A stretch of DNA of 64,000 bases from a phage. Below are positions 1 through 64,000 of this stretch, piece by piece. Numbering within the stretch: position 1 is the stretch's first letter; every line of letters begins with the position of its first letter. The notes under the pieces were generated by a model. It ran no database searches. It worked only from the letters and a program-made list of their open reading frames with translations, and had not been told where the DNA came from. A program made the position numbers and the translations under genes. The stretch is from sequence record NC_104726.1; one strand, 5' to 3'.

Positions 1-29
1 TTGCTACCGGGTTGTTCATTAAGCGCTCC

Positions 30-608
30 TCAGCGTTCATAGTAAATCTTATTTAACATTACCTCATCCTTTGCAGAAAGGATATCAAGATATGCATCAC
101 CAAATCTTCCTGCAACAACCTCTGCATGATACATCACTTCGTTAACATCGTCAAGAGTGATAACCGGATGACCATATCTTTCTGAATATTGTCTCAGGGT
201 GCGATGTAACGAGTCGTCATCATATGCAGACTTTTTAATATCACAAACACGACGAATAGCCTTGATGTCGAAAAAACCTGTGCGATACCACCCAAGAAAA
301 AGGTTTCGTGCAGTGTCAACATCTACATTGATACCATCAAGAACCTTATCTACAAGATAGCTGTCATCCTTTGGACCAGCGTCCTTAGTGCGAATGTAGT
401 TGCCATCTTTTCCAGGCGACATCTCCTTCTCATCCCCAACCTGCATGCCATCATTTGGCGGTGTTAGCCACTTATCCGGATGCTTACGATCACGAGCGTT
501 AGAATGATTACGCTGGAAACCGGGCTTCCACTTGAAAGTTTTCTCCATCTGTTCTTCATTCTGATAACGTTTTGCAATCTTTTCACGGTCATCTTTGCGT
601 GAACCCAT
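30..608 (-). CDS. hypothetical protein (192 aa)
   Basis: Long ORF on minus strand; no recognisable motif. Confidence 0.5.
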   Translation of the reverse strand: MGSRKDDREKIAKRYQNEEQMEKTFKWKPGFQRNHSNARDRKHPDKWLTPPNDGMQVGDEKEMSPGKDGNYIRTKDAGPKDDSYLVDKVLDGINVDVDTARNLFLGWYRTGFFDIKAIRRVCDIKKSAYDDDSLHRTLRQYSERYGHPVITLDDVNEVMYHAEVVAGRFGDAYLDILSAKDEVMLNKIYYER

Positions 609-1111
609 AGCTGCCTCCTCTTCAAGTTATAGAAAAACTCACTGTATCGCTTTGTAACGAGCTTTTCTATCAAACTGGTGCGATTGCATTACCTGGTATA
701 GTTTATATAGTTGTGGAGCGATTTAGGGGCCTTCTTGTCAGTTTCCACACATAAACTTCATCCAAGCTCGCGCGGGAGACTCTCAACCGACTCCTTACGG
801 CGCTGGCAAGCTTTCGTCGGTGGTCCACATCAGTGCTCGGCCTTTGGCCTGCGCTATCGCTTCGCTCCCACACATGTTAACAGACCTGCATGTATGAACT
901 TCTGTTATTGTGTGCACCAAGGAGGCCCGGCATCTCGCCCCTCGTAGGCGAGTGCCAATGAAGGGCCGACACTGCCCATAGTAAGTAATAAATTTAAAAC
1001 ATGGTACTTAGGATCTAGTATATTCTACATAAGTTAAGTATATGTACTTAGTACCATAAGTACTAGATCTTTTATTTTTTATTATTTAGTTATTTTAGTT
1101 ATATTCTTTAT

Positions 1112-1220
1112 GTGTCCGTATCACGGACAGTTAGTGTCCGTATTACGGGCAGATGTGTCCGCGTGACGGACAGTAGTGTCCGTATCACGGACAGTTAATA
1201 GTATCCGTTCCATGGCGAAC
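1112..1220. repeat. tandem array of four to five 22-bp-period palindromic units (GTGTCCGT-N3-ACGGACAG); operator-like
   Basis: Read directly: gtgtccgtatcacggacag repeated at about 1112, 1134, 1156, 1177, with a degenerate copy near 1201; each unit is an inverted repeat. Confidence 0.6.
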
Positions 1221-1268
1221 ATAAAACATACGAATCCTTATAGTACAGATATTTAAGTTTTTACTGGT

Positions 1269-1619
1269 CTAACCAGTTGTTGACATCCGAATAACTTCTT
1301 CTGGTGGCAAAACTTTGGAAAATGTGCATCTTTTACCTCTCCCTTGTGTGGATGTTTCAACCACTCCTGCACATTCTAAAGTTTTAACGCACGCTGCTGC
1401 TTTTGTTTTCTTTATCCCAACATCTGCTGCAATTTTCCTTGTGCTTGGTGTGAAGCGTGAATTTCCTCCAAGCTTATACCAGTTGTGCAGGTAGCAGTAT
1501 ACGATCTTGTCATACAAGTCAAGAACAACAACCTCCCCAGTTGTGTCATTCAAAACTTTTGACATAGATAGTATTTCAAGGGGGACTTTAAGATATAGCA
1601 GCTTATCCCCATCTTTCAT
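1269..1619 (-). CDS. hypothetical protein (116 aa), possibly DNA-binding
   Basis: ORF adjacent to the palindromic repeat array; basic C-terminus; no firm motif. Confidence 0.45.
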   Translation of the reverse strand: MKDGDKLLYLKVPLEILSMSKVLNDTTGEVVVLDLYDKIVYCYLHNWYKLGGNSRFTPSTRKIAADVGIKKTKAAACVKTLECAGVVETSTQGRGKRCTFSKVLPPEEVIRMSTTG

Positions 1620-1666
1620 ATCTCCTGATTCTCCTTGTGTGGCAATTTTCTTTAAAATAGCAGGGA

Positions 1667-2221
1667 TTACTCCCTGCTGTCAATATCAAAACTCATTGCA
1701 ATACGGTATGCCTCTTCTAATTGTAAGAGTCTCCCCCACACATCCCAACCGACATCAAGCTGCCTGCCAAACAACTGTTGTGTGGTTCCGTGAGCATGAC
1801 CGAACAGTTGGACTGATCCGTGAGGCTTTCTGTTCCACTTTGCAAACTGGTAATGGCTCATACAGATCAAATTCTTGTTGTGGCGAAGCTCGTAATAATC
1901 TACAACCTCATGACCGAACTCTTTCATAATTCTGACAGTCGTCCTTGTGTCATGGTTGCCACGAACAAGAATAATATGTCCGTTCAACATATTTAGAATA
2001 TCTGGAAGTAAGTTGTTGATATTCTTATCATTAGTGCACGCAATATCTCCCAAGTGGAACACAGTGTCTGCAGGTGACACAACAGAGTTCCACTCGGCGA
2101 TGATTCCCGCATTCATACTGTCAAGATTGTGATCATACTGAGATCTGTGTTTTTGACATGAATCAAACTCCATGACCCGCTGGTGGAGAAAGTGTGTGTC
2201 GCTTGTTACAAAGTATTTCAT
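1667..2221 (-). CDS. calcineurin-like metallophosphoesterase (putative RNA 3'-phosphatase / 2',3'-cyclic phosphodiesterase)
   Basis: Motifs D-T-H (SDTHF), GD (HLGDIA), GNHD, GHAHG; start moved to the internal ATG at MKYFVTSDTHF with GAGGA Shine-Dalgarno (SD); 7-nt gap after upstream kinase gene. Confidence 0.75.
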   Translation of the reverse strand: MKYFVTSDTHFLHQRVMEFDSCQKHRSQYDHNLDSMNAGIIAEWNSVVSPADTVFHLGDIACTNDKNINNLLPDILNMLNGHIILVRGNHDTRTTVRIMKEFGHEVVDYYELRHNKNLICMSHYQFAKWNRKPHGSVQLFGHAHGTTQQLFGRQLDVGWDVWGRLLQLEEAYRIAMSFDIDSRE

Positions 2222-2228
2222 ACATTCC

Positions 2229-2639
2229 TCATTTAAGTTTAATGCAGTTTTTAAGCTGGCGTTCCATACGATCCACAACCTTGTCTGGAACATCATGAAT
2301 GCTTTTATTACCGTGGCGGTTTTCAACCACGATCACGGTATAACTATACCCATGAGTGATTGCCATGTCAACATATTCCTGCACATGTTTTTCTTTTGTA
2401 AACGTATTACTTACCACGATACGGTCGTATCCCATACGCATCATATCTTCTACGTTATCTTTGCACCATTTTGCTGCGAGTGTTACTTTACTTGCATCCC
2501 AGTTGTAATTGCCGTCATCGTCATACCAGAACATGTCGTTCTCAAAATGTGGATACAGACCCTCTAAAGATAGCGCATTTGCCAGTGTTGATTTGCCAGA
2601 CCCTGGTAGACCACGCACGATATATAGCATTTTAGACAT
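2229..2639 (-). CDS. P-loop polynucleotide 5'-kinase-like protein (T4 Pnk kinase-domain-like)
   Basis: Walker A GLPGSGKST and VVSNT motif resembling T4 Pnk IGCPGSGKST / IISDTN; start at MSKMLYIV with GGAGG SD. Confidence 0.7.
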   Translation of the reverse strand: MSKMLYIVRGLPGSGKSTLANALSLEGLYPHFENDMFWYDDDGNYNWDASKVTLAAKWCKDNVEDMMRMGYDRIVVSNTFTKEKHVQEYVDMAITHGYSYTVIVVENRHGNKSIHDVPDKVVDRMERQLKNCIKLK

Positions 2640-2739
2640 AGCGACCCTCCGTTTTAATTTCAACGGTAGTATACCTAACTGTTTTGTTAATTTCAAGTGT
2701 TGACACTAAGTTATTTGTGTGGCAGGATAGACTGACAAA

Positions 2740-3675
2740 ATGACAAATGAGGAACATATAATGAAGTATTTTAATGCAGACGACCTAGTTGACAAAGGTC
2801 TTGCAACCAGTAGGTATTACCCAGATCTCGGGTTAAAGATCTATAAATATGCTAGAAAAGTATTTTACAACAATTTATGGCATTTGTCCCCTCGTTTACT
2901 GGAGTGCCGAGGCATTGTTGTAGGTAATGAAGGAAATGTTGTGGCATGGCCCTTCACAAAAGTGTTTAACTTGGGAGAAAACTCCACCAACCTGCCTGAC
3001 AATAAGCTTGTGACTGCGGTAGAGAAAAAGAACGGATTCCTTGGTGTGGTATCATCTCATAAAGGTGACCTATTGTTCTCAACAACCGGGTCTCTTGATT
3101 CTCCATATTGTAACCTTGCAAAGGAAACCATCCAAGAGCAATGTGGTAATTTAGATCTTATCAAGAAGGTTATGGGCAATGAAAACATGACATTCATGTT
3201 TGAAATTTGTCACCCTTCAGATCCGCATATTGTTCAAGAAGACCATGGCGCATATTTGATAGGTTGCAGATATAATGATTCTGGAATAATGCTACCAGAA
3301 GCAGCTTTAGATGGGATTGCCAAATACCTTGGTGCAAAACGTCCTAACACTGTGCGTGAAATTCCGTTCAGCTATGCAAAAGAATTAGCTGCAGAAACAA
3401 GAGGTGAAGGGTATATGATTCGTAAGCCTTACTACCCTTATGATCTGCAGCTGAAGATCAAGTCTCCATACTATCTGGCACGGAAGGCAGTAATGAGGGG
3501 TAAAGCTTGGAAGATTTGGGATGATGATATCTTTAAACGTGTTGACGAAGAGTTTTACGGTATGGTAAAATTTATTCGTAGCAACTATACAGAAGATGTG
3601 TGGAATTGCTTATTAGAGCAGGAGCGTCGTGAGATACTGGACTACTATTTCCACAACGAGGACTATATGCAATGA
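2740..3675 (+). CDS. RNA ligase (covalent nucleotidyltransferase, Rnl/Trl1-like)
   Basis: Motif I K-K-N-G (EKKNGFLG, compare Trl1 KANG), motif III FMFEI, motif IV EGYMIRK, motif V LKIKS; divergent from the kinase-phosphoesterase operon. Confidence 0.7.
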   Translation: MTNEEHIMKYFNADDLVDKGLATSRYYPDLGLKIYKYARKVFYNNLWHLSPRLLECRGIVVGNEGNVVAWPFTKVFNLGENSTNLPDNKLVTAVEKKNGFLGVVSSHKGDLLFSTTGSLDSPYCNLAKETIQEQCGNLDLIKKVMGNENMTFMFEICHPSDPHIVQEDHGAYLIGCRYNDSGIMLPEAALDGIAKYLGAKRPNTVREIPFSYAKELAAETRGEGYMIRKPYYPYDLQLKIKSPYYLARKAVMRGKAWKIWDDDIFKRVDEEFYGMVKFIRSNYTEDVWNCLLEQERREILDYYFHNEDYMQ

Positions 3676-4022
3676 AGAAGTGGATTGTGTGGCTTGATGA
3701 TTTTAGAGATCCGTCAGATTATGGACTCCCAGACGCTCTGTGGCTAAAGAATTCTTCTGAGTTTATGGATTTTCTTAATGATAAGAGAAAGCTCTACAGA
3801 CGCGTATCTGAGTGGTATTTTGACAATGATCTAGGTGAAGTGCTTGAAGGGTACGACTGCTTCTCTGCGCTAGAGGAGAAACTTGTATTCGGAAAGCCAC
3901 CACTTATTGACAACGTGATTATTTTCGTGCATACTTCTAATCCATCGGCAGCTCGTAAATTTATGCTTGCTGCTGACTCATTCAAGAAGTTTGGAATAGA
4001 GATTAAACAAAACATCTACTGA
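3672..4022 (+). CDS. hypothetical protein (116 aa)
   Basis: ORF overlapping upstream stop (ATGA); between RNA ligase and Sir2 genes. Confidence 0.5.
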   Translation: MKKWIVWLDDFRDPSDYGLPDALWLKNSSEFMDFLNDKRKLYRRVSEWYFDNDLGEVLEGYDCFSALEEKLVFGKPPLIDNVIIFVHTSNPSAARKFMLAADSFKKFGIEIKQNIY

Positions 4023-4030
4023 GGACACTT

Positions 4031-4792
4031 ATGCGACGACTGATTATTATCTCCGGTGCTGGTTTGAGCGCTGAATCTGGTATTCCCACTTTCCGATCTG
4101 GTAGCACTGCAATGTGGGAGAATTTCAGCATCGATGAGGTGTGCAACATCCACACCTTTGCCAAGAATTACTATAAGGTGCATGACTTTTACAATGCACG
4201 TCGTGTAGCTCTGGGCAGTGTTGATCCTAACCTTGCACATCTTCGGATCGCTGAGTGGTATTCCCGCTGGTCTGGTCGTGTGATCAACCTTACCACCAAT
4301 GTAGATGATTTGCTGGAGCGTGCTGGTGTAAAACATGAAGATATTTTACATGTCCACGGGTATTTGCCTGAAATCACCTACGAAGATGCTGAAGGTAATG
4401 ATGTAATTAAAAATATCGGATACACGGAGGTAGATACAGGCAAGTATACCTGGGTTAAGCCCAATGTAGTGTTATTCGGTGAGGTTGCTCCTAAGTATAC
4501 AGACATGTATGACCTGTTGACATCTCTCACAAGCAATGATATGGTGATCCTAGTAGGTTGTTCTAACACAGTTATTAATTTTAACTGGGAATTGTTTCCT
4601 GCTACTTGTAAAGGCACAAAACTGCTGATTGTAAACAAGTATGACTCGCAGAGTGCAGATGGAAGTGGCATTTCACGTAGCGACCTTTATCAATATGAGG
4701 ATCGCGGGATCCCTGTATGGTTTAACGGTGCTGTTGACGCTTTCTCTGATAAAGCATTTATTGAAACTGTAGAAAACTTTATGGAACTTTAA
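4031..4792 (+). CDS. Sir2 (sirtuin) family NAD-dependent protein
   Basis: Canonical sirtuin signature GAGLSAESGIPTFR, TTNVDDL (QNID-like), catalytic HG in LHVHGYL. Confidence 0.8.
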   Translation: MRRLIIISGAGLSAESGIPTFRSGSTAMWENFSIDEVCNIHTFAKNYYKVHDFYNARRVALGSVDPNLAHLRIAEWYSRWSGRVINLTTNVDDLLERAGVKHEDILHVHGYLPEITYEDAEGNDVIKNIGYTEVDTGKYTWVKPNVVLFGEVAPKYTDMYDLLTSLTSNDMVILVGCSNTVINFNWELFPATCKGTKLLIVNKYDSQSADGSGISRSDLYQYEDRGIPVWFNGAVDAFSDKAFIETVENFMEL

Positions 4793-4805
4793 AAGGAGAC
4801 CTTTA

Positions 4806-5519
4806 ATGCTGAATACTAAACTGATCGACAACCTGGAAAAACTGTCTCAGCCTGAAAACTACCTTTGGTCTGCCAACTGGGTGGAAAACTGGAACCGTGT
4901 GGCAGCTAAAGTGAAAAAATCATACACACCATTCGAATTACAGCTTAGCTTCATTGAGGAAGAGTTCAATGAGGTTTTGGAAGAGCTGGAGAAAGGTGAT
5001 GGTGGAGATCACCTGCTAAAAGAGGCCTGCGATCTTCACGTTGTCACAAGTTATGCCGCTTATCTTGTTAATGATAATCACGAAAAGTGGTCAAACCTGT
5101 TTGATAATCCACGAGGTCTTAAGTTCAAGATCGGTGAGTTCTATGATACACTGATCGCTGCGAAAAACACATCCAAGCAAAGAGCGTCAGCTTACCGCTT
5201 AGCGGAGTTGTCAACAGCTTTGCTGTTCCAGCTTCGCGGCGATGTGTGTGGGATGATGCGGAAGGTTCTCAAATCTAATGACAGCAAGTTTGCACGGATC
5301 AACCATCTACGATATTCTCACGGTGCCAGTGCAGATATGTCTACTGAATTGCTCATAGAGTTAGAGATTGAAGATCTTGAGCGTCGTTTTGGTGGTCGCT
5401 ACGAAGGTTTCGTTGCTAAAGAGGAGTTCTACAACGGTAATAAAGTTATTATATTCCTTGACAGTAAAGGTAAGATTATGAAGCCTTCGAGCTTCAAGGA
5501 TGTAACAGAGTATATTTAA
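4806..5519 (+). CDS. hypothetical protein, possible MazG-like all-alpha NTP pyrophosphohydrolase
   Basis: Acidic EEEFNEVLEELEKGD...KEACDL pattern resembling the MazG/HisE E-x-x-E metal motif; weak. Confidence 0.45.
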   Translation: MLNTKLIDNLEKLSQPENYLWSANWVENWNRVAAKVKKSYTPFELQLSFIEEEFNEVLEELEKGDGGDHLLKEACDLHVVTSYAAYLVNDNHEKWSNLFDNPRGLKFKIGEFYDTLIAAKNTSKQRASAYRLAELSTALLFQLRGDVCGMMRKVLKSNDSKFARINHLRYSHGASADMSTELLIELEIEDLERRFGGRYEGFVAKEEFYNGNKVIIFLDSKGKIMKPSSFKDVTEYI

Positions 5520-5525
5520 CAACAT

Positions 5526-5548
5526 AGCCGGGATTACCCGGCTTTACT
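5526..5548 (+). terminator. rho-independent terminator-like hairpin
   Basis: agccggg-atta-cccggct followed by a T-run, just after the stop at 5519. Confidence 0.5.
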
Positions 5549-5581
5549 TATTATGGAAAGTATGCAGTGAGGTAGTTAGTT

Positions 5582-5890
5582 ATGTACAAGCATTCCAGAG
5601 ATCTTGAAAAAGATGCTGTGTTTGGCGACCAGATGAAGGAGCTGATCAAACTTATAGGTAGAATGGAAGATAAGTTTGACACTAAAATCTACATCGATAG
5701 CAAGATCTTCAACCACAAAATATGGACAAATGTGTGTGTTGGGCTACATGGTGATAAAGATATTGTAAATTTGGTTGTAATAAAGTTCATAGTGTGGCAG
5801 AATAGGACTATACGTTATTCCGATCCACACTTACTTGTTTATCCTATAAAAGACCTACTACAGAAGGAGGACTGCAATGCCGTTATTTAA
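5582..5890 (+). CDS. hypothetical protein (102 aa)
   Basis: ORF with upstream SD-like sequence. Confidence 0.45.
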   Translation: MYKHSRDLEKDAVFGDQMKELIKLIGRMEDKFDTKIYIDSKIFNHKIWTNVCVGLHGDKDIVNLVVIKFIVWQNRTIRYSDPHLLVYPIKDLLQKEDCNAVI

Positions 5891-6146
5891 TCTTGCTAAA
5901 CCTGTAGAAGCACACCAGTTTGATGGAAGCTCTTCATCAGTATCTGATCTGCAACGGTGGATTGATACAGGTGTGTTTACATCGTCACCTGTTCGGACCA
6001 GAGATATTCGTCGCATGTGTGAGCTTGTTGAGCCGTTTGGCAACTTGGTTTTGTACCAGGGAGATTGGTTAGTTGACTTTATGGGAGACTGGTTGGTAAT
6101 GAGTAAAGAAGAGATGTTTAAAATTTTTAAGGAAGAGGCCGAGTAA
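5877..6146 (+). CDS. hypothetical protein (89 aa)
   Basis: ORF overlapping neighbours on both sides. Confidence 0.45.
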   Translation: MPLFNLAKPVEAHQFDGSSSSVSDLQRWIDTGVFTSSPVRTRDIRRMCELVEPFGNLVLYQGDWLVDFMGDWLVMSKEEMFKIFKEEAE

Positions 6147-7429
6147 TGCATCAAATCAAAACAACACTGTACGCACTGAACAAAGATGGCAGCTACCAAC
6201 AGTGGAAAGTATTCACTGATGGCGAAAAGGTTATCGTAGAGTTTGGCAAGCTTGACGGTAAATTGCAGTACAAAGAGACGGTATGCACACCTAAAAACGT
6301 AGGTCGTGCCAACGAGACTACAGCTGAGCAACAGGCCGAGCTTGAGGCTATCAGCAAGTGGGAAAAACAAGTCCGTCTGGGGTATGTTGAAAACATGGAA
6401 GATTGCGAGCAGGGTGTTGATCTTTTACCTATGCTGGTGCATGACTACCTGAAGCGTGGCAAGGCACTTAAATTACCTTGCTGGATCTTGCGTAAGTTAG
6501 ATGGCCTTCGTCTGCTTGTTGTTTTCCAAAATGGTGAGCCTAAATTTATTTCCCGTGGTAATAAGTCCTACCCTATTCAAGGAAAGCTTTTAGAGCAACT
6601 TCGTTCTTTCCATTCTACCACTGGGATTAAACAACTTGATGGGGAACTATACATTCATGGTCTTCCTTTGCAGAAAATAGTGTCTCTTGCTAAACGGTGG
6701 CGCACACAGGAAGAGATTCAGGCCGAGATCGATAAAGACTATGAGGCAGATAAAAAACGCCGTCATGCAGCAATTAAGGCAGGCTTATCAACATACAAAA
6801 ACTTCAACAAGGTAGATATTCCTGTCGATGTTGAGCCTGTTCGTGATGATTTGCGTTACGGTGGATACTGTAGCTACGATCTGGAGTATCACATTTTTGA
6901 TATTCCTAGCGACAAGGTGTGGTGGGATCCAGAAACAGAGTCTGGACGCTGCAAGGATCTTATGGATGCAGAGGATACCGTTACCACTCTGATGCTTGAT
7001 CATATCAAGGTTGTTGACGCAGAGCTTGCGTACACAGTTGATCATTGCGAAGAATCTGTTGGTATATTCATGTCCGAAGGATATGAAGGTACTATCATGC
7101 GTAATTTCTGCGGTAAATATGAGTATGGTCAGCGAACATCTGAAGCATTGAAATGGAAAAAGTTCAACGACGCAGAGGTGAAAGTTATTGACGTTGAGAA
7201 AGATAAGAATGATGAAGGTGTTCTTATCTGTGTTGACAAGGAAGGTATTGTTGTTAAAATGAAGATGAAAGGTACGCACGAGGAGCGTAGCTATGACAGA
7301 ATGCAGGAAATGATCGGCAAGTTTGTCACCTTCAAATATCAAGCAAGGACAGAAGACAACAACTACCAATTCCCTGTCGGTATCTGCGTCCGAAATGTTA
7401 ACCCAGATACTTGGGAGGTTCTGGAATGA
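6146..7429 (+). CDS. ATP-dependent DNA ligase
   Basis: Motif I KLDGLR (KxDGxR), motif IV EGTIMR, motif V KWKK; 427 aa. Confidence 0.8.
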   Translation: MHQIKTTLYALNKDGSYQQWKVFTDGEKVIVEFGKLDGKLQYKETVCTPKNVGRANETTAEQQAELEAISKWEKQVRLGYVENMEDCEQGVDLLPMLVHDYLKRGKALKLPCWILRKLDGLRLLVVFQNGEPKFISRGNKSYPIQGKLLEQLRSFHSTTGIKQLDGELYIHGLPLQKIVSLAKRWRTQEEIQAEIDKDYEADKKRRHAAIKAGLSTYKNFNKVDIPVDVEPVRDDLRYGGYCSYDLEYHIFDIPSDKVWWDPETESGRCKDLMDAEDTVTTLMLDHIKVVDAELAYTVDHCEESVGIFMSEGYEGTIMRNFCGKYEYGQRTSEALKWKKFNDAEVKVIDVEKDKNDEGVLICVDKEGIVVKMKMKGTHEERSYDRMQEMIGKFVTFKYQARTEDNNYQFPVGICVRNVNPDTWEVLE

Positions 7430-7554
7430 TGTAGGATGGTTTAGTAGGTAACGGTAGCCAATTGAATGATGGTTTTTCAATTGGCACCTACATAACCACA
7501 CCACACAGTGGTGCTGATCGGGGCTCGTTATGAGTGAACTGGAGAGTATGAAAA

Positions 7555-8052
7555 ATGAAACTTGATAAAAATATTCAACGAAAAGCTTTCTTGGATCTTA
7601 TTGGCTGGGCAGAGGGAACAACAACCCACCCTGCCACCAAATGTGGAGGATACGATGTTGTAGCATACGGGATGGACGGAAAACCTGAAATCTTTACAGA
7701 TTTTTCTACACACCCTTTTGCAAACGGTCGCCCTGGTAAAGTGTTTAACTCAAAAGGGCAAAGAACTACAGCCTGCGGTAAATATCAATTTCTTGTCAAA
7801 TACTGGGAACACTACAAAAAACAGCTTAAGTTGCCGGATTTTGGACCAGATAGCCAGGATAAGTGGGCAATCCAGTTGATCAGGGAACGTAAAGCACTTG
7901 AAGACATAGATAACGGTCATATTAAATCTGCTATACGTAAGACCTCAAATATTTGGGCTTCGTTCCCATACAACCAGTACGACCAAAATCCAAAAACCAT
8001 TGACAAGTTGCTTAAGAAATTTGTAGAGTTTGGAGGTGTTGTTCTGGATTAA
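7555..8052 (+). CDS. endolysin, phage lambda R-type lytic transglycosylase
   Basis: NIQRKAFLDLIGWAEGT...GKYQFL...SNIWAS closely parallels lambda R (NQRKAFLDMLAWSEGT...GRYQLL...SNIWAS). Confidence 0.9.
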   Translation: MKLDKNIQRKAFLDLIGWAEGTTTHPATKCGGYDVVAYGMDGKPEIFTDFSTHPFANGRPGKVFNSKGQRTTACGKYQFLVKYWEHYKKQLKLPDFGPDSQDKWAIQLIRERKALEDIDNGHIKSAIRKTSNIWASFPYNQYDQNPKTIDKLLKKFVEFGGVVLD

Positions 8053-8060
8053 TGATCAAA

Positions 8061-8086
8061 AGGTAGGCCACTCGCCTACCTTTCTA
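8061..8086 (+). terminator. terminator-like hairpin
   Basis: aggtaggc-cactc-gcctacct followed by a short T-run. Confidence 0.4.
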
Positions 8087-8106
8087 CACCAGAGGTGTGT
8101 TGAGAT

Positions 8107-8868
8107 ATGAAGATACATTTCTTTTTTAATGATCATTACCCTTATTGGTACAAGGATGGTGATCTAATCTTTTGGAAACCTGGCTACAGTAGGAATGGAA
8201 ATAGGGCTGGACACTACAACAAAAAGACTGGATATTTCCAAGTGTACAATAAGCTGACAAATGTTAAACGTGGCAGACATAGGGAAATTTTTGACATGTT
8301 TTACGGATGTGTCACAGATACTTGGCATATCGATCATATCGTATCTAAGAAAAATTCTACTAACGGAGTGCCTGTAGACAAGATAGAAAACCTTCAAATG
8401 TTGAAGCCATGGGATAACTACTGTAAGAGAGCCTTGGAAAATGTACAAAGCAATAATACCTCTACAGTGACTGGTGTGGTATGGCTGAAAAGAGAGGGTA
8501 AGTGGAGGGCAAGTAGAAGGATAAATAGGGTAAATGTTAGGTTGGGAGATTTTGACACTTTCGAAGAGGCTAAATCTAGGATTGAATGGTCGATAGCCAA
8601 CCCGGAAGAGGCTTTAAAGATAGTTCCAAACCCGCACAAGAATAATATCCTGCCCGGTATTGATTGGTCTAAGAAAGATACCTGTTGGAGGGCACGAGAT
8701 AACAAAGGAAGAAACTTAAGGTGCTTCAACGACAGGAAGTGGCTAAATCCGTGGTGGGAGGCAGTTTGTGCAAGAAAGTCTTGGGAAGTAAACTGTCTCT
8801 ACGGAGAGATGTCACTAACTGAGTGGAAGTTATCCAGAGGCTATCCAAGACCTTGTGTTAAGGATTGA
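8107..8868 (+). CDS. HNH homing endonuclease with AP2-like DNA-binding domain
   Basis: HNH core WHIDHIVSKKNSTNGVPVDKIENLQML; AP2-like GVVWLKREGKWRASRRINRVNVRLGDFDTFEEA. Confidence 0.8.
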   Translation: MKIHFFFNDHYPYWYKDGDLIFWKPGYSRNGNRAGHYNKKTGYFQVYNKLTNVKRGRHREIFDMFYGCVTDTWHIDHIVSKKNSTNGVPVDKIENLQMLKPWDNYCKRALENVQSNNTSTVTGVVWLKREGKWRASRRINRVNVRLGDFDTFEEAKSRIEWSIANPEEALKIVPNPHKNNILPGIDWSKKDTCWRARDNKGRNLRCFNDRKWLNPWWEAVCARKSWEVNCLYGEMSLTEWKLSRGYPRPCVKD

Positions 8869-8931
8869 TCATTGACATAACCACACGGACGTGGTATTGT
8901 TACCTCATAAAATGTTTAGGAGGGTTTAACC

Positions 8932-9138
8932 ATGAAAGATTTTCTGTTGGCAATTTTGTTCATGGCAGCATGTCTGGCCTGTGGTGTCGTGTTTGCAGGT
9001 GAAACAGCGTATCTTGTCGATGTATACCGGGACAATGGTAAACGTATTTGCCTTTATGAGACAAGTCAAGGTGAGCTCTACGAGCTTGTGAAACAAGGCG
9101 AGGCTGGATCTTGTCCTCGCACCCATTTCTTTGAATGA
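8932..9138 (+). CDS. small secreted/membrane protein (68 aa)
   Basis: N-terminal hydrophobic signal-like segment LLAILFMAACLACGVVFA; strong SD AGGAGGG. Confidence 0.5.
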   Translation: MKDFLLAILFMAACLACGVVFAGETAYLVDVYRDNGKRICLYETSQGELYELVKQGEAGSCPRTHFFE

Positions 9139-9147
9139 GGAGAATAC

Positions 9148-9612
9148 GTGGAAGACGGACGTTTAATGAAGTCTGAACGCAGGCTTATTGTGCAACTGAT
9201 CCCAGAAACAGCTTGGTATAATAACCTCCGAAACGCTGTAAAGAAGAGTGAGTGGGATAAGATCCGCAAGAAGTGCTATAGAGAAGCCAACTACACCTGT
9301 GAGGTGTGCGGCGGTAAAGGCAGCAAACACCCAGTGGAGTGTCATGAACTTTACACTTTCGAAGAGGGAGTGATCCGGCTTGTCGGACTGATAGCGTTGT
9401 GCCCAGATTGTCACACATCGGTGCATCCTGGGTTAGCAAATATCCGTGGAAAGTATGCTCAGGCAGTTAATCAGTTGGCTAAGGTGAATAAGATCACCAA
9501 AGGTATGGCAGAGGCGTATTACCGAGACTGCTTTGCAGAGTGGCGTGAGCTTAGTAAAGTTCCAGAATGGAAGACTGACTTTTCGTGGATAGAGGGGTAC
9601 CTTGATGGCTAA
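9148..9612 (+). CDS. hypothetical Cys/His-rich protein (zinc-binding, HNH-like fold possible)
   Basis: CEVCGG...HPVECHE...CPDCH cluster; GTG start with GAGGAG SD. Confidence 0.45.
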   Translation: MEDGRLMKSERRLIVQLIPETAWYNNLRNAVKKSEWDKIRKKCYREANYTCEVCGGKGSKHPVECHELYTFEEGVIRLVGLIALCPDCHTSVHPGLANIRGKYAQAVNQLAKVNKITKGMAEAYYRDCFAEWRELSKVPEWKTDFSWIEGYLDG

Positions 9613-9895
9613 GAGACCTGTAAAAGAGAAATTCGATAAGACAGCTTTTGTATTCGATACACCTCTGGACGATATCATCAGAGGTATGCAAGCCTTGTAT
9701 CGGAAGGCTGAATCTGAGCAGTTGTCTGAATCAGAACTTTACTGGCTTGGTTGGTGGGAGTTAAACCTGCCTAAAGCTGAAAGTTCTTGTCTGAGAACTG
9801 TTAAAACGTGCGCCCAAGAAAACGCTGCACTTGGAATCTACCACAAAAGGAAAAGATCAACAAAAAGCTCTCCAAGAAAGACTAAAAAGTCTTGA
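9602..9895 (+). CDS. hypothetical protein (97 aa), basic C-terminus
   Basis: ORF overlapping upstream stop. Confidence 0.45.
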   Translation: MMAKRPVKEKFDKTAFVFDTPLDDIIRGMQALYRKAESEQLSESELYWLGWWELNLPKAESSCLRTVKTCAQENAALGIYHKRKRSTKSSPRKTKKS

Positions 9896-9921
9896 CAAAA
9901 GTGTTATTAATCTGATATTAT
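9892..9921 (+). promoter_or_regulatory. sigma70-type promoter (TTGACA-18-TATTAT)
   Basis: Read directly: ttgacaaaagtgttattaatctgatattat, upstream of ORF at 9955. Confidence 0.55.
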
Positions 9922-9954
9922 CGGTCAGATATCTATAAACTAGGAGAACCAGAT

Positions 9955-10263
9955 ATGCTTAAAATTTTTATTATTGAAGATAAAGATATTGTCCAGTTGT
10001 ATGCAAACGAGAATCATAAAGGTATGATTCTGAAGAAGGCAAGTAACCTTCATGAAAACACAATTCAACCTGGTGATGTAATTAAGATCTGTGGTTATAT
10101 GATACCAGACTCCTTGATGAAAATAACCCACCACTGGGGGTCTAATCCGTTCCTTTTTGAAAAGTATTGGGATGTTGAGTCACTTATTGCAGAGAGTGAT
10201 GATGCATTCCATTACAGCATCCAACCATCTTGCAGAATAACTAACAGGAGGGTCTTTGAGTAG
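9955..10263 (+). CDS. hypothetical protein (102 aa)
   Basis: ORF with SD, downstream of the promoter. Confidence 0.5.
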   Translation: MLKIFIIEDKDIVQLYANENHKGMILKKASNLHENTIQPGDVIKICGYMIPDSLMKITHHWGSNPFLFEKYWDVESLIAESDDAFHYSIQPSCRITNRRVFE

Positions 10264-11395
10264 AGAATATCCACTTATTGAGTCCATAGATTGTCTGGCT
10301 GATCTTCTTGAACCTGACGCTATAGTTTATTATGACTTCGATCAGGTTGCATATCAAGCTGCAGCAAGTTGTGAAAAAAGGACAATTGAGGTAACACACA
10401 AAGCCTCCGGACGTAAGAAGATGTTTAAAACACGAACAGAGTTCTGGGGGCGGCAGAAGAACACCGTTGGTGGTTGGTTAAAAGCTGAGAATACCAACCG
10501 TGAAGCTGCATGTAAAAAGGCTGGCAAGGAGTTTATTCCGTGGACACGAGAAGATTTCGATGTCTTGGATATCCAAACCCCTGATCCTGTAGAGAATTGC
10601 TTGCACACAATTAAGTGTAAAGCTAATGCAGTCCTTAATTATCTCGGTATTCCGGAAGATCGGTGCGTGGGGGTACTTGGAGGCACAGGTAATTTCAGAC
10701 TAGATCTTCCCATGCCGGAAAGATATAAAGCCAACCGTAACAATACTCTTCGACCACTGCTGCTTGGAGATGCAAGACAGTATCTCCAAAAGCAGTATAA
10801 TGCTCAAGTGATCAACGGTATCGAGGCTGATGACTGGTTAGCTATCCAGCAATTTGAAGGTTGGAACCACTACCAAAAAACAGGTAAGTTCAACAAGTTT
10901 ATTATCTCTATTGATAAGGACCAAAGAACACTACCGGGGCTTGTGTTCGATCCCATGCGAAACGATAAGGGAGATTTTGTAAGGGAAACCCCTATGCTGA
11001 TCGATAACGGTATGGGGAACATCTTCATGAAGCCTAATGGAGAGGTTGGTGGTTACGGAATGCTGTTCTTCGGATACCAAATGCTGTGTGGTGACTCTGC
11101 TGACAACATCAAGCCGTATCAAGGACTTATCGGTAAGGGTAAGTTCGGGGATGCCTCAGCATTCTACCTACTGTCTCAGTGCAGCACTCCAAAGGAGATG
11201 TGGGCGGCTATTATTGATCAGTACAAGAAGTGGTTCCCGAAAGGTGTTGTTAAGTATACTGACTTCAATGGTATTGATCGTAGAATTTCCGTAGGTCAGT
11301 GGATGAGTATAATTTTTGACTGTTTGTATATGAAGCGAACATTCAATGATCGAACAAAACTTGTTAACGTTCTTAGAAATGTTGGAGCAATTTGA
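10256..11395 (+). CDS. 5'-3' exonuclease / RNase H (FEN family, T4 RNase H-like)
   Basis: FEN motifs YKANR, EADD, GDSADNI; TTG start after AGGAGG. Confidence 0.8.
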   Translation: MSREYPLIESIDCLADLLEPDAIVYYDFDQVAYQAAASCEKRTIEVTHKASGRKKMFKTRTEFWGRQKNTVGGWLKAENTNREAACKKAGKEFIPWTREDFDVLDIQTPDPVENCLHTIKCKANAVLNYLGIPEDRCVGVLGGTGNFRLDLPMPERYKANRNNTLRPLLLGDARQYLQKQYNAQVINGIEADDWLAIQQFEGWNHYQKTGKFNKFIISIDKDQRTLPGLVFDPMRNDKGDFVRETPMLIDNGMGNIFMKPNGEVGGYGMLFFGYQMLCGDSADNIKPYQGLIGKGKFGDASAFYLLSQCSTPKEMWAAIIDQYKKWFPKGVVKYTDFNGIDRRISVGQWMSIIFDCLYMKRTFNDRTKLVNVLRNVGAI

Positions 11396-11727
11396 TGACT
11401 AAAAATTCTGTAGATAATGCAATTATGGAAGCTGTTTTTGAGGATGATCATACAACAGGGACCATTAAAACAAAAAATACATTTATTGTTGCCACAGGTA
11501 TGTGGCGGTTGTATGAAGATGACACTATTTCATACATCCTGTACACAGATGATTACGCAGATGACCGTGTATGGTCTGCTGTTTTAAAAGAGGATTGTGA
11601 GTTGATTGAGGGCGAGCGGTTATGCATGTTCACCAGTGTGGAAACAGATGTTAAGCTTTGCTCTCTCGTCCTGTTCAAAGATAAGGCTTATGCTCCTGAT
11701 GAAGGAGAGGAGGATGAGGAAGCATGA
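11392..11727 (+). CDS. hypothetical acidic protein (111 aa)
   Basis: ORF overlapping upstream stop (ATGA); glutamate-rich C-terminus. Confidence 0.5.
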   Translation: MMTKNSVDNAIMEAVFEDDHTTGTIKTKNTFIVATGMWRLYEDDTISYILYTDDYADDRVWSAVLKEDCELIEGERLCMFTSVETDVKLCSLVLFKDKAYAPDEGEEDEEA

Positions 11728-12353
11728 GAGAGCGTCTATTATCCATAGACCAGTCGTTGACACACACAGCTTGCGTTGTATGGGACGATGGAAAGCCTGT
11801 TCATAAGGTTGTGTTACGAACTCAAAGCTCATCTGCAAAAGAGAAGAAACCAGGGACGGTTTCTTTTGCAACAGCTGCTGAGCGTATTGACTGGATCTGC
11901 AAACAGGTCAGATATTATATCCACACGCACGGCGTTGACACCGTGGTTATGGAAGGGCTTTCCTTTGGATCACGCGGGGATGCCACACGTGAACTGGCTG
12001 GGTTGTTTTACGGTCTTGAAGTTATGCTTTGGGATGCTTTGGCTGATTGTGAAAATGACGGCCTGTTTAAGGTCCACACAGTGACACCAACAACTGCCAA
12101 AAAGTTTGCTCGTAGTCATCTTCCTGAGGAACTTGCTTTTGAGGAGAAGAAAAAGCTTGACAAAAAGACAGGTAAAGAGCATACTGTGAAGAAACCTGTT
12201 ACGATGGATAAAAAGTTGATGGTTAAGGCCTGCGAAGTATCTGAACCAGGGTTCCTAGATGGGATCAATTTGGTACAAGGTAAGGCCGATCTCGCAGATG
12301 CTTATTGGATAGGCAGGGCGCATCTGGAGGGATTATCGCAAAGCGTAAAATAA
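11724..12353 (+). CDS. RuvC-like Holliday junction resolvase
   Basis: N-terminal SIDQSLTHTA (RuvC motif-I-like Asp), VVMEGLSFG, C-terminal DAYWIGRAHL. Confidence 0.55.
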   Translation: MRERLLSIDQSLTHTACVVWDDGKPVHKVVLRTQSSSAKEKKPGTVSFATAAERIDWICKQVRYYIHTHGVDTVVMEGLSFGSRGDATRELAGLFYGLEVMLWDALADCENDGLFKVHTVTPTTAKKFARSHLPEELAFEEKKKLDKKTGKEHTVKKPVTMDKKLMVKACEVSEPGFLDGINLVQGKADLADAYWIGRAHLEGLSQSVK

Positions 12354-12910
12354 GAAAGAAAGCTGTCAAAGCCCCAGTTCATAACGGGTGGTTAAAAGAT
12401 TCTAAGGACATAGCCAACTTTCGAAAAGAATTGTCAGAGGAGCAAGATGGTCTTGATCCGATCTTGTGCGAGCCACTTCGTAAGCCTTGTCTAGATCATG
12501 ATCATCTGACTGGTCGTTGCAGGGGTGTTTTGTCTCAGTGCACTAATACCTTTGAGGGGTATGTGCTTAAATACTGGATGAAATACTGTAACGAGTATAC
12601 AGATTGCAGTTTATCAGAGGCGTTGCGCCGGATGGCTGACTATCTGGAGAAAGACTACAGCGACTTCCCGCTCCACAAAAACTACAGAGATGATATGACA
12701 AAGTTCTTGAGGAGATGCTCTAAAGCTACGATCATTGCACGAGCAGAATCAGATCTCAATCTTGTCATTAATCCAGAGTGCACCAAGCATGAGGCTATTG
12801 AGTTCTACATGCAGGAGTTTATAAAGAAAACTGAGGAGAGAGATTTCTATGGGGATGAAAAAGGTATTCAATCCTTGCGATTCAGTTCTGATCAGGATGA
12901 AATACCGTAA
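12305..12910 (+). CDS. endonuclease VII-like recombination endonuclease
   Basis: CLDHDHLTGRCRGVLSQCTN matches the Endo VII zinc/catalytic signature (HxH-TG-RG-LC-xx-CN); start is TTG and uncertain. Confidence 0.7.
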   Translation: MDRQGASGGIIAKRKIRKKAVKAPVHNGWLKDSKDIANFRKELSEEQDGLDPILCEPLRKPCLDHDHLTGRCRGVLSQCTNTFEGYVLKYWMKYCNEYTDCSLSEALRRMADYLEKDYSDFPLHKNYRDDMTKFLRRCSKATIIARAESDLNLVINPECTKHEAIEFYMQEFIKKTEERDFYGDEKGIQSLRFSSDQDEIP

Positions 12911-13070
12911 CTGGAAAGGTGTTGTTGCAGATCGCTGCGTTACTGAGCCTAATTTATGGTTTGGCTCTACAGAATATCATAAAGAAGAGCAGTGGTTGAT
13001 GCATGCCTTCGATGTAGACAAGGGCGAATATCGTGACTTCGCTTTAAAAGACATTCTTCAGTTTTACTAA
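12897..13070 (+). CDS. hypothetical small protein
   Basis: Internal ATG (MKYRNWKG) chosen over the longer track ORF that overlaps Endo VII; weak SD. Confidence 0.35.
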   Translation: MKYRNWKGVVADRCVTEPNLWFGSTEYHKEEQWLMHAFDVDKGEYRDFALKDILQFY

Positions 13071-13076
13071 GGAATC

Positions 13077-14066
13077 TTGACGATGATGACAAAGTTAACT
13101 CTTGAGCAAATTTTAACACTAAAGCAACAGGGATACACTAATAGACAAATTGCTCGTGAATTTTTAGGCCGTGAGTCACGTGAGAGCTGGATCCGACTAC
13201 AGCTTAAACGTGCACAAGAGAATATGTCAGAGATTGTAGGAGAAGCAACGGAGCGCTTCCTTGAAGAGCACAAAGGCGCTAAAGTTTGGGTGTATGATAC
13301 AGAGACATCCCCAACAAACGGCTGGTTCTTTGGGCACTATAAGACCAACATTCAAACCTGTGGTATTGAAGTTATGCCTTATATGCTAACTTTCGCAGGT
13401 AAGTGGTTAGACAGTCCTAGTGTGGTTGACTGCGCTCTTCCCGATTACAAAATGTGGGATGAGGATATTCACAATGACCTCGAATTGATTCAGGACTTGT
13501 GGTATTATCTGGATAAATGTGATGTCGCAGTAGCCCACAATTCAGGTTTTGACTGTGGGTGGGCAAACCAACGATTTGCATTTCACGGGTTGCCTCCAAC
13601 AAGCCCATACAAAGAGGTTGACACCCTTAAAATGATCAAGAAGGCATTCCGTTTGAATGCAAACACTTTGGAGTATGCATGCAAATACTTCCAACTTGCC
13701 AGACAGAAACTGATTGACCACACATTTGAAATGTGGATCAAGTGTGTTCATGGTGATCTTGAGGCGTTTAAACAGATGCGGGAGTACAATGTTGGTGATA
13801 TCCTATCTCTGGAAGGCCTGTATTTGCTGGCACGCCCGTTTGCTAAGCAGCACCCCAACATGTCATTGTACTACCAGGATGAGGAGCCAAAAGTTCGTTG
13901 CCCACGCTGCGGTGGAGAACACCTTCACGAGGAAGAAGCTTTGGCGTATACTCAACTGAGTGCATTTAAAACATATCGCTGCGAAGGTTGTGGATCTGTT
14001 GTTCGTGACCGTAACAACATCCGTACCAGAGAAGAAATGAAAAACACCCTGATTCAGATAATCTAA
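13077..14066 (+). CDS. DnaQ-like (DEDD) 3'-5' exonuclease with C-terminal zinc ribbon
   Basis: Exo I VWVYDTET, Exo II VAHNSGFDCGW, Exo III YNVGD; CPRCGG...CEGCG. Confidence 0.7.
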   Translation: MTMMTKLTLEQILTLKQQGYTNRQIAREFLGRESRESWIRLQLKRAQENMSEIVGEATERFLEEHKGAKVWVYDTETSPTNGWFFGHYKTNIQTCGIEVMPYMLTFAGKWLDSPSVVDCALPDYKMWDEDIHNDLELIQDLWYYLDKCDVAVAHNSGFDCGWANQRFAFHGLPPTSPYKEVDTLKMIKKAFRLNANTLEYACKYFQLARQKLIDHTFEMWIKCVHGDLEAFKQMREYNVGDILSLEGLYLLARPFAKQHPNMSLYYQDEEPKVRCPRCGGEHLHEEEALAYTQLSAFKTYRCEGCGSVVRDRNNIRTREEMKNTLIQII

Positions 14067-14075
14067 TCAAGTATA

Positions 14076-14103
14076 GGGAGGCTTGCGCCTCCCTTTTCCT
14101 TTT
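14076..14103 (+). terminator. rho-independent terminator-like hairpin
   Basis: gggaggc-ttgc-gcctccc followed by ttttcctttt; lies inside the longest-ORF extension of the next gene. Confidence 0.55.
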
Positions 14104-14112
14104 GGAGGCACT

Positions 14113-14931
14113 TTGAGCAAGAAAGAGTCCAACGACAAATATTACACAAACCCTGAGTATGCAGAATATCTTGTTGGTAAAGTAAAAGATAAGTATGGAA
14201 ATTGTGCATACGTTGAGCCTTCTGCTGGAAGGGGTTCTTTTTCAAAACTATTTTCAGAGATACTGTCTTACGATCTAGTACCAGATCCTGAATTTGAAGG
14301 ACCAACACCGTGCATTCAGGCAAACTTCTTGGAGGTGCATCCCAAGGCAGATGTCTTCATAGGTAACCCACCATTTGGCAAGAATTCATCTTTAGCTTGC
14401 AAATTCTTTAACCATTGTGCATCATTGCTAGAGCTTGGAGGGGCTATAGCCTTCATCTTGCCACGGACATTTGAAAAAATATTTTTTGCAAACAAACTGG
14501 ACATGTCGATGCACCTTGTCTACAGTGAAAGGTGCCCTAAGAACTCGTTTCTACTTAATGGCAAACCTTATGACGTGCCGTGTGTTTTCCAAATTTGGGA
14601 GAAAAAGGCGTGCAACAGGGATCCTGTAGAGATTGGGGAGAATAAGTTATTTTCTTTTAGCACTCCAGATGACTACGACTTCTGTGTAAGACGTGTTGGG
14701 TATAATGCTGGAAAAGTATTGGGGGAGGATGACCCAAAATCTGAAGAATCTACATATTTCATAAAATCTTTAGTTGACGGTGTTGACAGAGTGTTTGCTG
14801 AATGCTATTCTTCTTTTCAAGAAGAAGCAGGTAAGACTGCTGGAATGAAGAGTATAGGCAAGAAAGAACTACAATACATTTTGGAGACCCGGTATGATCA
14901 AAAGCATAGACTTGACCAAAGAACTTACTGA
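14113..14931 (+). CDS. DNA N6-adenine methyltransferase (NPPF motif)
   Basis: Catalytic motif IV GNPPFG; start moved to the in-frame TTG after GGAGG and downstream of the hairpin; track ORF begins 14083. Confidence 0.7.
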   Translation: MSKKESNDKYYTNPEYAEYLVGKVKDKYGNCAYVEPSAGRGSFSKLFSEILSYDLVPDPEFEGPTPCIQANFLEVHPKADVFIGNPPFGKNSSLACKFFNHCASLLELGGAIAFILPRTFEKIFFANKLDMSMHLVYSERCPKNSFLLNGKPYDVPCVFQIWEKKACNRDPVEIGENKLFSFSTPDDYDFCVRRVGYNAGKVLGEDDPKSEESTYFIKSLVDGVDRVFAECYSSFQEEAGKTAGMKSIGKKELQYILETRYDQKHRLDQRTY

Positions 14932-15352
14932 TGCAAAAGCTTTTGGTGAGACAGCGGTACAAAGAGGCCAGGCTATGGGACTGGCACTACCTTTCGTCTT
15001 AAAAGAGCACTTTACAGATTTTCAACTTATCAAGGGTGATAAGGGAATTCTTATCCTGGAGCATAAGTTGAGTAAGAAACGCTATAAAGTTGTTTTTAAT
15101 TCTAAAGCTCCAACAAAACTGGGATTCAGAACTTACAATCTTAACCCATCCTACACTAAGGGTGTAGGAAGAGTAGAACAACAGCATTTCAGTGCCAGAG
15201 CTTCTTTAGCCCCTTTGATGCTAAATTTTTCAGGGGTGGCTTTAGGATACCTTGACAAGAAAAGAGTTCTTCATGTCCGTTTCACAGACTTTGTAACGCT
15301 TTTAGCTAACAATGAGGTAGATGAAAAGGGACGTGTAAAAACAAACTTCTAA
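14894..15352 (+). CDS. hypothetical protein (152 aa)
   Basis: ORF overlapping upstream gene end. Confidence 0.5.
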   Translation: MIKSIDLTKELTDAKAFGETAVQRGQAMGLALPFVLKEHFTDFQLIKGDKGILILEHKLSKKRYKVVFNSKAPTKLGFRTYNLNPSYTKGVGRVEQQHFSARASLAPLMLNFSGVALGYLDKKRVLHVRFTDFVTLLANNEVDEKGRVKTNF

Positions 15353-15367
15353 TAACGCATAGTATGA

Positions 15368-15571
15368 TTGGAGACAGCAATGACACTAAAGTTAACAGTT
15401 CCAGACAGCTTTTCAGAAAACTTTATCCCAGAAATGATGGATAAGATGCGATCATTGCTTGATCAGATTGAAGAGGCTGTTTGGGAAGACGATGCTGTAG
15501 TGGCTAACGAGCTGGTAGATAAGTGTAAAAGTATTATTGATGCAGTTGAAGAATACCACGGAGGTTTTTGA
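15368..15571 (+). CDS. hypothetical acidic protein (67 aa)
   Basis: ORF with SD GGAGACAGCA. Confidence 0.45.
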   Translation: METAMTLKLTVPDSFSENFIPEMMDKMRSLLDQIEEAVWEDDAVVANELVDKCKSIIDAVEEYHGGF

Positions 15572-16185
15572 TGGATATTATTGTTCTTAACGCCCCACCT
15601 AGTAGTGGTAAGGATCACATTGCAGATCTCTTGTTGGAAGCTATTCCTAACTCACACCATCATGAGGTTAAGGAGATGCTCTTCAGCGTGGCAATTAAGG
15701 CAGCTGGTGTAACTCCTCAACTCTGGAATGCACTTTATGACCGCCACTACAAAGAAGAGCCTTGCCCTTTCTTAATGATAGACGGTAAGCATGTTTCTCC
15801 GCGAGAGTGGATGATCCATTGTAGTGAAAATCTGATTAAACCTATCTTTGGTGAAGATGCTTTCGGTAAGGCCGCAGTCACATCCTTGAAGAAAGATTTC
15901 CCTAAAGGTAAAGGGGTTGTTGTTTACTCCGATGGTGGATTCAAAGAGGAGCTGGCATGCCTTAGTGAGTACGCATACAGCACAGGTGGAGATCTGTTGT
16001 TGTTCCGTATTCACCGTGTCGGATATGACTGGGGAAATGATTCCAGAACCTATCTAAGTCTGGAAAAGAACGGAATAAAAGGGATTGAGTTCGATGTTGT
16101 AAACCCTGAAGGTGCACCTTGGGAGTGTGCATCGGAGATTGTGTGCAAGTATATTGATGCTAAAGAGGCCCAAGAAGAATGTTAA
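15568..16185 (+). CDS. deoxynucleoside monophosphate kinase-like P-loop kinase
   Basis: N-terminal P-loop-like NAPPSSGKDHIAD resembling T4 gp1 SGVKRSGKDTTAD. Confidence 0.5.
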   Translation: MMDIIVLNAPPSSGKDHIADLLLEAIPNSHHHEVKEMLFSVAIKAAGVTPQLWNALYDRHYKEEPCPFLMIDGKHVSPREWMIHCSENLIKPIFGEDAFGKAAVTSLKKDFPKGKGVVVYSDGGFKEELACLSEYAYSTGGDLLLFRIHRVGYDWGNDSRTYLSLEKNGIKGIEFDVVNPEGAPWECASEIVCKYIDAKEAQEEC

Positions 16186-16772
16186 TCGGAATTGATGTAG
16201 ATTTGACACTGGTAGATTCAGGAACAGCATGGTGGGAGTGGTTGGAGCGTTTGTATGGTCCAGCCAGTAAGACAGTCGCTAAACCTTCTAATGGACTGAT
16301 GTATTACGATCTGTCAAAGTATTGGCCTGATCGCCCCAAAGAAAACATCATAGGGCCTTTTGATTTCTGGAGTGACCCATTCCTCTACGACTTTCTTAAG
16401 CCTGAAGAGGGGGCTATTGAGGTTATGAAAGATTTGGTGGCTCGTGGTCACAAGCTTGCATTTATCTCGGTATGCAAGAAAGGTCACCTTGCATCTAAAT
16501 CAAGGTTCTTAAAGCGTTGGACCAGTGATTTTATGGATCTGGACGATCACACCCAGGGTCACGGCTTCTACGCCACACATTTCAAAGGAAATGTGGCTGT
16601 AGATGTTATAATTGACGACAGGCATGAATACCTCAACCAATTCGCTTCACGACCTGAAGTTATTAAAATCCTAAAAGATACGCCTTATGAGCAATTCGAG
16701 GAGTTAAAGGTCAGTATTGACTATACCGCCAATAGCTGGTATAAAATAGGAAAGTTTTTAGAAGGTATTTGA
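16179..16772 (+). CDS. HAD-superfamily hydrolase (putative nucleotidase)
   Basis: HAD motif I GIDVDLTLVD (DxDxT); downstream DD motif. Confidence 0.55.
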   Translation: MLIGIDVDLTLVDSGTAWWEWLERLYGPASKTVAKPSNGLMYYDLSKYWPDRPKENIIGPFDFWSDPFLYDFLKPEEGAIEVMKDLVARGHKLAFISVCKKGHLASKSRFLKRWTSDFMDLDDHTQGHGFYATHFKGNVAVDVIIDDRHEYLNQFASRPEVIKILKDTPYEQFEELKVSIDYTANSWYKIGKFLEGI

Positions 16773-16773
16773 A

Positions 16774-16974
16774 ATGGGCAGATGTTCTAAAGGTGGCGAT
16801 CCTGTAGTCAGATACGGAGACTGGCTAGAGGTATATAATCTGGAGGGAAAGCTAGTGTATGCTTCCAGGATCACCCAGGATATGTGCTCTGATATGTTTA
16901 ACAGGTACCTTGCATTTAAGGCCAACATAAACCCAGACGAAATTTCCAAAATTAAAACAAGGAGAGCTAAATAA
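16774..16974 (+). CDS. hypothetical protein (66 aa)
   Basis: Short ORF tightly packed between neighbours. Confidence 0.4.
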   Translation: MGRCSKGGDPVVRYGDWLEVYNLEGKLVYASRITQDMCSDMFNRYLAFKANINPDEISKIKTRRAK

Positions 16975-17957
16975 TGCTAAAACTGTGCACTGCAAAGATT
17001 ATTGCTGACAGCATTTCCGAGAAAGGTAAGCGTATAACCACTTTTGAGCTAGAGTATCCTAGAATCATTCACTCTGAACTCATGACACACCGAGTTTTCA
17101 GCAGAAACGCCATGTCCTCTCGTGCAGTACCTGTTAACAAAATGCTGCAGCAGGTTGTGGAAAATCCTGCAATGCCAGTTCGTTTTGGTGTAAACCAGCG
17201 AGGTATGGAGGATGGTGGCGATCACGATCAGAAGATCCGTGTAGAGTATACTGATCTTGAGTTCTCTCCTGAAGAGTTCTGGAAAGAAGCTGCCAAAAAT
17301 GCAGCCTGGCATGCAGAGAAGTTCGCACTTGCTGGTTACCATAAGCAAGTGTGTAACCGCTTAGTGGAGCCTTTTCAACGCATGAAAACAGTTGTAACAA
17401 GCACAGAGTGGAATAATTTTTTCCATCTCCGTTGCTGGCACGATGCGGATCCTACGATTCAGATGTTGGCTAATTGTATGTGGGAAGCTCTTGTGAATAG
17501 CACTCCTGAAATCCTTAAACCAGGGCAATGGCACACTCCATATGTAGAGCACGTTTATTTGGACGGAGAGTTTAACTACGCTGTACTTGACACAGAAGGA
17601 AAGCTCTGCATTCTCGATACTAAAGAAGCTCTGTCTATCAGTGCTAGTTGCTGTGCACAAGTATCTTATCGAAATATTGACAGCACGTTTGAAAAGGCAG
17701 ACAGTGTGGCTAAAAAATTGATTGGTGGGGATCGTATCCATGCAAGCCCTTACGAGCACCAGGCAACACCTATGGATCACGATAACGCAATGGAACGTTT
17801 AAACTACTACCTGTCTTCATGTGAAATCACACAAGACAGCTGTGTTTGGCAGGAAGGTGTAACCCATCAAGACCGTGATGGTAAATTCTGGTCTGCCAAC
17901 TTTTGTGGGTGGGTTCAGCACAGACAACTGCTTAATAACCACTTCGTGAAATGTTAA
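16974..17957 (+). CDS. ThyX-like flavin-dependent thymidylate synthase family protein
   Basis: ThyX-like signature THRVFSRNAMSSR (RHR-X7-S pattern with first R replaced by T); 327 aa is longer than typical ThyX. Confidence 0.5.
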   Translation: MLKLCTAKIIADSISEKGKRITTFELEYPRIIHSELMTHRVFSRNAMSSRAVPVNKMLQQVVENPAMPVRFGVNQRGMEDGGDHDQKIRVEYTDLEFSPEEFWKEAAKNAAWHAEKFALAGYHKQVCNRLVEPFQRMKTVVTSTEWNNFFHLRCWHDADPTIQMLANCMWEALVNSTPEILKPGQWHTPYVEHVYLDGEFNYAVLDTEGKLCILDTKEALSISASCCAQVSYRNIDSTFEKADSVAKKLIGGDRIHASPYEHQATPMDHDNAMERLNYYLSSCEITQDSCVWQEGVTHQDRDGKFWSANFCGWVQHRQLLNNHFVKC

Positions 17958-17986
17958 TCCTATCACAGCGATAGGTAACTTTTGTG

Positions 17987-18015
17987 TTGACTAATAGTAT
18001 CAGATAATCTATAAT
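17987..18015 (+). promoter_or_regulatory. sigma70-type promoter (TTGACT-17-TATAAT)
   Basis: Read directly: ttgactaatagtatcagataatctataat. Confidence 0.6.
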
Positions 18016-18043
18016 AATGGCTCACTTTGTTGGTGAGCCAGAA

Positions 18044-18517
18044 ATGGAGACAGATATGAGTAATGTTATGATTCCTAAAAAGACATTTATTTCAGTTACT
18101 TTAGATTTCCTAGCTACCGTCCCTGGGTTTAACGTTCGCACACGAAACGGTCTCCGAGCTGCACTCTTTGCCGTAGGGTTTGATTTAAAAAGTATTGATG
18201 TTCTTCGTGGAAAAAACGTTCGATGCAAAAATAAGCCAACACATTATCGAAAGGCAGATGTATTTGCTGGTGTTATGCGTGCAGACTTTAGATACCCGCA
18301 AATGTATAACGGTGTAGATATTTTAGATGTGGATAAAGCACCTGGTGAGGCAATGCTTGTTCAAGATCTCCCGTATGATATCCCAGTAGAGGATCGTGTT
18401 AATGTAAGAAAGTATACAAAACAATCTGAAAAGGCTGAAGATATTCATATTGTTGATGAACCTTTCAATTTTGAAGATCTGCATCGCCTGGAAAAATTAT
18501 TCGGTATTGAAAGCTAA
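18044..18517 (+). CDS. hypothetical protein
   Basis: Start moved downstream of the promoter -10 (track start 18017 lies inside the promoter); alternative ATG at 18056. Confidence 0.5.
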   Translation: METDMSNVMIPKKTFISVTLDFLATVPGFNVRTRNGLRAALFAVGFDLKSIDVLRGKNVRCKNKPTHYRKADVFAGVMRADFRYPQMYNGVDILDVDKAPGEAMLVQDLPYDIPVEDRVNVRKYTKQSEKAEDIHIVDEPFNFEDLHRLEKLFGIES

Positions 18518-18527
18518 GGTGGTGAAG

Positions 18528-18758
18528 ATGAGTCATAACTCCAAGTGGAAGGATCTTGGTTTTGCAAGTCGGGCAGAATATGTTGGTTGGCTTTGGTTCA
18601 ACGGCCTGACAAACGATATTAAAATGTATGATGATGTTTATTATGACGAGTATACAGGCAAAATTATAAATATCTCTGTAGAAGAGGATACCTTTATCCA
18701 GCAAGATACTGATACCTGCCTTGATAAATACGTTAATGAAGTGGAGGAAGCAAATTGA
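18528..18758 (+). CDS. hypothetical protein (76 aa)
   Basis: ATG after AAGGTGGTGAAG SD; track ORF extended upstream into previous gene. Confidence 0.45.
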   Translation: MSHNSKWKDLGFASRAEYVGWLWFNGLTNDIKMYDDVYYDEYTGKIINISVEEDTFIQQDTDTCLDKYVNEVEEAN

Positions 18759-21070
18759 TCACCAAGGTAATTAAAAGCAACGGATGTGAAGTGGCATTCG
18801 ATCCAGAACGTTTAAATAAGGCAGCTATTTTCGGTGACGACGGTAACGGCAATTGGTCACATATTGCACTGGATGCATACAAACGACTGTATGATGGATG
18901 CACAACCAAAGAAGTTAACCAAGCTATTATAGACTCCTGTGTTAGCCGTAAAGACGAAGCACATTCCCGTATGGCTGGTCGTGTTCTTATTGGTCAGATT
19001 TATAAAGAGGCTTTTGGAGGGTTTACAAAGATCCCTTCCTTACCATCATTTTACAACGACATGGTTGAGAAAGGGTATTGGGAGGATATGGGTTATAGCT
19101 TTACCGAGTTAAACACTTTAGGCACTGTTATTGATCACAGTAAAGATCTCGGTTATGGCTATGCAGTCCTTAAACAGTTTCGCGACAAATACGGGATCAA
19201 GGATACTCTTAAAGACACCTTGTTTGAATCTCCTCAGATGATGTTTATGGGGATAGCAATGGCTGTCATGAAGAATATGCCGAAAGAACGTCGTATCAAC
19301 GATGTTGTAAAATTATACACTTATCTGTCCGACTTAAAGATCAATGCCCCGACACCGTACTTAAACGGTCTGCGCACAGGTAAGACAGGGTATGCATCTT
19401 GTTGTGTAATAAAAGCTGACGATACAGCAAAATCTATTGGTGTGGCACGTGAAGTTGCGTACACAATGACGGTTAACCAAGCAGGTATCGGCTACTACTT
19501 ATCCTCAAGATCTGCAGGCGATGGTGTTCGTGGTAACACTATTAAACATATGGGTAAGATTCCATATTATCGAGGTATTGATGCTGGGGTTAAGGAGAAC
19601 AGACAACAATCACGTGGTGGTTCTGCAACAGTATCATTCCTTGCACTGGACCCGCAGATTGATGAGCTAATCCGTTTGAGAAACCCTATGACTGTTGCTT
19701 CAAAAAGAATCAACACCATGGACTACTCCATCGGTATTAATAGGTCGTTTATCAACCGTGTGGCTAAGAATTTGGATTGGATGCTTGTTTCTTATAAGCA
19801 CGCGCCTCAACTGCATGAGGGTATCTTCACCATGTCTATGGAGGAGTTTGATGCAGAGGTTGATCGTATCGCTAAAGATGACAGTATTCCTAAAACATGG
19901 ATCCGAGCTAGAGATCTTGCTGTTGAGCTGATCACGCAGCGTACCGAGGTGGGAAGACTGTACGTATACTGGACAGATGAGATGAATAGACATACACCTT
20001 TTAAAGATGTGATCTATTCAAGTAACCTGTGTGCAGAAATAGCTCTCCCGACAAAAGGCTATTCAGATATGCGTAATATCTTCAAGCACGATGTTGATGA
20101 TGGCGAAGTTGCATTGTGCTTCCTGTCATCTCTTGTAGCTGGGAGGGTTACCCCAGAGGAGTATGAGGATGTTGCATACTACACGGTGCTTATGATTGAC
20201 AATGTTATGGAAATCATGACATATCCGTATGAAAATATGGAGAGCACTGTTAAAAAACGCAGATCCATCGGGGTTGGCCTTACCAATGTTGCACATTTTA
20301 TTGCCAGCCACAAGGTTACTTACGGATCTCCTGAAAGTAAACAGCTTGTTCACGATCTTGCAGAACTTCACAGCTACAGCTTGCATAAGGCAAGTTTACG
20401 GTTGGCAAAAGAGCGTGGTGTCTGCGAGTGGATGCATAAGACAAAATATCCAGAAGGTTGGTTACCAATCGACACCTATAACAAAGAGGTCGATAGCGTG
20501 GTGAAAGATCCTTCTCTTAAACAGGATTGGGAAGGGTTACGTAAAGAGATCATTGAAAATGGTGGGCTACGTAATAGCGTTCTTGAAGCATATATGCCTA
20601 ATGAAAGCTCTTCGCTGGCAACAAACACCACTAACGGGGTTTATCCTGTCCGTGAGCACATTATCTTTAAAAAGTCGCCACAAGGGCAGGTGCTGTTTAT
20701 CGTTCCTGACTATGATGAGTTGAAAGAGTATTACACTTCGGCTTGGGATGTTGATACTAACGACATGATCGATATGTATGCTGTGATTCAAAAATTCACA
20801 GGTCAGGCAATCAGCGCGGATTTGTACATAGACTACACCAAGTTGAAAGATGGTAAAATTTCAATGAAGGAGCAGCTAGGGTACCTTATCCGTGCCACTA
20901 AATTCGGAATGAAGACATGGTATTATTTAAACTCTAGGGTTGGTGCTGGCGACTCCTTGGCAGAGGAACTTCATGCCAAGAAACAGGCTGAAGATGAAAC
21001 CAGAAAGAACTATCCTTTGAATGCAGATAGTTCAGTTGAAGATCAGTATTGCGAAAGTTGTGCACTATAA
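18755..21070 (+). CDS. nrdA: ribonucleoside-diphosphate reductase large subunit
   Basis: N-terminal ATP-cone (VIKSNGCEVAFDPERL), class I active-site NLCAEIALPT; 771 aa. Confidence 0.9.
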   Translation: MITKVIKSNGCEVAFDPERLNKAAIFGDDGNGNWSHIALDAYKRLYDGCTTKEVNQAIIDSCVSRKDEAHSRMAGRVLIGQIYKEAFGGFTKIPSLPSFYNDMVEKGYWEDMGYSFTELNTLGTVIDHSKDLGYGYAVLKQFRDKYGIKDTLKDTLFESPQMMFMGIAMAVMKNMPKERRINDVVKLYTYLSDLKINAPTPYLNGLRTGKTGYASCCVIKADDTAKSIGVAREVAYTMTVNQAGIGYYLSSRSAGDGVRGNTIKHMGKIPYYRGIDAGVKENRQQSRGGSATVSFLALDPQIDELIRLRNPMTVASKRINTMDYSIGINRSFINRVAKNLDWMLVSYKHAPQLHEGIFTMSMEEFDAEVDRIAKDDSIPKTWIRARDLAVELITQRTEVGRLYVYWTDEMNRHTPFKDVIYSSNLCAEIALPTKGYSDMRNIFKHDVDDGEVALCFLSSLVAGRVTPEEYEDVAYYTVLMIDNVMEIMTYPYENMESTVKKRRSIGVGLTNVAHFIASHKVTYGSPESKQLVHDLAELHSYSLHKASLRLAKERGVCEWMHKTKYPEGWLPIDTYNKEVDSVVKDPSLKQDWEGLRKEIIENGGLRNSVLEAYMPNESSSLATNTTNGVYPVREHIIFKKSPQGQVLFIVPDYDELKEYYTSAWDVDTNDMIDMYAVIQKFTGQAISADLYIDYTKLKDGKISMKEQLGYLIRATKFGMKTWYYLNSRVGAGDSLAEELHAKKQAEDETRKNYPLNADSSVEDQYCESCAL

Positions 21071-21077
21071 TTTTAAA

Positions 21078-21097
21078 GGGGCTTCGGCCCCATTTTA
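21078..21097 (+). terminator. hairpin (attenuator/terminator-like) between nrdA and nrdB
   Basis: ggggc-ttcg-gcccc followed by attttag. Confidence 0.4.
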
Positions 21098-21109
21098 GAG
21101 GTTAGAATA

Positions 21110-22198
21110 ATGGCTGTATTTAATGCTGAGAACACCGCTCATAAAACTGGTGACTATCCGCTGTTTCTAGGACAGCAAATGGGTATGTACGACTCTATCA
21201 ACAAAAAATATCCACAACTGTTTGAACTATACAAAAAACAAAAAGAGCAAGATTGGGCAGAGGATGAAGTGGATTTGTCGCAATCTATTTCAGATTTTGT
21301 AACATGCTCAAAGTCAACTTATGACGTGATGGTGCAGACCTTGATGTGGCAATGGGAGGCTGATAGCGTTGCGGCAAGATCGATCATCTGCCTCTTTTCA
21401 CCATTCATCACTAATAGTGAGCTTTTCACTCTATTGATGAAACAGTCAGAGATTGAAGTTCTTCACGCACTAACTTACTCAGAGATTGTTAGACAATGCC
21501 TCCCCAATGCCCGTGAGATTATAGAAGAGATTCAGGAAAACCAAAACGTTCTGAGCAGATCCGGCGTTATTGTCAAATACATGCAAGAGCTTGAGGTTAT
21601 TGGTGCAAAATACCGCCTGGATCCTTCTAGTGTTGAAGAAGATATTGTGCGGAAATGCATTCTTAGAGCGCTTTTTGCACTTTTAGCCCTGGAAAGTATT
21701 GAGTTTATTGCAAGTTTTGCATGCACTTTCGCAGTAGCTGAACAGGGTATTTTTGTTCAGGTGGCGCAGCTTGTTCAAAAAATCATGCTTGACGAAATGC
21801 TACATTCGAAAGGTGATTTTGCCATCATTGATATCTTGCTTAACGATCCCGCATGGGAGAAAAGCTTCCTGGAGATAAAAGGGGAGTTAAAAGAGATTCT
21901 TGATGAAGTACGAACCAAAGAGTACGGTTGGAGTGACTATATTTTCAGCGAAGGAAGAGCGATTATAGGTCTTAACTCACCGTTGCTTAAAGAATGGGTT
22001 GACTATAACTGCTCACCGATTTATGATTACTACGACATCGACAAAGACTTTGTGCCGCCAACAAAGGACCCGCTACCGTTTATGCAGGTGTGGATGAAAC
22101 CTTCATTGCAACAGACGGCGAACCAAGAAATGTCGAACACTGACTACCGCGTCAACACAACTGTTAACGACGCTGAAGAAGAAATTTGGGAGTTTTAA
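21110..22198 (+). CDS. nrdB: ribonucleoside-diphosphate reductase small subunit
   Basis: Position directly after nrdA, 362 aa, ferritin-like helical composition with E/H-rich segments. Confidence 0.8.
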   Translation: MAVFNAENTAHKTGDYPLFLGQQMGMYDSINKKYPQLFELYKKQKEQDWAEDEVDLSQSISDFVTCSKSTYDVMVQTLMWQWEADSVAARSIICLFSPFITNSELFTLLMKQSEIEVLHALTYSEIVRQCLPNAREIIEEIQENQNVLSRSGVIVKYMQELEVIGAKYRLDPSSVEEDIVRKCILRALFALLALESIEFIASFACTFAVAEQGIFVQVAQLVQKIMLDEMLHSKGDFAIIDILLNDPAWEKSFLEIKGELKEILDEVRTKEYGWSDYIFSEGRAIIGLNSPLLKEWVDYNCSPIYDYYDIDKDFVPPTKDPLPFMQVWMKPSLQQTANQEMSNTDYRVNTTVNDAEEEIWEF

Positions 22199-22201
22199 TA
22201 T

Positions 22202-22480
22202 ATGAGCTGCGAAAAATCTTTTTTCATCATCATTTACGGTAAGGATAACTGCCCACATTGTGTCAGAGCAAAAGAATTTGCAATCAGCAAAGGTCTGCCT
22301 TTTGTATATAAGACACTTGGCGAGGGCTACACAAAAGAAGAGCTTATTGAGAAGTGTAGTCCAATCGTCCCCCGAACGTTGCCGCAGATCTTCTTAGAAA
22401 GCGATCTTGACAGTATCCATATAGGCGGTGCCGACGATTTCATCTCTTTTGTTAAGAATGGTTTTGGAGAGAAAAAGTGA
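22202..22480 (+). CDS. glutaredoxin/thioredoxin-like redoxin
   Basis: CPHC active-site motif near N-terminus, 92 aa, between nrdB and nrdD. Confidence 0.7.
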   Translation: MSCEKSFFIIIYGKDNCPHCVRAKEFAISKGLPFVYKTLGEGYTKEELIEKCSPIVPRTLPQIFLESDLDSIHIGGADDFISFVKNGFGEKK

Positions 22481-23337
22481 AAGTTGTAAAACGGGACGGT
22501 AGAGAAGAGTTCTATAACGGAATTAAGGTGATCAAGGCGGCAGAGTCCGCCTTACTTGAGTCTGGACATACTGAAGAAGAAGCTTACCGGATCGCTTGTG
22601 CGGTTAATGAAGTTGTTGCTAACAATCTGCCAACCGACCAGTGCACGATCTCTGTAAAAAATATCCATATCCTTGTTGAAGATGCTCTTATGGATATGGG
22701 TTTAAAATGTGCAGCCAGAGAATACATCCAGTATAGACAGACAAGAGATAATAACAGAGAGGCAGGTGGAAAACTGCTTGCAGATATTAGTGGCTTCTTG
22801 GATCGAACTTGTGATGAATTTACAAAAGAAAACGCAAATAAGCCTACTAATCATGTACACACTCATCGCGACCTGCTTGCAGGTATTCTTAGCAAACACC
22901 TTGCATCAACACAGATCCTGCCAGACCGTGTCTCCGAAGAGCACAATAAAGGCTTCATCCATGTGCATGATCTTGACTACTTGATCAGTCCGTTAACAAA
23001 CTGTTGCTTGGTAAATTATCCAGATATGTTGGAAAACGGATTCAACATTGGTAACGCCCATGTCAGTAAGCCGAAGTCAATAGGGGTTGCAACAACAATC
23101 CTTAGCCAAATCTCTAGTGCGGTAGCTAGTGCTCAATATGGTGGTCAGACTATGAGCCATATTGATCATTATCTGGCACAGTATGCTGAAGCGACCTATG
23201 AGAAGAACCTTAAATTTTGCCAGGAACATTGGTTGCCAGATGCTGAAACTGTTGCAATGCAAATGACAGATAAAGACGTGTTTGACAGCATGCAGACGTT
23301 GCTTTATCAGATCAACACACTAACCTCGGTAAACGGT
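22477..23337 (+). CDS. nrdD: anaerobic ribonucleoside-triphosphate reductase, exon 1
   Basis: ATP-cone N-terminus; ORF ends in stop TAA at the first three intron bases; T4 NrdD-like sequence continues in exon 2. Confidence 0.85.
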
Positions 23338-23594
23338 TAACAAACTGGCCGTTTTAAAACTCTGCTAACCTTAGTATGAGGGGTCAGCTGATCGCTGGCT
23401 AACGGGGAACGCTAAGGCGAAAGCTATGCCAATCCCGTGACTAGCTTCACAAGGAGTGAGGCGGTTGTAACGACTAACCTTTTGGTGTAGGGATTATGGA
23501 AGATTCCGAAACGCAGGGGTCTGATTAAGAATCACACGGTGTGATTTCAGGCAAGAGATAGTCTGGCCTTGTGGAAACATAAGGGTGGGGACCG
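23338..23594 (+). other. group I self-splicing intron (no internal ORF) in nrdD
   Basis: Exon 1 ends in U; internal guide gccguu pairs with exon end aacggu (U-G at splice site); intron ends in G; P/Q/S-like core elements; splicing restores ...SVNG|QTPF... in frame. Confidence 0.8.
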
Positions 23595-24857
23595 CAAACC
23601 CCTTTTATCACATTAAGTTTAGGACTGGATACCTCGGTCTTTGGTAGAATGATTACCAAAAATTACTTGAAAGTCCACAAAATGGGTCTTGGTGAAGAAC
23701 GGATCACACCTGTGTTCCCTAAAGTGCTGTTCTTCCTAGAAGAGGGTGTCAACATGAACCCTGAGGATCCTAACTATGATTTGAAACGATTAGCTCTGGA
23801 ATGCTGTGCAGAACGTATCTACCCTGACTTCGTATCTGTACCACTAAATAGAAAAGTGACAGGCTCGACAGATGGCAAAGTAACGAGCATGGGTTGCCGG
23901 AGTTTTCTTAGCAAATACAGTGACTTGGAAACAGGCGAGGAGAAATATCTTGGCAGATTTAACTTAGGCGTTGTTAGCCTTAACCTACCAATGATTGCGG
24001 CAAAAGCTAAGACGGAAGGTGTTGATTTCTTTGCAGTTCTTGACGAATACTTGGATCTTGCATACGAGGCTCACCTTGTAAGGGTTAACCGTCTAAAAGG
24101 AACAAAGGCAGGGCAGAACCCCATCATGTGGTGTGAAGGAGCTCTTGCTCGCCTGGATCCTGAAGAGAGTATTGATAAACTCTTCTATGACGGGTACGCT
24201 TCCATCAGCATTGGGTATATTGGTGTGTATGAAACCTGTCAGATTTTGGGTAGAGAGGGTGACAAGGCTTTAGCTCTTGGAATCCTTCAGCACATGAGAG
24301 ATGCTTGTGAGCGATACAAGAAGGAAAGTAGACTAGCGTTTAGCTTGTACGGCACTCCTTCTGAGAGTCTATGCTATAAAGCTGCAACCTGTCTGGATCG
24401 TGAATATCCGGAAGTGTTGAAGCACGAGCATGAATATCTCACCAACAGTTTCCATCAGCCAGTATGGATCAATAGCTCTCCTTTTGATAAGTGGGAGTAT
24501 GAGGAAGGTTTTGCTATGATCTCCTCCGGTGGCAACATCGGATACGTAGAGACACCTAACCTGAAAAACAACCTTGATGCTTTAGAGGCTCTTGTTGACT
24601 TCGGGTATAAACACATTATGTATTTTGGTATTAACCAACCTGTGGATAAATGTCTCAAGTGTGGTTTCTCTGGTGAGTTCAGTGCAACAGCTAAAGGGTT
24701 CTGCTGCCCTGCGTGCGGATGCCACGATGAACAATATATCTCAGTGATCCGAAGAGTGTCTGGATACCTTTCCAGTCCTAACTCCCGTCCTTACAATAAA
24801 GGTAAGCAAGCGGAAGTTATCGAGCGAGTTAAGCACTACGGAAGTTGTGGTTGCTGA
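23595..24857 (+). CDS. nrdD: anaerobic ribonucleoside-triphosphate reductase, exon 2
   Basis: Glycyl-radical motif RRVSGYL near C-terminus; zinc site CLKCGF...CPACGC; frame continuous with exon 1 after intron removal. Confidence 0.85.
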   Translation, partial: QTPFITLSLGLDTSVFGRMITKNYLKVHKMGLGEERITPVFPKVLFFLEEGVNMNPEDPNYDLKRLALECCAERIYPDFVSVPLNRKVTGSTDGKVTSMGCRSFLSKYSDLETGEEKYLGRFNLGVVSLNLPMIAAKAKTEGVDFFAVLDEYLDLAYEAHLVRVNRLKGTKAGQNPIMWCEGALARLDPEESIDKLFYDGYASISIGYIGVYETCQILGREGDKALALGILQHMRDACERYKKESRLAFSLYGTPSESLCYKAATCLDREYPEVLKHEHEYLTNSFHQPVWINSSPFDKWEYEEGFAMISSGGNIGYVETPNLKNNLDALEALVDFGYKHIMYFGINQPVDKCLKCGFSGEFSATAKGFCCPACGCHDEQYISVIRRVSGYLSSPNSRPYNKGKQAEVIERVKHYGSCGC

Positions 24858-24923
24858 TACTTGACAAAAGCCACAAGGATGTGGCACCCTTAGTTCAAAG
24901 ACGAGAACTAAGAGGATTCAGCA

Positions 24924-26084
24924 GTGAGAAAACTTACAACCGAAGATTTTATAGAGGGGGCGAAAGCAGTTCATGGTGATAAATATGATTATTCCAAAGT
25001 CAAATATGTGGGTGCACACACCAAGGTTGTAATTATATGCCCTGAGCATGGAGAATTTAAGAAAACTCTTGGAGATCACCTCCGTAAAAAACAGGGTTGC
25101 CCAAAATGTCAGATTGAAGCAGAAAGAGCGGCTTCTGCTGAAAAATTTAAAGCGGAGGCCGAGGCTAAGTATAATTATAAATATGATTACTCTAAGGTAG
25201 AGTATGTAAATGCTAAAACTAAAGTTGTGATTGTTTGTCCTGTTCACGGCGAGTTTGAGCAAAAGCCTGATAACCATCTCCGCGAGGGGGGTTGCCGTAA
25301 GTGTGGAGGAACTGAGAGAAAGACTACTGAAGAGTGGATCGCTGAGGCAAAAGCGCTTCATGGCGATAAGTATGATTACTCTCTTGTAAATTATAAAACC
25401 GGTAATGATAAAGTGGAGATAATCTGTAATACATGTGGTGCTCACTTCCCACAAAGACCTCATGACCATGCACCAAGTGGAAAAGGTTGCCCCGAGTGCG
25501 GGAAGAAGAAGGTGGCCGAGGTTAGTAGGAAGACGCAGAGAAAGAAAGCATCTGAGGTAGCTAAAAGGTTTGAGGCAAGAGCCAGAGCTATCCATAAAGA
25601 TAAATACGATTATTCCGGGGTGGAATATGTTAATAGGGAGACAGAGGTCACTATCATCTGTCCGATTCACGGGGAGTTCACACAAAAACCGTTTGTCCAC
25701 ATCAACCAAAAAGCTGGCTGTCAAAAATGTGCTAAAGTCGGCTTCTTATCTCATGAACATGGTAGCCTTTATATCATGGTTGACGATCTGGAAGTACCAA
25801 CTATGATGAAAATTGGTGTGAGTGTCCGGGTAGATGAACGAAGAAAAGATGTGTTAAAAAGAGCTAAAAAAGCTGGTGCTAGATTCTCTGATCTACATGT
25901 TATAAAAACTTGGGAAGGAACAACAGACGACATGCAAACTTTAGAAAAAGCTATGCACCAAGCCTTGAGCCAATACAAAATCAACTTCACAGAGAAGTTT
26001 GATGGCTGTCGAGAGTTCTTCTACTACAGACCGGAGGTATTCGAGCTAGTAGAAGAACATTTGAAGAAATTTGCTAATAAATAA
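24924..26084 (+). CDS. zinc-ribbon-repeat protein with C-terminal T5orf172/GIY-YIG-like domain (putative free-standing homing endonuclease)
   Basis: Four about 60-aa repeats of HGDKYDYSxVxY...KVxIICPxHGEF...GCPxC; C-terminal KIGVS...REFFYY; GTG start. Confidence 0.6.
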   Translation: MRKLTTEDFIEGAKAVHGDKYDYSKVKYVGAHTKVVIICPEHGEFKKTLGDHLRKKQGCPKCQIEAERAASAEKFKAEAEAKYNYKYDYSKVEYVNAKTKVVIVCPVHGEFEQKPDNHLREGGCRKCGGTERKTTEEWIAEAKALHGDKYDYSLVNYKTGNDKVEIICNTCGAHFPQRPHDHAPSGKGCPECGKKKVAEVSRKTQRKKASEVAKRFEARARAIHKDKYDYSGVEYVNRETEVTIICPIHGEFTQKPFVHINQKAGCQKCAKVGFLSHEHGSLYIMVDDLEVPTMMKIGVSVRVDERRKDVLKRAKKAGARFSDLHVIKTWEGTTDDMQTLEKAMHQALSQYKINFTEKFDGCREFFYYRPEVFELVEEHLKKFANK

Positions 26085-26145
26085 TAACACACAAAGGGCC
26101 AGCTTTATTCTAGCCCTTCAGTCCGTTGTAAATTAAGGAGTTGTT

Positions 26146-26271
26146 ATGTCATCTGGTGGCTTTAAAGTAAAAATTTGTAAACACTGCGGTTGTAAGTGCA
26201 ATCTTCGTTGGTGCAAGGCACTGGACGATTTTATTTGGCATTGCCCTAAATGTGATGCGGAGTATCTATGA
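26146..26271 (+). CDS. small zinc-ribbon protein (41 aa)
   Basis: CKHCGCKC...CPKCD; AAGGAG SD; stop overlaps nrdG start. Confidence 0.4.
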   Translation: MSSGGFKVKICKHCGCKCNLRWCKALDDFIWHCPKCDAEYL

Positions 26272-26741
26272 ATATTGCCGGATACACAGAAATATCTTAC
26301 ACCGAAGGGCCAGGTATTAGAACTGCCTTATGGGTATCTGGGTGCCCACACGCTTGCCCTGGTTGCTTTAATCAGGCATTTTGGTCAAAAGATAAGGGGA
26401 GAGAGTTTACTGAAGAAGACTTGCAAAAAATCTTGTCAGATTTAGATAACCCGTCTGTGTGCGGTATCTCTCTGCTGGGTGGAGAACCCTTAGCATACTA
26501 TAATGAGCCAGATATTATTAGCCTGATGGAGAAAATTAAGGAAAAATTTGGTGACAAGAAAACTATTCTTGTATATACTGGGTTCACATTTGACCATATC
26601 TCTAGTAATGTTCTTAAACTGGCTGATATCATCATTGACGGTAAGTATGTAAAAGATTTACCAACCAAGAAACCGTTCCGAGGTAGCGATAACCAAAGAA
26701 TGTTTAAAAAAGTAGCAGGCGGTTGGGTCCAGGTAGACTAG
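26268..26741 (+). CDS. nrdG: anaerobic ribonucleotide reductase activating protein (radical SAM)
   Basis: GCPHACPGC cysteine cluster near N-terminus; immediately follows nrdD region. Confidence 0.85.
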   Translation: MNIAGYTEISYTEGPGIRTALWVSGCPHACPGCFNQAFWSKDKGREFTEEDLQKILSDLDNPSVCGISLLGGEPLAYYNEPDIISLMEKIKEKFGDKKTILVYTGFTFDHISSNVLKLADIIIDGKYVKDLPTKKPFRGSDNQRMFKKVAGGWVQVD

Positions 26742-26744
26742 TTG

Positions 26745-26774
26745 TTGACAAAGCTTTGTTTAGATAGGTATAAT
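26745..26774 (+). promoter_or_regulatory. sigma70-type promoter (TTGACA-18-TATAAT)
   Basis: Read directly: ttgacaaagctttgtttagataggtataat. Confidence 0.55.
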
Positions 26775-26805
26775 TATCGTAAAATGAAAGCAGAGGAGGT
26801 GCCAA

Positions 26806-26919
26806 ATGGCTAAAAAAGCCTTGAAGAAGGCGTACAAGAAAGAGATTGCGCTTGAGCTTAAGAAAAAACACAAGCGTGAAAAGAAACATCATGAAGATGA
26901 AGAGGGGGTGCAACAGTGA
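26806..26919 (+). CDS. small lysine-rich protein (37 aa)
   Basis: GAGGAGG SD 6 nt upstream of ATG; stop overlaps next start. Confidence 0.4.
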   Translation: MAKKALKKAYKKEIALELKKKHKREKKHHEDEEGVQQ

Positions 26920-27266
26920 CACAAGAACGTATCGATTTGGCTAATAAGTTTGTAGATCTCATTTTGCCACGGTTAGTTACTCAACATGCAGATGCTATTT
27001 CTACTAATCTTGATGGCTTACGTCTAATGCTGAATCGCACAGATGACCCTCGTATTCGGGCTGATTTAGAAGCCTCTGCCAACAAACTGGAAAAGTTCTT
27101 GCAAGTAGGTACGCAAGAAGCCTTACACAAGATTATGGTGGAAGGTTTCTCTAAAGAATTTACCATTAAAGAGCTTAAGGAGCTGATCCACCAAGAAGAG
27201 ATGAATATCCGAGTTCAGGCTGTTGCAAGCAGCATGGAAGCGGCTATTGAAAAACTGTTGCAGTAA
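26916..27266 (+). CDS. hypothetical protein (116 aa)
   Basis: GTG start overlapping upstream stop. Confidence 0.45.
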   Translation: MTQERIDLANKFVDLILPRLVTQHADAISTNLDGLRLMLNRTDDPRIRADLEASANKLEKFLQVGTQEALHKIMVEGFSKEFTIKELKELIHQEEMNIRVQAVASSMEAAIEKLLQ

Positions 27267-27304
27267 AAGTTCCAGACACATCTCAATCTGAAAGGAGTCC
27301 CAAC

Positions 27305-28099
27305 ATGGGTCGAGCTAAAGAAACAAAACGCATGCGTGATGAAGCTAAAGAGGCTCGCAAATCTGATCGCCTGCGTAAAGCTGCTGAGAAATTTGCTGAA
27401 GAACGAGAGCACACAGCTCCAGCTCTCCGACCGATGAATAAAAAACAAGAGTATTATCTCCACCTTCTTAAAACTAAACAGTTAGTGATCGCAACAGGGC
27501 TGTTTGGCACAGGCAAGTCGTTTATGGCTGCAGCTTATGCTGCAGACCTGCTTCGTAAGAACGAGATTGATAGAATTATTGTTTGCCGCCCAAATGTTGA
27601 ATGTGGAAGCCATGGCACGGGGTTCAAACCTGGAGGTGTATTACAGAAAAACGAACCTTTCTTAAAATCAATTTTAGAAACTCTCAAAAAACGACTCGGA
27701 CCTGGTGCTTATAGTACGTTATTGGGAGACGGTCAGACTGGGCGCATCGAGGTGCAAGAGGTTGCAACAATCCGAGGTCGAGATTTCTCTGATCGTTGCA
27801 TCATCCTAGTTGATGAGTTTCAGTTGACAACCTGTGCAGAGGCTTTGGCAATTGCCACACGGCTTGGTGAGCATGCACAAATGATTTGCATGGGAGACTT
27901 ACGACAGAACGATCTCAAAGGCACCTCAGGACTTCAGTGGCTGATCGACTTTGTAACGAGGCACGAAATCAACGGTGTTGGTATCGTAGATTTTGACGAG
28001 CCAGAAGATGTGGTTCGCTCAGGTATTGGTAGACTGTTTGCACTAGGCCTTATGACTGACCGTAATAAAGGTGTGTGGACCCCTGAGGCAGGTTTATAA
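27305..28099 (+). CDS. phoH: PhoH-like ATPase
   Basis: Walker A GLFGTGKSF, Walker B ILVDEFQ, PhoH-like length and layout. Confidence 0.85.
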   Translation: MGRAKETKRMRDEAKEARKSDRLRKAAEKFAEEREHTAPALRPMNKKQEYYLHLLKTKQLVIATGLFGTGKSFMAAAYAADLLRKNEIDRIIVCRPNVECGSHGTGFKPGGVLQKNEPFLKSILETLKKRLGPGAYSTLLGDGQTGRIEVQEVATIRGRDFSDRCIILVDEFQLTTCAEALAIATRLGEHAQMICMGDLRQNDLKGTSGLQWLIDFVTRHEINGVGIVDFDEPEDVVRSGIGRLFALGLMTDRNKGVWTPEAGL

Positions 28100-28111
28100 T
28101 ATATATAGGAG

Positions 28112-28135
28112 AGAGGGTGATATTATTCACCCTCT
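28112..28135 (+). terminator. terminator-like hairpin
   Basis: agagggtga-loop-tcaccctct immediately after phoH stop. Confidence 0.4.
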
Positions 28136-28142
28136 ATTTAAG

Positions 28143-29072
28143 ATGCGTTTAGGAGAACAGTTATCACGAGAAGAAGTGTTTATCAAGAAAGCTACTGATA
28201 AGCATGGTGACAAGTATGATTACTCCAAAGTTGTATACAAAAACAACACAACACCTGTGAATATAGTGTGCAACAAGTGTGGTACAGTTTTTAGTAAAAC
28301 TCCTAAGTCTCACCTTATAGGCGCAGGATGCCCAGATTGTAAGAACAGGGAGTTAAGTGAGAGATTCCGAATGTCTAAGGAGGAGTTTGTAAAAAGGGCA
28401 ACAGAACTGCACAAGGGGAAGTATGACTACTCTCTTGTAAAAAGTTTTTCTAACAGGAACGACACTGTTACTATTATTTGCCCCATCCACGGAGAGTTCA
28501 AGCAGACAGTTGCAAATCATTTAGCTGGTGGGTGCTACAAGTGTGGAAAAAGAGCGACAGCTAAAAAGATGAGGAAGTCTAAAGATAGATTCATAGAGGA
28601 TGCTACTCAACTACACGGAGACATATATGACTATTCAGAAGTGAAGTATGTGAATACCCACACTCCTGTAACCATTATCTGCAAGTCTTGCGGGTGTAAG
28701 TTTCTTCAACAGCCTGCAAACCACCTGTGCGGTAACGGTTGCCCAGAATGCTCTACTTCAGGATTCAGGCAGAGTACTAAAGAGAGCTGTCTGTACCTTC
28801 TTGTTGATGATCTTACCATTCCCACGGTTATAAAAGTTGGGGTGACTATCAATCTACAGAGCAGACTATACAACATAAGAAGGAACACAAATTTTCCTGT
28901 TCACGTGCTTAAAGTATTTACTTTCGAGCAGGGGTGTGCTACCATGCAGATTGAAAAATTGGTGCATAAAGTCTTTGCAGATCGCAACTGCCACTTCGAA
29001 GGTTTCGACGGGGCAACGGAGTGGTTCTGGTACTCTCATGATATTGTAGAGTTTCTAGAAGACAATTGTTGA
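28143..29072 (+). CDS. zinc-ribbon-repeat protein with T5orf172/GIY-YIG-like domain (paralogue of 24924-26084)
   Basis: Three HGDKYDYS...CPxHGEF...GCPxC repeats plus C-terminal KVGVT...TEWFWY; start at internal ATG after the hairpin. Confidence 0.6.
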   Translation: MRLGEQLSREEVFIKKATDKHGDKYDYSKVVYKNNTTPVNIVCNKCGTVFSKTPKSHLIGAGCPDCKNRELSERFRMSKEEFVKRATELHKGKYDYSLVKSFSNRNDTVTIICPIHGEFKQTVANHLAGGCYKCGKRATAKKMRKSKDRFIEDATQLHGDIYDYSEVKYVNTHTPVTIICKSCGCKFLQQPANHLCGNGCPECSTSGFRQSTKESCLYLLVDDLTIPTVIKVGVTINLQSRLYNIRRNTNFPVHVLKVFTFEQGCATMQIEKLVHKVFADRNCHFEGFDGATEWFWYSHDIVEFLEDNC

Positions 29073-29097
29073 CAAACAGATAAGCTTTAGGTATTAT
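29069..29097 (+). promoter_or_regulatory. sigma70-type promoter (TTGACA-17-TATTAT)
   Basis: Read directly: ttgacaaacagataagctttaggtattat. Confidence 0.6.
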
Positions 29098-29127
29098 TAT
29101 CGGACAAAACAAGGAGAAGGAGATAGT

Positions 29128-29439
29128 ATGGCTACAATACAAGAGAGACTGAATAAAATATACTGCCTGTTTGTCTATAACGGCGAGACAATTTTGGCAA
29201 ATAAAGGATCCAAGAATGTGTGGATCAAGGACAGTGGTGGTAATATAATCAACTTAGCGTTGCTACGTGAGCGCCGACACAGATTCTTTATCGAGTCTCG
29301 GATTATTGAAAGCAGCACCTGCTACAGAACAGGCGATAAAGTAATTGTTGACAATGATACGTGGTATGTGGTAGACTGGCAATCATTGAGCTGTGATGCT
29401 TCTGACAATCGTAAGTATTCCCTAGTGATTGCTAAATAA
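29128..29439 (+). CDS. hypothetical protein (103 aa)
   Basis: GGAGAAGGAG SD upstream of ATG. Confidence 0.5.
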   Translation: MATIQERLNKIYCLFVYNGETILANKGSKNVWIKDSGGNIINLALLRERRHRFFIESRIIESSTCYRTGDKVIVDNDTWYVVDWQSLSCDASDNRKYSLVIAK

Positions 29440-29499
29440 AGGTAAATGTGAATCAGTTTTAAATAAATAGCTTTCAACTTCCAATATTAAGGATTTCTC

Positions 29500-30549
29500 A
29501 TGAATTTAACACCTCGCAGCACCATGGTACACGGCATGAAAGAAAAACAGAACGGTTTCGAACCTATGAGTAATAAAATGTTTGGTATGCCGGGTGGTAT
29601 TATGGAAACATACAGCTACCCAACACCTGTTGTTGACCACGTTCTTTATATCGACGATTTGGAAGACTTACAAGATCATATGTCTCGTCTGCAGACGATC
29701 CGTATGGCTCAGCCAGAAGAAAGTATCCGTGTAATCATTAACAGTCCTGGTGGTTGCGTTCACATTGCTATGGCGTATTTGCAGGCATTCCGCGAGTCTC
29801 AGGCAAGCGTTGTTGCACATGCTGAAGGGATGTGCTGCTCTGCTGGAACAATCTTATGGCTTGGTTGTAAAGAACGTACTGTGGCTCCGGACACAGAGTT
29901 TATGTTCCACTACTATCAAGGTGGCACTTATGGTAACGGTGTGAACATGAATACTCAGGTCAGCTACTGGAAAAAACGTTTTGAACGCCTGATCGAAAAA
30001 TACTACGGTGGGGTGCTGACAGAAGATGAGATCGCATCCATCACAGCTGGTGGCGAAGTGTGGTTGGACGGAGAAGAGCTGGCAGCACGCACTGGAGCTA
30101 TTATTCTGGATGAAGGCAACATACAACGCATCCAGAACGGACAAAAACCGAAAAAGCTTCTGGCAAAAGGTGATGAAGAAGGCGTGTTAGGTGAAGCAGG
30201 TCTTCCGGAGATTCACCAGTGCACATCTTTAGATGAGTTAGTTCATGCTGTTGAATCTGCAAAAGCGGGTGGTTCGAAAGGTGATGTTCACACTGTGTTC
30301 CTGAATCTGCAGATGGAGAGTGGCGAGACCGTCAGAATTGCCCTGGGTGAGATTACTTCAGAAGATCTGCAGAGATTCTCTGTCGTTGAACTTCAGGATA
30401 TTCTGTCTCAATTGAAGACTACTCTGAACGGCGGTGAAGAGGTTAAGGTGAAAGATAAGACTCGCAAGCGTCTGGTGGACAATATTATTAAAACAGCAAA
30501 AGAGCTCAATGAAAAAATCCTGGGTGCAGGAATTGTCGAAGAAGCTTAA
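29500..30549 (+). CDS. ClpP-like serine peptidase with C-terminal extension
   Basis: ClpP signature INSPGG, catalytic Ser context MCCSAGT, His in FMFH; 349 aa with acidic C-terminal half. Confidence 0.7.
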   Translation: MNLTPRSTMVHGMKEKQNGFEPMSNKMFGMPGGIMETYSYPTPVVDHVLYIDDLEDLQDHMSRLQTIRMAQPEESIRVIINSPGGCVHIAMAYLQAFRESQASVVAHAEGMCCSAGTILWLGCKERTVAPDTEFMFHYYQGGTYGNGVNMNTQVSYWKKRFERLIEKYYGGVLTEDEIASITAGGEVWLDGEELAARTGAIILDEGNIQRIQNGQKPKKLLAKGDEEGVLGEAGLPEIHQCTSLDELVHAVESAKAGGSKGDVHTVFLNLQMESGETVRIALGEITSEDLQRFSVVELQDILSQLKTTLNGGEEVKVKDKTRKRLVDNIIKTAKELNEKILGAGIVEEA

Positions 30550-30561
30550 ACATTAATTCTA

Positions 30562-30585
30562 AAGCCCTCTTCGGAGGGCTTTTAT
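30562..30585 (+). terminator. rho-independent terminator
   Basis: aagccctc-ttcg-gagggctt followed by tttat. Confidence 0.6.
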
Positions 30586-30600
30586 GATCTGGAGATTTGC

Positions 30601-31134
30601 ATGACTTGTGCTAGAAAACCTGATGAACAACGTAACGCCTACGATGAGTATGTGACACCGGAGTGGTGTGCAGAAGGGCTGTATGACCTTATTCCGTTCC
30701 CAGAAGACTGGACCTACTTAGAGCCTTGCAGGAATAGTGCCTCAGGTGTGTTCTACTCCCGTATGCCGTTAGGATCTGCATGGGGAGAAATACAAGAAGG
30801 TGTTGACTATCTGAATACAGAATACAACCATGTTGACTGTATTATCACCAACCCACCATACAGCCTGGCTCGTGAGTTTGTAGACAAGGCGTTGAAAGAT
30901 GCTGACGTAGTTATTATGCTTTTGCGTCTTAATTTTCTGGAAAGCAAAGCCAGATTTGAATGGTGGCTTGATAATGCACCTACTACTGTGATCACAATAT
31001 CTAAGCGTCCATCATTTCAATCAAACGGCAGAACTGACGGGCAAGCATATGCATATTTTGTGTGGGATAAGAAAAACCGTTTAGACTTGCCGCCGTTTAT
31101 GTGGTTGGCACCCCCAGAGGTAGACCTGAAATGA
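30601..31134 (+). CDS. DNA methyltransferase (NPPY motif; N6-adenine or N4-cytosine)
   Basis: Motif IV IITNPPYS; small 177-aa MTase. Confidence 0.65.
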   Translation: MTCARKPDEQRNAYDEYVTPEWCAEGLYDLIPFPEDWTYLEPCRNSASGVFYSRMPLGSAWGEIQEGVDYLNTEYNHVDCIITNPPYSLAREFVDKALKDADVVIMLLRLNFLESKARFEWWLDNAPTTVITISKRPSFQSNGRTDGQAYAYFVWDKKNRLDLPPFMWLAPPEVDLK

Positions 31135-31415
31135 AAATGAGTGCTAAGGACAAATTACACCATCTAGCGCTAAAACGCCCTGTAACGCTCCCTGACGAGC
31201 TTAACTCCATTTATGATGCGATTGTAGGGGAGATACAAAATAAAGCGTTAGCAGGCTTTCTGGGGTGCGGATTTTCGATAAATCTACCCTCGCATCTCTC
31301 AGATTACTTCCCGCACATTGTTGGAGATTTAAGGGCAGGAGGTCTGCAGGTAGATGTTGTTGGGATCTCCCCAGAGAAAAATAATACGGTTGCCTACTTG
31401 ACAGTAACCTGGTAG
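31131..31415 (+). CDS. hypothetical protein
   Basis: ATG overlapping upstream stop (ATGA); track ORF extends upstream into MTase. Confidence 0.45.
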   Translation: MKMSAKDKLHHLALKRPVTLPDELNSIYDAIVGEIQNKALAGFLGCGFSINLPSHLSDYFPHIVGDLRAGGLQVDVVGISPEKNNTVAYLTVTW

Positions 31416-31451
31416 TTGTGTATTGTTGTTTTCAACAAGAGGGGGTCATTT

Positions 31452-31691
31452 ATGTACAAGTCATTTTCAATCTACTCAAGACAGGCGAAACACTACACAG
31501 AGATCCTGATCACTCAGAAAAAATCTGTGGAAGGTGAGTGGGAATATCACCATAAAATGTTGCGTCCAGACTGGGTTTTTGATAGACTTATTGCTATGAT
31601 CCCTCTCGGAGAAGTATACCCTCTGACAGCCCATCGCGATGCTTGGGATTTAATTGATTACATAGATTCATTTAAGGAGCCTAGATTATGA
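31452..31691 (+). CDS. hypothetical protein
   Basis: Internal ATG with AGGGGG SD. Confidence 0.45.
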   Translation: MYKSFSIYSRQAKHYTEILITQKKSVEGEWEYHHKMLRPDWVFDRLIAMIPLGEVYPLTAHRDAWDLIDYIDSFKEPRL

Positions 31692-32086
31692 AGATTGAGA
31701 TTACTAAAGAAGGTAAGAAAGTGTCCGGCAACTATGCAACAGTAATTCGGGATTTAATGTTTGAAGCCACCAAGATCGGTACATCTAAAGTTGGTCAAAC
31801 TGTTAGTGTGAAAAGTAATATCTCCACAGGAGAGAAGGTATTCATTGTGGTCAAAGGGCAGGATCCCGTGGAAGGAACAGTGGGCCGAGGTGGCTACCTG
31901 TGCATTTCTGAAGAGCCGCGTATGTTAGTGGCTGACGCTACTATGGGTGGGAAACGTGTGTGCGAGGCGGATGAGGTAATGATTATCCAACCTGTTGATC
32001 CAGATGACCCAGCAACTTGGGTGGTAGGAAATGAAATCTTCTCTTTAGAAGAGTTATCCTTCCCAGCACCGCGCTCTGTTCAGTAA
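31688..32086 (+). CDS. hypothetical protein, possible distant member of small-protein family A
   Basis: MKIEIT N-terminus and VFIVVKG core similar to family A members. Confidence 0.5.
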   Translation: MKIEITKEGKKVSGNYATVIRDLMFEATKIGTSKVGQTVSVKSNISTGEKVFIVVKGQDPVEGTVGRGGYLCISEEPRMLVADATMGGKRVCEADEVMIIQPVDPDDPATWVVGNEIFSLEELSFPAPRSVQ

Positions 32087-32123
32087 TAATTTATCTTACC
32101 AGGGACGGTAGGTAGGAGGTAGC

Positions 32124-32357
32124 ATGAAAGTTAAATTTCTTACAGATTTAGGGTACCCTTCCTTGGTTGACTGTGTCGGTAAAATTGTGGAAGCAAAACG
32201 GCTATCTGCAAACGAGAATGTTGTCCTGGTTAAAGGGAAGGATTTACTAGCTGCAGGTGCAGAGTCTGGCAGGATCTCTCCTGATTATATGTATTACCTA
32301 TCTTTAAGTAATCTGCCAGAGCGAGGCGGTAAAGGCCTTGAAGTTGTGGAGGAGTGA
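32124..32357 (+). CDS. small acidic protein, paralogue family A
   Basis: MKVKFL...LVKGKDLLAAGA...EVVEE pattern shared with ORFs at 35686, 35900, 37416-40076. Confidence 0.55.
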   Translation: MKVKFLTDLGYPSLVDCVGKIVEAKRLSANENVVLVKGKDLLAAGAESGRISPDYMYYLSLSNLPERGGKGLEVVEE

Positions 32358-32887
32358 CAGGTATGCTTCTGATTAACTGGGAAGACCTCTATGGGGACAA
32401 AGACCCTGTTGCGTTTGTTGATCGTAGGTGGAGATACACTGAAGAACAACTGGCGGCAAAAAATTTAACTGCAAAACGCAGAAAGATCATCCAGTGCAAG
32501 TACAAATACGCACAGTTTGCTGCAAAAGTGTCTCCACAAATCGAGAGCTTTGTGCTTAAATTGTATGACGAGTACCTCAAATTCAAATTGGATTTTGTGC
32601 AGGTGTACCGTGCACAGGTACGACCAGATACCAACATATGTAGATGGAAGGTTGTTTGTGAAGGTAAAGATTTGCCGCTCAGCTTGACAATTGAGTGGCG
32701 TTATGGGTATCATGAGTGTGGTCTGTATGATATTTGGGATGTCATTGTAGATCCTGCTAAGCATCTGAACACAGAGGAGCTGGAATATATCAATAAGGTT
32801 ATTCTCGATATGTTTTTCAGCTACACACATGAAAACTCTGAGAAAGAACGGGATAATTTTCTTGACACCCTCAGCGACCATTTGTAG
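32354..32887 (+). CDS. hypothetical protein (177 aa)
   Basis: ORF overlapping upstream stop. Confidence 0.5.
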   Translation: MTGMLLINWEDLYGDKDPVAFVDRRWRYTEEQLAAKNLTAKRRKIIQCKYKYAQFAAKVSPQIESFVLKLYDEYLKFKLDFVQVYRAQVRPDTNICRWKVVCEGKDLPLSLTIEWRYGYHECGLYDIWDVIVDPAKHLNTEELEYINKVILDMFFSYTHENSEKERDNFLDTLSDHL

Positions 32888-32917
32888 TATACAATTTAAC
32901 CTACAAAGGGAGGACCA

Positions 32918-33145
32918 ATGAGTATAAATGTTGTGCTAATAGGTTACCTGGTAATGTCCGTTATAACAGCGGTATTCTTGACAGGTGTATGCATCGTGTC
33001 CAGACGAAGGGTGAAGTTTGATGATTTTATCACCATCATCACTGCTGCACCTTTTTGGCCTGTTGTTATCTTCATCGTAATAATGTGCCTAGTTGATTAC
33101 TACAAGAATATCAGGAAGGAGAGTAGGGATGGAGACCGCACCTAA
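32918..33145 (+). CDS. small membrane protein (two hydrophobic segments)
   Basis: Hydrophobic stretches VVLIGYLVMSVITAVFLTGV and FWPVVIFIVIMCLV. Confidence 0.45.
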   Translation: MSINVVLIGYLVMSVITAVFLTGVCIVSRRRVKFDDFITIITAAPFWPVVIFIVIMCLVDYYKNIRKESRDGDRT

Positions 33146-33281
33146 AACTATCTATACTGTTCTTAAAGAGATTGCGTTCTACGCAGATCTTAGCCAGGCA
33201 CCTTTATGGGAAAAGAGCATGTATTTAAAATGGTGCGTTAATTTAGGGAGACCTTCCAGTGTTTCAAGCCATGTTTATTGA
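33129..33281 (+). CDS. hypothetical small protein
   Basis: ATG after AAGGAGAG SD; overlaps neighbours. Confidence 0.35.
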   Translation: METAPKTIYTVLKEIAFYADLSQAPLWEKSMYLKWCVNLGRPSSVSSHVY

Positions 33282-33364
33282 GATGCTATCTGGGATATTG
33301 TTACTAGTAGCCATCTTAGGTGGTGCAGTTCTGATGTATAACTATCTTGAAAAAGGAGACAGCA

Positions 33365-33550
33365 ATGGTAAAAAATAAATCTTTAGAGCAGGCTGAAAAC
33401 CTTCTCCACGAGCTGGTAAAGGAGTGGAAAGTTGAATACTCAGATTTTAATGCACGAGAGGGTGAAGATTATTGGCCTACGGAGCGCTCAGAGGGCGAAT
33501 GGTATCAAGATTTTATAGAGTGGTTATATCAGACGTGCGATGAGGGGTGA
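33365..33550 (+). CDS. hypothetical small acidic protein
   Basis: ATG after AAAGGAGACAGCA SD. Confidence 0.45.
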   Translation: MVKNKSLEQAENLLHELVKEWKVEYSDFNAREGEDYWPTERSEGEWYQDFIEWLYQTCDEG

Positions 33551-34017
33551 CGATGTTTGTTAAATATGTAAAAACGTGCCTCAACAGTCTTGGCAGAGAG
33601 CATTGGTACACCTTGCTTGAAAAAGGGGAAATTTTAACAAAATCTGGAAAGATAACTTTGATACCTCTTGATAGTAAAGGTAAAGACCCGTCACGACTTG
33701 TTATAGATGATTACGTTACAGGTGTGACGTTCGAGGTCTCTGTGGAGAGGTTAATACGCAGAGCTGGCGGCCCTTATGACCGAAGAGAGTATGTTTTCGA
33801 TTCCGTTACAGAGATGGGGGAGCATCCGTCTTTAATGTTCAGGATGGTAATCAGAGATATGAGGTCATCTATAGATAGGATCGTAAAGGACATTAAGGAA
33901 CCTTTTAGAGTAAAAGTTAAGAAGTTTTTCGATTCTAAGATTAACATACTCGCCGTTGCACTAGGTGTAGTTCAACTTCTGTTAATTTTGCACTATTTTG
34001 AACTACTATTTAAGTAG
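33547..34017 (+). CDS. hypothetical protein with C-terminal transmembrane segment
   Basis: C-terminal ILAVALGVVQLLLILHYF hydrophobic helix. Confidence 0.5.
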   Translation: MTMFVKYVKTCLNSLGREHWYTLLEKGEILTKSGKITLIPLDSKGKDPSRLVIDDYVTGVTFEVSVERLIRRAGGPYDRREYVFDSVTEMGEHPSLMFRMVIRDMRSSIDRIVKDIKEPFRVKVKKFFDSKINILAVALGVVQLLLILHYFELLFK

Positions 34018-34079
34018 TAGTTGAGATATGGCACAAAGGATGTGCCATAGTGAAATAAACTAAGAAAGAGGTAGAGAGA

Positions 34080-34427
34080 ATGCCAAAGATTAAAACGTTA
34101 TTACTGTGGGTAGCTGTTTTAGCTTTTATAGGGTACTGGACTTGGGAAACTGAATTAAAAGATATCGGATATACCAGTCTTGAGAGCAAGGCGTGCATTG
34201 GCATAACCGATGCGTTCAGGCAAAATGCTATGGATCACGAATGTGTTGATGCAGATATAGATGAGAAACTGTCTAAGGACAAAGATTTTTACCATGGGCA
34301 TGCTTTACTTGATAGTGGTGACACTGTAGAGTTCTGGTCGTGGTTTCGTGAAGATGGAACAATAAAAACAGCAGTAAAGATCTCTAACAAAGAGTTAATG
34401 CTGTTGCAGCAAAAGGAGGCTCAATGA
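34080..34427 (+). CDS. hypothetical protein with N-terminal transmembrane/signal segment
   Basis: TLLLWVAVLAFIGYW N-terminal hydrophobic segment. Confidence 0.5.
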   Translation: MPKIKTLLLWVAVLAFIGYWTWETELKDIGYTSLESKACIGITDAFRQNAMDHECVDADIDEKLSKDKDFYHGHALLDSGDTVEFWSWFREDGTIKTAVKISNKELMLLQQKEAQ

Positions 34428-34711
34428 TCTGGATATCCTATGCTGATGGCACCATGCTGTATACTGCAGGTACTAGGTATGAAGTTCAGGAGGACGATAA
34501 AAAATTTATCGTAAAAACATTTGACAAGGACGACAACCTTTTGTTAGAATTGACTTACAAGGTTGGGGAGGTATCTAGCATCCAGTTGGATTGTGGTCAT
34601 AAAGATAATCCACTCAAAAAACCTGGAGTAGGTAAGGCTTCAGAAGAACGTCTGTCTCGTATTGCAGAAAGCGTTTCTCCCCAAAAATCTAAGAAGAGGA
34701 CTAGAAAATGA
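34424..34711 (+). CDS. hypothetical protein (95 aa)
   Basis: ORF, ATGA overlap with neighbours. Confidence 0.45.
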   Translation: MIWISYADGTMLYTAGTRYEVQEDDKKFIVKTFDKDDNLLLELTYKVGEVSSIQLDCGHKDNPLKKPGVGKASEERLSRIAESVSPQKSKKRTRK

Positions 34712-34902
34712 AAAACTTACGTTTTAACACTTATTACTACAACACATTGAATGATTTGTATTATATTGTTCGAAGTAAAAGTCCTGAAACAGTCCTATTC
34801 TGCCGCGAACCTTTCAAAGGGGAGGAAGTAGAGTCTGAGATGAATGTTAGCCAGATCACCTCTTTGTTGCTCTCAGGCGCAATGGAAGAAGCAATATTCT
34901 AA
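34708..34902 (+). CDS. hypothetical protein (64 aa)
   Basis: ORF, ATGA overlap. Confidence 0.4.
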   Translation: MKNLRFNTYYYNTLNDLYYIVRSKSPETVLFCREPFKGEEVESEMNVSQITSLLLSGAMEEAIF

Positions 34903-34920
34903 ACCAGGCAGGAGGGTTTT

Positions 34921-35109
34921 ATGAAGCACTATTGCCTGTCTGGTAGAATGGGTGCAGATTGTGATTGGGTTTTCTTAAAACTTGTCAGCATTCGAGAGTT
35001 CATCCCAGAGGAAGAGCAAGAAAGCGAGCTGATGTCATGGATCAACCATTACGGTAACACTTTTCGGCATGTTAAGGTAGAAGAGTTGCCAAGCGAGGCT
35101 GAATTATGA
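34921..35109 (+). CDS. hypothetical protein (62 aa)
   Basis: ORF with SD GGAGGG. Confidence 0.4.
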   Translation: MKHYCLSGRMGADCDWVFLKLVSIREFIPEEEQESELMSWINHYGNTFRHVKVEELPSEAEL

Positions 35110-35402
35110 AACTTTTTGAGTGGTTTAAAAAGTTTAAATATAAAGCTGTAGCCATCGTGCCGTGGTCCATTCAGTGGGTTGATGAAGGTGGTCTACCGAT
35201 ACCTGGTGACAAAGATACTGGGTACTGGATTATGATGGAGAACGGGTTTGGAAAGCGAAAGTATACGTGCACAAACTCTACTCGATCTGCACTTAATAGA
35301 GTGCCCGGTTACAAACTTATGGTTGTGTGGAAAATGTCAGGCGTGCCTCCAGCCAATGCTCAATTTCTTACTGACAATCCGACCACGGTAGAGGGAGATT
35401 GA
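35106..35402 (+). CDS. hypothetical protein (98 aa)
   Basis: ORF, ATGA overlap. Confidence 0.45.
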   Translation: MKLFEWFKKFKYKAVAIVPWSIQWVDEGGLPIPGDKDTGYWIMMENGFGKRKYTCTNSTRSALNRVPGYKLMVVWKMSGVPPANAQFLTDNPTTVEGD

Positions 35403-35686
35403 TAATGAAAAAGATTAACAGTAGTGAAGTAGAGTTTAAACTTGTCGGAAAAGGCACTTACTGGGAAGTTCGTCAAAAGGTATATTTGTTCGGTCTTATT
35501 CCCTACTGGTCTAAATTCTACTGGGGAGCTAACGAGTTGGGAAGATATGCCACCAAATCAATGGCACTTATTGGTATAGCAGAGTACATTGCAGCCCGAG
35601 ACAGGGTTGGAACCACTTATTACTACACTGCTGACGATATTCGTAACAGTGTTTACGTCCCACAACCACCTGATGGAGACCGTTGA
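35399..35686 (+). CDS. hypothetical protein (95 aa)
   Basis: ORF, overlap with neighbours. Confidence 0.45.
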   Translation: MIMKKINSSEVEFKLVGKGTYWEVRQKVYLFGLIPYWSKFYWGANELGRYATKSMALIGIAEYIAARDRVGTTYYYTADDIRNSVYVPQPPDGDR

Positions 35687-35910
35687 TGAAAGTTAAAGTT
35701 TTAGATTCAAGCTTCTATATTGGTCAGGAGCCTTTAGTAGGAAAAGTGTTTACTGCTGTCCCTAACGAAGATTACCCTGACCTTTTAAAAATAAAAGGAG
35801 CAGATCTTATTGCCGCTGGTGCATCTCAGGAATGCTTTGACAGTCAGTGGACCTATAACTTTGCCCTAGGTGAGGATGTAGAGGTAGTGGAGGACGATCA
35901 TGAAGGTTAA
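35686..35910 (+). CDS. small acidic protein, paralogue family A
   Basis: MKVKVLDSSFYIGQ...KGADLIAAGA...VEVVED. Confidence 0.55.
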   Translation: MKVKVLDSSFYIGQEPLVGKVFTAVPNEDYPDLLKIKGADLIAAGASQECFDSQWTYNFALGEDVEVVEDDHEG

Positions 35911-36154
35911 AATTCTTGATTCTAACGTCTACTTGGGACAATCCTTCCTGAATGGAAAGGTCGTTCCTGCGGTATACTTTGAAGGGTTGCCGTGGGATGA
36001 TCCTGTGCGGCAACATCACAGTTATGTAGGCCACAACGTGGTGTTTATCTTGGGATCAGACCTGATCACCGCTGGTGCACCTGAATATTATTTCGGGGAA
36101 GAGTCCTACTATGCCTTTGGGGTAGGGTCAGATGCAGATATTGTAGAGCTGTGA
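35900..36154 (+). CDS. small acidic protein, paralogue family A
   Basis: MKVKILDSNVYLGQ...GSDLITAGA...DIVEL. Confidence 0.55.
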   Translation: MKVKILDSNVYLGQSFLNGKVVPAVYFEGLPWDDPVRQHHSYVGHNVVFILGSDLITAGAPEYYFGEESYYAFGVGSDADIVEL

Positions 36155-36166
36155 TGGGTAACCGTT

Positions 36167-36565
36167 GTGAAAAATAAACTGTTTAAAGTTACAATGAAAA
36201 TTCGCGGGGCTTGGAGCGTAAAGCAAGGGCGTATTCCAGAATTTGAGAAAGACTTCTACGTAGTCTCCACCTCGGAGGAGGCTGCATGCTGGCAGGCTGG
36301 CTATGCCTATGCAAGAACCTGGTACGAAGGATACCAGACTGGGGGCTATGACGGAGAAATTATCAGCAAGGGTGTAGAAGAAATTAATGTGTTGACAAGT
36401 GAAAAAGTTTTTGTTATAGTGCATCCAGATTCCAGAGTGAAGCATTACTGGAATGCCAGAACAAAAACTTGGACACCGTTTGCAGATTCTGCTACGCCAC
36501 TTTTAAACCAGAAAGCTCTTGACTCTGCCCCAAGTTATGGGGTTGTTGAAGAAAAGCTAAACTGA
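36167..36565 (+). CDS. hypothetical protein, paralogue family B
   Basis: HPDSRVKHYWNARTKTWTP matches HPHSNIAYYWDVLNNEWTP in the ORF at 38377. Confidence 0.5.
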   Translation: MKNKLFKVTMKIRGAWSVKQGRIPEFEKDFYVVSTSEEAACWQAGYAYARTWYEGYQTGGYDGEIISKGVEEINVLTSEKVFVIVHPDSRVKHYWNARTKTWTPFADSATPLLNQKALDSAPSYGVVEEKLN

Positions 36566-36582
36566 AACAGTGAGGTGTCACC

Positions 36583-36873
36583 ATGATGGATTTAATTCTA
36601 AATATTGATAACGCAGGAGAGTTTAAAGACGATGGTGTAACAAGCATGGACAAACCCTGCTCTGCTAAGGTTGACTCAAAATGGACCTACAAGTTTGACG
36701 GAGAGACCTTCGCAAATGATGAGAAGGTTGTAGATGCTGCAGCCATTTTAAACGCTCTAGGGTACGACCCTGTGAATTCTTTGATCAAGGATCCTGTTGA
36801 GTTTGCAGAGTATGTTCGAAAAATGGCAGATCTTGCTGTGGATATTTTAAAAACTATCGACAACAAGCTGTAA
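36583..36873 (+). CDS. hypothetical protein (96 aa)
   Basis: ORF with SD GAGGTG. Confidence 0.45.
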   Translation: MMDLILNIDNAGEFKDDGVTSMDKPCSAKVDSKWTYKFDGETFANDEKVVDAAAILNALGYDPVNSLIKDPVEFAEYVRKMADLAVDILKTIDNKL

Positions 36874-36879
36874 AAACTG

Positions 36880-36908
36880 TTGACACAACGCTTCAGATTT
36901 AGTATCAT
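36880..36908 (+). promoter_or_regulatory. sigma70-type promoter (TTGACA-17-TATCAT)
   Basis: Read directly: ttgacacaacgcttcagatttagtatcat, upstream of the hpf-like gene. Confidence 0.5.
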
Positions 36909-36957
36909 TGTTTTCAAAGAGAGATAGTTATTCCCTCTTCCTTAAAAGGAACACGTT

Positions 36958-37278
36958 ATGCAAATTGAAATCACTGGCAACAATGTAGAAATCACAGAAG
37001 GTATGGTATCTTTTATTTCCCGCAAAATGTCCAAGCTGGAGCGTTTACATCCCTCTGTTAACTATGCACGTGTGAGTGTAAAAGTTGAAAATGATCACCA
37101 GGAAGTTATGGCGTTCATTTTTGACAATTCTGGAAAAGAAGTTATTGCCAAGGCTAAAGGCAGTGATGCTTACGAGGCAACTGACCGTATGGTAGATGTT
37201 GCAGCACGTCAGCTGGCTAAATGCGGTGGAAAGAAAGGTAAGGGGAAAGGCAAAGTAAAGATTGACTTTGGAGAATGA
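36958..37278 (+). CDS. hpf: ribosome hibernation promoting factor / ribosome-associated inhibitor (HPF/YfiA family)
   Basis: MQIEITGNNVEITEG...KAKGSDAYEATDRMVDVAARQLAK closely parallels E. coli HPF MQLNITGNNVEITEA...AEGQDMYAAIDGLIDKLARQLTK. Confidence 0.85.
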   Translation: MQIEITGNNVEITEGMVSFISRKMSKLERLHPSVNYARVSVKVENDHQEVMAFIFDNSGKEVIAKAKGSDAYEATDRMVDVAARQLAKCGGKKGKGKGKVKIDFGE

Positions 37279-37415
37279 GGTGCTACAATGGGTGTGATTA
37301 AGAAATTAGTCCCAAATGTAGAGATTGCATGCTTTGAAATTATGTTTGCAATCGCAGTTGTAGTTAATGTGTTAGGTTACGGCTATTAATATCAAATAAT
37401 TGAGGAGACCTCTAA

Positions 37416-37685
37416 ATGAAAATTAAATTATTCCAAACTGAGCTGGCAGACAAAAATTGTGGACTGGTTGAAGGCATGATTGTTGAAGCACAACCAGTGG
37501 ACTATATGAAGGTGGTTCGTGATGCCCTAGGTGAAGGTTTTGATCTGATGGAGCCAGCTCTGCGAGAAGATGTTATCGAGATGGCTAAAAAGCACACACC
37601 TGAAGGTTTGGTGGTGTTTGTTGCACCGGGTAACGGAGAAGAGTTGATTGTAACTCCTGATGTGTATGAGATTGTAGAGGAATAA
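37416..37685 (+). CDS. small acidic protein, paralogue family A
   Basis: MKIKLFQ...VVFVAPGNGEELIVTPDVYEIVEE. Confidence 0.5.
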   Translation: MKIKLFQTELADKNCGLVEGMIVEAQPVDYMKVVRDALGEGFDLMEPALREDVIEMAKKHTPEGLVVFVAPGNGEELIVTPDVYEIVEE

Positions 37686-37776
37686 TCCTGCTTGGATTAG
37701 CATACTTCCTCGCTAAGGAAGATTTGTAATTATTTGTGGGAAAGGAGTCCCAATCTCTTACCAGAGGTGATACTAT

Positions 37777-38040
37777 ATGATTGTTTATTTTAAAACTTCA
37801 GGTGGATACCCTGATTCTCAAAGCTTGATCGGAAAAACGTGCACAGCATACTCACCTCTTGATGAGGAGGTAAGCGATATTTTACGAAATATGTATCGGA
37901 TTGACCCCCAAGAAGCCTTTGATCAAAACCTTGTATTTGTCAAGGGCTCAGATATGAAGTCTTTGGGAGCATTCCCTGAAGCAGATGATGATGCCGTTTA
38001 TTCGTTCATGACTCCTTTTGAAGCTATGGTTGTTGGGTGA
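37777..38040 (+). CDS. small acidic protein, paralogue family A
   Basis: LVFVKGSDMKSLGA...EAMVVG. Confidence 0.5.
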   Translation: MIVYFKTSGGYPDSQSLIGKTCTAYSPLDEEVSDILRNMYRIDPQEAFDQNLVFVKGSDMKSLGAFPEADDDAVYSFMTPFEAMVVG

Positions 38041-38044
38041 TAAT

Positions 38045-38377
38045 ATGAAAGTACGCTTTATTGGTGAAACAATTCCTGTGCATCTCCGGTCGCCTGAGGA
38101 TTCTGCAGATCTTGCATCTCAAAAGGCGAGAGGTTATGATAAGAAAGTAACCTCAACCGATGTAGTGCTTGAGGCTACTAGTCTACCTGACCCTGCTGCA
38201 TTCTTTAATCATTATGGGTACTATTTCAGCAATCTGATGAATATCGGTGAGCTTGTGTTTATTAGTGGTGGAGAAATTGTTAGCAAGCTTGGCGGCGATC
38301 CGGATATCTTTCATGAAACCTGTCCTTTTGCATTTGTGGTAGGTTCAGATGTGGAAGTTATTGAGGAGGTGCGGTAA
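38045..38377 (+). CDS. small acidic protein, paralogue family A
   Basis: MKVRFIG...LVFISGGEIVSKLGG...DVEVIEEV; start at internal ATG. Confidence 0.5.
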   Translation: MKVRFIGETIPVHLRSPEDSADLASQKARGYDKKVTSTDVVLEATSLPDPAAFFNHYGYYFSNLMNIGELVFISGGEIVSKLGGDPDIFHETCPFAFVVGSDVEVIEEVR

Positions 38378-38772
38378 TGGTAAGCCTATACCGTGTTGAG
38401 TATAGCTCAGATACTGTATACAACGTAAGAAGCAAAGATCGCAGCGACAGAGTGCAAGAAATGTATGTTCTTGCCGACAGTCCGTTATCTGCAGCGTTCA
38501 AGGCAGGGGCTCTTGCATCTCGTTGGAAATTTGAAGGTGGATCTTTCTATGAAGAAACCCTTGAAGATTCTGTTGTTATTTCTTCTGTAGAGGTTTCAGA
38601 TGACTACGAAGGGAAAAAGTTCGTAATGCGGCACCCACACAGCAACATTGCGTACTACTGGGATGTTCTGAACAACGAGTGGACCCCAGATCTTCAGAAG
38701 GCTACTGTGCTAACACCGTTTTTGGCAGATAAGTTCCCACCAGAAGGTAATTTATCCGCACTGTTTCAGTAA
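38377..38772 (+). CDS. hypothetical protein, paralogue family B
   Basis: Shares the HP-x-S...YW...W-TP block with the ORF at 36167. Confidence 0.5.
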   Translation: MVSLYRVEYSSDTVYNVRSKDRSDRVQEMYVLADSPLSAAFKAGALASRWKFEGGSFYEETLEDSVVISSVEVSDDYEGKKFVMRHPHSNIAYYWDVLNNEWTPDLQKATVLTPFLADKFPPEGNLSALFQ

Positions 38773-38790
38773 TTTTCTTGCACACAGGTG

Positions 38791-38819
38791 TTGACAACGC
38801 CAACCCTGTGTGAAATAAT
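38791..38819 (+). promoter_or_regulatory. sigma70-type promoter (TTGACA-17-AATAAT)
   Basis: Read directly: ttgacaacgccaaccctgtgtgaaataat. Confidence 0.45.
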
Positions 38820-38851
38820 ACCTTCATCTTAACAAGACAGGGGACCGATTG

Positions 38852-39109
38852 ATGAAGATTAAATTGAAAAACCTTGAAACGGCAGAGATTCAGGACGGTG
38901 TTGATTTCCGTTCTAAAGATGGTGACATCTTAGAGGTAAATATTCCAACCTACGAGCTGATTAAAGGTTTTGGCAACGTTCCGGAAGAGGATATTACAGA
39001 AATTCTTATGATGTTGATTCTTGACGGAACTGTGTTTGTAGGTGAAGGTGAGAACGCTATTGCAATCCCAGGCCATTTTTATGAAGTAGTTGACGAAGAG
39101 GTGCTGTAA
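38852..39109 (+). CDS. small acidic protein, paralogue family A
   Basis: MKIKLKNL...TVFVGEGENAIAIPGHFYEVVDEEV. Confidence 0.5.
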   Translation: MKIKLKNLETAEIQDGVDFRSKDGDILEVNIPTYELIKGFGNVPEEDITEILMMLILDGTVFVGEGENAIAIPGHFYEVVDEEVL

Positions 39110-39460
39110 ATGAAAGTAGAAATTACCGGTTTTGATGTGAATGTGGTTCCGGAAGATATTTTAGCTAAACTTCCAGAAGGTTTTGGTAACGGCGTTGTGG
39201 TGGATGCTGTTCCTCCTACCAAAGACATTCTGCTGCAGTATGGTGTAGCAGAGGAAGATGTCGATAAAGTTCTTACAATGATGGCAATCGATCGTGTTGT
39301 CGTTGTTAAAGGTCTCGATAATTTTGAGAGTGATCCCCTGATTATTCGTGGAGATGACTACAAAATCATCGATAATGAAGGCCAAGAGTTCTATGAACCT
39401 TGTGCAGAAGATATTCTTAACTTATTACTGGAAGCAGGTACCGAAGAGGAGGACGAATAA
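39110..39460 (+). CDS. small acidic protein, paralogue family A
   Basis: MKVEITGFD...VVVVKGLD...; highly acidic C-terminus. Confidence 0.5.
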   Translation: MKVEITGFDVNVVPEDILAKLPEGFGNGVVVDAVPPTKDILLQYGVAEEDVDKVLTMMAIDRVVVVKGLDNFESDPLIIRGDDYKIIDNEGQEFYEPCAEDILNLLLEAGTEEEDE

Positions 39461-39789
39461 TGAAGATTGACCCGTTACTGAAGGCTCGTGCAGAAAAAGC
39501 GTACACCATTAAGCTGACCAACCTGGTTCCTACTTGTCATCCAGATGTAGGTTGGCCTGAAGGTCTGGTAGAGGGGACTGTAACAGCTGCATACCTCCCT
39601 AACATCAAATACCTTATGGAAATCTTGGAGCTGGATGAGGAAACGGCAGAAGAGTTACAGTTGGACATGAAACAAAGTGGGACTCTGGTTATTCACGGGT
39701 GGTATAATACTAAAGACGCAGAAGACCCTCTTGTAACTTCTAATCTGGCATATGAAATCTTAGGACCTTTGAACCTGGGGGAAGACTAA
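39460..39789 (+). CDS. small acidic protein, paralogue family A
   Basis: MKIDPLL...LVIHG...YEILGPL; ATGA overlap. Confidence 0.5.
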   Translation: MKIDPLLKARAEKAYTIKLTNLVPTCHPDVGWPEGLVEGTVTAAYLPNIKYLMEILELDEETAEELQLDMKQSGTLVIHGWYNTKDAEDPLVTSNLAYEILGPLNLGED

Positions 39790-40076
39790 TGAAAGATCTG
39801 GTTAAGATTAAGATTAAAGATACCAACGGCGAACTCAGCCATTTTGGAATTAATGATGGTGACGAGCTGATCGCACACCTGCCTACCAAGGAAGTTGTAA
39901 GCAAAGCAGTTGCCGGAGAAGAAGATGCAATGCAGGCTGCAGGTGTGGATGAAAACTATGTAGCCATGTGCATGTGCCGAGACCAGGTTGTTCTGTATAA
40001 AGCGTATCGACCAAACGGAGCCACGGAGTGGCTTGTATTCCGACCCGAAGGATATGAAATCTTAGAGGCACTATGA
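39789..40076 (+). CDS. small acidic protein, paralogue family A
   Basis: MKDLVKIKIKD...PEGYEILEAL; ATGA overlap. Confidence 0.5.
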   Translation: MKDLVKIKIKDTNGELSHFGINDGDELIAHLPTKEVVSKAVAGEEDAMQAAGVDENYVAMCMCRDQVVLYKAYRPNGATEWLVFRPEGYEILEAL

Positions 40077-40165
40077 TAAATCTTGCCAAGGTTGCAACGG
40101 CACTGTTAATTATTTGCTGGTCAGTAACCTTAACACTGTGTCTTGTATTTCGGTAAGGTGCTTAT

Positions 40166-40429
40166 ATGAACATCCTGATGTGGGTTGTAGCAGTGGCGTT
40201 TGTTGCATGTTTTTGCTGCTGGGTTGCGGTGAGGATTTCTGTAGCTACCCTTCGGAAGTTGGGGTTCTCAGAGTGGGATATTAATATCCTTTCTTTTCGC
40301 AATGAAACAATCTCAGCCGCCCTGCTCTGTAAGAAATTCAAGTGGGAACCTTGCGAGGTCATGAACTATCTAAGAACGGGAGATATCCCTGAAAGATTTA
40401 AAAAAGTTCTTGACGACAAGGATAAATGA
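40166..40429 (+). CDS. hypothetical membrane-anchored protein (87 aa)
   Basis: N-terminal hydrophobic segment ILMWVVAVAFVACFCCWVAV. Confidence 0.45.
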   Translation: MNILMWVVAVAFVACFCCWVAVRISVATLRKLGFSEWDINILSFRNETISAALLCKKFKWEPCEVMNYLRTGDIPERFKKVLDDKDK

Positions 40430-40457
40430 TAGTATAGTGACTAACAAGAGGTGAGGA

Positions 40458-40598
40458 ATGACTGATTTTACTGAAGCTTTAATGATGGCCTTGTCTGTTT
40501 TAGCGCTATCGGTGTGTTTTGGGGCGTTATTCACATCTCTGGTTAAAGTTTTACATACAGTATTATTACCCAAGGAGCGCAGTAATGACGAAGATTGA
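40458..40598 (+). CDS. small membrane peptide (46 aa)
   Basis: AAGAGGTGAGGA SD 3 nt upstream of ATG; hydrophobic core; not in ORF track (under 60 aa). Confidence 0.4.
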   Translation: MTDFTEALMMALSVLALSVCFGALFTSLVKVLHTVLLPKERSNDED

Positions 40599-40836
40599 CT
40601 TAAATGCTGGAGACCATGTTGTTGTCAAATGCATCGGAGATTATCTTGGATTCACAATCGGCAATACTTACGAGGCGGTAGTGGCGAAGGTTTACCATGA
40701 TAAAGTCCTCAGTCTTGTATTTGACTGCGATGATGATGGGGATGACCGATACGTCTGTGAGGTGCTGGCACGAGACGATAGTGAAGACCAGAAATTCCTG
40801 GTTATTGAACTGAACGGTATTTTTGTAGAACGTTAA
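40585..40836 (+). CDS. hypothetical acidic protein
   Basis: ATG after AAGGAGCGCAGTA; overlaps upstream peptide gene. Confidence 0.45.
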   Translation: MTKIDLNAGDHVVVKCIGDYLGFTIGNTYEAVVAKVYHDKVLSLVFDCDDDGDDRYVCEVLARDDSEDQKFLVIELNGIFVER

Positions 40837-40864
40837 TTTAAAACAACATAAGGAGACTCTCACT

Positions 40865-41170
40865 ATGGCTAAATCTAAAGTTGAACTGTTCACCTCTCTT
40901 CCTTCTGACACTGCAGAGCGTGATCGCCTTCGCAAAACAATCGAAGAACTGGTAGAACTCCAACTTCAGATTAAAGATCTGAAAGATGCCATTAAGGATA
41001 TCATTCTCGTTGAGAAGCAGGATCACCTGTATTCTCCTAAATTCATCAAATCTCTGGTGGCTACCGAGTTCGATATTCGCTATGAGGCTGAAAAACGTCG
41101 CGCTAAAATCGAAGAAGAGGTTGAGCACATGTCTGAGGCAGACATTCTGTTCAAACGCTCTGTAGAATAA
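40865..41170 (+). CDS. hypothetical coiled-coil protein (101 aa)
   Basis: AAGGAGACTCTCACT SD; heptad-like charged sequence. Confidence 0.5.
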   Translation: MAKSKVELFTSLPSDTAERDRLRKTIEELVELQLQIKDLKDAIKDIILVEKQDHLYSPKFIKSLVATEFDIRYEAEKRRAKIEEEVEHMSEADILFKRSVE

Positions 41171-41176
41171 TGACAA

Positions 41177-41203
41177 AGAGGGGGGCTTGGGCCCCTCTTT
41201 TTA
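41177..41203 (+). terminator. rho-independent terminator
   Basis: agaggggggcttgggcccctct followed by ttttt. Confidence 0.6.
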
Positions 41204-41225
41204 CTATCTATGAAGGAGATTTGAG

Positions 41226-41552
41226 ATGGGTATACCGATTACTGTAAAAGAGCTAAATGAACGTGATGCAGGTGGTCTATGGCCTGCACGAAAAATCCGC
41301 TGCGTCTATATGAAAGAGAATCTTGAACATCTTGATCAACAGATAAAGGTCGGCGATATTTTCGAGGTCTTCTATTCCAATCGGCGCAACTGGGAAACCA
41401 TTCAGCCTTCTGGTTTTGTTCTTGCCAAACTTGACACTGGAGAAGTGATTATCCCTGGGTTGGATATTGTCTTCGAAATTATCCAAGAGTGGGATCCGGA
41501 TAAGATTAGATACGAAGAATTATTCGGTAAAGGTATTATCAAACCTGTGTGA
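41226..41552 (+). CDS. hypothetical protein (108 aa)
   Basis: ORF with GAAGGAGA SD. Confidence 0.5.
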   Translation: MGIPITVKELNERDAGGLWPARKIRCVYMKENLEHLDQQIKVGDIFEVFYSNRRNWETIQPSGFVLAKLDTGEVIIPGLDIVFEIIQEWDPDKIRYEELFGKGIIKPV

Positions 41553-41863
41553 GGTGGATTATGTCTACAAAGGCGGCTAAATACTCCTATATGCCATCAA
41601 CCTCTGCAGAGGTAGACTTTAGTTTCGATGTGTTTCCACTGTTTGAGGTGATTCTGGCATACCCAACAATACTATCTACTCCTGAATCACTTGTACCTGT
41701 TAAGTTGCAGAACGCTATGCATTCTATGCACTACAACAATAATAAATGTAGGCACAGATGGTGTCAGGACGAGGAAAAAGATTTGGATAGTTTGAGGGAT
41801 TTTGACAGTCACCTTTTGACACCTTTCAGCTACTCCAACCTTGATAAGCCCTCATGGGTATAG
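41549..41863 (+). CDS. hypothetical protein (104 aa)
   Basis: ORF, ATGA-type overlap. Confidence 0.45.
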   Translation: MRWIMSTKAAKYSYMPSTSAEVDFSFDVFPLFEVILAYPTILSTPESLVPVKLQNAMHSMHYNNNKCRHRWCQDEEKDLDSLRDFDSHLLTPFSYSNLDKPSWV

Positions 41864-41887
41864 CAAAATATCAAATTTAAGACACCT

Positions 41888-41914
41888 AGGACGCTCTGTG
41901 GCGTCCTTTTCTTT
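41888..41914 (+). terminator. rho-independent terminator
   Basis: aggacgc-tctgtg-gcgtcct followed by tttcttt. Confidence 0.55.
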
Positions 41915-42076
41915 ATCTGGTGCACGATTGCATACCTTGGACAGATAATCTCGTTACAGAGCGTTTAAGAGCTTTCTACAAACAAGTCTCTCTTTCGAGC
42001 GTAGCGAGAACGCACGTCCGTTTTGACCAAAATCACCATACGCTCGGATTTTAACCAAACCCTCGCGGCGTTTCTG

Positions 42077-42105
42077 TTGACACATTGCCGCTCCAGTGAT
42101 AGTAT
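42077..42105 (+). promoter_or_regulatory. sigma70-type promoter (TTGACA-17-TAGTAT)
   Basis: Read directly: ttgacacattgccgctccagtgatagtat. Confidence 0.55.
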
Positions 42106-42223
42106 CCACACATCGTTTGGAGAATATGGGATACACAATGAAAACATTGTCAGAGGTTTTGGTGGTGATCCTGATGATCATTACGTCCATAGTGGCTGTT
42201 GCCGGAATACTCACGGGTGGAAC

Positions 42224-42436
42224 ATGATCAACACACATGCATCTGAAGAGACATCCGAAGGAGTGACCATATGTCCCTTGGATGAGCCAGTTAAAGAGGA
42301 AAACTTAGATTCTGAGGACTATTCATCTTCGTCCCAGACAGATCCTGAGGCTGATGACCTAACGTGGGAAGACATCGTAGACATCTGGTTCTCCATTATG
42401 CCTGAGCACGAAGAGTTCAGAGGTGGTAGACTATGA
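42224..42436 (+). CDS. hypothetical acidic protein
   Basis: Internal ATG of track ORF 42023-42436, downstream of the promoter; preceded by a 33-aa hydrophobic peptide ORF (about 42126-42227) overlapping by ATGA. Confidence 0.35.
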   Translation: MINTHASEETSEGVTICPLDEPVKEENLDSEDYSSSSQTDPEADDLTWEDIVDIWFSIMPEHEEFRGGRL

Positions 42437-42556
42437 AGCACCGAGCCCACACAGGTTCCTCATGCTAAAGCATGGCCTGAAGAGGCAAACGTGCATAATT
42501 CCTGTGCATTGTGACGTATAAAACCCGTTCACACTCTCATTTCCAGAGGAGATTTC

Positions 42557-42772
42557 ATGAAGATAGAAATATTTGGTGGAGCTGACAACACTCGTGGCCT
42601 GATTTACCTTGAATTCGATGAATCATACCTGCCAGAGGTGTTAAATATAGGCTCTGTTGCTGAGGCTTTGGGAGTAAACCCTAAAGAACTCCACTCTTGT
42701 GCTGAGATCGATGGTTGGGAAGAGACCATGAACATTGATTTCAGTGAAGTAGAGGATGAACCGCTTGACTGA
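42557..42772 (+). CDS. hypothetical acidic protein (71 aa)
   Basis: AGAGGAG SD; last plus-strand gene before the non-coding region. Confidence 0.5.
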   Translation: MKIEIFGGADNTRGLIYLEFDESYLPEVLNIGSVAEALGVNPKELHSCAEIDGWEETMNIDFSEVEDEPLD

Positions 42773-44235
42773 CACACAATTAGCTGCCCGGCTAAAGTGC
42801 TGGAAGCACCTATAACACATCTTTCAACTAAATTTCCTACCACCACAATCACTTACCTCCCACACATGACTGTTTGCTTGTTTAGTGAGCAGTCATGCCT
42901 TGACATTCTTGCCTATCCTGATAAAATTAAGTTCTTCTCTTTTCTTTTACCGAGTAATTCGGGTTTTCTGTTCTCTTCGGTTTGAAGGGGTATGGAGATA
43001 CACCTGAGTGAACAGGGTGAACAACCGAACATTTGGCTATGGCATTAGCATGGCGAAGCGGACGGGTGACGAAAGAGGGGCCGGAGGACACCAGTCACTG
43101 CCATATGATATATGGGTGATAACCTGAAGAGTCTGAATAAGTGTTTAAGTACCAGTCAGAGGAAAAGGTGAATGGTAGCCGAAGGGGGAGGGGGGTTTCT
43201 TGTATCTTTAATTTGTATATTATGTATACACTCGTAAACCAATCTCATCTGAATCTGTTTACCACACAAAGTAGATAGGGACAAATATCACCTATTAAAC
43301 TTGAATTATTTATAGAAAATACCACAACACCACTTAAGTCTTTGATTTTACACACAAATCCTACAGATATTCAACCTCTATATTTAACATATTCATAACA
43401 TATTCCATACTCTACCTGTCTGATCAATTTACCCAACCACATCCTCCATATTTTCCCTGTCTGTACTACCCCTGCCCCGCCGGGAGTCCCGTCATATCTG
43501 GCTTTCCAGCAAATATCACACCCACAAATATCATTACCTGAAGAGGGTTTCATCCCATAATACCTGCCTTACCTGAAGAGCGCTTCATATACCCCGTAAA
43601 TTTTTTAATTGACCCCCTCCCCGCCGCCGGAGGGGTCGGCTTTTCCCACACAGGCCTGAAGAGTCAGCCAGAAATATCTGAACAGGTCCAGTTATACCAC
43701 GATTTTGACCTGACCGACAGGAGTGCTGCCAGGCGGACGAAATGGGAATCATTCTCATTCTTATAACAATTCTCAAATATCGAGGCAGTGAGGCAAATTA
43801 ATAGGTGAGGCCGTTCACACAATGGCACAACATTTGCAACCTATCTTGTGGGAGTGAATGAGAATACCTATCATTGTGAGAATAGTTATCATTACGGGCA
43901 ATTTAACATAATACCCATTATGCGCACCACTGGCGATCCATACAGGGATTGATAACATGAGTTACCGTTTACGCACATAACAATTATATTTCTTACTATT
44001 TGTGTGGGATATAGTTAGCAGCCAATAGATTAGATATTAACCTGCGGACTTCTGACCGTCCAGACGTCTAAACGCCCACACAACAAGGGTTATACATACA
44101 CAACTGAATGTAAACAGGGCCGCAAAAATGCTACCATACCAGTTTGTAAATTTTCATGCAGCACTTGACAAAGAGGAGAAAAACTTGTCTGACACCTTAT
44201 ACACTTTCGACACAATAACGACTGTTATTATTTCA

Positions 44236-44315
44236 TGTTTCACTGTTCACGTATAGATTGTTCCCGCATAGACTGTTTACGCCTGGATAGTTTACACCTT
44301 AACTGTTTACACAGA
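44236..44315. repeat. iteron-like direct repeats of (C)TGTTTAC-type motif
   Basis: ctgttcac, ttgttccc, ctgtttac, tagtttac, ctgtttac spaced about 11-14 bp apart. Confidence 0.45.
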
Positions 44316-44384
44316 TAGGATAAGCCATGACATTCGTTTGCATGAAAACAATTAGCAAGTTAACAATTAACAAGTTAATAATAT

Positions 44385-44580
44385 ATGACATAATATAAAA
44401 GCAGGGCAACTATTAGCAGATCTATAGTTGCCTTGCTTGTTATGTCATGATTAACTGAATACAAGGCAACTATGATCTGATTAATAGATTGCAGACAAAC
44501 TATCACGGGGGTGATGGTTACTGCTTTTATATTATGTCGCGACTCCGTCGCGCCATGCCATTCGTTTGCATAGTTGCCTT
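44385..44580. repeat. nested inverted/direct repeat structure (18-bp perfect inverted repeat flanking GGCAACTAT repeats)
   Basis: gacataatataaaagcag at about 44387 and its reverse complement at about 44521; ggcaactat four times in both orientations; ccattcgtttgcat direct repeat. Confidence 0.55.
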
Positions 44581-45185
44581 ATTGTTACGAATAAAACAAT
44601 TGCATTGTTAATGATTTCTTATCTTTCTCTTAGTCATCTAATGATTACAGTCAGTATAGTTATGTACAGTAAACATTAGACGACTAAAGATTTCTCTGTT
44701 TATTATAACTTACCATTACAATTTCGGACTGTTTACCAAGAATGTTGACACATAAGCTGATTTATGTTATGCAGTTTACACGAATAATTATTTTATGCAG
44801 GTATTGACTATTCCGTTATTCTATGGTTGGAATAAATACTTAGCAGACTATAGAATGGTGAGCGTACGTAAATTCTGAGATCTGGCGGCTATAGTTATAC
44901 TCGATTTTTCACGTAGAACACGCTTTTGTGGTTGTGTAAGTGTATGACTTATAAAGATTTTTAGTTGTTGACAAGACACTGAAGATATGCATCAGGTTAA
45001 ATTTTGTGCAATAGCTGCATTACGTGCACTTTTGGGAGAGAAAACGGGTAAAAATGGGCCTGCTACCACACAATGAAAGATTATGCAATAGTTATTTTCC
45101 ATGTATATTTGTACAGTATGTGGAATTGATGGCTAGTCAATTATTCCACTTGCCAGGTAGGGCCGTTTATGGTAGGAGAAGAGCA

Positions 45186-45215
45186 GACAAAAAGAAAGGG
45201 GCCTTTAAGCCCCTT
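45186..45215 (-). terminator. rho-independent terminator (minus strand)
   Basis: aaggggc-cttta-gcccctt hairpin; on minus strand followed by tctttttgtc; just downstream of the stop at 45234. Confidence 0.6.
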
Positions 45216-45233
45216 GATAATTCAGTTAAGAAA

Positions 45234-45653
45234 TTATAATGATTCGTATATTTCAAAAATCCGATTTGCCAGGTCGTTACGGTAGCGGAATTTTTCCTCA
45301 CGTTTGATCATCAGATCTTTAAAGCCATATTCTTTAAGCACTTCATTAACTTTATGGCGGCATACCTTCATATTATCTTGAGCGTCACCAATAAACTTGT
45401 TGCTGTGGTGCATTGCTTTAATTTCTTCTTCCAGGACCAGGGCAACCACCCGGACCGGATCAAGCTGGTAGGCGGTAACATCGATGCGGCATTGTAGACG
45501 GCTTTTAACGTCTGCCACCGGATATACTGCAACCTCTTCCCCGTCAACATTGACAATAACTAGTTTACCATCGATTTCGAATCCTTTCGCCGCCGGACCG
45601 TGACAAAAAGCGTTATCAAAGCTATATGCCGGATTATTAGATTTAATGTTCAT
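45234..45653 (-). CDS. hypothetical protein (139 aa)
   Basis: ORF with SD on minus strand. Confidence 0.5.
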   Translation of the reverse strand: MNIKSNNPAYSFDNAFCHGPAAKGFEIDGKLVIVNVDGEEVAVYPVADVKSRLQCRIDVTAYQLDPVRVVALVLEEEIKAMHHSNKFIGDAQDNMKVCRHKVNEVLKEYGFKDLMIKREEKFRYRNDLANRIFEIYESL

Positions 45654-45797
45654 GGTGTTTTTACCTCTTAGTTAATTTTCTTACAACTTCCCTTCAAAAA
45701 GAATATAGCAAAACTGCCGATCCTTGTCAACCAAGGATAGCATAATTTTTATGTGATCAAGGGGCTTTATTGCCCCCTGATCGTGCAACTTGTTGTA

Positions 45798-46061
45798 TTA
45801 TTTGTTGCTCATCCAGTTTTCCCAGGCTGCCTGATAATCTGCCTCACTGCGGCGGATCTCTTCTTGCTCTTCAAGTCGGATCTCTTCTTCCAGGTACCCC
45901 AGTATATCGGCTTTTTTGGTCTGGCGTAACATCCAATCATCTTTTTTACGGGTAAAGATCTTATATGCTTTCTCGCAAACCTCTTTTTTGCTACCTTTTT
46001 GGACTTCAAGAACTTTGTAGGCCATGTACTGAACTAGTTTGAGCTGATCAAGACGTTTCAT
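45798..46061 (-). CDS. hypothetical protein (87 aa)
   Basis: AGAGG SD upstream of ATG at 46061. Confidence 0.5.
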   Translation of the reverse strand: MKRLDQLKLVQYMAYKVLEVQKGSKKEVCEKAYKIFTRKKDDWMLRQTKKADILGYLEEEIRLEEQEEIRRSEADYQAAWENWMSNK

Positions 46062-46121
46062 GATGTTTACCTCTTTATGCGGTTCTGATTAGTGGGCCTT
46101 TTGGCCCGTGTCATTATCTTA

Positions 46122-46394
46122 TTACTTATGGCGGCAGAATTCAAGCGTTTTTAATTGATAATCTTCCTCAGCCTGGAGTACGACCGCCTCGATCATTTCG
46201 TTGGCATTGTTAAAGCCATAACCTTTAGCGAAATCATCCGCGCCACCTTCGTGATCATGTTCTGCGTTCATCGCTTCCACAAAATGGAATTCAAGATTAT
46301 TGAGGTAAGGGCTTGATGTTCCGTCCTCTTTTTCGATGAGATCCCAAATAGCATTAAAACGTGATTCGACTTCTTGATTAATCCAGCTTGACAT
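46122..46394 (-). CDS. hypothetical acidic protein (90 aa)
   Basis: GGGAGGAAAA SD; leader hairpin upstream. Confidence 0.5.
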   Translation of the reverse strand: MSSWINQEVESRFNAIWDLIEKEDGTSSPYLNNLEFHFVEAMNAEHDHEGGADDFAKGYGFNNANEMIEAVVLQAEEDYQLKTLEFCRHK

Positions 46395-46604
46395 AATGTT
46401 TTCCTCCCTTCTGGTTGTTGTGTGGGCACTTTTGCCCCTTCAAGATAATGTTACCCCACCCCCTGGCAGATGTCAACGGTTTTTATAGTTCTTATATGAT
46501 AGGCAGGCCCGGTGATTGTCTCCCCCCGTCGCCAGGTGCCTGCCGTGTAATAAGTATAACAAAAAACAGGACCATTGCAAGCCCTGTTTTGTAGTTTATA
46601 AATA

Positions 46605-46796
46605 TTATATTTTTTCGCCTATGTAGTCCGGTCGGTTTTTCTCTGTCATGCGCTTAAGCAATTCTTGCATGTTGCTTATGGCTTGTAGTGTATCCTCTTC
46701 AAGGGATGAATCAAGATAATCAGGATCATTCTTCACCTTGCAATGATTATGATAACGCAGTACCGCCAGTACTTTTTTAACTTCTTCCGCTGTCAT
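46605..46796 (-). CDS. hypothetical protein (63 aa)
   Basis: ORF immediately downstream of small membrane peptide gene. Confidence 0.4.
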   Translation of the reverse strand: MTAEEVKKVLAVLRYHNHCKVKNDPDYLDSSLEEDTLQAISNMQELLKRMTEKNRPDYIGEKI

Positions 46797-46804
46797 TATC
46801 GCGC

Positions 46805-46939
46805 CTAAAACAATGAGTTAATATATAACACCAGATCGCTGACTACCAGGACAACATTAATCAGCACATACCTAACCATAAAGGGAAAGATCGCCAACAT
46901 TGCCGCCACGATCCCCATGGTAATAATTATCTTTCTCAT
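46805..46939 (-). CDS. small membrane peptide (about 44 aa)
   Basis: Read directly: ATG two bases after upstream stop; hydrophobic; not in track (under 60 aa). Confidence 0.35.
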   Translation of the reverse strand: MRKIIITMGIVAAMLAIFPFMVRYVLINVVLVVSDLVLYINSLF

Positions 46940-46941
46940 GG

Positions 46942-47226
46942 TTAACGGTTCACGTAAGTTTTCCCGTTCACGGTTATGGGCAGATCCTCCAGGTCTGGAT
47001 CTTCCTTAAGGTCGCGAGCAAGCTCACCGCACCGGATACCCTCGAATCCGTAGTACTCTGTTGTGCCGTCCTTAAAAGTTTTAGCGGCAAGGCATAAGCG
47101 ATAAGTAACCCCGATTTGATTGACGGCATGAATATCCGTTAGATTAACCTCTTTTGCCAGCTCTTTAGCCATTACAGGCGCATTAAGTCCAACAACCAGG
47201 GTAACCACTGCGATCATCTTTTTCAT
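46942..47226 (-). CDS. secreted/periplasmic protein with signal peptide (94 aa)
   Basis: N-terminal MKKMIAVVTLVVGLNAPVMA signal-like sequence; AGAGGATAGACA SD. Confidence 0.5.
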   Translation of the reverse strand: MKKMIAVVTLVVGLNAPVMAKELAKEVNLTDIHAVNQIGVTYRLCLAAKTFKDGTTEYYGFEGIRCGELARDLKEDPDLEDLPITVNGKTYVNR

Positions 47227-47317
47227 TGTGTCTATCCTCTTTCTGCTACGTTTAAGGCGGCGGTAACCGCCTGTTTATGCTTTGTTGGTTAATTTTCAGG
47301 TATCTGTGTAAATTAAA

Positions 47318-47533
47318 CTATGCTGTACGCTCAACTATAACAACGGTTTGGGGGATCTCCCCTTCCACCACTAGTAAGGCCTTTTTCTGCGTGATAGATA
47401 TCTTTACCCGTTGCAGCGTGGCGGTGAAGTCTTTCATTTCGTCACGCGGTGTTTTAGTGCAGTACCAGATCTCAGGCTTGCCGATCTGTAAGTTGCGTAA
47501 AAATTCCGTTTTGCCTGTTTTGTTAGTGATCAT
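47318..47533 (-). CDS. hypothetical protein (71 aa)
   Basis: ORF with SD GAGGTTGG. Confidence 0.45.
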   Translation of the reverse strand: MITNKTGKTEFLRNLQIGKPEIWYCTKTPRDEMKDFTATLQRVKISITQKKALLVVEGEIPQTVVIVERTA

Positions 47534-47542
47534 TTGCCAACC

Positions 47543-47647
47543 TCACCCGATACCGTTGGAAGACAAGATCATATTAGACATGGTTGCAATCAGGCCAATA
47601 CCCAGGGCAATAACCAAGATCACTGCATCGATTAATTTCTGTTTCAT
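47543..47647 (-). CDS. small membrane peptide (about 34 aa)
   Basis: Read directly: MKQKLIDAVILVIALGIGLIA...; AGAGAATAAACACC upstream; not in track. Confidence 0.3.
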   Translation of the reverse strand: MKQKLIDAVILVIALGIGLIATMSNMILSSNGIG

Positions 47648-47724
47648 GGTGTTTATTCTCTTCTGTTAGTAACCTTATTCATGGGGCCGCTACCACAGCC
47701 CCAGGGTAAGGCAGCTATGTGCTT

Positions 47725-48051
47725 TTAGTGTTTCATTCCAACCATCGCGGCACGGATCGCCGTAGTGCTGTACTTGAAGCCGTCCGGGGTCTTATCTTGT
47801 CCGGTTAGCTCCAGAAAAAGCATCATATCCCGCGCCGCATCATTACGATTAGCATTGGCGTTAATAAAGCCTTGGGCCAACCGGTACAATGACTCATCGT
47901 TATTAATCCAAAGGCTTACATTCCAATGAGTTTTGTTTTTGTAACCGTTATAACCTTTATTGCTTTTCATGATGTTTACCTCTTCTTTGTTCCAGGTGGC
48001 GGACCATTCCACCGCCTTATGTATTATGCTTTGTAAGATGGCTGTTGTCAA
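47725..48051 (-). CDS. hypothetical protein (108 aa)
   Basis: ORF with AGAGGTAAACATC SD. Confidence 0.5.
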   Translation of the reverse strand: MTTAILQSIIHKAVEWSATWNKEEVNIMKSNKGYNGYKNKTHWNVSLWINNDESLYRLAQGFINANANRNDAARDMMLFLELTGQDKTPDGFKYSTTAIRAAMVGMKH

Positions 48052-48057
48052 ACTATT

Positions 48058-48237
48058 TTAACGATAATCATCGTACGCTTTATTAACCTGGCGGATATAA
48101 CATTCAAAAGCCAGATCAATAGATTTATATTCACGGATATACTCACCATAGGAAACCACATACATTTCTATAGCTTCCTCATATGCGAGGAGAATAGAAT
48201 CTAAGCCTACGATCTCAGTCTTTGCAATAATAGCCAT
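48058..48237 (-). CDS. hypothetical small protein (about 59 aa)
   Basis: Read directly: MAIIAKTEIVGLD..., N-terminus similar to ORF at 48602-48886; AGAGGATAAAA SD; not in track. Confidence 0.35.
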   Translation of the reverse strand: MAIIAKTEIVGLDSILLAYEEAIEMYVVSYGEYIREYKSIDLAFECYIRQVNKAYDDYR

Positions 48238-48312
48238 GATTTTTATCCTCTTTGTAGTTGGTGGGGTTCGTTGCCCCCTCTGATTTATATATTACAGTCT
48301 TATATGGTCATG

Positions 48313-48546
48313 TCAACTATTTTCAAAAAATTTTTCTGCTGTGATATTCTTCCCGGTAGGGTTCGCTACTTTCAAAATTTTATCATGCACTGGACGCCCA
48401 AAAGAATAAGCGCCGTACACAGTAAACCAATAATCGCCGTCAGGTTGTACTATTACTGCCGCATATGGTACGCCTTTTTCGTTTTTGCTGACAAAATAGA
48501 TCACGTTGCCATTAATAGCCTCGGCGCGTTTAATTTGTTCCATCAT
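48313..48546 (-). CDS. hypothetical protein (77 aa)
   Basis: ORF with AGAGAGGCAAATC SD. Confidence 0.45.
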   Translation of the reverse strand: MMEQIKRAEAINGNVIYFVSKNEKGVPYAAVIVQPDGDYWFTVYGAYSFGRPVHDKILKVANPTGKNITAEKFFENS

Positions 48547-48601
48547 GATGATTTGCCTCTCTTTATTTTCATAATTGGGGGCCTTTTCGGCCCCGCCAGG
48601 T

Positions 48602-48886
48602 TTATTTATTGATAGCGTGCAGCGGGAAAGCTACGCCAGGTTGATAAATAACCTTTACAACCTCATCAGGACAAAAGAAGTTGCAGAACTCACCGCAATA
48701 GGCCTCATCCTCTTTCAACTCTTCATCAACATACTCAAAAAAGTAGTCGATGCTTGGATAATCCTGGCCGTGATTATAGTCAACCATCGTTAATAATAAC
48801 TCTTGATCATTCCGTAGGATGTGCATACCCGCTTTTAAGTATTTTGCTTCCATTTCTACTACATCGCCAGCGGTAATAATAGCCAT
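48602..48886 (-). CDS. hypothetical acidic protein (94 aa)
   Basis: ORF with AGGAGTTAAAATC SD. Confidence 0.5.
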   Translation of the reverse strand: MAIITAGDVVEMEAKYLKAGMHILRNDQELLLTMVDYNHGQDYPSIDYFFEYVDEELKEDEAYCGEFCNFFCPDEVVKVIYQPGVAFPLHAINK

Positions 48887-49088
48887 GATTTTAACTCCTA
48901 TCTATCTGGTCAACGATTGGGGGCCTCCCCCTCGACAACTCTTATTATCCATATTGTCGGGAATGATGCAAGTACTTCTTTAAAAATTTTTTAAGCGCCC
49001 CGTATGCCGTTGTAACGCCAAAATAATAAAGGCCATGCAACCGCATGGCCTTTATGTGATTATATTGCTGCAGGCCCTGCTAGGGGCC

Positions 49089-49439
49089 TTATTTTGCATT
49101 CTTGCCTGTATTGCCGCCACGGTACCAGCGTTTGCGGTGAAAATGGTAATAATCACCCTCGGCATTAAACATCAGATGATTTTCAATAACCAGCTTACGA
49201 AGGTGGGCCGGATCTTGTTCCATTCTTGCCAGATTCCGGCGGCTGTTACGTAAGCGTATAAATTCCATATTCAGGCCGTTGATTGCAGCATGGATGTCAA
49301 AGTAACCGCCTTTGAGACGTTCACGCATGGCGTTAAGCTCAACACAATATACAGATTTCTCACAAATCAAGGCATTAGCTAGGGCGCGGACCTGGGCAAG
49401 GGGGTTAAGCTCATTAAGGTAATATAGTTTGACTTTCAT
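49089..49439 (-). CDS. hypothetical protein (116 aa)
   Basis: ORF, basic C-terminus. Confidence 0.5.
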   Translation of the reverse strand: MKVKLYYLNELNPLAQVRALANALICEKSVYCVELNAMRERLKGGYFDIHAAINGLNMEFIRLRNSRRNLARMEQDPAHLRKLVIENHLMFNAEGDYYHFHRKRWYRGGNTGKNAK

Positions 49440-49456
49440 AAAATCGCCTGCTGAAA

Positions 49457-49756
49457 TTAGTTTGAGAAAACATCGTTCACAATAGCGATCACAATGCCGC
49501 CCACCTTGTCACGGTCAACAATGCACAAATCACCATGGATCATGCGGTAGTCTGGATGATCTTTCACAGAATAGTCAATAAGTGTTTTCTTGTCGTCCAG
49601 CTTCGTAACTTCCATTCTCATAACGATATGAGAATCATCAAAGGCATTATTCCGAAAAGTCATAGCCTGACCGCCAGGGCACCCGGTGATCTCCACTTCC
49701 ACACCATCTACGATCTGACCATCAAAGAAATAAAGATTATTAGCCTGGATAAACAT
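49457..49756 (-). CDS. hypothetical protein
   Basis: Start set to ATG (MFIQANN) 6 nt after AAGGAGTG SD. Confidence 0.5.
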   Translation of the reverse strand: MFIQANNLYFFDGQIVDGVEVEITGCPGGQAMTFRNNAFDDSHIVMRMEVTKLDDKKTLIDYSVKDHPDYRMIHGDLCIVDRDKVGGIVIAIVNDVFSN

Positions 49757-49802
49757 GTCTATCACTCCTTGTTAACTGCGTAGTATTTTAACAGGGTTTA
49801 AA

Positions 49803-49846
49803 TTTACTTTATTGATGGCCCTGGAGTCAAGGCCATCTAAAAATAA
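49803..49846. repeat. 44-bp repeated intergenic element, copy 1 (palindrome GATGGCC-N10-GGCCATC with embedded TTGACT on minus strand)
   Basis: tttactttattgatggccctggagtcaaggccatctaaaaataaa; near-identical copies at about 53544 and 54163. Confidence 0.7.
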
Positions 49847-49849
49847 ATT

Positions 49850-50050
49850 TTACAGGCCTACAATCTCTTTGATTCGTTTTACTGCTGCCTCAGCGCCTTG
49901 GGGGTAGAAATTATGGTAACCGATCACGCGAGTGATACTAATCGCAGTTTGATGATCTTCATAATAGCCCTTGAAGATTTCTTGACCGTCAATCAGCACG
50001 GCAATTTTTTCTTCTTTTTTGAAGTTAATAACGCGGATATTGTTGCTCAT
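49850..50050 (-). CDS. hypothetical protein (66 aa)
   Basis: AAAGGAGAAACAAA SD. Confidence 0.5.
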   Translation of the reverse strand: MSNNIRVINFKKEEKIAVLIDGQEIFKGYYEDHQTAISITRVIGYHNFYPQGAEAAVKRIKEIVGL

Positions 50051-50191
50051 TTTGTTTCTCCTTTCTGGTTTTTGTGTTGGTGGGGATTAGCTCCCCGTTG
50101 ATTATTATTATCCATATTTCGGACCGGATTGCAACACCCCGGAAGAAAAATTTTTTGAAAAAGTTAGGCCCCCAGGGATCGGGGGCCGTTA

Positions 50192-50311
50192 TCAGTTACT
50201 TACAGCGATAAAATACATCCCTACGCCTAACAATATTTCAAGGGCGATGATCTCAAGCCATACCATAACCCGGCGCACCTTATCGGTGCGGGGCTTATCC
50301 TTGGTTGTCAT
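50192..50311 (-). CDS. small membrane peptide (about 39 aa)
   Basis: Read directly: MTTKDKPRTDKVRRVMVWLEIIALEILLGVGMYFIAV; AGGGGGAG SD; start overlaps upstream stop (ATGA); not in track. Confidence 0.35.
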   Translation of the reverse strand: MTTKDKPRTDKVRRVMVWLEIIALEILLGVGMYFIAVSN

Positions 50312-50553
50312 CGTCTCCCCCTTTCATCCTGGTAGTAGTGACGTGGTTTACAATGGCCCCCAGGAGTACCATCACCACGCACATCACAAGAAAAATTATC
50401 TCTGTCGTTGTTCGATCCATTGTTATAAAATTCCTTAAGATCAGGCCTGAAAATAAAGCGTTCGTTATTGAATCCATCACGCCAGGCGGCTGGCTTCAAA
50501 TCTTCATCAAAGGGATTAATTAACGTGGTATTATTTAAACGGCTGGCCCACAT
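50308..50553 (-). CDS. hypothetical protein (start uncertain)
   Basis: ATG after GAGGAA SD; an alternative overlapping frame (50295-50420) encodes a hydrophobic 41-aa peptide with its own SD. Confidence 0.35.
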   Translation of the reverse strand: MWASRLNNTTLINPFDEDLKPAAWRDGFNNERFIFRPDLKEFYNNGSNNDRDNFSCDVRGDGTPGGHCKPRHYYQDERGRR

Positions 50554-50902
50554 ATTTTCTATTCCTCTCAAATAGGCGATCCGCCTCAGTTAAACAAATC
50601 TCATGGGCGTGATCTCTGGTTTTAGCTTCATCGAAAACCTGTTGTGCAAGGCTGCAGCGTAGGGAGACTGGAAGATCACTATAATAGGCGTTGACAAATG
50701 TTTGCGCGTCATACAGGTCGGAAAATACTTTACCCTTTCTATTATCGCCTTTGTCAACAATTGCAAGGATAACAAGTACAATAGTTGCAACCACCCCCAG
50801 GAAAATAGATATAATAAACCATAAAAAGGCGGATCTACCCATCTTGCCAGCGATCCAGGCGTTAAACAAGGCAACTAATACGGCCAAAATAATAAATTCC
50901 AT
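50531..50902 (-). CDS. membrane protein with two N-terminal transmembrane helices
   Basis: Start at ATG (MEFIILAVLVALF) after AAGAGG SD; second helix FLWFIISIFLGVVATIVLVILAIV. Confidence 0.5.
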   Translation of the reverse strand: MEFIILAVLVALFNAWIAGKMGRSAFLWFIISIFLGVVATIVLVILAIVDKGDNRKGKVFSDLYDAQTFVNAYYSDLPVSLRCSLAQQVFDEAKTRDHAHEICLTEADRLFERNRKYVGQPFK

Positions 50903-50966
50903 TCTATGTACCTCTTTTGCAGTTCTGTTTAACAATAAGGCGGCAAATATGCCGCCTGTTACCTGA

Positions 50967-51347
50967 TTAAAAATTATCGCCGTAAATCTTTCCGCTTTCT
51001 GCCCACACCACCACGCGGGGCATACTATCCCACACGTCTTGTTTTAGATTGAGCGCGTGCAATTCTTCAGTGGTGCCCATACCAGGCACGGGCTGATTGT
51101 ATACTGCAAAACGACCACCTGCATAATCATAGGCCAGGGTTAAATCACACTGAATCATCTTTTTGATCATGGCGTTGAGCATAGCGTTAGCCGCATACTG
51201 GTCACGTTTTAAAGGCAACTCTTTGATTAGTTTGCGATAGTTTTCAATGTGATCGCACACTGTTTCACGTGGAAGATCTTTCATATCCTCGCGAAAGGTA
51301 ACCAGGTTAAACATAACGGTGTCAATAGCTTTAGTAGTGTTTTTCAT
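50967..51347 (-). CDS. hypothetical protein (126 aa)
   Basis: AGAGGAAAACATT SD; leader hairpin. Confidence 0.5.
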   Translation of the reverse strand: MKNTTKAIDTVMFNLVTFREDMKDLPRETVCDHIENYRKLIKELPLKRDQYAANAMLNAMIKKMIQCDLTLAYDYAGGRFAVYNQPVPGMGTTEELHALNLKQDVWDSMPRVVVWAESGKIYGDNF

Positions 51348-51437
51348 AATGTTTTCCTCTTTGTTTTGTGTGGGGCAAACGTCTTGCCCCCCTTGAGTTT
51401 TAATATAGCAGGTTTTTAGATTATTGCAACACTTTAT

Positions 51438-52061
51438 TTATGAAAAACTCATCTCTCCATATTCATCCACATCAAACCGCCAATCATTGGCCTCAATAAG
51501 GCCGATCAGGTTTTCGGTAGTGAACTGTTCTAGATAGGCCTCCTCCAGGTCTACGTAAACCTTGCGGGATAGCTCCCGTACCGTCTCGGTGATCAGCTCT
51601 TCCAGGTCTTCCACTTTGTTTTCTTGTTTGGCGGTCAGATCTAGCCAGGTGGTATCAATGTATCCGCTTACAGTGTTTTCATGGCTGTAATGGCTGTACT
51701 TGTCGCGTTCAACACTGGCTGATAACTCGCCATCGTGCATTGTGCCGAACAAGTGACGAATTGATCGGAACTTGGTCAGGGCCTTTACTTTACGCAAAAA
51801 TTTTTCTAAATCCACGTTTTCAGCACTGATTGACGCGCCGTCACCCTGGCACCAAAAGCCGGACCAATGTACTTTGGTATCTTCAAGGCCGTACTCTGGA
51901 AAGATATATTCTTTGTAGTGTTCAATTACACTTTCTGCAAAAAAGTCATCCCCGCTGTGTTCTTCTCTTTCGCGTACCATTTCAATGGCTTTTTCTTTTT
52001 GTTCGTCGGTCAGCACGTCGAAAGATAAATTGTAACCTGTGGTAATGTTAACGGTGGTCAT
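51438..52061 (-). CDS. hypothetical acidic protein (207 aa)
   Basis: AGGAGAAAATATC SD; promoter and leader hairpin upstream; HWSGFWCQGDGA segment. Confidence 0.55.
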   Translation of the reverse strand: MTTVNITTGYNLSFDVLTDEQKEKAIEMVREREEHSGDDFFAESVIEHYKEYIFPEYGLEDTKVHWSGFWCQGDGASISAENVDLEKFLRKVKALTKFRSIRHLFGTMHDGELSASVERDKYSHYSHENTVSGYIDTTWLDLTAKQENKVEDLEELITETVRELSRKVYVDLEEAYLEQFTTENLIGLIEANDWRFDVDEYGEMSFS

Positions 52062-52118
52062 GATATTTTCTCCTGTTTTCTTTGTTAGTGGCGGTAAGTT
52101 TTCCCGCCTGTGTGTTTA

Positions 52119-52146
52119 ATTATACTTATTGAGATTTACTTGTCAA
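52119..52146 (-). promoter_or_regulatory. sigma70-type promoter on minus strand (TTGACA-16-TATAAT)
   Basis: Reverse complement reads ttgacaagtaaatctcaataagtataat; drives gene 51438-52061. Confidence 0.6.
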
Positions 52147-52396
52147 CACTATTTTTTAAATTATTGTGGCGCAAAATGTTTAAAATCTCCTCAACGTCAT
52201 CAACACGGCGGCAATTTTTAAACGCTACCAATTGCCCCATGATTTTAATCACTGGGCGGCCTTGCCAGTGCCCCTGGAGAAAGCGCGCCTTGACTTTATC
52301 GGTGGAACTATCACGCCACCAAATGGCCTTGTTGTTGCAGTAGTAAAAATTATTCAGGACAACATCAACTTTATCAAAATTTTTTAATTTACGCAT
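52136..52396 (-). CDS. hypothetical protein (86 aa)
   Basis: ORF downstream of the minus-strand promoter at about 52429-52456. Confidence 0.45.
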   Translation of the reverse strand: MRKLKNFDKVDVVLNNFYYCNNKAIWWRDSSTDKVKARFLQGHWQGRPVIKIMGQLVAFKNCRRVDDVEEILNILRHNNLKNSVDK

Positions 52397-52428
52397 GGCG
52401 TTTACGCCTTTCTCTCTTTGATGTGGTT

Positions 52429-52456
52429 AGTATAGCTAACCTGTTTAAGATGTCAA
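52429..52456 (-). promoter_or_regulatory. sigma70-type promoter on minus strand (TTGACA-16-TATACT)
   Basis: Reverse complement reads ttgacatcttaaacaggttagctatact. Confidence 0.55.
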
Positions 52457-52600
52457 GCTTTAAATAAAATCACTGTCAATGATATTTTTAACGCCATAAA
52501 ACGGCCCTAAGCGATGTTTTCAGGTTAAAGGGGGGCGATTGCATAGGTGGGGCCTTTTTGGCGCTTACAGGGCCAACCAGGGGCGCTATTCGTAGGATAG

Positions 52601-52629
52601 AAATAAAAAGCCCCGCACAATGGCGGGGC
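52601..52629 (-). terminator. rho-independent terminator (minus strand)
   Basis: gccccgc-acaatg-gcggggc hairpin followed on minus strand by tttttattt; just after the stop at 52638. Confidence 0.6.
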
Positions 52630-52637
52630 GTTGGTTG

Positions 52638-52859
52638 TTATTTGTCTTTATGGCGGTATCGTTCTGCCTGTCGTTCACGTTCCAAAAGTAGGCCAGGCAA
52701 TTTACGATCATAATGATTTCGCCAGATCTTTCCAAATCTTTTTGGCTTATTCAGTTTATTGTTACGCTGGCGTCGTTCCGGCAGCTCTTCGGAATCATGA
52801 GATCGCTTTACAATCTTCTCAAAATTAATCTTCATATATTCCCCCCTTGCTAACTTCAA
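52638..52859 (-). CDS. hypothetical basic protein (73 aa)
   Basis: ORF; Arg/Lys-rich. Confidence 0.45.
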   Translation of the reverse strand: MKLARGEYMKINFEKIVKRSHDSEELPERRQRNNKLNKPKRFGKIWRNHYDRKLPGLLLERERQAERYRHKDK

Positions 52860-53178
52860 TATTGGCCTGAATCGCCCGGATACGCCGTTTTATAACCTCC
52901 TGATCCTTGCAATCATATCCCCAAAAGTCTACGATTTTTGCGCCTCCAGCCTTTAGGCGGTATAGTGTTTCTTGCATCTTGTAAGCCGGGATCGGTCGCG
53001 GTGTTACCTGGTCTCCTTTCTCATCCTTGTACTTGATAATATAGTCTTCATTGTCGTTGAATACCCAAAATGGGTATTCTGTGAGCGCGTTGCTCTCTTT
53101 CTCGTTTTTAGATTGGATCTTGTTTACAATTAAAGCCGTAGCAATAGCGCCAATAATAAAACTAGCCCCGCTGATCAT
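52825..53178 (-). CDS. membrane-anchored protein (N-terminal TM)
   Basis: Start at ATG (MISGASFIIGAIATALIV) after AAGGAG SD. Confidence 0.5.
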   Translation of the reverse strand: MISGASFIIGAIATALIVNKIQSKNEKESNALTEYPFWVFNDNEDYIIKYKDEKGDQVTPRPIPAYKMQETLYRLKAGGAKIVDFWGYDCKDQEVIKRRIRAIQANIEVSKGGIYED

Positions 53179-53254
53179 GTTACTTTCTCCTTTCATGGTG
53201 TTAATAAACTATCTTTATAGATGGCCCTGCCACCAGGGCCACCGAAAAAACAGC

Positions 53255-53500
53255 TTATTTGACAATACCGACAAAACAGATCCCACCTTCCCCAACATAG
53301 GCGATGTCGGTAACCTTATAATTGGTTAAGATCTGCTTATTTAGTTCATTAATAAAATCGGTCATCGCGTTGGTGTAGTTGTCTTCCATGTCTAGGGAAT
53401 AATCCCAGGTGTAAACCTTTTTACGTCCGAAGCCTTTTACCATGATACGGGCGCTTTTGGTGTTGGTAGGGGCGTAATATTTGGTAATTAGTGCGGCCAT
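53255..53500 (-). CDS. hypothetical protein (81 aa)
   Basis: AGGAGTTAAAACC SD. Confidence 0.5.
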   Translation of the reverse strand: MAALITKYYAPTNTKSARIMVKGFGRKKVYTWDYSLDMEDNYTNAMTDFINELNKQILTNYKVTDIAYVGEGGICFVGIVK

Positions 53501-53543
53501 GGTTTTAACTCCTATGCATTAGTTCAGTGTTAACAGTATAAAG

Positions 53544-53587
53544 TTTACTTTATTGATGGCCCTGGTGTCAAGGCCATCTAAAAATAA
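53544..53587. repeat. 44-bp repeated intergenic element, copy 2
   Basis: tttactttattgatggccctggtgtcaaggccatctaaaaataa. Confidence 0.7.
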
Positions 53588-53589
53588 TC

Positions 53590-53931
53590 TTACTCGTTTT
53601 CTTCCAGCTCCGCAAGCTCTTCTTTTGCTTCTTCCAACTCTGTCTGTAATTCCTGGTATTCTTCATCGTCCTCAATATCCAGGCTGTCGATGTAGTCGCT
53701 AAATCCGCAGCGGTAAGCGATAGGATCTAGCTCCTTGAGGATACGCGACGGAAGAAAAGAAATGTTTCCGATCATAATTTCGCCGTAGATCTCGTCTAAC
53801 CATTCATCATAGTTTTCGTCGTACTTGTCCTCGTCGATTTCAAAGTTATCGATCTTGTTCTCAAGGTCTGCGATCTGTTTTTTCAGCGCGGCGATCTGCA
53901 TAGCTTTATCTGCGGCGGTCATAGTAGTCAT
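53590..53931 (-). CDS. hypothetical acidic coiled-coil protein (113 aa)
   Basis: AAGGAGAAAACACC SD; D/E-rich. Confidence 0.5.
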   Translation of the reverse strand: MTTMTAADKAMQIAALKKQIADLENKIDNFEIDEDKYDENYDEWLDEIYGEIMIGNISFLPSRILKELDPIAYRCGFSDYIDSLDIEDDEEYQELQTELEEAKEELAELEENE

Positions 53932-53981
53932 GGTGTTTTCTCCTTTTGTGTGTTCTGGGAAGTTTTCCCGTTTATGTGGTT

Positions 53982-54009
53982 AGTATACTGATCTAAGTTA
54001 GCTTGTCAA
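53982..54009 (-). promoter_or_regulatory. sigma70-type promoter on minus strand (TTGACA-16-TATACT)
   Basis: Reverse complement reads ttgacaagctaacttagatcagtatact. Confidence 0.55.
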
Positions 54010-54129
54010 TTAAAAGTTTAAGAAAAATTTTGCGATACCGTTGGCGCTACCCATCAACATTTGCGCCAGGATGTAACCAATGATGCAAACGATAATAGTT
54101 ACCTTTGTGTGCTGGCGTGTAGTACTCAT
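54010..54129 (-). CDS. small membrane peptide (about 39 aa)
   Basis: Read directly: MSTTRQHTKVTIIVCIIGYILAQMLMG...; AAGGGGG SD; not in track. Confidence 0.35.
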   Translation of the reverse strand: MSTTRQHTKVTIIVCIIGYILAQMLMGSANGIAKFFLNF

Positions 54130-54162
54130 CTTTAAGCCCCCTTTCCGCTCAACTGTGGTTAG

Positions 54163-54207
54163 TTTACTTTATTGATGGCCCTGGAGTCAAGGCCATCTAA
54201 AAATAAA
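54163..54207. repeat. 44-bp repeated intergenic element, copy 3
   Basis: tttactttattgatggccctggagtcaaggccatctaaaaataaa. Confidence 0.7.
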
Positions 54208-54208
54208 C

Positions 54209-54604
54209 TCAGTAAGTTTTCAGTACTTTCCCGTCCAATCTGTCAAGCTGGATCTCGATAGCTGCAGAAAACCTATTATAAACCACATCGCCCATGGAGT
54301 CCAGCCAATCTATGACGTTATACACCTGCTCTTTATTCTTGCAAGTCCGGATCCGTTTCATTACGTAAGACGGATCAATATTAGTGCTCTCGTTGTTGTG
54401 GTCATGCGCCTGGCCTGCTGCATTAGCTATAGATTTTACAACCACCTGAAAGGGCTTTAAGGTGCCTTTTGCGTTCATCTCACGCGCTTTTGCGGCGCGG
54501 TTGTTATATGTTACACAACGGCGGCAAATGTTGACCAAATGCATATCAATAATTTTTTCATCGTTTGCCAGTTCGTTCATGATGCGGCGTACGTTCTTAT
54601 TCAT
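54209..54604 (-). CDS. hypothetical protein (131 aa)
   Basis: AAGGAAAAAGATC SD; leader hairpin ggcgggaa...ttcccgcc upstream. Confidence 0.5.
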   Translation of the reverse strand: MNKNVRRIMNELANDEKIIDMHLVNICRRCVTYNNRAAKAREMNAKGTLKPFQVVVKSIANAAGQAHDHNNESTNIDPSYVMKRIRTCKNKEQVYNVIDWLDSMGDVVYNRFSAAIEIQLDRLDGKVLKTY

Positions 54605-54688
54605 GATCTTTTTCCTTTGTGTTGGCGGGAAACATTCCCGCCTTTTGTGTCTAGTTTACTTTAATTTTGCAGCGTGTCAATAATTTTT

Positions 54689-55087
54689 TTATTCGTGGGC
54701 ACATGTTACAATGTGCTTTTTATAGCCTAGGTGGTTAGCAAGTGCCGACAAAAACTCTTCTTCATAGATCCAGCCGTTGGCAGTGATCCCCATAGCATTT
54801 AATGCGCTCTCAAGTGCTGCGTTAGCTTTATCATAACCGTGACCGCTCGCCTTGCCGCCAGTATAACCGTACTTATTGTTCTTGTTGTCGTGCATCCAAA
54901 AAACGCAGTAGTTAGTGTTACCGCTGGCGGCGGCATAGTACCGGATCTCCGCTACTTCGTGCAAATTATTATCATCGTCCAGGCCAACCAGATTATAAGC
55001 CTTGTAAAATCCACGATCACGGCGGCAGTTCTTGACATCAGAAAAAGAGAAGTCGGCATTATCAAAATTAAAGGTAGTGGTTTTCAT
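54689..55087 (-). CDS. hypothetical protein (132 aa)
   Basis: AAGAGGATAAAATC SD; promoter upstream. Confidence 0.5.
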   Translation of the reverse strand: MKTTTFNFDNADFSFSDVKNCRRDRGFYKAYNLVGLDDDNNLHEVAEIRYYAAASGNTNYCVFWMHDNKNNKYGYTGGKASGHGYDKANAALESALNAMGITANGWIYEEEFLSALANHLGYKKHIVTCAHE

Positions 55088-55119
55088 GATTTTATCCTCT
55101 TAGTGTCTTTTGCGATTTC

Positions 55120-55148
55120 AGTATATTTTGTGTCAGACCATATGTCAA
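55120..55148 (-). promoter_or_regulatory. sigma70-type promoter on minus strand (TTGACA-17-TATACT)
   Basis: Reverse complement reads ttgacatatggtctgacacaaaatatact. Confidence 0.6.
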
Positions 55149-55150
55149 CA

Positions 55151-55348
55151 TTATTTTTTATTAAACCAGTGGTTGATCTGACCTTTTGTCAGGGCGCAAC
55201 GGTTAAGCTGTTGCAGGGTATAGCTATGACCGCGACGAAATTTATAAAGGCCTTGCCCGTTGTTGATGGTTACATCCACCCGGCAAATCACTTGATTGGT
55301 GACCACCTGGCGAGTGTTGCGACGTACTTTAATTCCGTAGGCGTTCAT
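55151..55348 (-). CDS. hypothetical protein (65 aa)
   Basis: GAGAGGATAAAAAATC SD. Confidence 0.45.
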   Translation of the reverse strand: MNAYGIKVRRNTRQVVTNQVICRVDVTINNGQGLYKFRRGHSYTLQQLNRCALTKGQINHWFNKK

Positions 55349-55426
55349 GATTTTTTATCCTCTCTGTTAATTGGTGTGGTGTTGTTCACCTTGCGAGGAT
55401 AAGAATAACAAGAACTGTCCGAGCTG

Positions 55427-55609
55427 TCAACCATTAGTTAAAATTATTTTTGGGTAGAATTCTCCAGCCGCCGCCCCTGCCAGGTTAACCATCATTTTTT
55501 CGTACTCTTCTTTATGTTCCAACGCTCCCGCCATAGCCTTTTCAACCAGGGCGATAGCCTCAGCGTCATTAATAGCTACATTTTCCAGGGGGATCATATT
55601 ACCTTCCAT
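55427..55609 (-). CDS. hypothetical protein (60 aa)
   Basis: GAGGAGGTACAAAA SD. Confidence 0.45.
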   Translation of the reverse strand: MEGNMIPLENVAINDAEAIALVEKAMAGALEHKEEYEKMMVNLAGAAAGEFYPKIILTNG

Positions 55610-55869
55610 TTTTGTACCTCCTCTTCAATTGTTACCTATCCTATAGCATAGGCCCACCAGGTTTGCAAGCCTTCATTATCTCCTACCTGGTCAGTTAGGC
55701 CCTGCCAGGCTGGCCCCGCCAGGTTGCAGCGGTCAGCGCATCAGGTTAGAATTTTTTTTTTGAAAAGTGTTGACAGCGGCCCCGCCAGGTGGCAAAATAT
55801 ACCTATCGAAAGGACGGCAGGCACCGGTGACGGGGGAGACAACCACCGGGGATGGGCGCTGCATGAAAT

Positions 55870-55889
55870 GAGAACGATTATCATTATCG
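55870..55889. promoter_or_regulatory. Fur-box-like palindrome (GAGAACGATTATCATTATCG)
   Basis: Hexamer-repeat structure close to the GATAATGATAATCATTATC iron-box consensus, downstream of a GC-rich hairpin. Confidence 0.4.
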
Positions 55890-56005
55890 TCTAAAAATTT
55901 ATGCAAAAACTTCTTGCTTTCTTTGTCCTGTGTGTTACTATAATAACAAGCCGGGGCAGTAGGGGCCGGGAGACAATCACCGGGCCTGCCCGTTATTCTG
56001 CAAAC

Positions 56006-56022
56006 GAGAATGATTATCATTC
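56006..56022. promoter_or_regulatory. Fur-box-like palindrome (GAGAATGATTATCATTC)
   Basis: Second copy in an imperfect about 90-bp direct repeat of the preceding element. Confidence 0.4.
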
Positions 56023-56135
56023 AAAATTCTAAATGAGAACTCCTCGCATTTAATAAATTTAATTAGCACGCTAATTACCCTCCGTAACAATTTCCTATAA
56101 AATAGTATCCACTAAAATATTCCCATATAGAAATT

Positions 56136-56320
56136 TTAAAAATCCATTTCTGAAAACGAAAAATCGATTTCGTCCCCAAAAATTTCAGGCCAAGAGCCGG
56201 AGCGATTTCCAGAAAATCCGATTCAGAAAACGAAAAACAGATCAAGTACTGAGAAATTTATCGAGAAAAATTTTCAGAAAATCCAAGCCCTGAAATGAAA
56301 AGTAGATCGAGTACCTGGAA
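56136..56320. repeat. three imperfect about 40-bp A-rich direct repeats (AGAAAATCC...TGAAAACGAAAAA...GAT...)
   Basis: Units starting near 56139, 56212 and 56277 with 65-73 bp periodicity. Confidence 0.55.
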
Positions 56321-56626
56321 AGCTGCACCGCAACTTCAAGATAGTGGTTAGATTGTTACCATAGAAGGTCAAGGGTAAGTGGAGGAAGTTCTAGTAGAGG
56401 GAGGTTAGCATGTGTGGGAAATCTATAATGGTGGCCTGGAATATGGTGCAAACGATAGGATGAGTTATTCAGCTTGTCGCGCCTACTCTGAAAAATCCAT
56501 TTTAGTTTTCGATCCATTTTCTGATTTTCTAAGAATTTTAAAATATCTGGCCCGGTGAAATATCAAAAGGAGGAAATCCATTTTAGAAATCCCCCTTATA
56601 CTTGATATGCCAGGAATTTTCAAGTA

Positions 56627-56956
56627 TCAGCTGTCTTTGTTTTTAGGTTTGTACATGCGCAGAGGTATGGTCTTTGTAACATTCCATTTCCTCAACCCTT
56701 CCCAGCTCCAGTTGTGGGCGTGATACCCGGTTATGCATGCACTGCTGGCGTGATCATAAGCATAAGAGAACGCTATGTGCACCAGGTGGGGCCAGTCCTT
56801 CCACGGCTGTGGACCGTAAGCCTTTCTCCAACACCGACACAAACTAATTGTCTCAAGAATAGGGAGAATAACAATTCCATATACCACCACCAGAATGGTC
56901 AGTGCAATGATTGTCAGGAACACATACCCTGCAGTTGAAATGATGATCTCTGTCAT
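56627..56956 (-). CDS. membrane protein (109 aa)
   Basis: Two N-terminal hydrophobic helices; AAAGGGGA SD. Confidence 0.5.
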   Translation of the reverse strand: MTEIIISTAGYVFLTIIALTILVVVYGIVILPILETISLCRCWRKAYGPQPWKDWPHLVHIAFSYAYDHASSACITGYHAHNWSWEGLRKWNVTKTIPLRMYKPKNKDS

Positions 56957-57156
56957 TTGTCGTCCCCTTTCTTACGAATATAGATGTGAGAGCCTGCCTG
57001 TATATAAATTTCTCGACCATCCTCTGCAAAGATATGAAATACACGATCACCTTCGTACTCGATACGAGATATCTTCATAATGGTCTTTCCACCTGGGATA
57101 CGGATCTCGTCCCCCACAGCGATGTTCCATGCAGATTTAAGCTTAAACATCTGCAC
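56953..57156 (-). CDS. hypothetical protein (67 aa)
   Basis: AAGGAGGGTGCAG SD; ATGA overlap with downstream gene. Confidence 0.5.
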   Translation of the reverse strand: MQMFKLKSAWNIAVGDEIRIPGGKTIMKISRIEYEGDRVFHIFAEDGREIYIQAGSHIYIRKKGDDK

Positions 57157-57388
57157 CCTCCTTTGGGAACTTGAACTCTGGCATAGCCATATACGCTACA
57201 ACAGGGTTGTGATCAAAGTAGAACTGACCGTTAATTATCCCGGTTTTGTCCACATAGTTACCAGATCCTGCAAGAACAACCTCGCAAGCTCCGAAATCCA
57301 CATTGCCATCCTCATCAGCCATGGCTACGATATACTTTCCAAGAGGCATGTTTTTAACGCCGTCTACAAATGTCCACTCTGTGTTCAT
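57143..57388 (-). CDS. hypothetical protein (81 aa)
   Basis: ORF in tightly packed operon. Confidence 0.45.
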   Translation of the reverse strand: MNTEWTFVDGVKNMPLGKYIVAMADEDGNVDFGACEVVLAGSGNYVDKTGIINGQFYFDHNPVVAYMAMPEFKFPKEGADV

Positions 57389-57397
57389 ACTTTACCC

Positions 57398-57730
57398 TTA
57401 AGGTAGCCAGTAAACAATCTCGCCTTTCAGCTTCATATCGTTTCCAACATAAATTTCCCAGCCATCCATCTTAGCAACTGTAGGCCCAAAGTCATCCGCA
57501 CCCCTTACCTCTTTCCAGGCTCCGTAGTCAGGTTGCCAGATATAGAATCCACCTTCTTTGTCCCATGCTCCGTACACTACGTTTAACAGGTTTCCCATTG
57601 CAACAATGGTGGGCCGTGGGAATAATACATCTACAGATGCGCCACAATTTCGGGTATCTTTTAAGTTGCAATCCCAAAAGATGTCTGCCAGTGTGGCGGC
57701 GATAGCTTTACGTCTTTCCAAAGTTACCAT
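57398..57730 (-). CDS. hypothetical protein (110 aa)
   Basis: ORF in tightly packed operon. Confidence 0.5.
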   Translation of the reverse strand: MVTLERRKAIAATLADIFWDCNLKDTRNCGASVDVLFPRPTIVAMGNLLNVVYGAWDKEGGFYIWQPDYGAWKEVRGADDFGPTVAKMDGWEIYVGNDMKLKGEIVYWLP

Positions 57731-57740
57731 GGCACGATAC

Positions 57741-57932
57741 TCACTTGTTGTTAAGAAGTTCTAAAACTTTCTGTTTTACTTTATCAAGATCTGTTGATTC
57801 AAAAACTGTGCGATATCCCCAACTTTGCCCGTAGGAGTGACTGCAATCCCCGTAGCACCATTGCTCAATTTGATAGTATTCAAGGAAGGGGTGCTGTCTA
57901 ACTATGATACCATCCCGGTTAAAAATTACCAT
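57741..57932 (-). CDS. hypothetical protein (63 aa)
   Basis: ORF in tightly packed operon. Confidence 0.4.
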   Translation of the reverse strand: MVIFNRDGIIVRQHPFLEYYQIEQWCYGDCSHSYGQSWGYRTVFESTDLDKVKQKVLELLNNK

Positions 57933-57995
57933 AATACATCACTCTCTGTTAGTTTATGCATATATTATACACTGCAGTTTTCAGATGTCAATCTT

Positions 57996-58247
57996 TTACA
58001 GGTTACTCCAGTATAATCGGCATTTACATTTTGGGCAATGAGGTTCTTTTATGTAATAACCATCAGTCTTTGGAACACTTTTTGGTGCAGTTTTAAGATT
58101 GTACCGAGTAAAACACCGGAAGCAGGTTACCTCTCCAACCTGTTGATCGTTTATCCACTCGCCAGAGTAAAGCTCTCTCTTGTTTCTCATAATTCTCTCC
58201 CAAATCCTCTGCAATCTTATACCAAAATCTCCAGCCAGAAAGCACAC
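57996..58247 (-). CDS. small zinc-ribbon protein
   Basis: CFRC...CPKCKC cysteine pairs. Confidence 0.45.
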   Translation of the reverse strand: MCFLAGDFGIRLQRIWERIMRNKRELYSGEWINDQQVGEVTCFRCFTRYNLKTAPKSVPKTDGYYIKEPHCPKCKCRLYWSNL

Positions 58248-58441
58248 GGGAACATTTTGATGATTGAATCTTTACCTGGTTCAGTAGTTCTTTTTCCGTA
58301 TGGTAGGTAGAAATACACTCCTGCAGATTCGAACACAGCCCCTTCGGTCGTATCTATCACAGCCAGAATTAAGATTTTAGTCTCCACAGCGCTCTCCTCT
58401 CTTAGTCGTTGTGGAAACTATATCACCTCAGAAGATGGTCG

Positions 58442-58900
58442 TCAACACTTTTTATACTCTACTACAACCACATCAATATCTGCAGTTGCAAGATTAATTA
58501 CATCTTCTACGTGTTCCCACTTTAGACCGCCAATACCGCATCCGATTTTAGGAATGTAGAACGGCAATGACACACCTTTGAATACCTCGTTGACTCGCTC
58601 AAAACCTTTCATTATTGAGAAGTATTCAGCATTGGGCCCTGGGTAGAACTGGGTATACAGGTTGATTCCATATACGACCCTGTTCTTGGCAAAATGCTCC
58701 CAACAAGAAAACATACCCAGCTTGTCCAGATTACCATAGGCAGTCTCTTTGTCGGCTGCCAGTGCTTGAGGGAACTCACGGGCAATATCTTTCGCTATGC
58801 CTGCACCCATTGTATGAAAGCAGTTACAACCGTGGATCAGGTGACCAGCACCGCTCTTAAAAAGGGAGATTAAATCTCCACCTACAGTATCAATAATCAC
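58442..58900 (-). CDS. Macro-domain protein (ADP-ribose binding/processing)
   Basis: Macro signatures HGCNCFHTMGAGIAKDI and IPKIGCGIGGL (compare N-x-x-G-G-G-V and G-x-G-x-x-G blocks). Confidence 0.7.
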   Translation of the reverse strand: MIIDTVGGDLISLFKSGAGHLIHGCNCFHTMGAGIAKDIAREFPQALAADKETAYGNLDKLGMFSCWEHFAKNRVVYGINLYTQFYPGPNAEYFSIMKGFERVNEVFKGVSLPFYIPKIGCGIGGLKWEHVEDVINLATADIDVVVVEYKKC

Positions 58901-59315
58901 GGTATGTCAGCTCCTCTTCCGCAATTTCAAAAAACTCATCCCAACCTTGTGGCATATTTGAGTTGCCGAAGTGGCTTTCATAGTAAAGGTTCTCACCACT
59001 TGGGAGATAGAAATCTGTTACCTCGTAGAATCCACAATCGTCGCACTCGCCTTCTTCAAACTTGGCCTCAACCTTAATACCTAGGAAGGTGAAAAGTTTA
59101 TGGATATCTTCAGTTTCGAACTCCCAGCAGATATTGTTTTCCGCATCGGTGTAGAACTGGATCAGCAGACCATTATCCAGTTTACCAAAATATTCTGTGA
59201 AGTAACTACCTTCCCAGAAATCTTTATGACAAATAATATCCATGCGCTTGCCCATGATAAAGGTGTGGGCGTTTTGGGCATCGTCACGAATCAGTTTTGG
59301 CATTTCATAGATCAT
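58890..59315 (-). CDS. hypothetical protein (141 aa)
   Basis: ORF overlapping downstream gene start. Confidence 0.5.
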   Translation of the reverse strand: MIYEMPKLIRDDAQNAHTFIMGKRMDIICHKDFWEGSYFTEYFGKLDNGLLIQFYTDAENNICWEFETEDIHKLFTFLGIKVEAKFEEGECDDCGFYEVTDFYLPSGENLYYESHFGNSNMPQGWDEFFEIAEEELTYRDY

Positions 59316-59383
59316 CTTAGTTCTCCGGGTTCAACAGGTGGTGGTGCTACAGGAAGATCATAAAACATGGCTATCACAGTCTC

Positions 59384-59581
59384 TTACACAGGAATTGCTT
59401 CAAATAGACCGTTATCTATACCGTCCTTCAGATAGAGATTATATTCTATGTCGGTATCTGTATAAAGGGCAGCATCCAGCATTCTATCTGTGAGTCCATC
59501 CATTGGGTGGAGAAACCACCACCCACGCCAGTCAAAGTAACAGCCTGGTGCATCTTCTCTTACACGGATTCGATAAATCAT
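59384..59581 (-). CDS. hypothetical protein (65 aa)
   Basis: ORF. Confidence 0.4.
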   Translation of the reverse strand: MIYRIRVREDAPGCYFDWRGWWFLHPMDGLTDRMLDAALYTDTDIEYNLYLKDGIDNGLFEAIPV

Positions 59582-59677
59582 GGGCAGTGGTCTCCTGTTA
59601 GTTATACATCCCAGTTTTCTTCGTTCATCGCGTCCTCCCGTTTTATGAAGTTATAATTGCACACCTTTCAACCTGTG

Positions 59678-60094
59678 TCAACAGAAAACTTCAACAAATT
59701 CTTCCACAGTTTTAATGTCATGGGAAAAAGGTTTACGGCTATAACGGGCAATAGCACTATCAACCACCGCCCGATACTCAAGATCTTCAGAATATTTCAT
59801 GAAGCATTGCAGCGTCTCTGGGCAGATAGCTAAATAGCTCCACCACCCTTCTTCAGATTGGTAGTCGAATCCCATACTTTCCAACCATGAAGCATATACT
59901 CCTGCACCCTCAAGCCAGTGAGTATTTTCATCCAGAAACTTGTTAATAGACATGTGAGCTTCTAAGCATTTATCCAGCTCTTTTCCGTTAACCAGCCACG
60001 CACTGACCGTGGCGCATCCAAGGTCTACAGATTGAGTTGACAGGTTGTATTGGTCATAGTTCTCAGGTTTAACAATGATATCTTCTAATGTCAT
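59678..60094 (-). CDS. hypothetical protein (138 aa)
   Basis: AAGGAGATCTGAAAA SD. Confidence 0.5.
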   Translation of the reverse strand: MTLEDIIVKPENYDQYNLSTQSVDLGCATVSAWLVNGKELDKCLEAHMSINKFLDENTHWLEGAGVYASWLESMGFDYQSEEGWWSYLAICPETLQCFMKYSEDLEYRAVVDSAIARYSRKPFSHDIKTVEEFVEVFC

Positions 60095-60156
60095 TTTTCA
60101 GATCTCCTTATACAAAAATGCCCCACCCTTTCGGGCAGGGCTATGTTAACTAGGTG

Positions 60157-60780
60157 CTAAAAGTATTCGTAGAGGTATCCATCGGGGGCTGGAATTTTTT
60201 CATGAATGTAGTAATCAACACATATTCCGGTTTCTCTTCTACAAGAATTGTGGGATACCCATTCTTTAAGAACGTTTCCATTCATGTCCAGCCTCCTTAC
60301 ATTTTTACACCGTCTACCGCTGGTGCTTCTATGCAATAGAATATCCTCCGTCTGCTTGTCTTTATTTTCTCCCCAGGTCGTTAAACGGATATTATCAAAA
60401 GAGTACCCTTTGAAATCATCTATCCTGTCACAAGAAGGCTTTTTCCTTTTGTCGTATCCGCTGGCTACCCACTGATCATACAACTCTTTGTAACCGTTCA
60501 GGTATAGCCACTCCTTAAACTCTTTTTTGGTGTAAGTCGGAGGCGGGTGACCTCTTTGCTTGCTGTTGCACTTTTGAGCCTTGTACAGCACGCGTATTAC
60601 ACCTTTTTCTGAAGAGTCGTGGGAAAATTGGTCAGCCTCCCTGCTGGCCTTCTTGCAACACTCTTTGCACTTATTAAGATGACCGTCAGACATCTTTGGG
60701 TGTTTGTAGAACTCGGAGAGGTTTTTCACCTCTCCGCACTTGATGCACCTCTTACAATGCGTGGATTCTACTTTTGCCAT
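60157..60780 (-). CDS. putative homing endonuclease-like protein (zinc finger plus degenerate HNH-like block)
   Basis: N-terminal CKRCIKCG...C-x-x-C zinc finger; [23 protein letters not shown] resembles an HNH_3-type core with substitutions; start at internal ATG (MAKVESTHC). Confidence 0.45.
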
Positions 60781-62023
60781 ATTGCAAACCCACCGGAGCG
60801 AAAGGTATGTCATCACAGAACTCATACTGTGCTGGATTCTGATCCATTGGGTCATCTTCCTCATCATTTACAGGAGGAGCGTCTACAGTGTTTTGCTGTG
60901 GAGCTGCTTCCTGTTTGGCAGCCTGAGGTTCTTGATGGTCAGTGGACTCAGCACCGTTCTTGATCCAATCGTACAACGGCTCAGCCAGATTAGTCAAGAC
61001 ATCTTTTGCTTCTGCAGTAATTGCCGCTGCAAAATCATCAACTTTCGTTTTCTTGTCAATACGGCGACAAGCGTTCAACACCGCATTACCGACACTGGCA
61101 CCTACTTCATCTTCAGTTCGGTTGGTGGCTTGAGCATACTCTTTCTTAAGCTCAATAGTGACTACGTGTAGTGTTTTAGCCACTCCTAGTGGGTCGTCTA
61201 CCTTAAACCCGCGATCCAGGATGATTTGCAACGCATTGATGCTATGCCCCGTTTCCACACCGATAGGGTCGTAAGAGGATTTACGCTTGCCACCAGAGCC
61301 TTGAGTACCGTTCTCTGCCTTAGGAGGATAGGCTTTGAAACCACTGATAATGTTTCCGGTGTCTTTGTCAACAATGGCTGCAACACGACCACCTACCACC
61401 AGGTCTTTAAGCTGCTCATCAGTTACAACCATAGCACCTTCGCCAATCTTGTGGTCATTAACAGTAACCACGTTGCCAACAATCTGAGTCACATCACCAT
61501 AGATGCGTAAAACGTCCTGATTGGCATTCTGCTGAGGTTTCTGCTTCTGGCCTTGTGATTGTGCACCTTGTTGCTGTTTTTGCTGCTGAGTCGCTGCTGG
61601 AGCCTCTCCTGCACCCAGCTTAACCATCTTAGCCAGTGAGCCTTTGTAGTAGGTCTTACCGTTATGCTCGTTTGCCTTCAAAGGGATATTTACGATCCAT
61701 CCTGGCGTTACGGTTTCCCACTTGTCATCAATTTTAACAGAGACAGAGTCTTGATGACCCGGTTTAAGCAGCTTATCGCCCATACTGATCCAAACTTCTT
61801 CACCACCTTGAAGTAGGTTATCAGAGGAATCCAGTTCAGAAATCAGTAAAGAGATGGTGTGGCTGGACTCAATTTTCTTACCTTGCCACACAGTGGTTTT
61901 AATACCTGTTGTAGGATCAGCACCTTTGATAGGCTTGATGCTGACGCGTTTAATCATGCCGTGAGCCAGTAAAACAGTTTCACGCGGATTCATCGGGTTA
62001 GCGAATTGTTGAATAACGCTCAT
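60752..62023 (-). CDS. putative single-stranded DNA-binding protein (OB-fold N-domain, Gln-rich linker, acidic tail with DDIPF)
   Basis: Acidic C-terminal region [21 protein letters not shown] resembling the SSB tip motif DDDIPF, followed by 16 extra residues that overlap the next gene. Confidence 0.45.
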
Positions 62024-62388
62024 TCTTTGTCTCCTTGTTCTTCGTTAGTGTTTGCCGTGTGTGCAAACCCTGCTTGAATTAATTTGTCCTGAACTTGAGC
62101 CAACAGGCCCATTGCAAAACTTGTGGTCCCAGAGAGGGCCATCAACATATCTCGTTGTTGAGCTACCCAACCTAAGGCATAGTCCAAACGACGATATTTT
62201 TCTTCTTCACGCAGAGCCTGAAATAATTGTTCAGCCTCCGGTTGTTGTGTGAGCTCCTGAAGTCTTCCCATGAAAGAAGAAAGCACTAGCAAAAGAGACA
62301 CTTGATCTTTACTTAACCCTAAGAAAAATTCTTGAGGTTGTTCTTGCTCGTTCATCGCAACCGACTCTTGATCGTTCATTTGTTCCAT
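62020..62388 (-). CDS. hypothetical acidic protein (122 aa)
   Basis: ORF, ATGA overlap. Confidence 0.5.
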   Translation of the reverse strand: MEQMNDQESVAMNEQEQPQEFFLGLSKDQVSLLLVLSSFMGRLQELTQQPEAEQLFQALREEEKYRRLDYALGWVAQQRDMLMALSGTTSFAMGLLAQVQDKLIQAGFAHTANTNEEQGDKE

Positions 62389-62471
62389 TATGGAATCTCC
62401 GATTTTATTTGAACAACATAGAAGGAGACACTATTTTAGCATCCCCTTCTGTAAATTACAATAGGTATTTG

Positions 62472-62717
62472 TTAGCCAATCACTTCGAAAGTTCCCCAAT
62501 TCCCGTCCAGCAGGCAGGTGATCGGATCCCCATCGTCGTCAAAGATTTCAAAGTTTTCAGCATCCAGGATGTGGCCCTCGAACACAATACTTTCGTCGCC
62601 ACCGCCAGAGATAACAGCATATTCCTTGCCTTGAGTCAAGTTTTGACACCCTTTGCCACCAAAACCTACTTCAACACAACGTACTTTCTGTCCTGCGCGA
62701 GCAACTGCTTCAGTCAT
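62472..62717 (-). CDS. hypothetical protein (81 aa)
   Basis: AGGAGACC SD. Confidence 0.5.
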   Translation of the reverse strand: MTEAVARAGQKVRCVEVGFGGKGCQNLTQGKEYAVISGGGDESIVFEGHILDAENFEIFDDDGDPITCLLDGNWGTFEVIG

Positions 62718-62734
62718 CTTAAGGTCTCCTGATA

Positions 62735-63055
62735 TTAATCGTCAAGTTCAAAATAGATTTTAACAGCTTCATCAAAGATTGGAATCCCGATGTTGTTGAT
62801 AAGCTGCCAAACTACCATATCTTTACCTGGGTCTGGGAGAATGTCAACCTTTCTCCATGCGCTGTATATCCAGTTTGGACCACCTTCTGCACTAACTGGC
62901 AGATTTTCACCAGCCTCCTGCAGATACTTATACAGCAAAAGATATTCTGGATACTCTAGAACACTGTCCTCTGTAGTATATAGCAGTTCACGGTATACTT
63001 TTAAGAACCCTGCTGGGGTGATGTTTTCAGTCTTCATTTGCTGCTTCTCCTGCAT
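62735..63055 (-). CDS. hypothetical protein (106 aa)
   Basis: ORF. Confidence 0.5.
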   Translation of the reverse strand: MQEKQQMKTENITPAGFLKVYRELLYTTEDSVLEYPEYLLLYKYLQEAGENLPVSAEGGPNWIYSAWRKVDILPDPGKDMVVWQLINNIGIPIFDEAVKIYFELDD

Positions 63056-63419
63056 TCATCAGATCTGCCATAGCGTCACCCACGAAGAGAACAACCACAT
63101 CGTTGACCGCGTCAGCATCATCTTTGTTGACGTTGCTGAATTTAGGACACACAGCAATAATCATATAGACACCGTTACCAACCTGAACTGTCCGTGTGGT
63201 GCACATCATGGCTGTATTTGTACCTTCTTTGAAAGCGAATCCTTGAAGACGCTCCTCCAAAGTGTTACCGGTAGATTTCAGAAGCGCCAGCTCGTCCAAG
63301 GCATAGATGATATCTCCGGAAGTTAGTGTTGCCTTGCCATCAGACACCATAATCACTCCATCAGCACCGTCAAGCTTAGAGGCTTCAAAGATATCGATAT
63401 CCCAAATATTTTTCATCAC
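63027..63419 (-). CDS. hypothetical protein (130 aa)
   Basis: ORF overlapping neighbours. Confidence 0.5.
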   Translation of the reverse strand: MMKNIWDIDIFEASKLDGADGVIMVSDGKATLTSGDIIYALDELALLKSTGNTLEERLQGFAFKEGTNTAMMCTTRTVQVGNGVYMIIAVCPKFSNVNKDDADAVNDVVVLFVGDAMADLMNAGEAANED

Positions 63420-63736
63420 GCTTCCTCGTCGTCTAAGGAGTTGAAGATTTCACCGAAATATTCTAAGACTTCTAGCTCTCGTGTGGTGCAGAAAACACAG
63501 TCACCGTTGTCATCCTCGATAACGGCCTCTTTACCCAGCACATCTACTTCAAGTTTATCGTTCAACAGGACGGCCCCTGTGTAAACTTTGTCAGCTGTGC
63601 AGTCCCGAAAAGCAGAGTCCTTCTCTAGATAGTCTGGCTTAACCTTGGCTTTAATTCGTTGATATTGTTTGGTCATTGCTGTGGTCCCCTTTCGTTTTGA
63701 TAGGACCATTGTATTAGGTCCTATCGCTGTTGTCAA
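63416..63736 (-). CDS. hypothetical protein, paralogue of 63740-63994
   Basis: Shared DSAFRDCT / DRAFKDCT block and Cys spacing. Confidence 0.5.
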   Translation of the reverse strand: MTTAIGPNTMVLSKRKGTTAMTKQYQRIKAKVKPDYLEKDSAFRDCTADKVYTGAVLLNDKLEVDVLGKEAVIEDDNGDCVFCTTRELEVLEYFGEIFNSLDDEEA

Positions 63737-63739
63737 GTA

Positions 63740-63994
63740 TTAATGTTCAGTTTTTACAAAAACTACTTCGTTAACAGTGCACCAGACAGAGTCTCCTTCA
63801 TCATCTTTAAAGGTAAGGCACTGTGCTGAGTTTTCCAGCTCATCAAGCTCTTCTTGTGATAGAGGGGCCCCTTCTTCCAAAAGGGCTTTTACCAAAGGGT
63901 TCTCACAAAACTCTGCTTCATAAGTAGCGCCAAGTGTGCAATCTTTAAAAGCTCGGTCGTTTGCAACGCATTCTGGTTTCAACATGATTTTCAT
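63740..63994 (-). CDS. hypothetical protein, paralogue of 63416-63736
   Basis: Shared D-x-AF-x-DCT block; acidic. Confidence 0.5.
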   Translation of the reverse strand: MKIMLKPECVANDRAFKDCTLGATYEAEFCENPLVKALLEEGAPLSQEELDELENSAQCLTFKDDEGDSVWCTVNEVVFVKTEH

Positions 63995-64000
63995 CTTAGA

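Follow-up and report, generated by a model that had tools for sequence, protein, structure and literature searches.

What function is served by a 660-base stretch of phage DNA that carries both a GC-rich island and an array of palindromes? The stretch in question, at positions 609-1268, belongs to a Vequintavirus (rV5-like) E. coli phage with an assembled genome of 137 kb; the window, as used below, is the whole 64-kb stretch of that DNA which was analysed. Positions 1-2400 show 98-100% identity to about 117 Vequintavirus genomes, the closest being that of Escherichia phage JLBYU08. A preliminary description of the sequence had placed a non-coding gap of 660 bp between two minus-strand genes. 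Gene calls and the comparison with relatives confirmed this arrangement: the spacer is flanked by 30-608 (192 aa; phrog_12226, function unknown) and 1269-1619 (116 aa), and it is non-coding in ~118 related genomes. In curated records of close relatives it carries only 'repeat_region' or small hypothetical ORF labels. Along the minus strand, the gene order is polynucleotide kinase-like ATPase, phosphoesterase, 116-aa gene, spacer and 192-aa gene, followed by small ORFs, seven tRNAs, spanins, the large terminase and structural genes. The point from which transcription diverges lies ~1.4 kb to the right of the spacer. A tRNA/tmRNA scan of the window found none.

Vequintavirus phages are in wide use for therapy and typing. 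Searches for the element beyond the genus, in other Vequintavirinae genera and other phages (blastn, and tblastn with both flanking proteins), matched Vequintavirus only, and nothing was found in the literature on an rV5 origin, rV5 non-coding RNA or rV5 satellites. As judged from sequence comparisons, the spacer is a composite of two separable neighbouring elements, a cassette at 976-1619 that includes the 116-aa gene and the GC island at ~712-975.

A palindromic array lies 3′ of the gene of a probable winged-helix protein

Four 19-bp palindromes of the form GTGTCCGT-N3-ACGGACAG occupy positions 1112-1130, 1134-1152, 1155-1173 and 1176-1194 (no strand assigned) and are candidate iterons of the 116-aa protein. 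Their starts at 1112, 1134, 1155 and 1176 correspond to spacings of 22, 21 and 21 (TRF score 110-126). The array begins 72 bp past the stop codon of the 116-aa gene, and therefore lies 3′ of that gene. Whereas four to five palindromes had been counted earlier, only four are intact; the fifth, a half-palindrome at 1198-1217 (no strand assigned), is degenerate, varies among relatives and is probably non-functional, as far as its sequence tells. With two mismatches or fewer allowed, GTCCGTNNNACGGAC was matched five times in 64 kb against 0.86 expected, and four of the five matches were within the array. The wider check for the palindrome elsewhere, which the preliminary description had proposed, gave no other copy with both half-sites intact in the assembled 137-kb genome. 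The array is conserved among relatives with 4, 3 or 2 units; the differences are exact 21- or 43-nt deletions and the unit sequence is kept.

The neighbouring gene (1269-1619, minus strand; ORF 79 of rV5) has its own sigma-70 promoter at 1654-1683 on the same strand (TTGACA-18-TATTTT with TG; P76 in the rV5 record). Its 116-aa product matched phrog_12838, 'replication initiation protein', at 5e-80, a family that consists of this protein itself and its close relatives. Weaker matches were to the N-terminal winged helix of the initiator phrogs 8102, 428 and 270. In Pfam, HTH_36 (PF13730; 24.5 vs 25 bits) and DUF6945 (PF22182; 27.4 vs 28) stayed just below their cut-offs, and the representatives of close 90% clusters do have a precomputed PF13730 match. 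The best PDB match was 4ro3, an uncharacterised 120-aa protein (3e-6), and those to CodY and to the N-terminal domains of RepA_N were not significant (RepA_N E ~0.8). The Pfam and PDB neighbours include winged helices of the CodY, LexA, TrmB and MarR types. Several GenBank records name the protein 'replication initiation protein' and most name it 'transcriptional regulator'. The family is confined to the genus Vequintavirus, with only 5 close relatives among 5.8 billion proteins, and the AlphaFold model (pLDDT 45) was too poor for a fold search. The protein consists of a single DNA-binding domain, without a C-terminal domain that would recruit a helicase loader.

The AT-rich tract, the palindromes and the protein gene are exchanged together

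Between the island and the array, an AT-rich tract extends over positions 976-1111 (no strand assigned). It has 20% GC, and no other 120-nt window of the 137-kb genome is as low. The tract contains a long inverted repeat (~982-1030 with 1040-1088) with a T-run at its + strand end, and the segment 915-1100, made of island module G (see below) and the tract, has a fold z of -5.4. Neither this GC minimum nor the inverted repeat appeared in the preliminary description. Two GATC-bearing 13-mer-like elements are found in the tract, at 1012-1024 and 1066-1078, and the second one (GATCTTTTATTTT) agrees with the oriC 13-mer consensus. Two-mismatch matches to the DnaA box (TTATCCACA) are not enriched, two being present in 700 nt as compared to 3.7 expected at the window-wide rate. 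We read the AT-rich tract as a candidate DNA-unwinding element and + strand terminator.

Contig L015, a 137-kb metagenomic vequintavirus-like genome, was the most informative relative; its flanking genes and synteny are kept. The 192-aa gene is 83% identical to that of the window, and the island modules A, B′ and G are 89-91% identical. In contrast, identity falls to only 34-46% over the AT-rich tract, the palindromes and the protein gene. The counterpart of the 116-aa gene encodes a 143-aa winged-helix paralogue (28% identity), and straight after this gene stand 4-5 copies of another palindrome, ATCTGATRCA-N4-TGYATCAGAT, unlike those of the window. Since L015 diverges far more across these three parts than in the 192-aa gene and the island modules, the AT-rich tract, the sites and the protein are exchanged as a unit, so that 976-1619 is, on this sequence comparison, one exchangeable cassette.

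The protein and the palindromes change together, a pattern that a DNA-binding protein and the sites it recognises should show. The array is quite probably the binding site of the 116-aa protein. A site for a dimeric DNA-binding protein had been proposed earlier; this proposal has gained weight from the uniqueness of the palindromes to the locus, the variation of their number by exact units and the swap with the winged-helix gene in L015. The two functions that had been suggested for such a site fared less well. As for an operator, no sigma-70 promoter is found over the array, which lies 3′ of the regulator gene and away from its promoter; on these two grounds a classical operator is unlikely. 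As for a partition-like array, a virulent phage with headful packaging has no evident need for partition.

The cassette is a candidate replication origin

Taken together, three features, namely the family of the protein, the neighbouring AT-rich tract and the exchange as a cassette, speak for a replication origin of the iteron type instead of an operator or a partition site. In our preferred reading, the cassette is a candidate iteron origin, a known type of element, in a minimal form. More precisely, we tentatively consider 976-1619 to be a lambda-like but minimal iteron origin plus its initiator, with slightly less than even confidence. According to this scheme, dimers of the 116-aa protein would occupy the tandem 19-bp palindromes, 2-4 in number and spaced two helical turns apart. 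The resulting nucleoprotein complex would destabilise the adjacent 20%-GC inverted repeat, and the opened AT-rich tract could then allow entry of the phage helicase-primase. The genome-wide minimum of the cumulative GC skew is 1-2 kb from the spacer. In the rV5 paper, a skew change was reported at 66.7 kb, ~1.4 kb from the corresponding site, and was attributed to transcription direction, the replication origin being left undefined. Because turns of the GC skew coincide with changes of transcription direction in rV5, the skew is weak evidence for an origin. Other observations argue against the origin reading: the 116-aa protein has no second domain, the sites are outside the gene and DnaA boxes are not enriched. 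For the genus, the locus offers a concrete candidate origin with its sites, protein and unwinding tract.

Transcriptional control by the same protein was considered as an alternative. The 116-aa protein would be a repressor or roadblock, its own gene lying upstream of the four palindromes that it coats. Early leftward transcription, coming from 1654-1683 and upstream, could thereby be kept out of the 192-aa gene, the tRNA cluster and the late genes; in a variant, the protein would block a convergent + strand transcript of the island. Tandem palindromes at cooperative spacing are indeed the classic form of operator arrays, and no minus-strand intrinsic terminator follows the 116-aa gene, either in our scan or in Table S4 of the rV5 study. 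The regulator name found in most records and the CodY, LexA, TrmB and MarR-type neighbours are also in keeping with such a role. However, the palindromes have no promoter over them, the family to which the protein is most strongly assigned consists of winged helices of the initiator type, and the most AT-rich inverted repeat moves with the sites and the gene though a simple roadblock would need none. Overall, we regard transcriptional control as unlikely, but as deserving attention, and retain the iteron origin as the preferred reading of the cassette.

Hairpin modules joined by linkers make up the GC island

GC content at 751-950 is 56-58% in 100-nt windows as compared to ~40% in the flanks, and the 120-nt windows at 761-771 are the GC maximum of the 64-kb window. 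The island had been placed at about 730-955; it is present, with a slightly wider extent of ~712-975. Two short motifs stand at its upstream side, a 20-nt motif CAGGTAATGCAATCGCACCA at 676-695 on the minus strand, unique in the phage genome, and GCGATTTAGGGGCC at 718-731 on the + strand, present once in the genome. They are followed on the + strand by four modules. Module A, the 76-nt core of the island (759-834), is a hairpin defined by covariation and by a covariance model. Module B′ (831-875) consists of a hairpin at ~833-856 and, at 867-874, the C/A linker CCCACACA. Module H (876-920) is a variable hairpin. Module G (921-975), a GC-rich nested hairpin (924-967), is shared with one of the plasmids described in the next section, NZ_CP020521.1.

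In module A, stem P1 pairs 778-781 with 822-825 and stem P2 pairs 786-791 with 816-821, around an apical loop of 24 nt (792-815); the linker CCACA (824-828) comes after the hairpin. The loop is invariant while its closing stem covaries. The six base pairs of P2 read ACCGAC/GTCGGT in phages and GCTGCC/GGCAGC in plasmids, with three pairs changed on both sides, and a fourth covarying pair of the module is A-U, G-U or G-C among phages. Altogether, both sides have changed in 4 of the 10 pairs of module A, and pairing is kept in 97% of cells as compared to 13-58% in slid-register controls; none of 500 shuffles reached the observed value. This covariation rests on few independent lineages, namely the phage type and the plasmid type. 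The covariance model of the module found exactly one match per genome, in phages and plasmids alike, at 92-103 bits. Module B′ is 91-100% identical across all relatives, L015 included. Module H is 18 nt shorter in rV5 and is rebuilt with compensating changes in L015. In module G, two compensated pairs, G-C to U-A, distinguish phage from plasmid.

From these comparisons, the island is, at the level of sequence, a chain of hairpin modules joined by linkers made of C and A only. Because its stems are compensated and its conservation in L015 exceeds that of the adjacent protein gene, it is judged to be under selection as a folded nucleic acid. The idea of a structured element, as put forward in the preliminary description, is in agreement with the fully compensated stem changes and with the lack of a conserved ORF, and the competing view of a remnant coding fragment fails since the island outconserves the neighbouring gene in L015. 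The suggested check against Rfam, on the other hand, matched no known family: Rfam 15 gave zero matches in the 64-kb window at the gathering threshold, only chance matches at E up to 10 on 560-1320, and none with the plasmid and L015 versions. Two of these candidates, rli43 (21.9 bits vs 100) and mir-154, were rejected as chance matches in AT-rich hairpins. Minimum free energies of the whole island correspond to fold z-scores of only -1.3 to -1.6. The sequence CCCACAC/GTGTGGG was rejected as a genome-wide regulatory motif, its 27 copies being scattered in no consistent context. Likewise, ATTTAGGGG and the 20-nt motif were rejected as general promoter elements, each being unique in the genome.

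The element is shared with ~13-kb phage-like plasmids

A blastn search against complete E. coli genomes showed that ~763-830 and 915-973 match non-coding DNA of ~13-kb circular plasmids with 84-87% identity. Scans with 18-mers retrieved 87 metagenome and 59 genome loci. All of the genome matches and most of the metagenome ones were due to chance; the true ones came from 6 metagenome contigs (4 phage, 2 plasmid-like), and one of six was true in IMG/VR. We found no description of these plasmids in the literature.

The plasmid element is built from hairpin units with linkers of C and A only, (C)CCACACA, between them. Plasmids that are otherwise similar differ in which whole units they have, with indels of 49, 50, 55 and 98 nt. 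Module A is the only unit that occurs in every phage and every plasmid. The plasmid modules C, C′ and E have a common three-hairpin design with different stem sequences. The chain ends in a canonical + strand intrinsic terminator, GCCTAAAGAG-N9-CTCTTTAGGC-TTTCATTT. The upstream motifs are shared as well. In the plasmids, ATTTAGGGG stands 49-50 nt upstream of module A, at the same distance as the phage motif, and has a second distal copy; the 20-nt motif (CAGGTAATGCAATYGCACCA) is found with 1 mismatch ~100 nt upstream of module A, on the other strand than in the phage. Both upstream motifs look like protein sites acting at the DNA level. In 6 of 7 plasmid versions, the module chain is followed by the terminator, a C-rich stretch, 13-mer-like repeats of the GATCTATT type and iterons, in the order and orientation of island, AT-rich tract and palindromes in the phage. 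The Rep-like winged-helix proteins of the plasmids (HTH_36 at 31.7 bits; O-like and DnaD-like phrogs) vary in sequence together with their iterons.

The plasmids encode a major head protein, a tape-measure protein of 706 aa (25% identical to that of the phage), a 270-aa protein 50% identical to JLBYU08_196 and a neck/tail-completion protein 45% identical to JLBYU08_204. Terminase, portal, sheath and tube are all missing from their gene content, which rules out a life as autonomous phages; from their sequences they look like satellites, still putative, of rV5-group phages. In its most specific form, the hypothesis would be that the module A chain is an undescribed signal, RNA or hairpin DNA, by which these satellites get hold of virulent rV5-like helpers. 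The helper would use the module A element at its own origin or packaging start, and the 13-kb plasmids, having copied it, would be replicated and/or packaged by the helper. We regard this form as possible but rather doubtful. If true, plasmid satellites would here be tied for the first time to a large virulent myovirus of E. coli, the handle being a structured nucleic acid. More generally, the GC island links virulent phages to small E. coli plasmids that resemble an unrecognised satellite family; a functional link would reveal a new helper-satellite system together with the cis or trans element on which it depends.

Strand, putative transcript and possible roles of the island

The island is an undescribed element which, on the basis of its sequence features, is probably an RNA. 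On the + strand, the module chain of the plasmids and of L015 is followed by an intrinsic terminator; in the window, the AT hairpin with its T-run takes this position. Modules A and B′ contain invariant U-G pairs, A-to-G changes give G-U on the + strand, and the C/A linkers would remain single-stranded in a + strand RNA. Against this strand, only ~4 of 95 module pairs are G-U, and A-C mismatches of L015 on the + strand correspond to G-U on the minus strand. Given the scarcity of G-U pairs in the module hairpins, folding could occur on either strand or in single-stranded DNA; comparison of the MFE of the two strands was not decisive.

No convincing promoter for the island was found by scanning or by inspection by eye. 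A scan of the spacer for terminators and for promoters, the latter of the sigma-70 type only, gave just the promoter of the 116-aa gene, and no promoter of this type lies in 560-1650 on either strand. Table S4 of the rV5 study has no promoter in this region, and the rV5 late-promoter motif TGGTAAAATA has no good match in the spacer. The sequence TGGTATAGT at 694-702, which looked by eye like an extended -10 element, was discarded, as it is not conserved in Aya or L015.

We propose that ~712-975 may encode a non-coding transcript, most likely from the + strand, composed of autonomous hairpin modules. This transcript would run toward the AT-rich tract and stop at its T-run. The island could act at or with the origin, by transcriptional activation, by priming or by recruiting a helper factor. 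The link to origin function is suggested by the plasmids, in which the chain, the AT-rich tract and the iterons follow in the same order. On the other hand, the island and the origin cassette are not coupled in specificity, because L015 changes the cassette and keeps the island.

Two other roles were considered for the island. In one of them, the island, especially module A with the repeated CCCACACA, would serve as pac, where the headful terminase begins its work, and the terminase-less 13-kb plasmids would carry pac for packaging by the helper. Satellites such as P4 share the packaging site of their helper. The island could accordingly be a pac region, since a satellite without terminase must carry the packaging signal of its helper, and the plasmids encode capsid and tail proteins without a terminase. 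Vequintaviruses are reported to have circularly permuted genomes and headful (pac) packaging, with the pac site unmapped. No nucleotide similarity other than module A and the upstream motifs is common to all the plasmids and the phage, and the island, on the late-operon side, precedes the large-terminase gene by ~4 kb. However, a double-stranded site leaves the compensated stems, the autonomous modules and the terminal intrinsic terminator without explanation. No small terminase gene is known beside the island, and the number and identity of the modules vary freely among plasmids. A packaging signal is therefore improbable in our view.

As improbable is a trans-acting decoy or regulatory RNA unrelated to replication. 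It would use its C/A linkers and 24-nt loop to titrate or guide a host or phage factor, with Rho, which binds C-rich RNA, as one example, and the plasmids would make a competing version. Such an RNA would fit well with modular hairpins that carry a repeated single-stranded motif in 3 to 7 copies, with an invariant loop on a covarying stem and with the independence of the island from the type of origin cassette. It is less easily reconciled with the placement beside the AT-rich tract and iterons, conserved in phage and plasmids, or with the small number of G-U pairs. We thus retain a + strand transcript acting with the origin as the working proposal for the island.

Finally, we consider it extremely improbable that the island is a small protein gene (ORF 78 of rV5, 56 aa, minus strand 703-873) or the decayed remains of a coding sequence: ORF 78 and JLBYU08_229 are annotated in some records and a minus-strand frame is open through module A in phage and plasmids, but all six frames are open across the GC-rich core, the starts, ends and lengths differ among relatives, the 49-, 50-, 55- and 98-nt plasmid indels are not multiples of three, stem substitutions compensate each other pairwise, and no Pfam or PHROG family is matched.

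Comparison with known systems

The origin of phage lambda contains about four tandem 19-bp sites with dyad symmetry, bound by dimers of the N-terminal winged helix of O. Beside these sites is an AT-rich unwinding tract, followed by a palindrome, and initiator and sites are exchanged together between relatives. The present locus resembles the O-some in its four tandem 19-bp dyad sites, here at 21-22-bp spacing, and in the AT-rich tract (20% GC) directly beside them, with a palindrome coming next. Along the coding strand of the putative initiator, the order of DNA-binding domain, iterons and AT-rich tract is also that of lambda, and the putative initiator gene and its sites are likewise swapped together between relatives, here in L015. 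Unlike O, however, the protein has 116 aa and no C-terminal helicase-loader domain; the sites are 72 bp after the stop codon and not in the gene; and there is neither sequence similarity to O nor an adjacent P-like gene. Iteron plasmid origins, those of the RepA_N type and of the 13-kb plasmids, share with the phage locus a winged-helix protein, in the phage a candidate initiator, with cognate repeats, an AT-rich tract with GATC-bearing 13-mer-like repeats and the covariation of initiator and repeats, but their repeats are direct and bound by monomers whereas palindromes are found here.

At OR and OL of lambdoid phages, dimers of CI and Cro bind cooperatively to tandem palindromes of 17-19 bp spaced by about two helical turns. 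The array, with its 19-bp tandem palindromes at a spacing of about two turns, has the same layout. In contrast to OR and OL, it has no overlapping promoter, it lies 3′ of the regulator gene and it belongs to a virulent phage.

For the island, RNA II of ColE1 and the R-loop primers of T4 oriF and oriG offer a parallel, being structured non-coding transcripts directed toward the unwinding element of an origin. The putative transcript of the island would similarly be directed toward the candidate unwinding element. There is no homology with these primers, however, and the plasmids have a terminator between the transcript and the AT-rich tract. The sponge RNAs CsrB and RsmZ consist of hairpins in series and contain a short single-stranded motif that is repeated a variable number of times. 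The island is likewise a hairpin chain with a repeated motif in variable copy number, but its motif CCCACACA is in the linkers, whereas theirs is GGA in loops, and the island has no Rfam match.

P4, with its helper P2, is a small element that can live as a plasmid, shares short cis-acting non-coding sequences with the helper and carries a capsid-related function. The putative helper would here be a virulent 137-kb myovirus, unlike P2, and the satellite lifestyle is inferred. The 13-kb plasmids, in contrast to P4, encode a major capsid, a tape-measure and neck/tail proteins of their own, and the shared sequence is a hairpin module instead of cos. Like P4, the plasmids share a short non-coding sequence with their putative helper and have a capsid-related function.

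Inverted repeat, GC-rich stretch and dispersed repeat in the phage

The 192-aa gene (window 30-608, minus strand) is preceded by a 12-bp inverted repeat, ATAGAAAAACTC / GAGCTTTTCTAT, at window 629-670. The ribosome-binding site of the gene lies directly downstream of this repeat, which is kept in all relatives, including the most diverged one at this locus, the 137-kb metagenomic contig L015. The inverted repeat may form a leader hairpin or an attenuator.

A second GC-rich non-coding stretch was located at about 55,640-55,865 of the window. There, repeated GGCCCCGCCAGGT motifs surround a TTGACA-type promoter-like site and a T10 run. No Rfam match was obtained for this stretch. Its version in JLBYU08, the Escherichia phage that best matches window positions 1-2400, is shorter, and upstream of it the window exceeds JLBYU08 by about 3 kb of sequence. 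JLBYU08 also carries a repeat that is over 120 nt long and ends in TTTCCCACACATGCTAACCTC; its two copies, at JLBYU08 positions 47,852 and 50,831, are nearly identical and lie about 3 kb apart. One copy falls at about 56,401-56,421 of the window. This stretch is a dispersed repeat of the early region.

Database records

In the phage collection matches, eighteen records named as Campylobacter phages (MG0656xx) showed 91-100% identity to the E. coli rV5-like locus. These records are probably mislabelled, or derive from coliphages contaminating Campylobacter phage stocks. The PLSDB 'plasmid' CP057073.1 (137,565 bp) appears to be a vequintavirus genome.

Plasmids of about 13 kb and their relation to the phages

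Circular E. coli 'plasmids' of about 13.2-13.9 kb, among them L005-L009, L037 and L049, form one family. Its member L006 (NZ_CP020521.1) is 13,689 bp long as a whole element. In L005 (NZ_CP043822.1; 39,610 bp), the region of module A, the core hairpin unit common to phages and plasmids, is present in three copies; this record is as long as three 13.2-kb units and so probably represents the 13-kb element as a trimer or concatemer.

Besides the GC island, the phages and the plasmids may have a second region in common. An AT-rich, almost ORF-free stretch of about 2 kb, at 34.4-36.6 kb of JLBYU08 (roughly 40-42 kb of the window), coincides with the GC-skew maximum of the genome, contains several CCCACAC/GTGTGGG motifs and shares a 25-nt match (TGATATTTGAGAATTGTTA...) with non-coding DNA of the 13-kb plasmid.

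The plasmids also have a Rep-like winged-helix protein and iterons. Between the module chain and the iterons, L006 alone carries three repeats (12985-13125) with the palindromic core ATATCA-N3-TGATAT at a spacing of about 40 nt, a candidate plasmid partition or operator site.

Terminase, portal, sheath and tube are not encoded in the family, and no paper describing it was found. The major head, tape-measure, neck and baseplate-like proteins that it does encode are 25-50% identical to rV5-group proteins. Overall, these elements seem to be plasmid-borne satellites of Vequintavirinae phages and to make up a so far undescribed family.

Follow-up and report, generated by a model that had tools for sequence, protein, structure and literature searches.

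Six contiguous genes at positions 1667–5519 of a 64,000-nucleotide stretch of phage DNA (sequence record NC_104726.1; hereafter referred to as the window) probably form an RNA break-repair system, of the healing-and-sealing type, that is built of separate small proteins; we put the probability of this reading at about 0.7. The window belongs to the Vequintavirus group (rV5-like E. coli myophages) and shares 99.8% identity with phages isim, nimi and CarlMeissner. Pfam and PHROG searches identified the genes as encoding a metallophosphoesterase (MPE), a P-loop kinase, an RNA ligase, a cREC (cyclic-phosphate-processing receiver-like) protein, a sirtuin and a MazG-like protein. In the pathway that we propose, the kinase would phosphorylate the 5′-OH of the break, the MPE would strip the 2′,3′-cyclic phosphate or 3′-phosphate to leave a 3′-OH, and the ligase would adenylate the 5′-phosphate and then seal the break; the accessory genes might, for example, open the cyclic phosphate and dispose of a 2′-phosphate via NAD+. 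The substrate is most likely tRNA, such that cut tRNAs would be mended, and the purpose may, by analogy with T4, be counter-defence. A first-pass annotation had read three open reading frames, at 1667–2221 (minus strand), 2229–2639 (minus strand) and 2740–3675 (plus strand), as an RNA healing-and-sealing module. All three are present, each above its Pfam gathering threshold, and this reading is supported by the structural matches of the kinase, the linkage of the trio across viral loci and the kinase::ligase fusions described below. The trio thus stands as a unit, but the extent of 1667–3675 does not: the cREC, sirtuin and MazG-like genes had been missed, and a hairpin follows them at 5526–5543.

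The genes diverge from a control region at 2640–2760, which separates the kinase operon from that of the ligase and contains consensus matches on both strands, namely a sigma-70-like promoter candidate on the minus strand (2696–2668; TTGAAA-17-TATACT, 10/12) and a perfect TTGACA on the plus strand (2700–2705). The minus-strand operon, running from the kinase to the MPE gene as had been annotated, has a gap of 7 nt between the two genes, with Shine-Dalgarno sequences upstream of the kinase ATG (2639; GGAGG) and of the MPE ATG (2221; GAGGA). On the plus strand, the ligase gene had been placed correctly except for its start codon, which is most likely the ATG at 2761 rather than that at 2740, because GAGGAA lies 8 nt upstream of it and the homologues open at the equivalent MKF. 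The start of the cREC gene (3672–4022, plus strand) overlaps the ligase stop codon in an ATGA (3672–3675), and the two genes are thereby predicted to be translationally coupled. The sirtuin gene (4031–4792) and the MazG-like gene (4806–5519), both on the plus strand, complete the ligase operon, the end of which is probably marked by the GC-rich hairpin at 5526–5543 (7-bp stem with 6 GC pairs and a weak T tract; terminator-like on both strands). An HTH protein gene (1269–1619, minus strand; DUF6945 and HTH_36 in Pfam) starts 47 nt downstream of the MPE gene and is possibly co-transcribed with it. This gene has a promoter-like site of its own at 1683–1654 and, among the ligase-anchored loci, accompanies the module solely in the closest relative; its membership in the module is doubtful. 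The window also encodes a genuine ATP-dependent DNA ligase (Pfam), at 6146–7429. Within the window, there are no tRNA genes, and no Rfam family of any kind reached its gathering score. In near-identical genomes, a phage tRNA cluster, including one atypical tRNA of 97–98 nt, lies about 1.3–2.1 kb past the position of the window's left end, and 22 of 58 related loci have tRNA genes at a distance of 8 kb or less; we weighed these observations as context, no more.

The kinase gene (2229–2639, minus strand) encodes a stand-alone mini P-loop kinase of 136 residues, a predicted polynucleotide 5′-OH kinase for 5′-end healing. It scored 42.7 against AAA_33 (Pfam gathering threshold, 27; E = 9e-11) and matched phrog_2071 at 1e-57 and phrog_505 (‘polynucleotide kinase’) at 4.6e-10. 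The family invariants are G10..G13-x-G15-K16-x-T18, D35, N78-T79, E106-N107-R108-H109 and H115; the P-loop, which reads G10-L-P-G-S-G-K16-S-T18 (GxxGxGKS/T type), is kept throughout the homologues, whose lengths are 127–172 residues, kinase::ligase fusions aside. In profile alignments, D35 pairs with D35 of T4 Pnk, the general base for the 5′-OH, and with the NRDD motif of Pnkp1, and the VSNT segment pairs with T4 Pnk ISDT. Where T4 Pnk has R38, the kinase carries a tryptophan (W38), and the invariant R108 of its E-N-R-H-G motif could play the role of T4 Pnk R126. Since single-sequence searches of solved structures gave no match for either the kinase or the ligase, family profiles were needed for both; among solved structures, the kinase family profile matched Pnkp1, T4 Pnk, PSTK and CthPnk. 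The AF2 model of the kinase (pLDDT 85.5) gave Foldseek TMq values of 0.73–0.78 with CthPnk, 0.73–0.77 with T4 Pnk, 0.71 with Pnkp1 and 0.70 with PSTK, as against 0.45–0.60 with adenylate, shikimate, gluconate and UMP-CMP kinases, at E-values that were modest throughout (1e-5 to 1e-4). As modelled, the fold is nearer to polynucleotide kinases than to small-molecule kinases, in agreement with the initial description of the protein as T4 Pnk-like. Its gene was also rightly described as separate: the HAD/DxDxT 3′-phosphatase domain of the T4 Pnkp architecture is absent. The kinase family, with at least 7,990 matches, is far bigger than that of the ligase (412), so that many of these kinases must have other partners.

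The ligase gene (2761–3675, plus strand) encodes a 304-residue protein (311 if the start is 2740) of the Rnl1/Trl1 clade of ATP-dependent RNA ligases, the predicted sealing enzyme of the module. It scored 55.4 against RNA_lig_T4_1 (Pfam cut-off, 28.3). The K-x-N-G motif I recognized at first pass is present as K89-K-N91-G92 (numbering from ATG 2761); across 36 homologues it does not vary, and neither do F147-E148, E216-G217 and K232-x-K234 of motifs III, IV and V. In both sequence and fold, the protein resembles the adenylyltransferase domain of T4 Rnl1 above other ligase families, and structurally it is as near to the 2′-phosphate-dependent fungal Trl1-LIG as to T4 Rnl1. On the structural comparison we rejected a DNA ligase or a capping enzyme, consistent with the original assignment. 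The C-terminal domain of T4 Rnl1 is the source of its tRNA specificity. This domain is without a match in the ligase, for which the profile alignment ends at T4 residue 249 and the C-terminus consists of about 65 helical residues; TIGR02308, the NCBIfam equivalog model of T4 RnlA, gave 38.4 bits, far under its cut-off of 242. One 737-residue profile, phrog_8238, is matched by both the kinase and the ligase. Many GenBank records use ‘RNA ligase 1 and tail attachment protein’, a name carried over from T4 gp63, and the name of phrog_562 points the same way.

The MPE gene (1667–2221, minus strand) encodes a binuclear metallophosphoesterase of 184 residues, predicted to act in 3′-end healing as an RNA 2′,3′-cyclic phosphodiesterase/3′-phosphatase. 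It exceeded the Pfam cut-offs of Metallophos_2 (29.0 versus 27) and Metallophos (27.8 versus 21.5) and matched phrog_547 at 3.6e-51. The metal motifs D8-x-H10, G58-D59, G88-N89-H90, H123 and G141-H142-x-H144 are invariant or almost so in 36 sequences, and H13, R26, W129 and D160 are invariants specific to the family. In a profile search of PDB sequences, the best solved relative was Aquifex aq_1665 (1xm7; 1.4e-22), a protein of unknown function, followed by GpdQ (4e-4), 6unc and 3ck2, and no lambda-phosphatase or Pnkp phosphatase chain appeared at E-values up to 0.1. These matches place the MPE in the aq_1665 family and not in the lambda-phosphatase/Pnkp clade; its earlier designation as calcineurin-like, as in bacterial Pnkp, holds at the superfamily level but not at that of the clade. 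CthPnkp and lambda phosphatase set a precedent for binuclear metallophosphoesterases that heal 2′,3′-cyclic phosphate ends (PMC2190708, PMC3675462). Three distant MPE homologues of 33–35% identity (P0292, P0288 and P0307) have neither a kinase nor a ligase nearby and are surrounded by DNA-replication or nucleotide-metabolism genes, ThyX among them, so that belonging to the family is not in itself a sign of RNA repair. The list of MPE homologues contained no informative names and no multidomain architectures. The MPE is the weakest link of the module.

The association of the three genes extends well beyond this genus. Among 56 non-redundant IMG/VR loci anchored on ligase homologues of 35–89% identity, the kinase was found in 50, the MPE in 50 and all three genes in 46, with the trio lying within 3 kb in 38. 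The trio occurs in four gene orders, and the stop codon of one gene often overlaps the start of the next. A single open reading frame of 418–426 codons encodes a kinase::ligase fusion in 11 loci, representing two non-redundant lineages (L039 and L045-type). In freshwater phage contigs, kinase and MPE genes that overlap at stop and start are again paired, at a distance of 1.8 kb from an RNA ligase gene of another type (PHA02142 OB fold plus PF09414). It is tempting, though the odds are rather against it, to regard the mini-kinase and the aq_1665-family MPE as a portable RNA end-healing cassette that serves two or more unrelated families of RNA ligase and has, in some lineages, also become fused to the ligase. 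Recurrent neighbours of the trio in the 56 loci were PRPP synthetase (20), ATP-dependent DNA ligase (20), NadV (14), HD (12) and Macro (5) genes.

The cREC, sirtuin and MazG-like genes, in contrast, each accompany the ligase in only 10–13 of 80 loci (13 for MazG-like), so that the trio appears self-sufficient; kinase, MPE and ligase are the widespread core, and the other three genes are a clade-restricted add-on, which probably widens or backs up 3′-end processing in this phage lineage. The 116-residue cREC protein matches PF20274 at 9.1e-14 and has D9-D10, D13, D51-N52-D53, H87, S89-N90-P91-S92 and K96 as invariants; its function is a prediction (PMC7824862, PMC9503650). In the nearest outgroup phages (L003, L006, L008, L010, L012 and L053), its gene lies between those of the ligase and the kinase. 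The sirtuin (253 residues; Pfam SIR2 at 2.4e-27) keeps the NAD+-binding motifs and the catalytic histidine (GAGxSxESG..FR, TNVDDL and H109-G110), but it is devoid of the zinc-binding module, as CxxC pairs are absent from the small domain in five homologues. It has been predicted to be a KptA/Tpt1 analogue (PMC9503650). PADLOC returned no match for the ligase, the MPE, the cREC protein, the MazG-like protein or the sirtuin, including with its defence Sir2 models, and gave weak, P-loop-level matches for the kinase; we rejected a defence-type NADase as the identity of the sirtuin because of this result. The MazG-like protein (237 residues) matches phrog_671 (‘nucleotide pyrophosphohydrolase’) at 5.7e-22 and nothing in Pfam, and has been called a MazG-superfamily pyrophosphatase (PMC9503650). 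A sirtuin without a cREC occurs in three loci (L007, L009 and L013), and a cREC without a sirtuin in two (L004 and L005).

The gene neighbourhood itself is already known, as it was predicted in print in 2022 and the kinase, MPE and ligase genes already have names in GenBank. Iyer, Burroughs, Anantharaman and Aravind described it as the type 2 sirtuin-centred phage RNA-repair neighbourhood (‘Escherichia phage V5/Proteus phage Mydo’; PMC9503650, section 3.7.3), with the same genus and the same six genes: T4-like tRNA ligase, cREC, kinase, sirtuin, MazG-superfamily protein and calcineurin-like phosphoesterase. That account centres on the sirtuin, with an ‘occasional’ phosphoesterase and a ‘nucleotide kinase’, whereas our ligase-anchored view reverses core and add-on; both are in-silico predictions. 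Our literature search, which covered the Vequintavirus module and phage metallophosphoesterases in RNA repair, found no experiments on either. Compared with T4 Pnkp and Rnl1, the kinase lacks the fused HAD (DxDxT) phosphatase, whose place is taken by a binuclear metallophosphoesterase, and the ligase has a short helical C-terminus unlike the T4 C-terminal domain. The bacterial Pnkp systems (Clostridium thermocellum Pnkp-Hen1 and Capnocytophaga Pnkp1-Rnl-Hen1) have the same predicted trio of P-loop kinase, binuclear MPE and ligase, and it is the kinase domain of Pnkp that our kinase resembles most in structure (TMq up to 0.78); they differ in carrying the activities on one polypeptide rather than three genes, in having a Hen1 partner and in using a phosphatase of the lambda-phosphatase-like clade, not the aq_1665 family. 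Fungal and plant Trl1 and Tpt1 differ further, as 2H and KptA families had no Pfam match among the nine open reading frames scanned (30–7429), leaving the cREC and sirtuin as proposed stand-ins for the 2H cyclic phosphodiesterase and Tpt1/KptA; in the phage fusions the kinase precedes the ligase, whereas Trl1 runs ligase-kinase-CPD.

The published proposal amounts to an NAD+-dependent, Trl1/Tpt1-like route, in which the cREC would open the 2′,3′-cyclic phosphate to a 2′-phosphate, the kinase would phosphorylate the 5′-OH, the ligase would seal the break leaving a junction 2′-phosphate and the sirtuin would pass this phosphate on to NAD+ in the manner of KptA/Tpt1, the MPE and the MazG-like protein merely clearing ADP-ribose-derived by-products (PMC9503650). 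The closeness of the ligase to Trl1-LIG, the overlap of cREC with the ligase stop codon and its location, in related phages, between the ligase and kinase genes are in line with such a route, as is a sirtuin that retains its NAD+ motifs and catalytic histidine, lacks the zinc module and shows no resemblance to defence Sir2 proteins. However, we know of no sirtuin with 2′-phosphotransferase activity, and the rarity of the three accessory genes relative to the trio, together with the separability of cREC and sirtuin, makes the route unlikely. The cREC protein, moreover, is uncharacterised (PMC9503650). We consider it distinctly improbable that the kinase and the MPE act on targets other than broken RNA, with the ligase adjoining them merely in a shared early ‘host-takeover’ gene island. 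Such targets could be nucleotide pools, cyclic-nucleotide or ADP-ribose immune signals, or DNA ends that feed the nearby ATP-dependent DNA ligase; DNA-end healing was kept as a candidate because such a ligase adjoins the trio so often (20 of 56). Many AAA_33 kinases and Metallophos_2 proteins are small-molecule enzymes, the kinase is named just a ‘nucleotide kinase’ in PMC9503650, and both the NAD+/nucleotide genes that recur beside the trio and the ThyX and replication genes beside distant MPEs would suit these targets. The kinase::ligase fusion proteins argue against them, as do the overlapping stops and starts in many lineages and four gene orders, the ranking of polynucleotide and tRNA kinases above small-molecule kinases and the renewed pairing of kinase and MPE with RNA ligases of another, unrelated family.

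Even less probable than non-RNA targets is a genuine RNA repair or processing system devoted to housekeeping of phage RNA, such as maturing or recycling its own tRNAs or repairing damage after phage-encoded RNases; the nearby tRNA cluster with its atypical member and the tRNA genes in related loci speak for it, but many trio loci have no nearby tRNA gene, no Rfam family reaches its gathering score in the window, and T4 Pnkp/Rnl1, the sole experimentally understood phage precedent, serves counter-defence against PrrC (PMC3592404). That the ligase is chiefly a catalyst of tail-fibre attachment, like the second activity of T4 gp63, is hardly credible. The idea draws on the inherited GenBank and phrog_562 names, whereas the adenylyltransferase catalytic residues are all invariant in homologues of 40–49% identity, the gene lies in an early/DNA-metabolism block beside the healing enzymes and away from tail genes, and the ligase is fused to the kinase in some phages.

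Defences that cleave tRNA or other RNA (PrrC, RloC, PARIS, retron-associated PtuAB and toxin RNases) form one of the main arms of bacterial immunity. To our knowledge, T4 Pnkp/Rnl1 is essentially the only phage repair answer to them that is understood experimentally. If the RNA break-repair reading is correct, the present cluster would be a widespread alternative build of the T4-style repair idea, from unfused parts, and it occurs in tractable phages, for example CarlMeissner (Bas48) of the BASEL collection. At stake are whether a sirtuin can replace Tpt1 and what the mini-kinase, the aq_1665-type phosphoesterase and cREC do, each of which comes from an uncharacterised enzyme family. Should the portable cassette be real, the aq_1665 family, whose structure is solved, would represent a new class of RNA 2′,3′-end phosphoesterase, and the rV5-like combination of cREC and zinc-less sirtuin would represent a new NAD+-dependent means of 2′-phosphate removal, with the sirtuin as a Tpt1 analogue.

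The three reading frames that the first-pass annotation had grouped as a split RNA healing-and-sealing module lie at the coordinates it gave, and each scores above its Pfam gathering threshold. On the minus strand, the kinase gene (2229-2639), with a GGAGG Shine-Dalgarno sequence, is followed after 7 nt by the phosphoesterase gene (1667-2221), which is preceded by its own Shine-Dalgarno sequence, GAGGA. The ligase reading frame opens at 2740 on the plus strand; because GAGGAA lies 8 nt 5′ of an ATG at 2761 and the homologues start at the equivalent residue, the ligase is likely a 304-aa protein starting at ATG 2761. The spacer (2640-2760) looks like a divergent control region, since promoter-like sites, both of them consensus matches only, occur on the two strands: a sigma-70-like TTGAAA-17-TATACT (2696-2668, minus) and a perfect TTGACA (2700-2705, plus). 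The three-gene unit is thus real, but its original description was incomplete, having overlooked three plus-strand genes after the ligase: cREC (PF20274, 9e-14; 116 aa), whose start overlaps the ligase stop (ATGA), and then a sirtuin gene and a MazG-like gene, which is followed by a hairpin (5526-5543).

The kinase family numbers at least 7,990 stand-alone members of ~130 aa, far more than the ligase family (412 matches); its invariant residues are the P-loop, D35, N78-T79, E106-N107-R108-H109 and H115. Searched against solved structures, the family profile gave its best full-length matches, with E-values from 2e-4 to 1e-3, to Pnkp1, T4 Pnk, PSTK (a tRNA kinase) and the kinase domain of Clostridium Pnkp; small-molecule kinases matched at the P-loop only. 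The profile alignments pair D35 with T4 Pnk's catalytic D35, and VSNT with T4 ISDT; the equivalent of T4 Pnk R38 is missing (W38). The structural model (pLDDT 85.5) has CthPnk and T4 Pnk as its nearest matches (TMq 0.73-0.78), the values for adenylate, shikimate, gluconate and UMP-CMP kinases being 0.45-0.60. The aligned D35, the profile matches and the model favour the earlier assignment of a T4 Pnk-like kinase.

For the phosphoesterase, an alignment of 36 homologues from related loci revealed conserved D8-x-H10, G58-D59, G88-N89-H90, H123 and G141-H142-x-H144, together with the family-specific residues H13, R26, W129 and D160. The only solved structure closely related to it is that of Aquifex aq_1665 (1xm7; 1.4e-22), a protein without assigned function. 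As this search of solved structures retrieved neither lambda phosphatase nor the Pnkp phosphatase domain, the description of the enzyme as calcineurin-like 'as in bacterial Pnkp' holds at the superfamily level only. Three more distant homologues had no kinase or ligase neighbour and adjoin ThyX, other phosphoesterases or replication genes.

The ligase family consists of ~300-aa proteins on phage-sized contigs. Across 36 aligned members (40-49% identity to the window protein), the nucleotidyltransferase motifs K89-x-N91-G92, F147-E148, E216-G217 and K232-x-K234 are invariant, as is R50-G51. A single-sequence search of solved structures gave no match; the family profile matched T4 Rnl1 (2e-13) over the adenylyltransferase domain only, and the C-terminal domain of T4 Rnl1 is unmatched by the short helical C-terminus of the window ligase (confident AlphaFold model, pLDDT 92). 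With 38 bits against a TIGR02308 cut-off of 242 bits, the protein is ruled out as a T4 RnlA equivalog. DNA ligase and capping enzyme, the identities that the first-pass annotation had named as contrary to its reading, were not borne out and are set aside.

The strongest evidence that the three proteins act together is their linkage. Scanning IMG/VR with the ligase family yielded 80 loci; when these were searched by tblastn with the window proteins, 72 had a kinase match and 63 a phosphoesterase match. After removal of loci with ligases at least 85% identical, 56 non-redundant loci remained, with the kinase in 50, the phosphoesterase in 50 and all three genes in 46. In 38 loci the trio fits within 3 kb, and in 45 of the 46 complete loci it occupies a single strand; random placement within the fetched ±8 kb would, by a rough estimate, bring a gene this close only ~10-15% of the time. 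Four orders occur (MPE-LIG-KIN, KIN-LIG-MPE, LIG-KIN-MPE and LIG-MPE-KIN; MPE, phosphoesterase; LIG, ligase; KIN, kinase), with frequent stop/start codon overlap. The divergent arrangement was seen in the rV5 lineage alone, the closest outgroups having ...MPE...LIG-cREC-KIN-SIR2 on one strand. Freshwater phage contigs carry a kinase-then-phosphoesterase pair with overlapping stop/start codons, 1.8 kb from an RNA ligase of another type (PHA02142 OB fold + PF09414).

The genes recurring near the trio in the non-redundant loci include ATP-dependent DNA ligase, PRPP synthetase (20 loci), NadV/NAMPT (14), an HD protein (12) and a Macro domain (5); examples of such neighbours are L036:9910-10797, L020:12163-13815, L020:11628-12101 and L018:6767-7210 (locus:coordinates). 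They make up a general early island of counter-defence and nucleotide genes, suggesting a tie between RNA repair and NAD+ reconstitution. Such an island could also inflate the apparent linkage of the trio, but gene fusions and overlapping reading frames go beyond what a shared island can explain. Kinase::ligase fusions of 418-426 aa, with an N-terminal kinase, a C-terminal ligase and both catalytic motif sets intact, were found in 11 loci representing two non-redundant lineages (L039:7569-8825, L045:610-1875, L040, L046, L047, L050, L051, L054, L055, L057 and L058). Pfam catches only their kinase half (AAA_33); the ligase half is under the RNA_lig_T4_1 threshold, yet ~40% identical to the window ligase. 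The window kinase matches the N-terminus and the window ligase the C-terminus of PHROG 8238 (737-aa profile). The fusion loci had no phosphoesterase homologue within 8 kb. L039 additionally encodes a PRPP synthetase and another RNA ligase, of the PF09414 type.

The cREC protein retains a receiver-like acidic pocket (D9-D10, D51-N52-D53, S89-N90-P91-S92, K96). In the sirtuin, the NAD+ motifs and the catalytic His are intact and zinc-binding cysteines are absent; the protein showed no resemblance to defence Sir2 proteins. Iyer et al. 2021 (PMC7824862) introduced cREC and noted calcineurin-like phosphatases in phage RNA repair, and Iyer et al. 2022 (PMC9503650) proposed for the sirtuin a KptA/Tpt1-like action on 2′-phosphates. 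Our ligase-anchored census turns this published emphasis round: the kinase, phosphoesterase and ligase are the near-universal core, and cREC (10 of 80 loci), sirtuin (11) and MazG (13) are confined to the clade nearest the window. Moreover, cREC occurs without sirtuin in L004 and L005, and sirtuin without cREC in L007, L009 and L013. An NAD+-dependent route is kept as a less likely rival, the ligase being structurally about as close to the 2′-phosphate-dependent Trl1 as to T4 Rnl1. Because cREC, sirtuin and MazG are found in few loci, the trio is near-universal, and cREC and sirtuin are separable, we favour a T4-like core pathway, in which the kinase would act on the 5′-OH, the phosphoesterase would clear the 3′ end and the ligase would seal, with cREC and sirtuin as a putative lineage-specific extension.

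Over 1200-4100, the window shares 99.8% identity with Escherichia phages isim, nimi and CarlMeissner, which are rV5-like myophages of the genus Vequintavirus; 119 phage records match this segment with an identity of at least 80%. All three trio genes are already annotated in such genomes, as 'polynucleotide kinase', 'putative phosphoresterase' and 'RNA ligase' in CarlMeissner; isim labels the ligase 'RNA ligase 1 and tail attachment protein'. Nearly all records matching the region by megablast do so at 90% identity or more; they include 18 'Campylobacter phage' records, 16 with host Campylobacter jejuni, a label that looks doubtful for an E. coli Vequintavirus region.

Other features were observed in and around the window. 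Near-identical phages carry a cluster of tRNA genes (Pro-UGG, CAU (Met/Ile), Thr-UGU, a 97-98-nt atypical tRNA, Ser, Tyr-GUA and Arg-UCU; L082 3205-4016, L001 422-1234) that corresponds to a position ~1.3-2.1 kb past the left window end and is context only; ARAGORN reads a 4-nt anticodon in the atypical tRNA (Rfam 35.5 bits), which one record calls tRNA-Lys. Four tandem palindromic units GTGTCCGTATCACGGACA, spaced 21-22 nt (1112-1197), lie in a 660-nt ORF-poor gap between an HTH gene (1269-1619, minus) and the next gene (30-608, minus). Their layout resembles an operator or iteron array, possibly serving the adjacent HTH protein; isim marks only a 'repeat_region', and one record names the HTH protein a replication initiation protein. 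The anaerobic ribonucleotide reductase gene nrdD (22477-24857) is in two ORFs, 22477-23340 (NRDD profile 1-154) and 23649-24857 (180-562), with a full-length, sub-threshold group I intron match at 23328-23584 (RF00028, 29.8 bits, E 1e-5), an arrangement paralleling the T4 nrdD (sunY) intron. The gap between the two ORFs holds an HNH homing endonuclease ORF in isim; as it is only 308 nt in the window, the intron here appears to be without endonuclease. Just past nrdD, a 386-aa ORF (24924-26084) brings together DUF723, a treble-clef zinc finger and T5orf172/MUG113 (GIY-YIG-like) domains; it probably encodes a homing endonuclease of the free-standing kind.

Taken together, these results support the interpretation of the trio as an RNA healing-and-sealing module, although that interpretation was incomplete. 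By analogy with T4 Pnkp/Rnl1 against PrrC, its purpose may be counter-defence. Our literature search found no experimental paper on the trio; the system is already known, since it falls within a class that was published as a computational prediction, and does so in the phage group where that class was described. What it still offers is an experimentally tractable setting for work on three uncharacterised enzyme families and on the idea of the sirtuin as a Tpt1-like enzyme.

Follow-up and report, generated by a model that had tools for sequence, protein, structure and literature searches.

The question raised by this locus is what a protein of the Sir2 family does among the RNA-repair genes of a phage. 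The window analysed here is a stretch of 64,000 nucleotides from sequence record NC_104726.1, and the source phage is an rV5-like Vequintavirus. On the plus strand, a gene for a T4 Rnl1 (gp63)-type RNA ligase (2761..3675; the open reading frame begins at 2740 and the annotated start is at 2761) is followed by genes for a 116-aa protein (3672..4022), a zinc-less class III-like sirtuin of 253 aa (4031..4792; Sir2 below), and a 237-aa protein (4806..5519) consisting of a putative MazG/HisE-like all-alpha nucleotide pyrophosphohydrolase domain and a C-terminal domain. The three reading frames downstream of the RNA ligase lie where a sequence-only reading of this DNA had placed them.

The ligase stop codon and the start codon of the 116-aa protein overlap in an ATGA at 3672-3675, the next two intergenic gaps are 8 and 13 nt, and a ribosome-binding site (GAGGA or AAGGAG) precedes every gene of the group. 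Just past the last gene, a terminator-like GC-rich hairpin on the plus strand (5526..5543, AGCCGGGATTACCCGGCT, with 6 G-C among 7 pairs), followed by the T-rich tail TTACTTATTA, marks the probable end of the operon. The sequence thus fits a tightly packed Rnl1-cREC-Sir2-MazG/HisE-like operon, and the earlier proposal of one transcription unit with the RNA-repair genes was borne out. No sigma-70-like plus-strand promoter was detected directly upstream of the ligase operon, in the divergent intergenic region given by the gene coordinates (2640..2760); promoter-like minus-strand matches were found at 2696-2668 and 2795-2768, and internal promoter-like matches in the operon were at chance level (20 found versus 15.7 ± 3.7 expected). 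All four genes are under purifying selection, with dN/dS values of 0.04-0.11 and a value of 0.11 for Sir2 against an 89%-identical relative. Scans of the 64,000-nt window for tRNAs and Rfam families gave no matches.

The RNA ligase was identified by Pfam RNA_lig_T4_1 (PF09511; E value 1e-14, 55.4 bits versus a cut-off of 28.3) and phrog_562 (2.7e-65), and it also matched TIGR02308 at 7.8e-10, under the cut-off of that model. Divergent from the ligase operon, on the minus strand, are a gene for a calcineurin-like metallophosphoesterase (1667..2221; Pfam Metallophos_2, 1.9e-6; Metallophos, 6.5e-6; phrog_547 'phosphoesterase', 3.7e-52), which is a candidate 2',3'-phosphate end-healing enzyme, and a gene for a P-loop nucleotide/polynucleotide kinase-like protein with the motif GLPGSGKST (2229..2639, the start at 2639 being taken from the annotation of phage nomine; Pfam AAA_33, 1.6e-10; Zeta_toxin, 1.7e-4; phrog_2071, 3.7e-58; phrog_505 'polynucleotide kinase', 7.4e-10), which is a candidate 5'-OH kinase. 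An ATP-dependent DNA ligase gene lies at 6146..7429 on the plus strand (Pfam DNA_ligase_A_M, 5.8e-9; DNA_ligase_OB_2, 1.8e-7; phrog_114, 3e-83).

The 116-aa protein had been called uncharacterised, but it belongs to a named family, the cREC (cyclic-phosphate-processing receiver-like) domain (cREC_REC, PF20274; 9.1e-14, 52.3 bits versus a cut-off of 27; phrog_1479, 6e-33). Its receiver-like acidic residues D9, D10, D51 and D53, together with S89 and K96, are invariant across 8 homologues, and it is predicted to be a cyclic phosphodiesterase that needs no metal and whose substrate is RNA>p or ADP-ribose 1''-2'' cyclic phosphate. The suggestion that the 237-aa protein might be MazG-like is moderately supported and holds at the level of its family, of which 18 of 20 members matched PRA-PH (PF01503; best 4.8e-6) and 9 of 20 matched MazG (PF03819); the window protein alone matched PRA-PH with an E value of 0.089, and phrog_671 'nucleotide pyrophosphohydrolase' at 5.7e-22. 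The EEExxE...CD motif of this protein aligns with HisE (1yvw) and MazG (3cra), the MazG/HisE-like domain is N-terminal, and the C-terminal domain is conserved.

The product of 4031-4792 is a genuine sirtuin with an apparently intact set of catalytic motifs, as had been reported for its signature. The match to Pfam SIR2 (PF02146; 2.4e-27, 96.5 bits versus a cut-off of 24) spans residues 9-181 and profile positions 1-178 of 180, and together with that to phrog_2162 (4e-108) it is far beyond chance. The motifs are SGAGLSAESGIPTFR at residues 8-22 (GAGxS...FR), TTNVDDL at 88-94, and LHVHG containing His109, which aligned to the catalytic His of CobB. Among 57 homologues, G9, A10, G11, S16, F21, R22, C38, Y54, R57, R58, T89, N90, V91, D92, H109 and G110 are invariant. 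The YxxR pair Y54/R57 is present in a FYNARR sequence identical to that of CobB and is kept in rV5-, T5-, Mydo-, phAPEC8- and KVP40-type members; in the Sir2 of jumbo phage UB the corresponding sequence is FYNTLR, without R57.

The sequence-only reading had proposed a check for zinc-ribbon cysteines, and this gave a clear result. The four-cysteine zinc-binding module of the small domain is absent, there being no cysteine in residues 111-143, and no conserved cysteine was found in this region among 120 close homologues. The zinc cysteines are likewise missing from the T5, phAPEC8, KVP40, UB, Mydo-like and Hena1-like members, whereas more distant relatives keep CxxC...CxxC. The beta-hairpin of the module is still predicted, with a pLDDT of about 95, in an AF2 model of Sir2 (overall pLDDT 90.2, pTM 0.88).

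The exact neighbourhood has already been described (Iyer, Burroughs, Anand, de Souza and Aravind, 2022, Viruses 14:1977, PMC9503650), as neighbourhood type 2 of a phage RNA-repair-associated sirtuin clade with Escherichia phage V5 and Proteus phage Mydo as prototypes, so that neither the gene nor its arrangement is new. We re-identified in this Vequintavirus the sirtuin, T4-like RNA ligase, cREC, nucleotide kinase, MazG-superfamily pyrophosphatase and calcineurin-like phosphoesterase of that description, with Rnl1, cREC and Sir2 adjacent (overlaps or gaps of at most 8 nt) and the kinase, pyrophosphatase and phosphoesterase in the cluster, and there was no substantive difference. The same authors predicted for the sirtuin an NAD+-dependent removal of 2'-phosphates from RNA, like that carried out by KptA/Tpt1, a prediction that the sequence-only reading had missed. 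Because the gene is routinely annotated, and both the neighbourhood and the hypothesis are in the literature, the finding in itself adds little. The details added here are the clade-wide loss of the zinc cysteine tetrad, the retention of YxxR, the invariant Cys38 at the pocket position of CobB A76, and the separation of Sir2 from the repair block in phAPEC8-like genomes. Full-text searches on phage sirtuins, T5.102 and cREC turned up no experimental work, only two comparative papers from the Aravind laboratory and genome announcements.

The linkage of Sir2 to RNA-repair genes is recurrent. Sir2 was found in 987 phage records, including that of the model phage T5, and the linkage was re-derived in four phage lineages. 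The gene order is Rnl1-cREC-Sir2-MazG in rV5-like phages, MPE-Rnl1-cREC-kinase-Sir2-DNA ligase in Mydo-like phages, and Sir2-Nudix-cREC (1.5e-22)-PIN/PhoH in the Asteriusvirus jumbo phage UB; in T5-like phages the neighbour of Sir2 is a HAD_SAK_2 'Swiss Army Knife RNA repair' phosphatase (4e-20; 28 of 59 Sir2-anchored loci). The metallophosphoesterase, Rnl1 and kinase travel together in 13 Sir2-anchored viral loci, and a DNA ligase adjoins Sir2 or the repair block in rV5-, Mydo-, Hena1- and phAPEC8-like loci. In both the rV5-like and the jumbo versions Sir2 and cREC have a pyrophosphatase beside them, MazG-like in the former and Nudix in the latter, which fits the clean-up of an ADP-ribose-type by-product.

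Our preferred reading, held tentatively and at somewhat less than an even chance, is that the sirtuin supplies the NAD+-dependent step in a phage "heal-and-seal" module for RNA, which would mend tRNAs, or other RNAs, after their cleavage by anticodon nucleases or toxins of the host. We infer the following scheme for the chemistry, for its action on RNA, and for what cREC and the MazG-like protein contribute. Metal-independent host RNases would leave 2',3'-cyclic phosphate and 5'-OH ends; the 5' end would be phosphorylated by the P-loop kinase, and the cyclic phosphate would be opened by cREC, the metallophosphoesterase, or both. A residual 2'-phosphate, at an end or at a sealed junction, would then receive ADP-ribose from NAD+ via the sirtuin, and the ribose 2''-OH, activated by His109, would displace the RNA. 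This would yield 2'-OH RNA, nicotinamide and ADP-ribose 1''-2'' cyclic phosphate, which is the KptA/Tpt1 reaction on a sirtuin scaffold. Rnl1 would seal the break, and cREC and the MazG-like pyrophosphatase (the Nudix enzyme in jumbo phages) would degrade the ADP-ribose by-product.

The support for a repair role is contextual. It comes from catalytic machinery that is intact and conserved (57 homologues; dN/dS of 0.11), from the setting of Sir2 in a complete toolkit of kinase, metallophosphoesterase, Rnl1 and cREC, and from the recurrence of the linkage with varied gene orders and partners. The YxxR pair of SIRT5 and CobB binds a carboxylate, from which we infer that Y54/R57 could plausibly accommodate a phosphate. 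In mechanism, too, sirtuins and Tpt1 are formally parallel, in that an oxygen nucleophile attacks C1'' of NAD+ and the 2''-OH then forms a 1'',2''-cyclic species, and this parallel likewise argues for the repair role, as does the fact that the same prediction was reached independently by Iyer et al. (2022).

KptA/Tpt1 is the proposed functional analogue: it uses NAD+, it works alongside RNA ligases and cyclic phosphodiesterases, and its by-product, ADP-ribose 1''-2'' cyclic phosphate, requires a cyclic phosphodiesterase and additional processing steps. The likeness does not extend beyond function, as the KptA/Tpt1 fold belongs to the ADP-ribosyltransferase superfamily and is unrelated to Sir2. 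E. coli KptA is basic (pI 9.4), whereas Sir2 is acidic (pI 4.9, net charge -12); this acidity is weak evidence against an RNA substrate, since the phage DNA ligase is equally acidic (net charge -11). KptA itself occurs in 98 phage records, mostly of jumbo and Clostridioides phages. Its neighbours in two jumbo phages included no cREC, ligase, Nudix or recognisable repair domains, and a search with E. coli KptA gave no relative among the Sir2 and cREC loci retrieved.

Other observations count against the repair role. In phAPEC8-like genomes there is a repair block without Sir2, and Sir2 is about 32 kb away; the flanking genes of the phAPEC8 and KVP40 Sir2 contained, in Pfam scans, only DUFs or nothing, with no repair domains among the KVP40 neighbours; and R57 is lost in UB. 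The T4 Pnkp-Rnl1 pathway, presumed to counter anticodon nucleases, shares with this module an Rnl1-type ligase, a 5'-kinase and a 3'-end phosphoesterase, and T4-type repair needs no 2'-phosphate removal; here the metallophosphoesterase might clear both phosphates. The phage module differs from that of T4 in that its kinase and phosphoesterase are separate, the latter being of the calcineurin and not the HAD type, and in that it adds cREC, the sirtuin and the MazG-like protein, all three of which T4 lacks.

A more specific form of the repair reading seems slightly less probable again. According to it, the zinc-less clade would provide the first known case of a nucleic-acid-directed sirtuin, with a pocket of Y54/R57 and Cys38 that holds an RNA 2'-phosphate instead of a succinyl carboxylate for Tpt1 chemistry; cREC would represent a novel cyclic phosphodiesterase whose substrate is ADP-ribose 1''-2'' cyclic phosphate, and the MazG-like or Nudix enzyme would complete a self-contained NAD+-driven pathway of repair and disposal in phages of the T5, rV5 and jumbo types. 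Should the published prediction prove correct, sirtuins would possess a second chemistry, directed at nucleic acids, and phages a branch of tRNA repair that depends on NAD+ and is missing from T4; this would bear on the escape of T5-like, rV5-like and jumbo phages from anticodon nucleases and similar RNA-cutting defences.

The alternative that survives best, although we regard it as rather unlikely, is a CobB/SIRT5-like lysine deacylase (deacetylase or desuccinylase) that would optimise the infected cell by removing acyl groups from host or phage proteins, for example metabolic enzymes, translation factors or lysine-dependent ligases; it would then lie among repair genes because of co-regulation, or because its target is a protein of the repair module. 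When the class of the sirtuin was assessed, the nearest solved relatives by sequence were CobB (1s5p; 1e-20, about 27% identity) and then SIRT5, a class III enzyme. In a Foldseek search of the PDB the top 50 matches were all sirtuins, the best being CobB (E value 7.5e-19, TM 0.75-0.84). The phage protein shares with these proven deacylases GAGxSxxSGIxTFR, the class III YxxR, the N/D motif, the catalytic His and the peptide-staple motif VVxFGE, and the acyl-pocket and FGE peptide-binding positions are conservatively retained; this likeness counts against the repair role. NCBIfam deacylase models also matched at 1e-35, but all seven matching models scored below their curated cut-offs, NF001753 with 122.9 bits versus 243 and NF040867 with 103.4 versus 320. 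Because these scores are far below the CobB equivalog cut-offs, the phage Sir2 forms a clade distinct from CobB. It differs from CobB also in the clade-wide lack of all four cysteines of the zinc module, which helps to shape the peptide cleft, in TTNVD in place of TQNID (the Gln being replaced by Thr), in the invariant Cys38 at the position of Ala76, in a C-terminal extension (residues ~203-253), and in a genomic context of RNA repair and not metabolism. A general deacylase role, moreover, leaves the linkage to cREC, HAD_SAK and Nudix genes in unrelated phage lineages unexplained.

Improbable by comparison is the idea, essentially that of the sequence-only reading, of an NAD+ glycohydrolase or manipulator of NAD metabolites directed against host NAD-based immunity or serving host shut-off. 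NADase activity is known among Sir2 domains, the motifs for NAD binding are intact here, and pyrophosphatases adjoin Sir2 in both its MazG-like and Nudix settings. The analogy drawn with NAD-consuming defence effectors (ThsA, DSR1/2, SIR2-HerA and SIR2-pAgo) goes no further than a shared superfamily and NAD+ substrate, because none of 5,027 PADLOC models, which include the defence-type Sir2, matched at E ≤ 0.01, and the phage Sir2 is much closer to the canonical deacylase sirtuins, keeping the substrate-pocket features of transferase/deacylase enzymes. No sensor or partner (SLOG, TIR, HerA or pAgo) is fused or adjacent to it, and it is a stand-alone 253-aa domain amid repair genes. The destruction of NAD+ would also harm a lytic phage, mimicking NAD-depleting defences rather than countering them, and NADase-type domains are under-represented in phages (Iyer et al., 2022, PMC9503650).

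Least probable, by a little, is that Sir2 is a macromolecular ADP-ribosyltransferase "writer" for protein or for the ends of RNA or DNA, and that the macro domain of the phage is the dedicated "eraser" to it, on the model of SirTM-macro pairs: one genome does hold both, and the macro gene is ~6 kb from Sir2 in one viral contig, but in the window the two genes are ~54 kb apart on opposite strands, and a macro gene lies within 8 kb in only 1 of 59 Sir2-anchored loci. The macro gene itself exists where it had been reported, at 58442-58900 on the minus strand (PF01661; 1e-5, 25.9 bits versus a cut-off of 22); the pairing with Sir2 was not supported. Distance, strand and distribution argue against it as a dedicated partner: this widespread T4 Tk.4-type family is in 2,699 phage records, many of them without a detected Sir2, versus 987 for Sir2, and T4-like phages carry the macro gene and are absent among the Sir2 matches and organisms listed. 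Iyer et al. (2022, PMC9503650) stated explicitly that in this clade of sirtuins there is no coupling to a macro gene. A TARG1/Poa1-like macro domain could hydrolyse O-acyl-ADP-ribose, which would fit the deacylase reading, but the gene is not specifically associated with Sir2. The macro protein is a homologue of T4 Tk.4 that resembles the DarG/Poa1/TARG1 macro group, and its likeness to the macro domain of the DarG antitoxin suggests a separate role against DarT.

The sirtuin gene occupies 4031-4792 on the plus strand and encodes a protein of 253 aa that matched the Pfam SIR2 profile at E 2.4e-27 (96.5 bits; cut-off 24) and phrog_2162 at 4e-108. It contains SGAGLSAESGIPTFR at residues 8-22, TTNVDDL at 88-94 and LHVHG, the His109 of which aligns with the catalytic histidine of E. 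coli CobB, so that both the sirtuin signature and the catalytic histidine reported in the sequence-only reading were recovered. The ORFs were found where that reading had placed them, and its assignment of the genes to one transcription unit was borne out: the start of the cREC gene (3672-4022, +) overlaps the stop of the RNA ligase gene (2761-3675, +), the subsequent intergenic gaps are 8 and 13 nt, a strong Shine-Dalgarno sequence precedes every gene, and a GC-rich hairpin with a T-rich tail lies at 5526-5543, 3′ of the last gene (the MazG-like gene, 4806-5519, +). In comparison to an 89%-identical relative, dN/dS was 0.04-0.11 across all four genes. Therefore, the SIR2 match, the motifs, the operon spacing, the hairpin and the low dN/dS confirm the original observation.

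In a nucleotide comparison, Escherichia phage nomine (MN850649.1; Vequintavirus, an rV5-like myovirus) was 100% identical over positions 2740-5519, and 120 phage records were at least 90% identical over this stretch. The four genes are labeled in nomine as RNA ligase 1, hypothetical protein, "NAD-dependent protein SIR2 family deacetylase" and "putative Sir2-like protein", this final label being wrongly assigned to the MazG-like gene. About 18-25 of the records MG065642-MG065689 that are named 'Campylobacter phage' also carry the operon; they are 96-99.6% identical to E. coli rV5-like, T5-like and phAPEC8-like phages, and their host labels look doubtful.

The 116-aa protein encoded upstream of the sirtuin gene, previously called uncharacterised, belongs to a named family, as it matched PF20274 ("cyclic-phosphate processing receiver domain", cREC) at E 9e-14, and its receiver-like acidic residues D9, D10, D51 and D53, together with S89 and K96, are invariant among homologues. 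The ligase upstream of it is of the T4 Rnl1 type (PF09511, 1e-14), and on the opposite strand, divergent from the operon, are genes for a P-loop kinase (AAA_33, 1.6e-10; phrog "polynucleotide kinase", 7e-10) and a calcineurin-like metallophosphoesterase. Downstream of the sirtuin gene, the 237-aa protein has an N-terminal MazG/HisE-like domain. The suggestion that it is a MazG-like pyrophosphohydrolase held at the family level, where 18 of 20 members matched PRA-PH (best 4.8e-6), 9 of 20 matched MazG, and the EEExxE...D motif aligns with HisE (1yvw) and MazG (3cra), but the window protein alone scored just E 0.089 against PRA-PH. Judging from these domain matches, the genes of the cluster make up a complete RNA end-healing and sealing kit with three extras, namely cREC, the sirtuin and a pyrophosphatase.

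Two small plus-strand genes lie between the operon and the DNA ligase gene, at 5582-5890 (102 aa, phrog_7684) and 5877-6146 (89 aa, phrog_14585), and their homologues remain inside the repair/ligase cluster of Mydo-like and Hena1-like phages despite reordering. The cREC ORF of the viral loci L042 (2347-2976) and L072 has an apparent N-terminal extension of about 95 aa, giving 210 aa in total; it represents a single lineage, the 153-kb contig IMGVR_UViG_3300041405_000148, other homologues having no counterpart, and might reflect either the start codon chosen, as an artefact, or a genuine additional domain.

The sirtuin clade comprised 806 database clusters at E < 1e-5 and, by tblastn, was present in 987 phage records, including T5 (T5.102, 56% identity), Klebsiella Mydovirus-like phages, phAPEC8, KVP40 and jumbo phages. 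Linkage was counted in 59 sirtuin-anchored viral contigs, with neighbours taken within 8 kb. The full set of Rnl1, cREC, kinase, metallophosphoesterase, MazG-like and DNA ligase genes was found in 8 of the 59, the repair set minus a detectable cREC in 3, and the T5-like type, in which genes for a HAD_SAK phosphatase and DUF7415 adjoin the sirtuin gene, in 28; T5.105 matched PF18143, "HAD domain in Swiss Army Knife RNA repair proteins", at 4e-20. None of these partner genes was present within 8 kb in 13 of the 59 contigs. The order is Rnl1-cREC-Sir2-MazG-like in rV5-like phages, with the kinase and phosphoesterase genes divergent, and phosphoesterase-Rnl1-cREC-kinase-Sir2-DNA ligase in Mydo-like phages, which carry the MazG-like gene farther downstream. 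Jumbo phage UB (Asteriusvirus; L080, 5714-8394), which is unrelated to these, encodes in this order Sir2, a Nudt16-like Nudix protein (1.3e-18), cREC (1.5e-22) and a PIN-PhoH fusion. In phAPEC8-like genomes, an intact block of cREC-metallophosphoesterase-Rnl1-kinase-DNA ligase-MazG-like genes is present without Sir2 (loci L073 and L074); the sirtuin gene is found on the same contigs at a distance of about 32 kb (L035 and L034), where its neighbours have no recognisable domains. Because the same linkage occurs in differing gene orders and lineages, the association of the sirtuin with RNA repair is recurrent across independent lineages, though not universal.

With respect to individual loci, the UB pyrophosphatase adjoining Sir2 belongs to the family of the U8 snoRNA-decapping enzyme. 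Enzymes of the Nudt16 type have RNA caps and ADP-ribose conjugates as substrates, and the UB protein might be tied to RNA 5′-end or NAD-cap processing. In T5 (L061, 7651-8481; also L003, L036 and others), the gene for the HAD_SAK phosphatase, directly downstream of Sir2, is succeeded by two tandem DUF7415 paralogues, T5.106 and T5.107, and DUF7415 genes accompany Sir2 in 28-31 of the 59 viral loci.

The likeliest model, which we put forward tentatively, is that the sirtuin would remove an RNA 2′-phosphate, as KptA does, within the RNA-repair module. The recurring, reshuffled linkage to RNA-repair enzymes, specifically to cREC and a pyrophosphatase, argues for this model, as do the anion-binding pair kept in the sirtuin and the way in which sirtuin chemistry formally parallels that of Tpt1, known from established enzymology. 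The contextual nature of all of this support argues against the model, as do the detachment of the sirtuin gene from the repair block in some lineages and the fact that T4-type Rnl1 repair does not need 2′-phosphate removal. The neighbourhood was already described by Iyer, Burroughs, Anand, de Souza and Aravind (Viruses 2022, section 3.7.3; PMC9503650), whose type 1 is a jumbo-phage neighbourhood with 2H, Nudix, cREC and PIN, and whose type 3 is that of the T5-like SP15 with a HAD "Swiss-army-knife" phosphatase. They proposed that the sirtuin is KptA-like and removes 2′-phosphates, with its neighbours opening cyclic phosphates or acting on ADP-ribose cyclic phosphate. The cREC domain was first defined in the Aravind group's 2021 jumbo-phage paper. 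The gene, the neighbourhood and the specific functional hypothesis are all published, and therefore the finding is not novel. No experimental follow-up of the predicted sirtuin or cREC roles was found in the literature. The sequence-only reading had picked out a genuine feature at the right position, and its interpretation was only partly right; the sirtuin is still a good experimental target.

Also weighing against 2′-phosphate removal is a strong resemblance to protein deacylases, and the main rival, possible but rather doubtful, is a CobB-like deacylase. The nearest solved structures by sequence were E. coli CobB (1s5p, E 1e-20), SIRT5 and archaeal Sir2-Af1/Af2, and the AlphaFold model (pLDDT 90.2) was closest in fold to CobB (E 7.5e-19, TM 0.75-0.84), followed by Sir2-Af1 and SIRT5. 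The class III FYNARR motif is identical to that of CobB, with Y54 and R57 equivalent to CobB Y92 and R95, and the VVxFGE motif is retained. In contrast, the protein scored 123 bits relative to the curated NCBIfam cut-off of 243 for CobB-type deacylases, and by alignment offset the clade-invariant Cys38 falls at the position of CobB Ala76, an acyl-pocket residue, which is among those mutated in engineered CobB variants in the structure-match list. A proposed check for zinc-ribbon cysteines gave a negative result, as the CxxC...CxxC tetrad region contained no cysteine in the query, in 120 close homologues, or in the T5, phAPEC8, KVP40, jumbo-phage UB, Mydo-like and Hena1-like members. More distant relatives (E ~1e-35) retain four cysteines and TQN(I/V)D, and the beta-hairpin module is still modelled with high confidence by AlphaFold in the window's sirtuin. 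A role as an NADase or anti-defence factor is improbable, as the protein matched no model in the PADLOC defence library.

The ORF at 58442-58900 on the minus strand encodes a real macro domain, as had been noted. Its closest solved relatives were the "RNase III inhibitor" chain 5m3i, which is a DarG macrodomain, and then the ADP-ribose 1''-phosphate phosphatase 6lfu, yeast Poa1p; a further relative was O-acetyl-ADP-ribose deacetylase 1/C6orf130 (TARG1). The protein is a homologue of T4 Tk.4 in the DarG/Poa1/TARG1-like group, it matched DarG models of PADLOC (1.6e-13) and NCBIfam (1.8e-12, below cut-off), and its family occurs in 2,699 phage records. It could process a by-product of the sirtuin, but the proposed pairing of a sirtuin writer with a macro-domain eraser is very improbable, as no specific tie between the two genes was found and the sirtuin clade was described as having no coupled macro gene (PMC9503650). 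Opposing DarT would be no less plausible a role than by-product processing and, given the PADLOC match to DarG, the macro protein may work against DarT-type DNA ADP-ribosylation instead of acting as a partner of the sirtuin.

Compared with phages in the databases, the window is a mosaic: in nucleotide sequence, the sirtuin operon is 100% identical to that of nomine, and the macro protein shares only 85% identity with its nomine counterpart. The macro protein is 98.7% identical to that of phage Murica, and no record reaches at least 99%.

Near the start of the window, at 1112-1197, a 21-22-nt unit, GTGTCCGTATCACGGACAGTTA, occurs four times in tandem, and every copy holds the near-perfect palindrome TGTCCGTnnnACGGACA. 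They lie in a 660-bp gap between a gene for an HTH protein (1269-1619, -) and a gene for a 192-aa protein (30-608, -), and are annotated in nomine only as 'repeat_region'. These repeats could serve the HTH protein encoded next to them as operators or iterons, or could form stacked hairpins.
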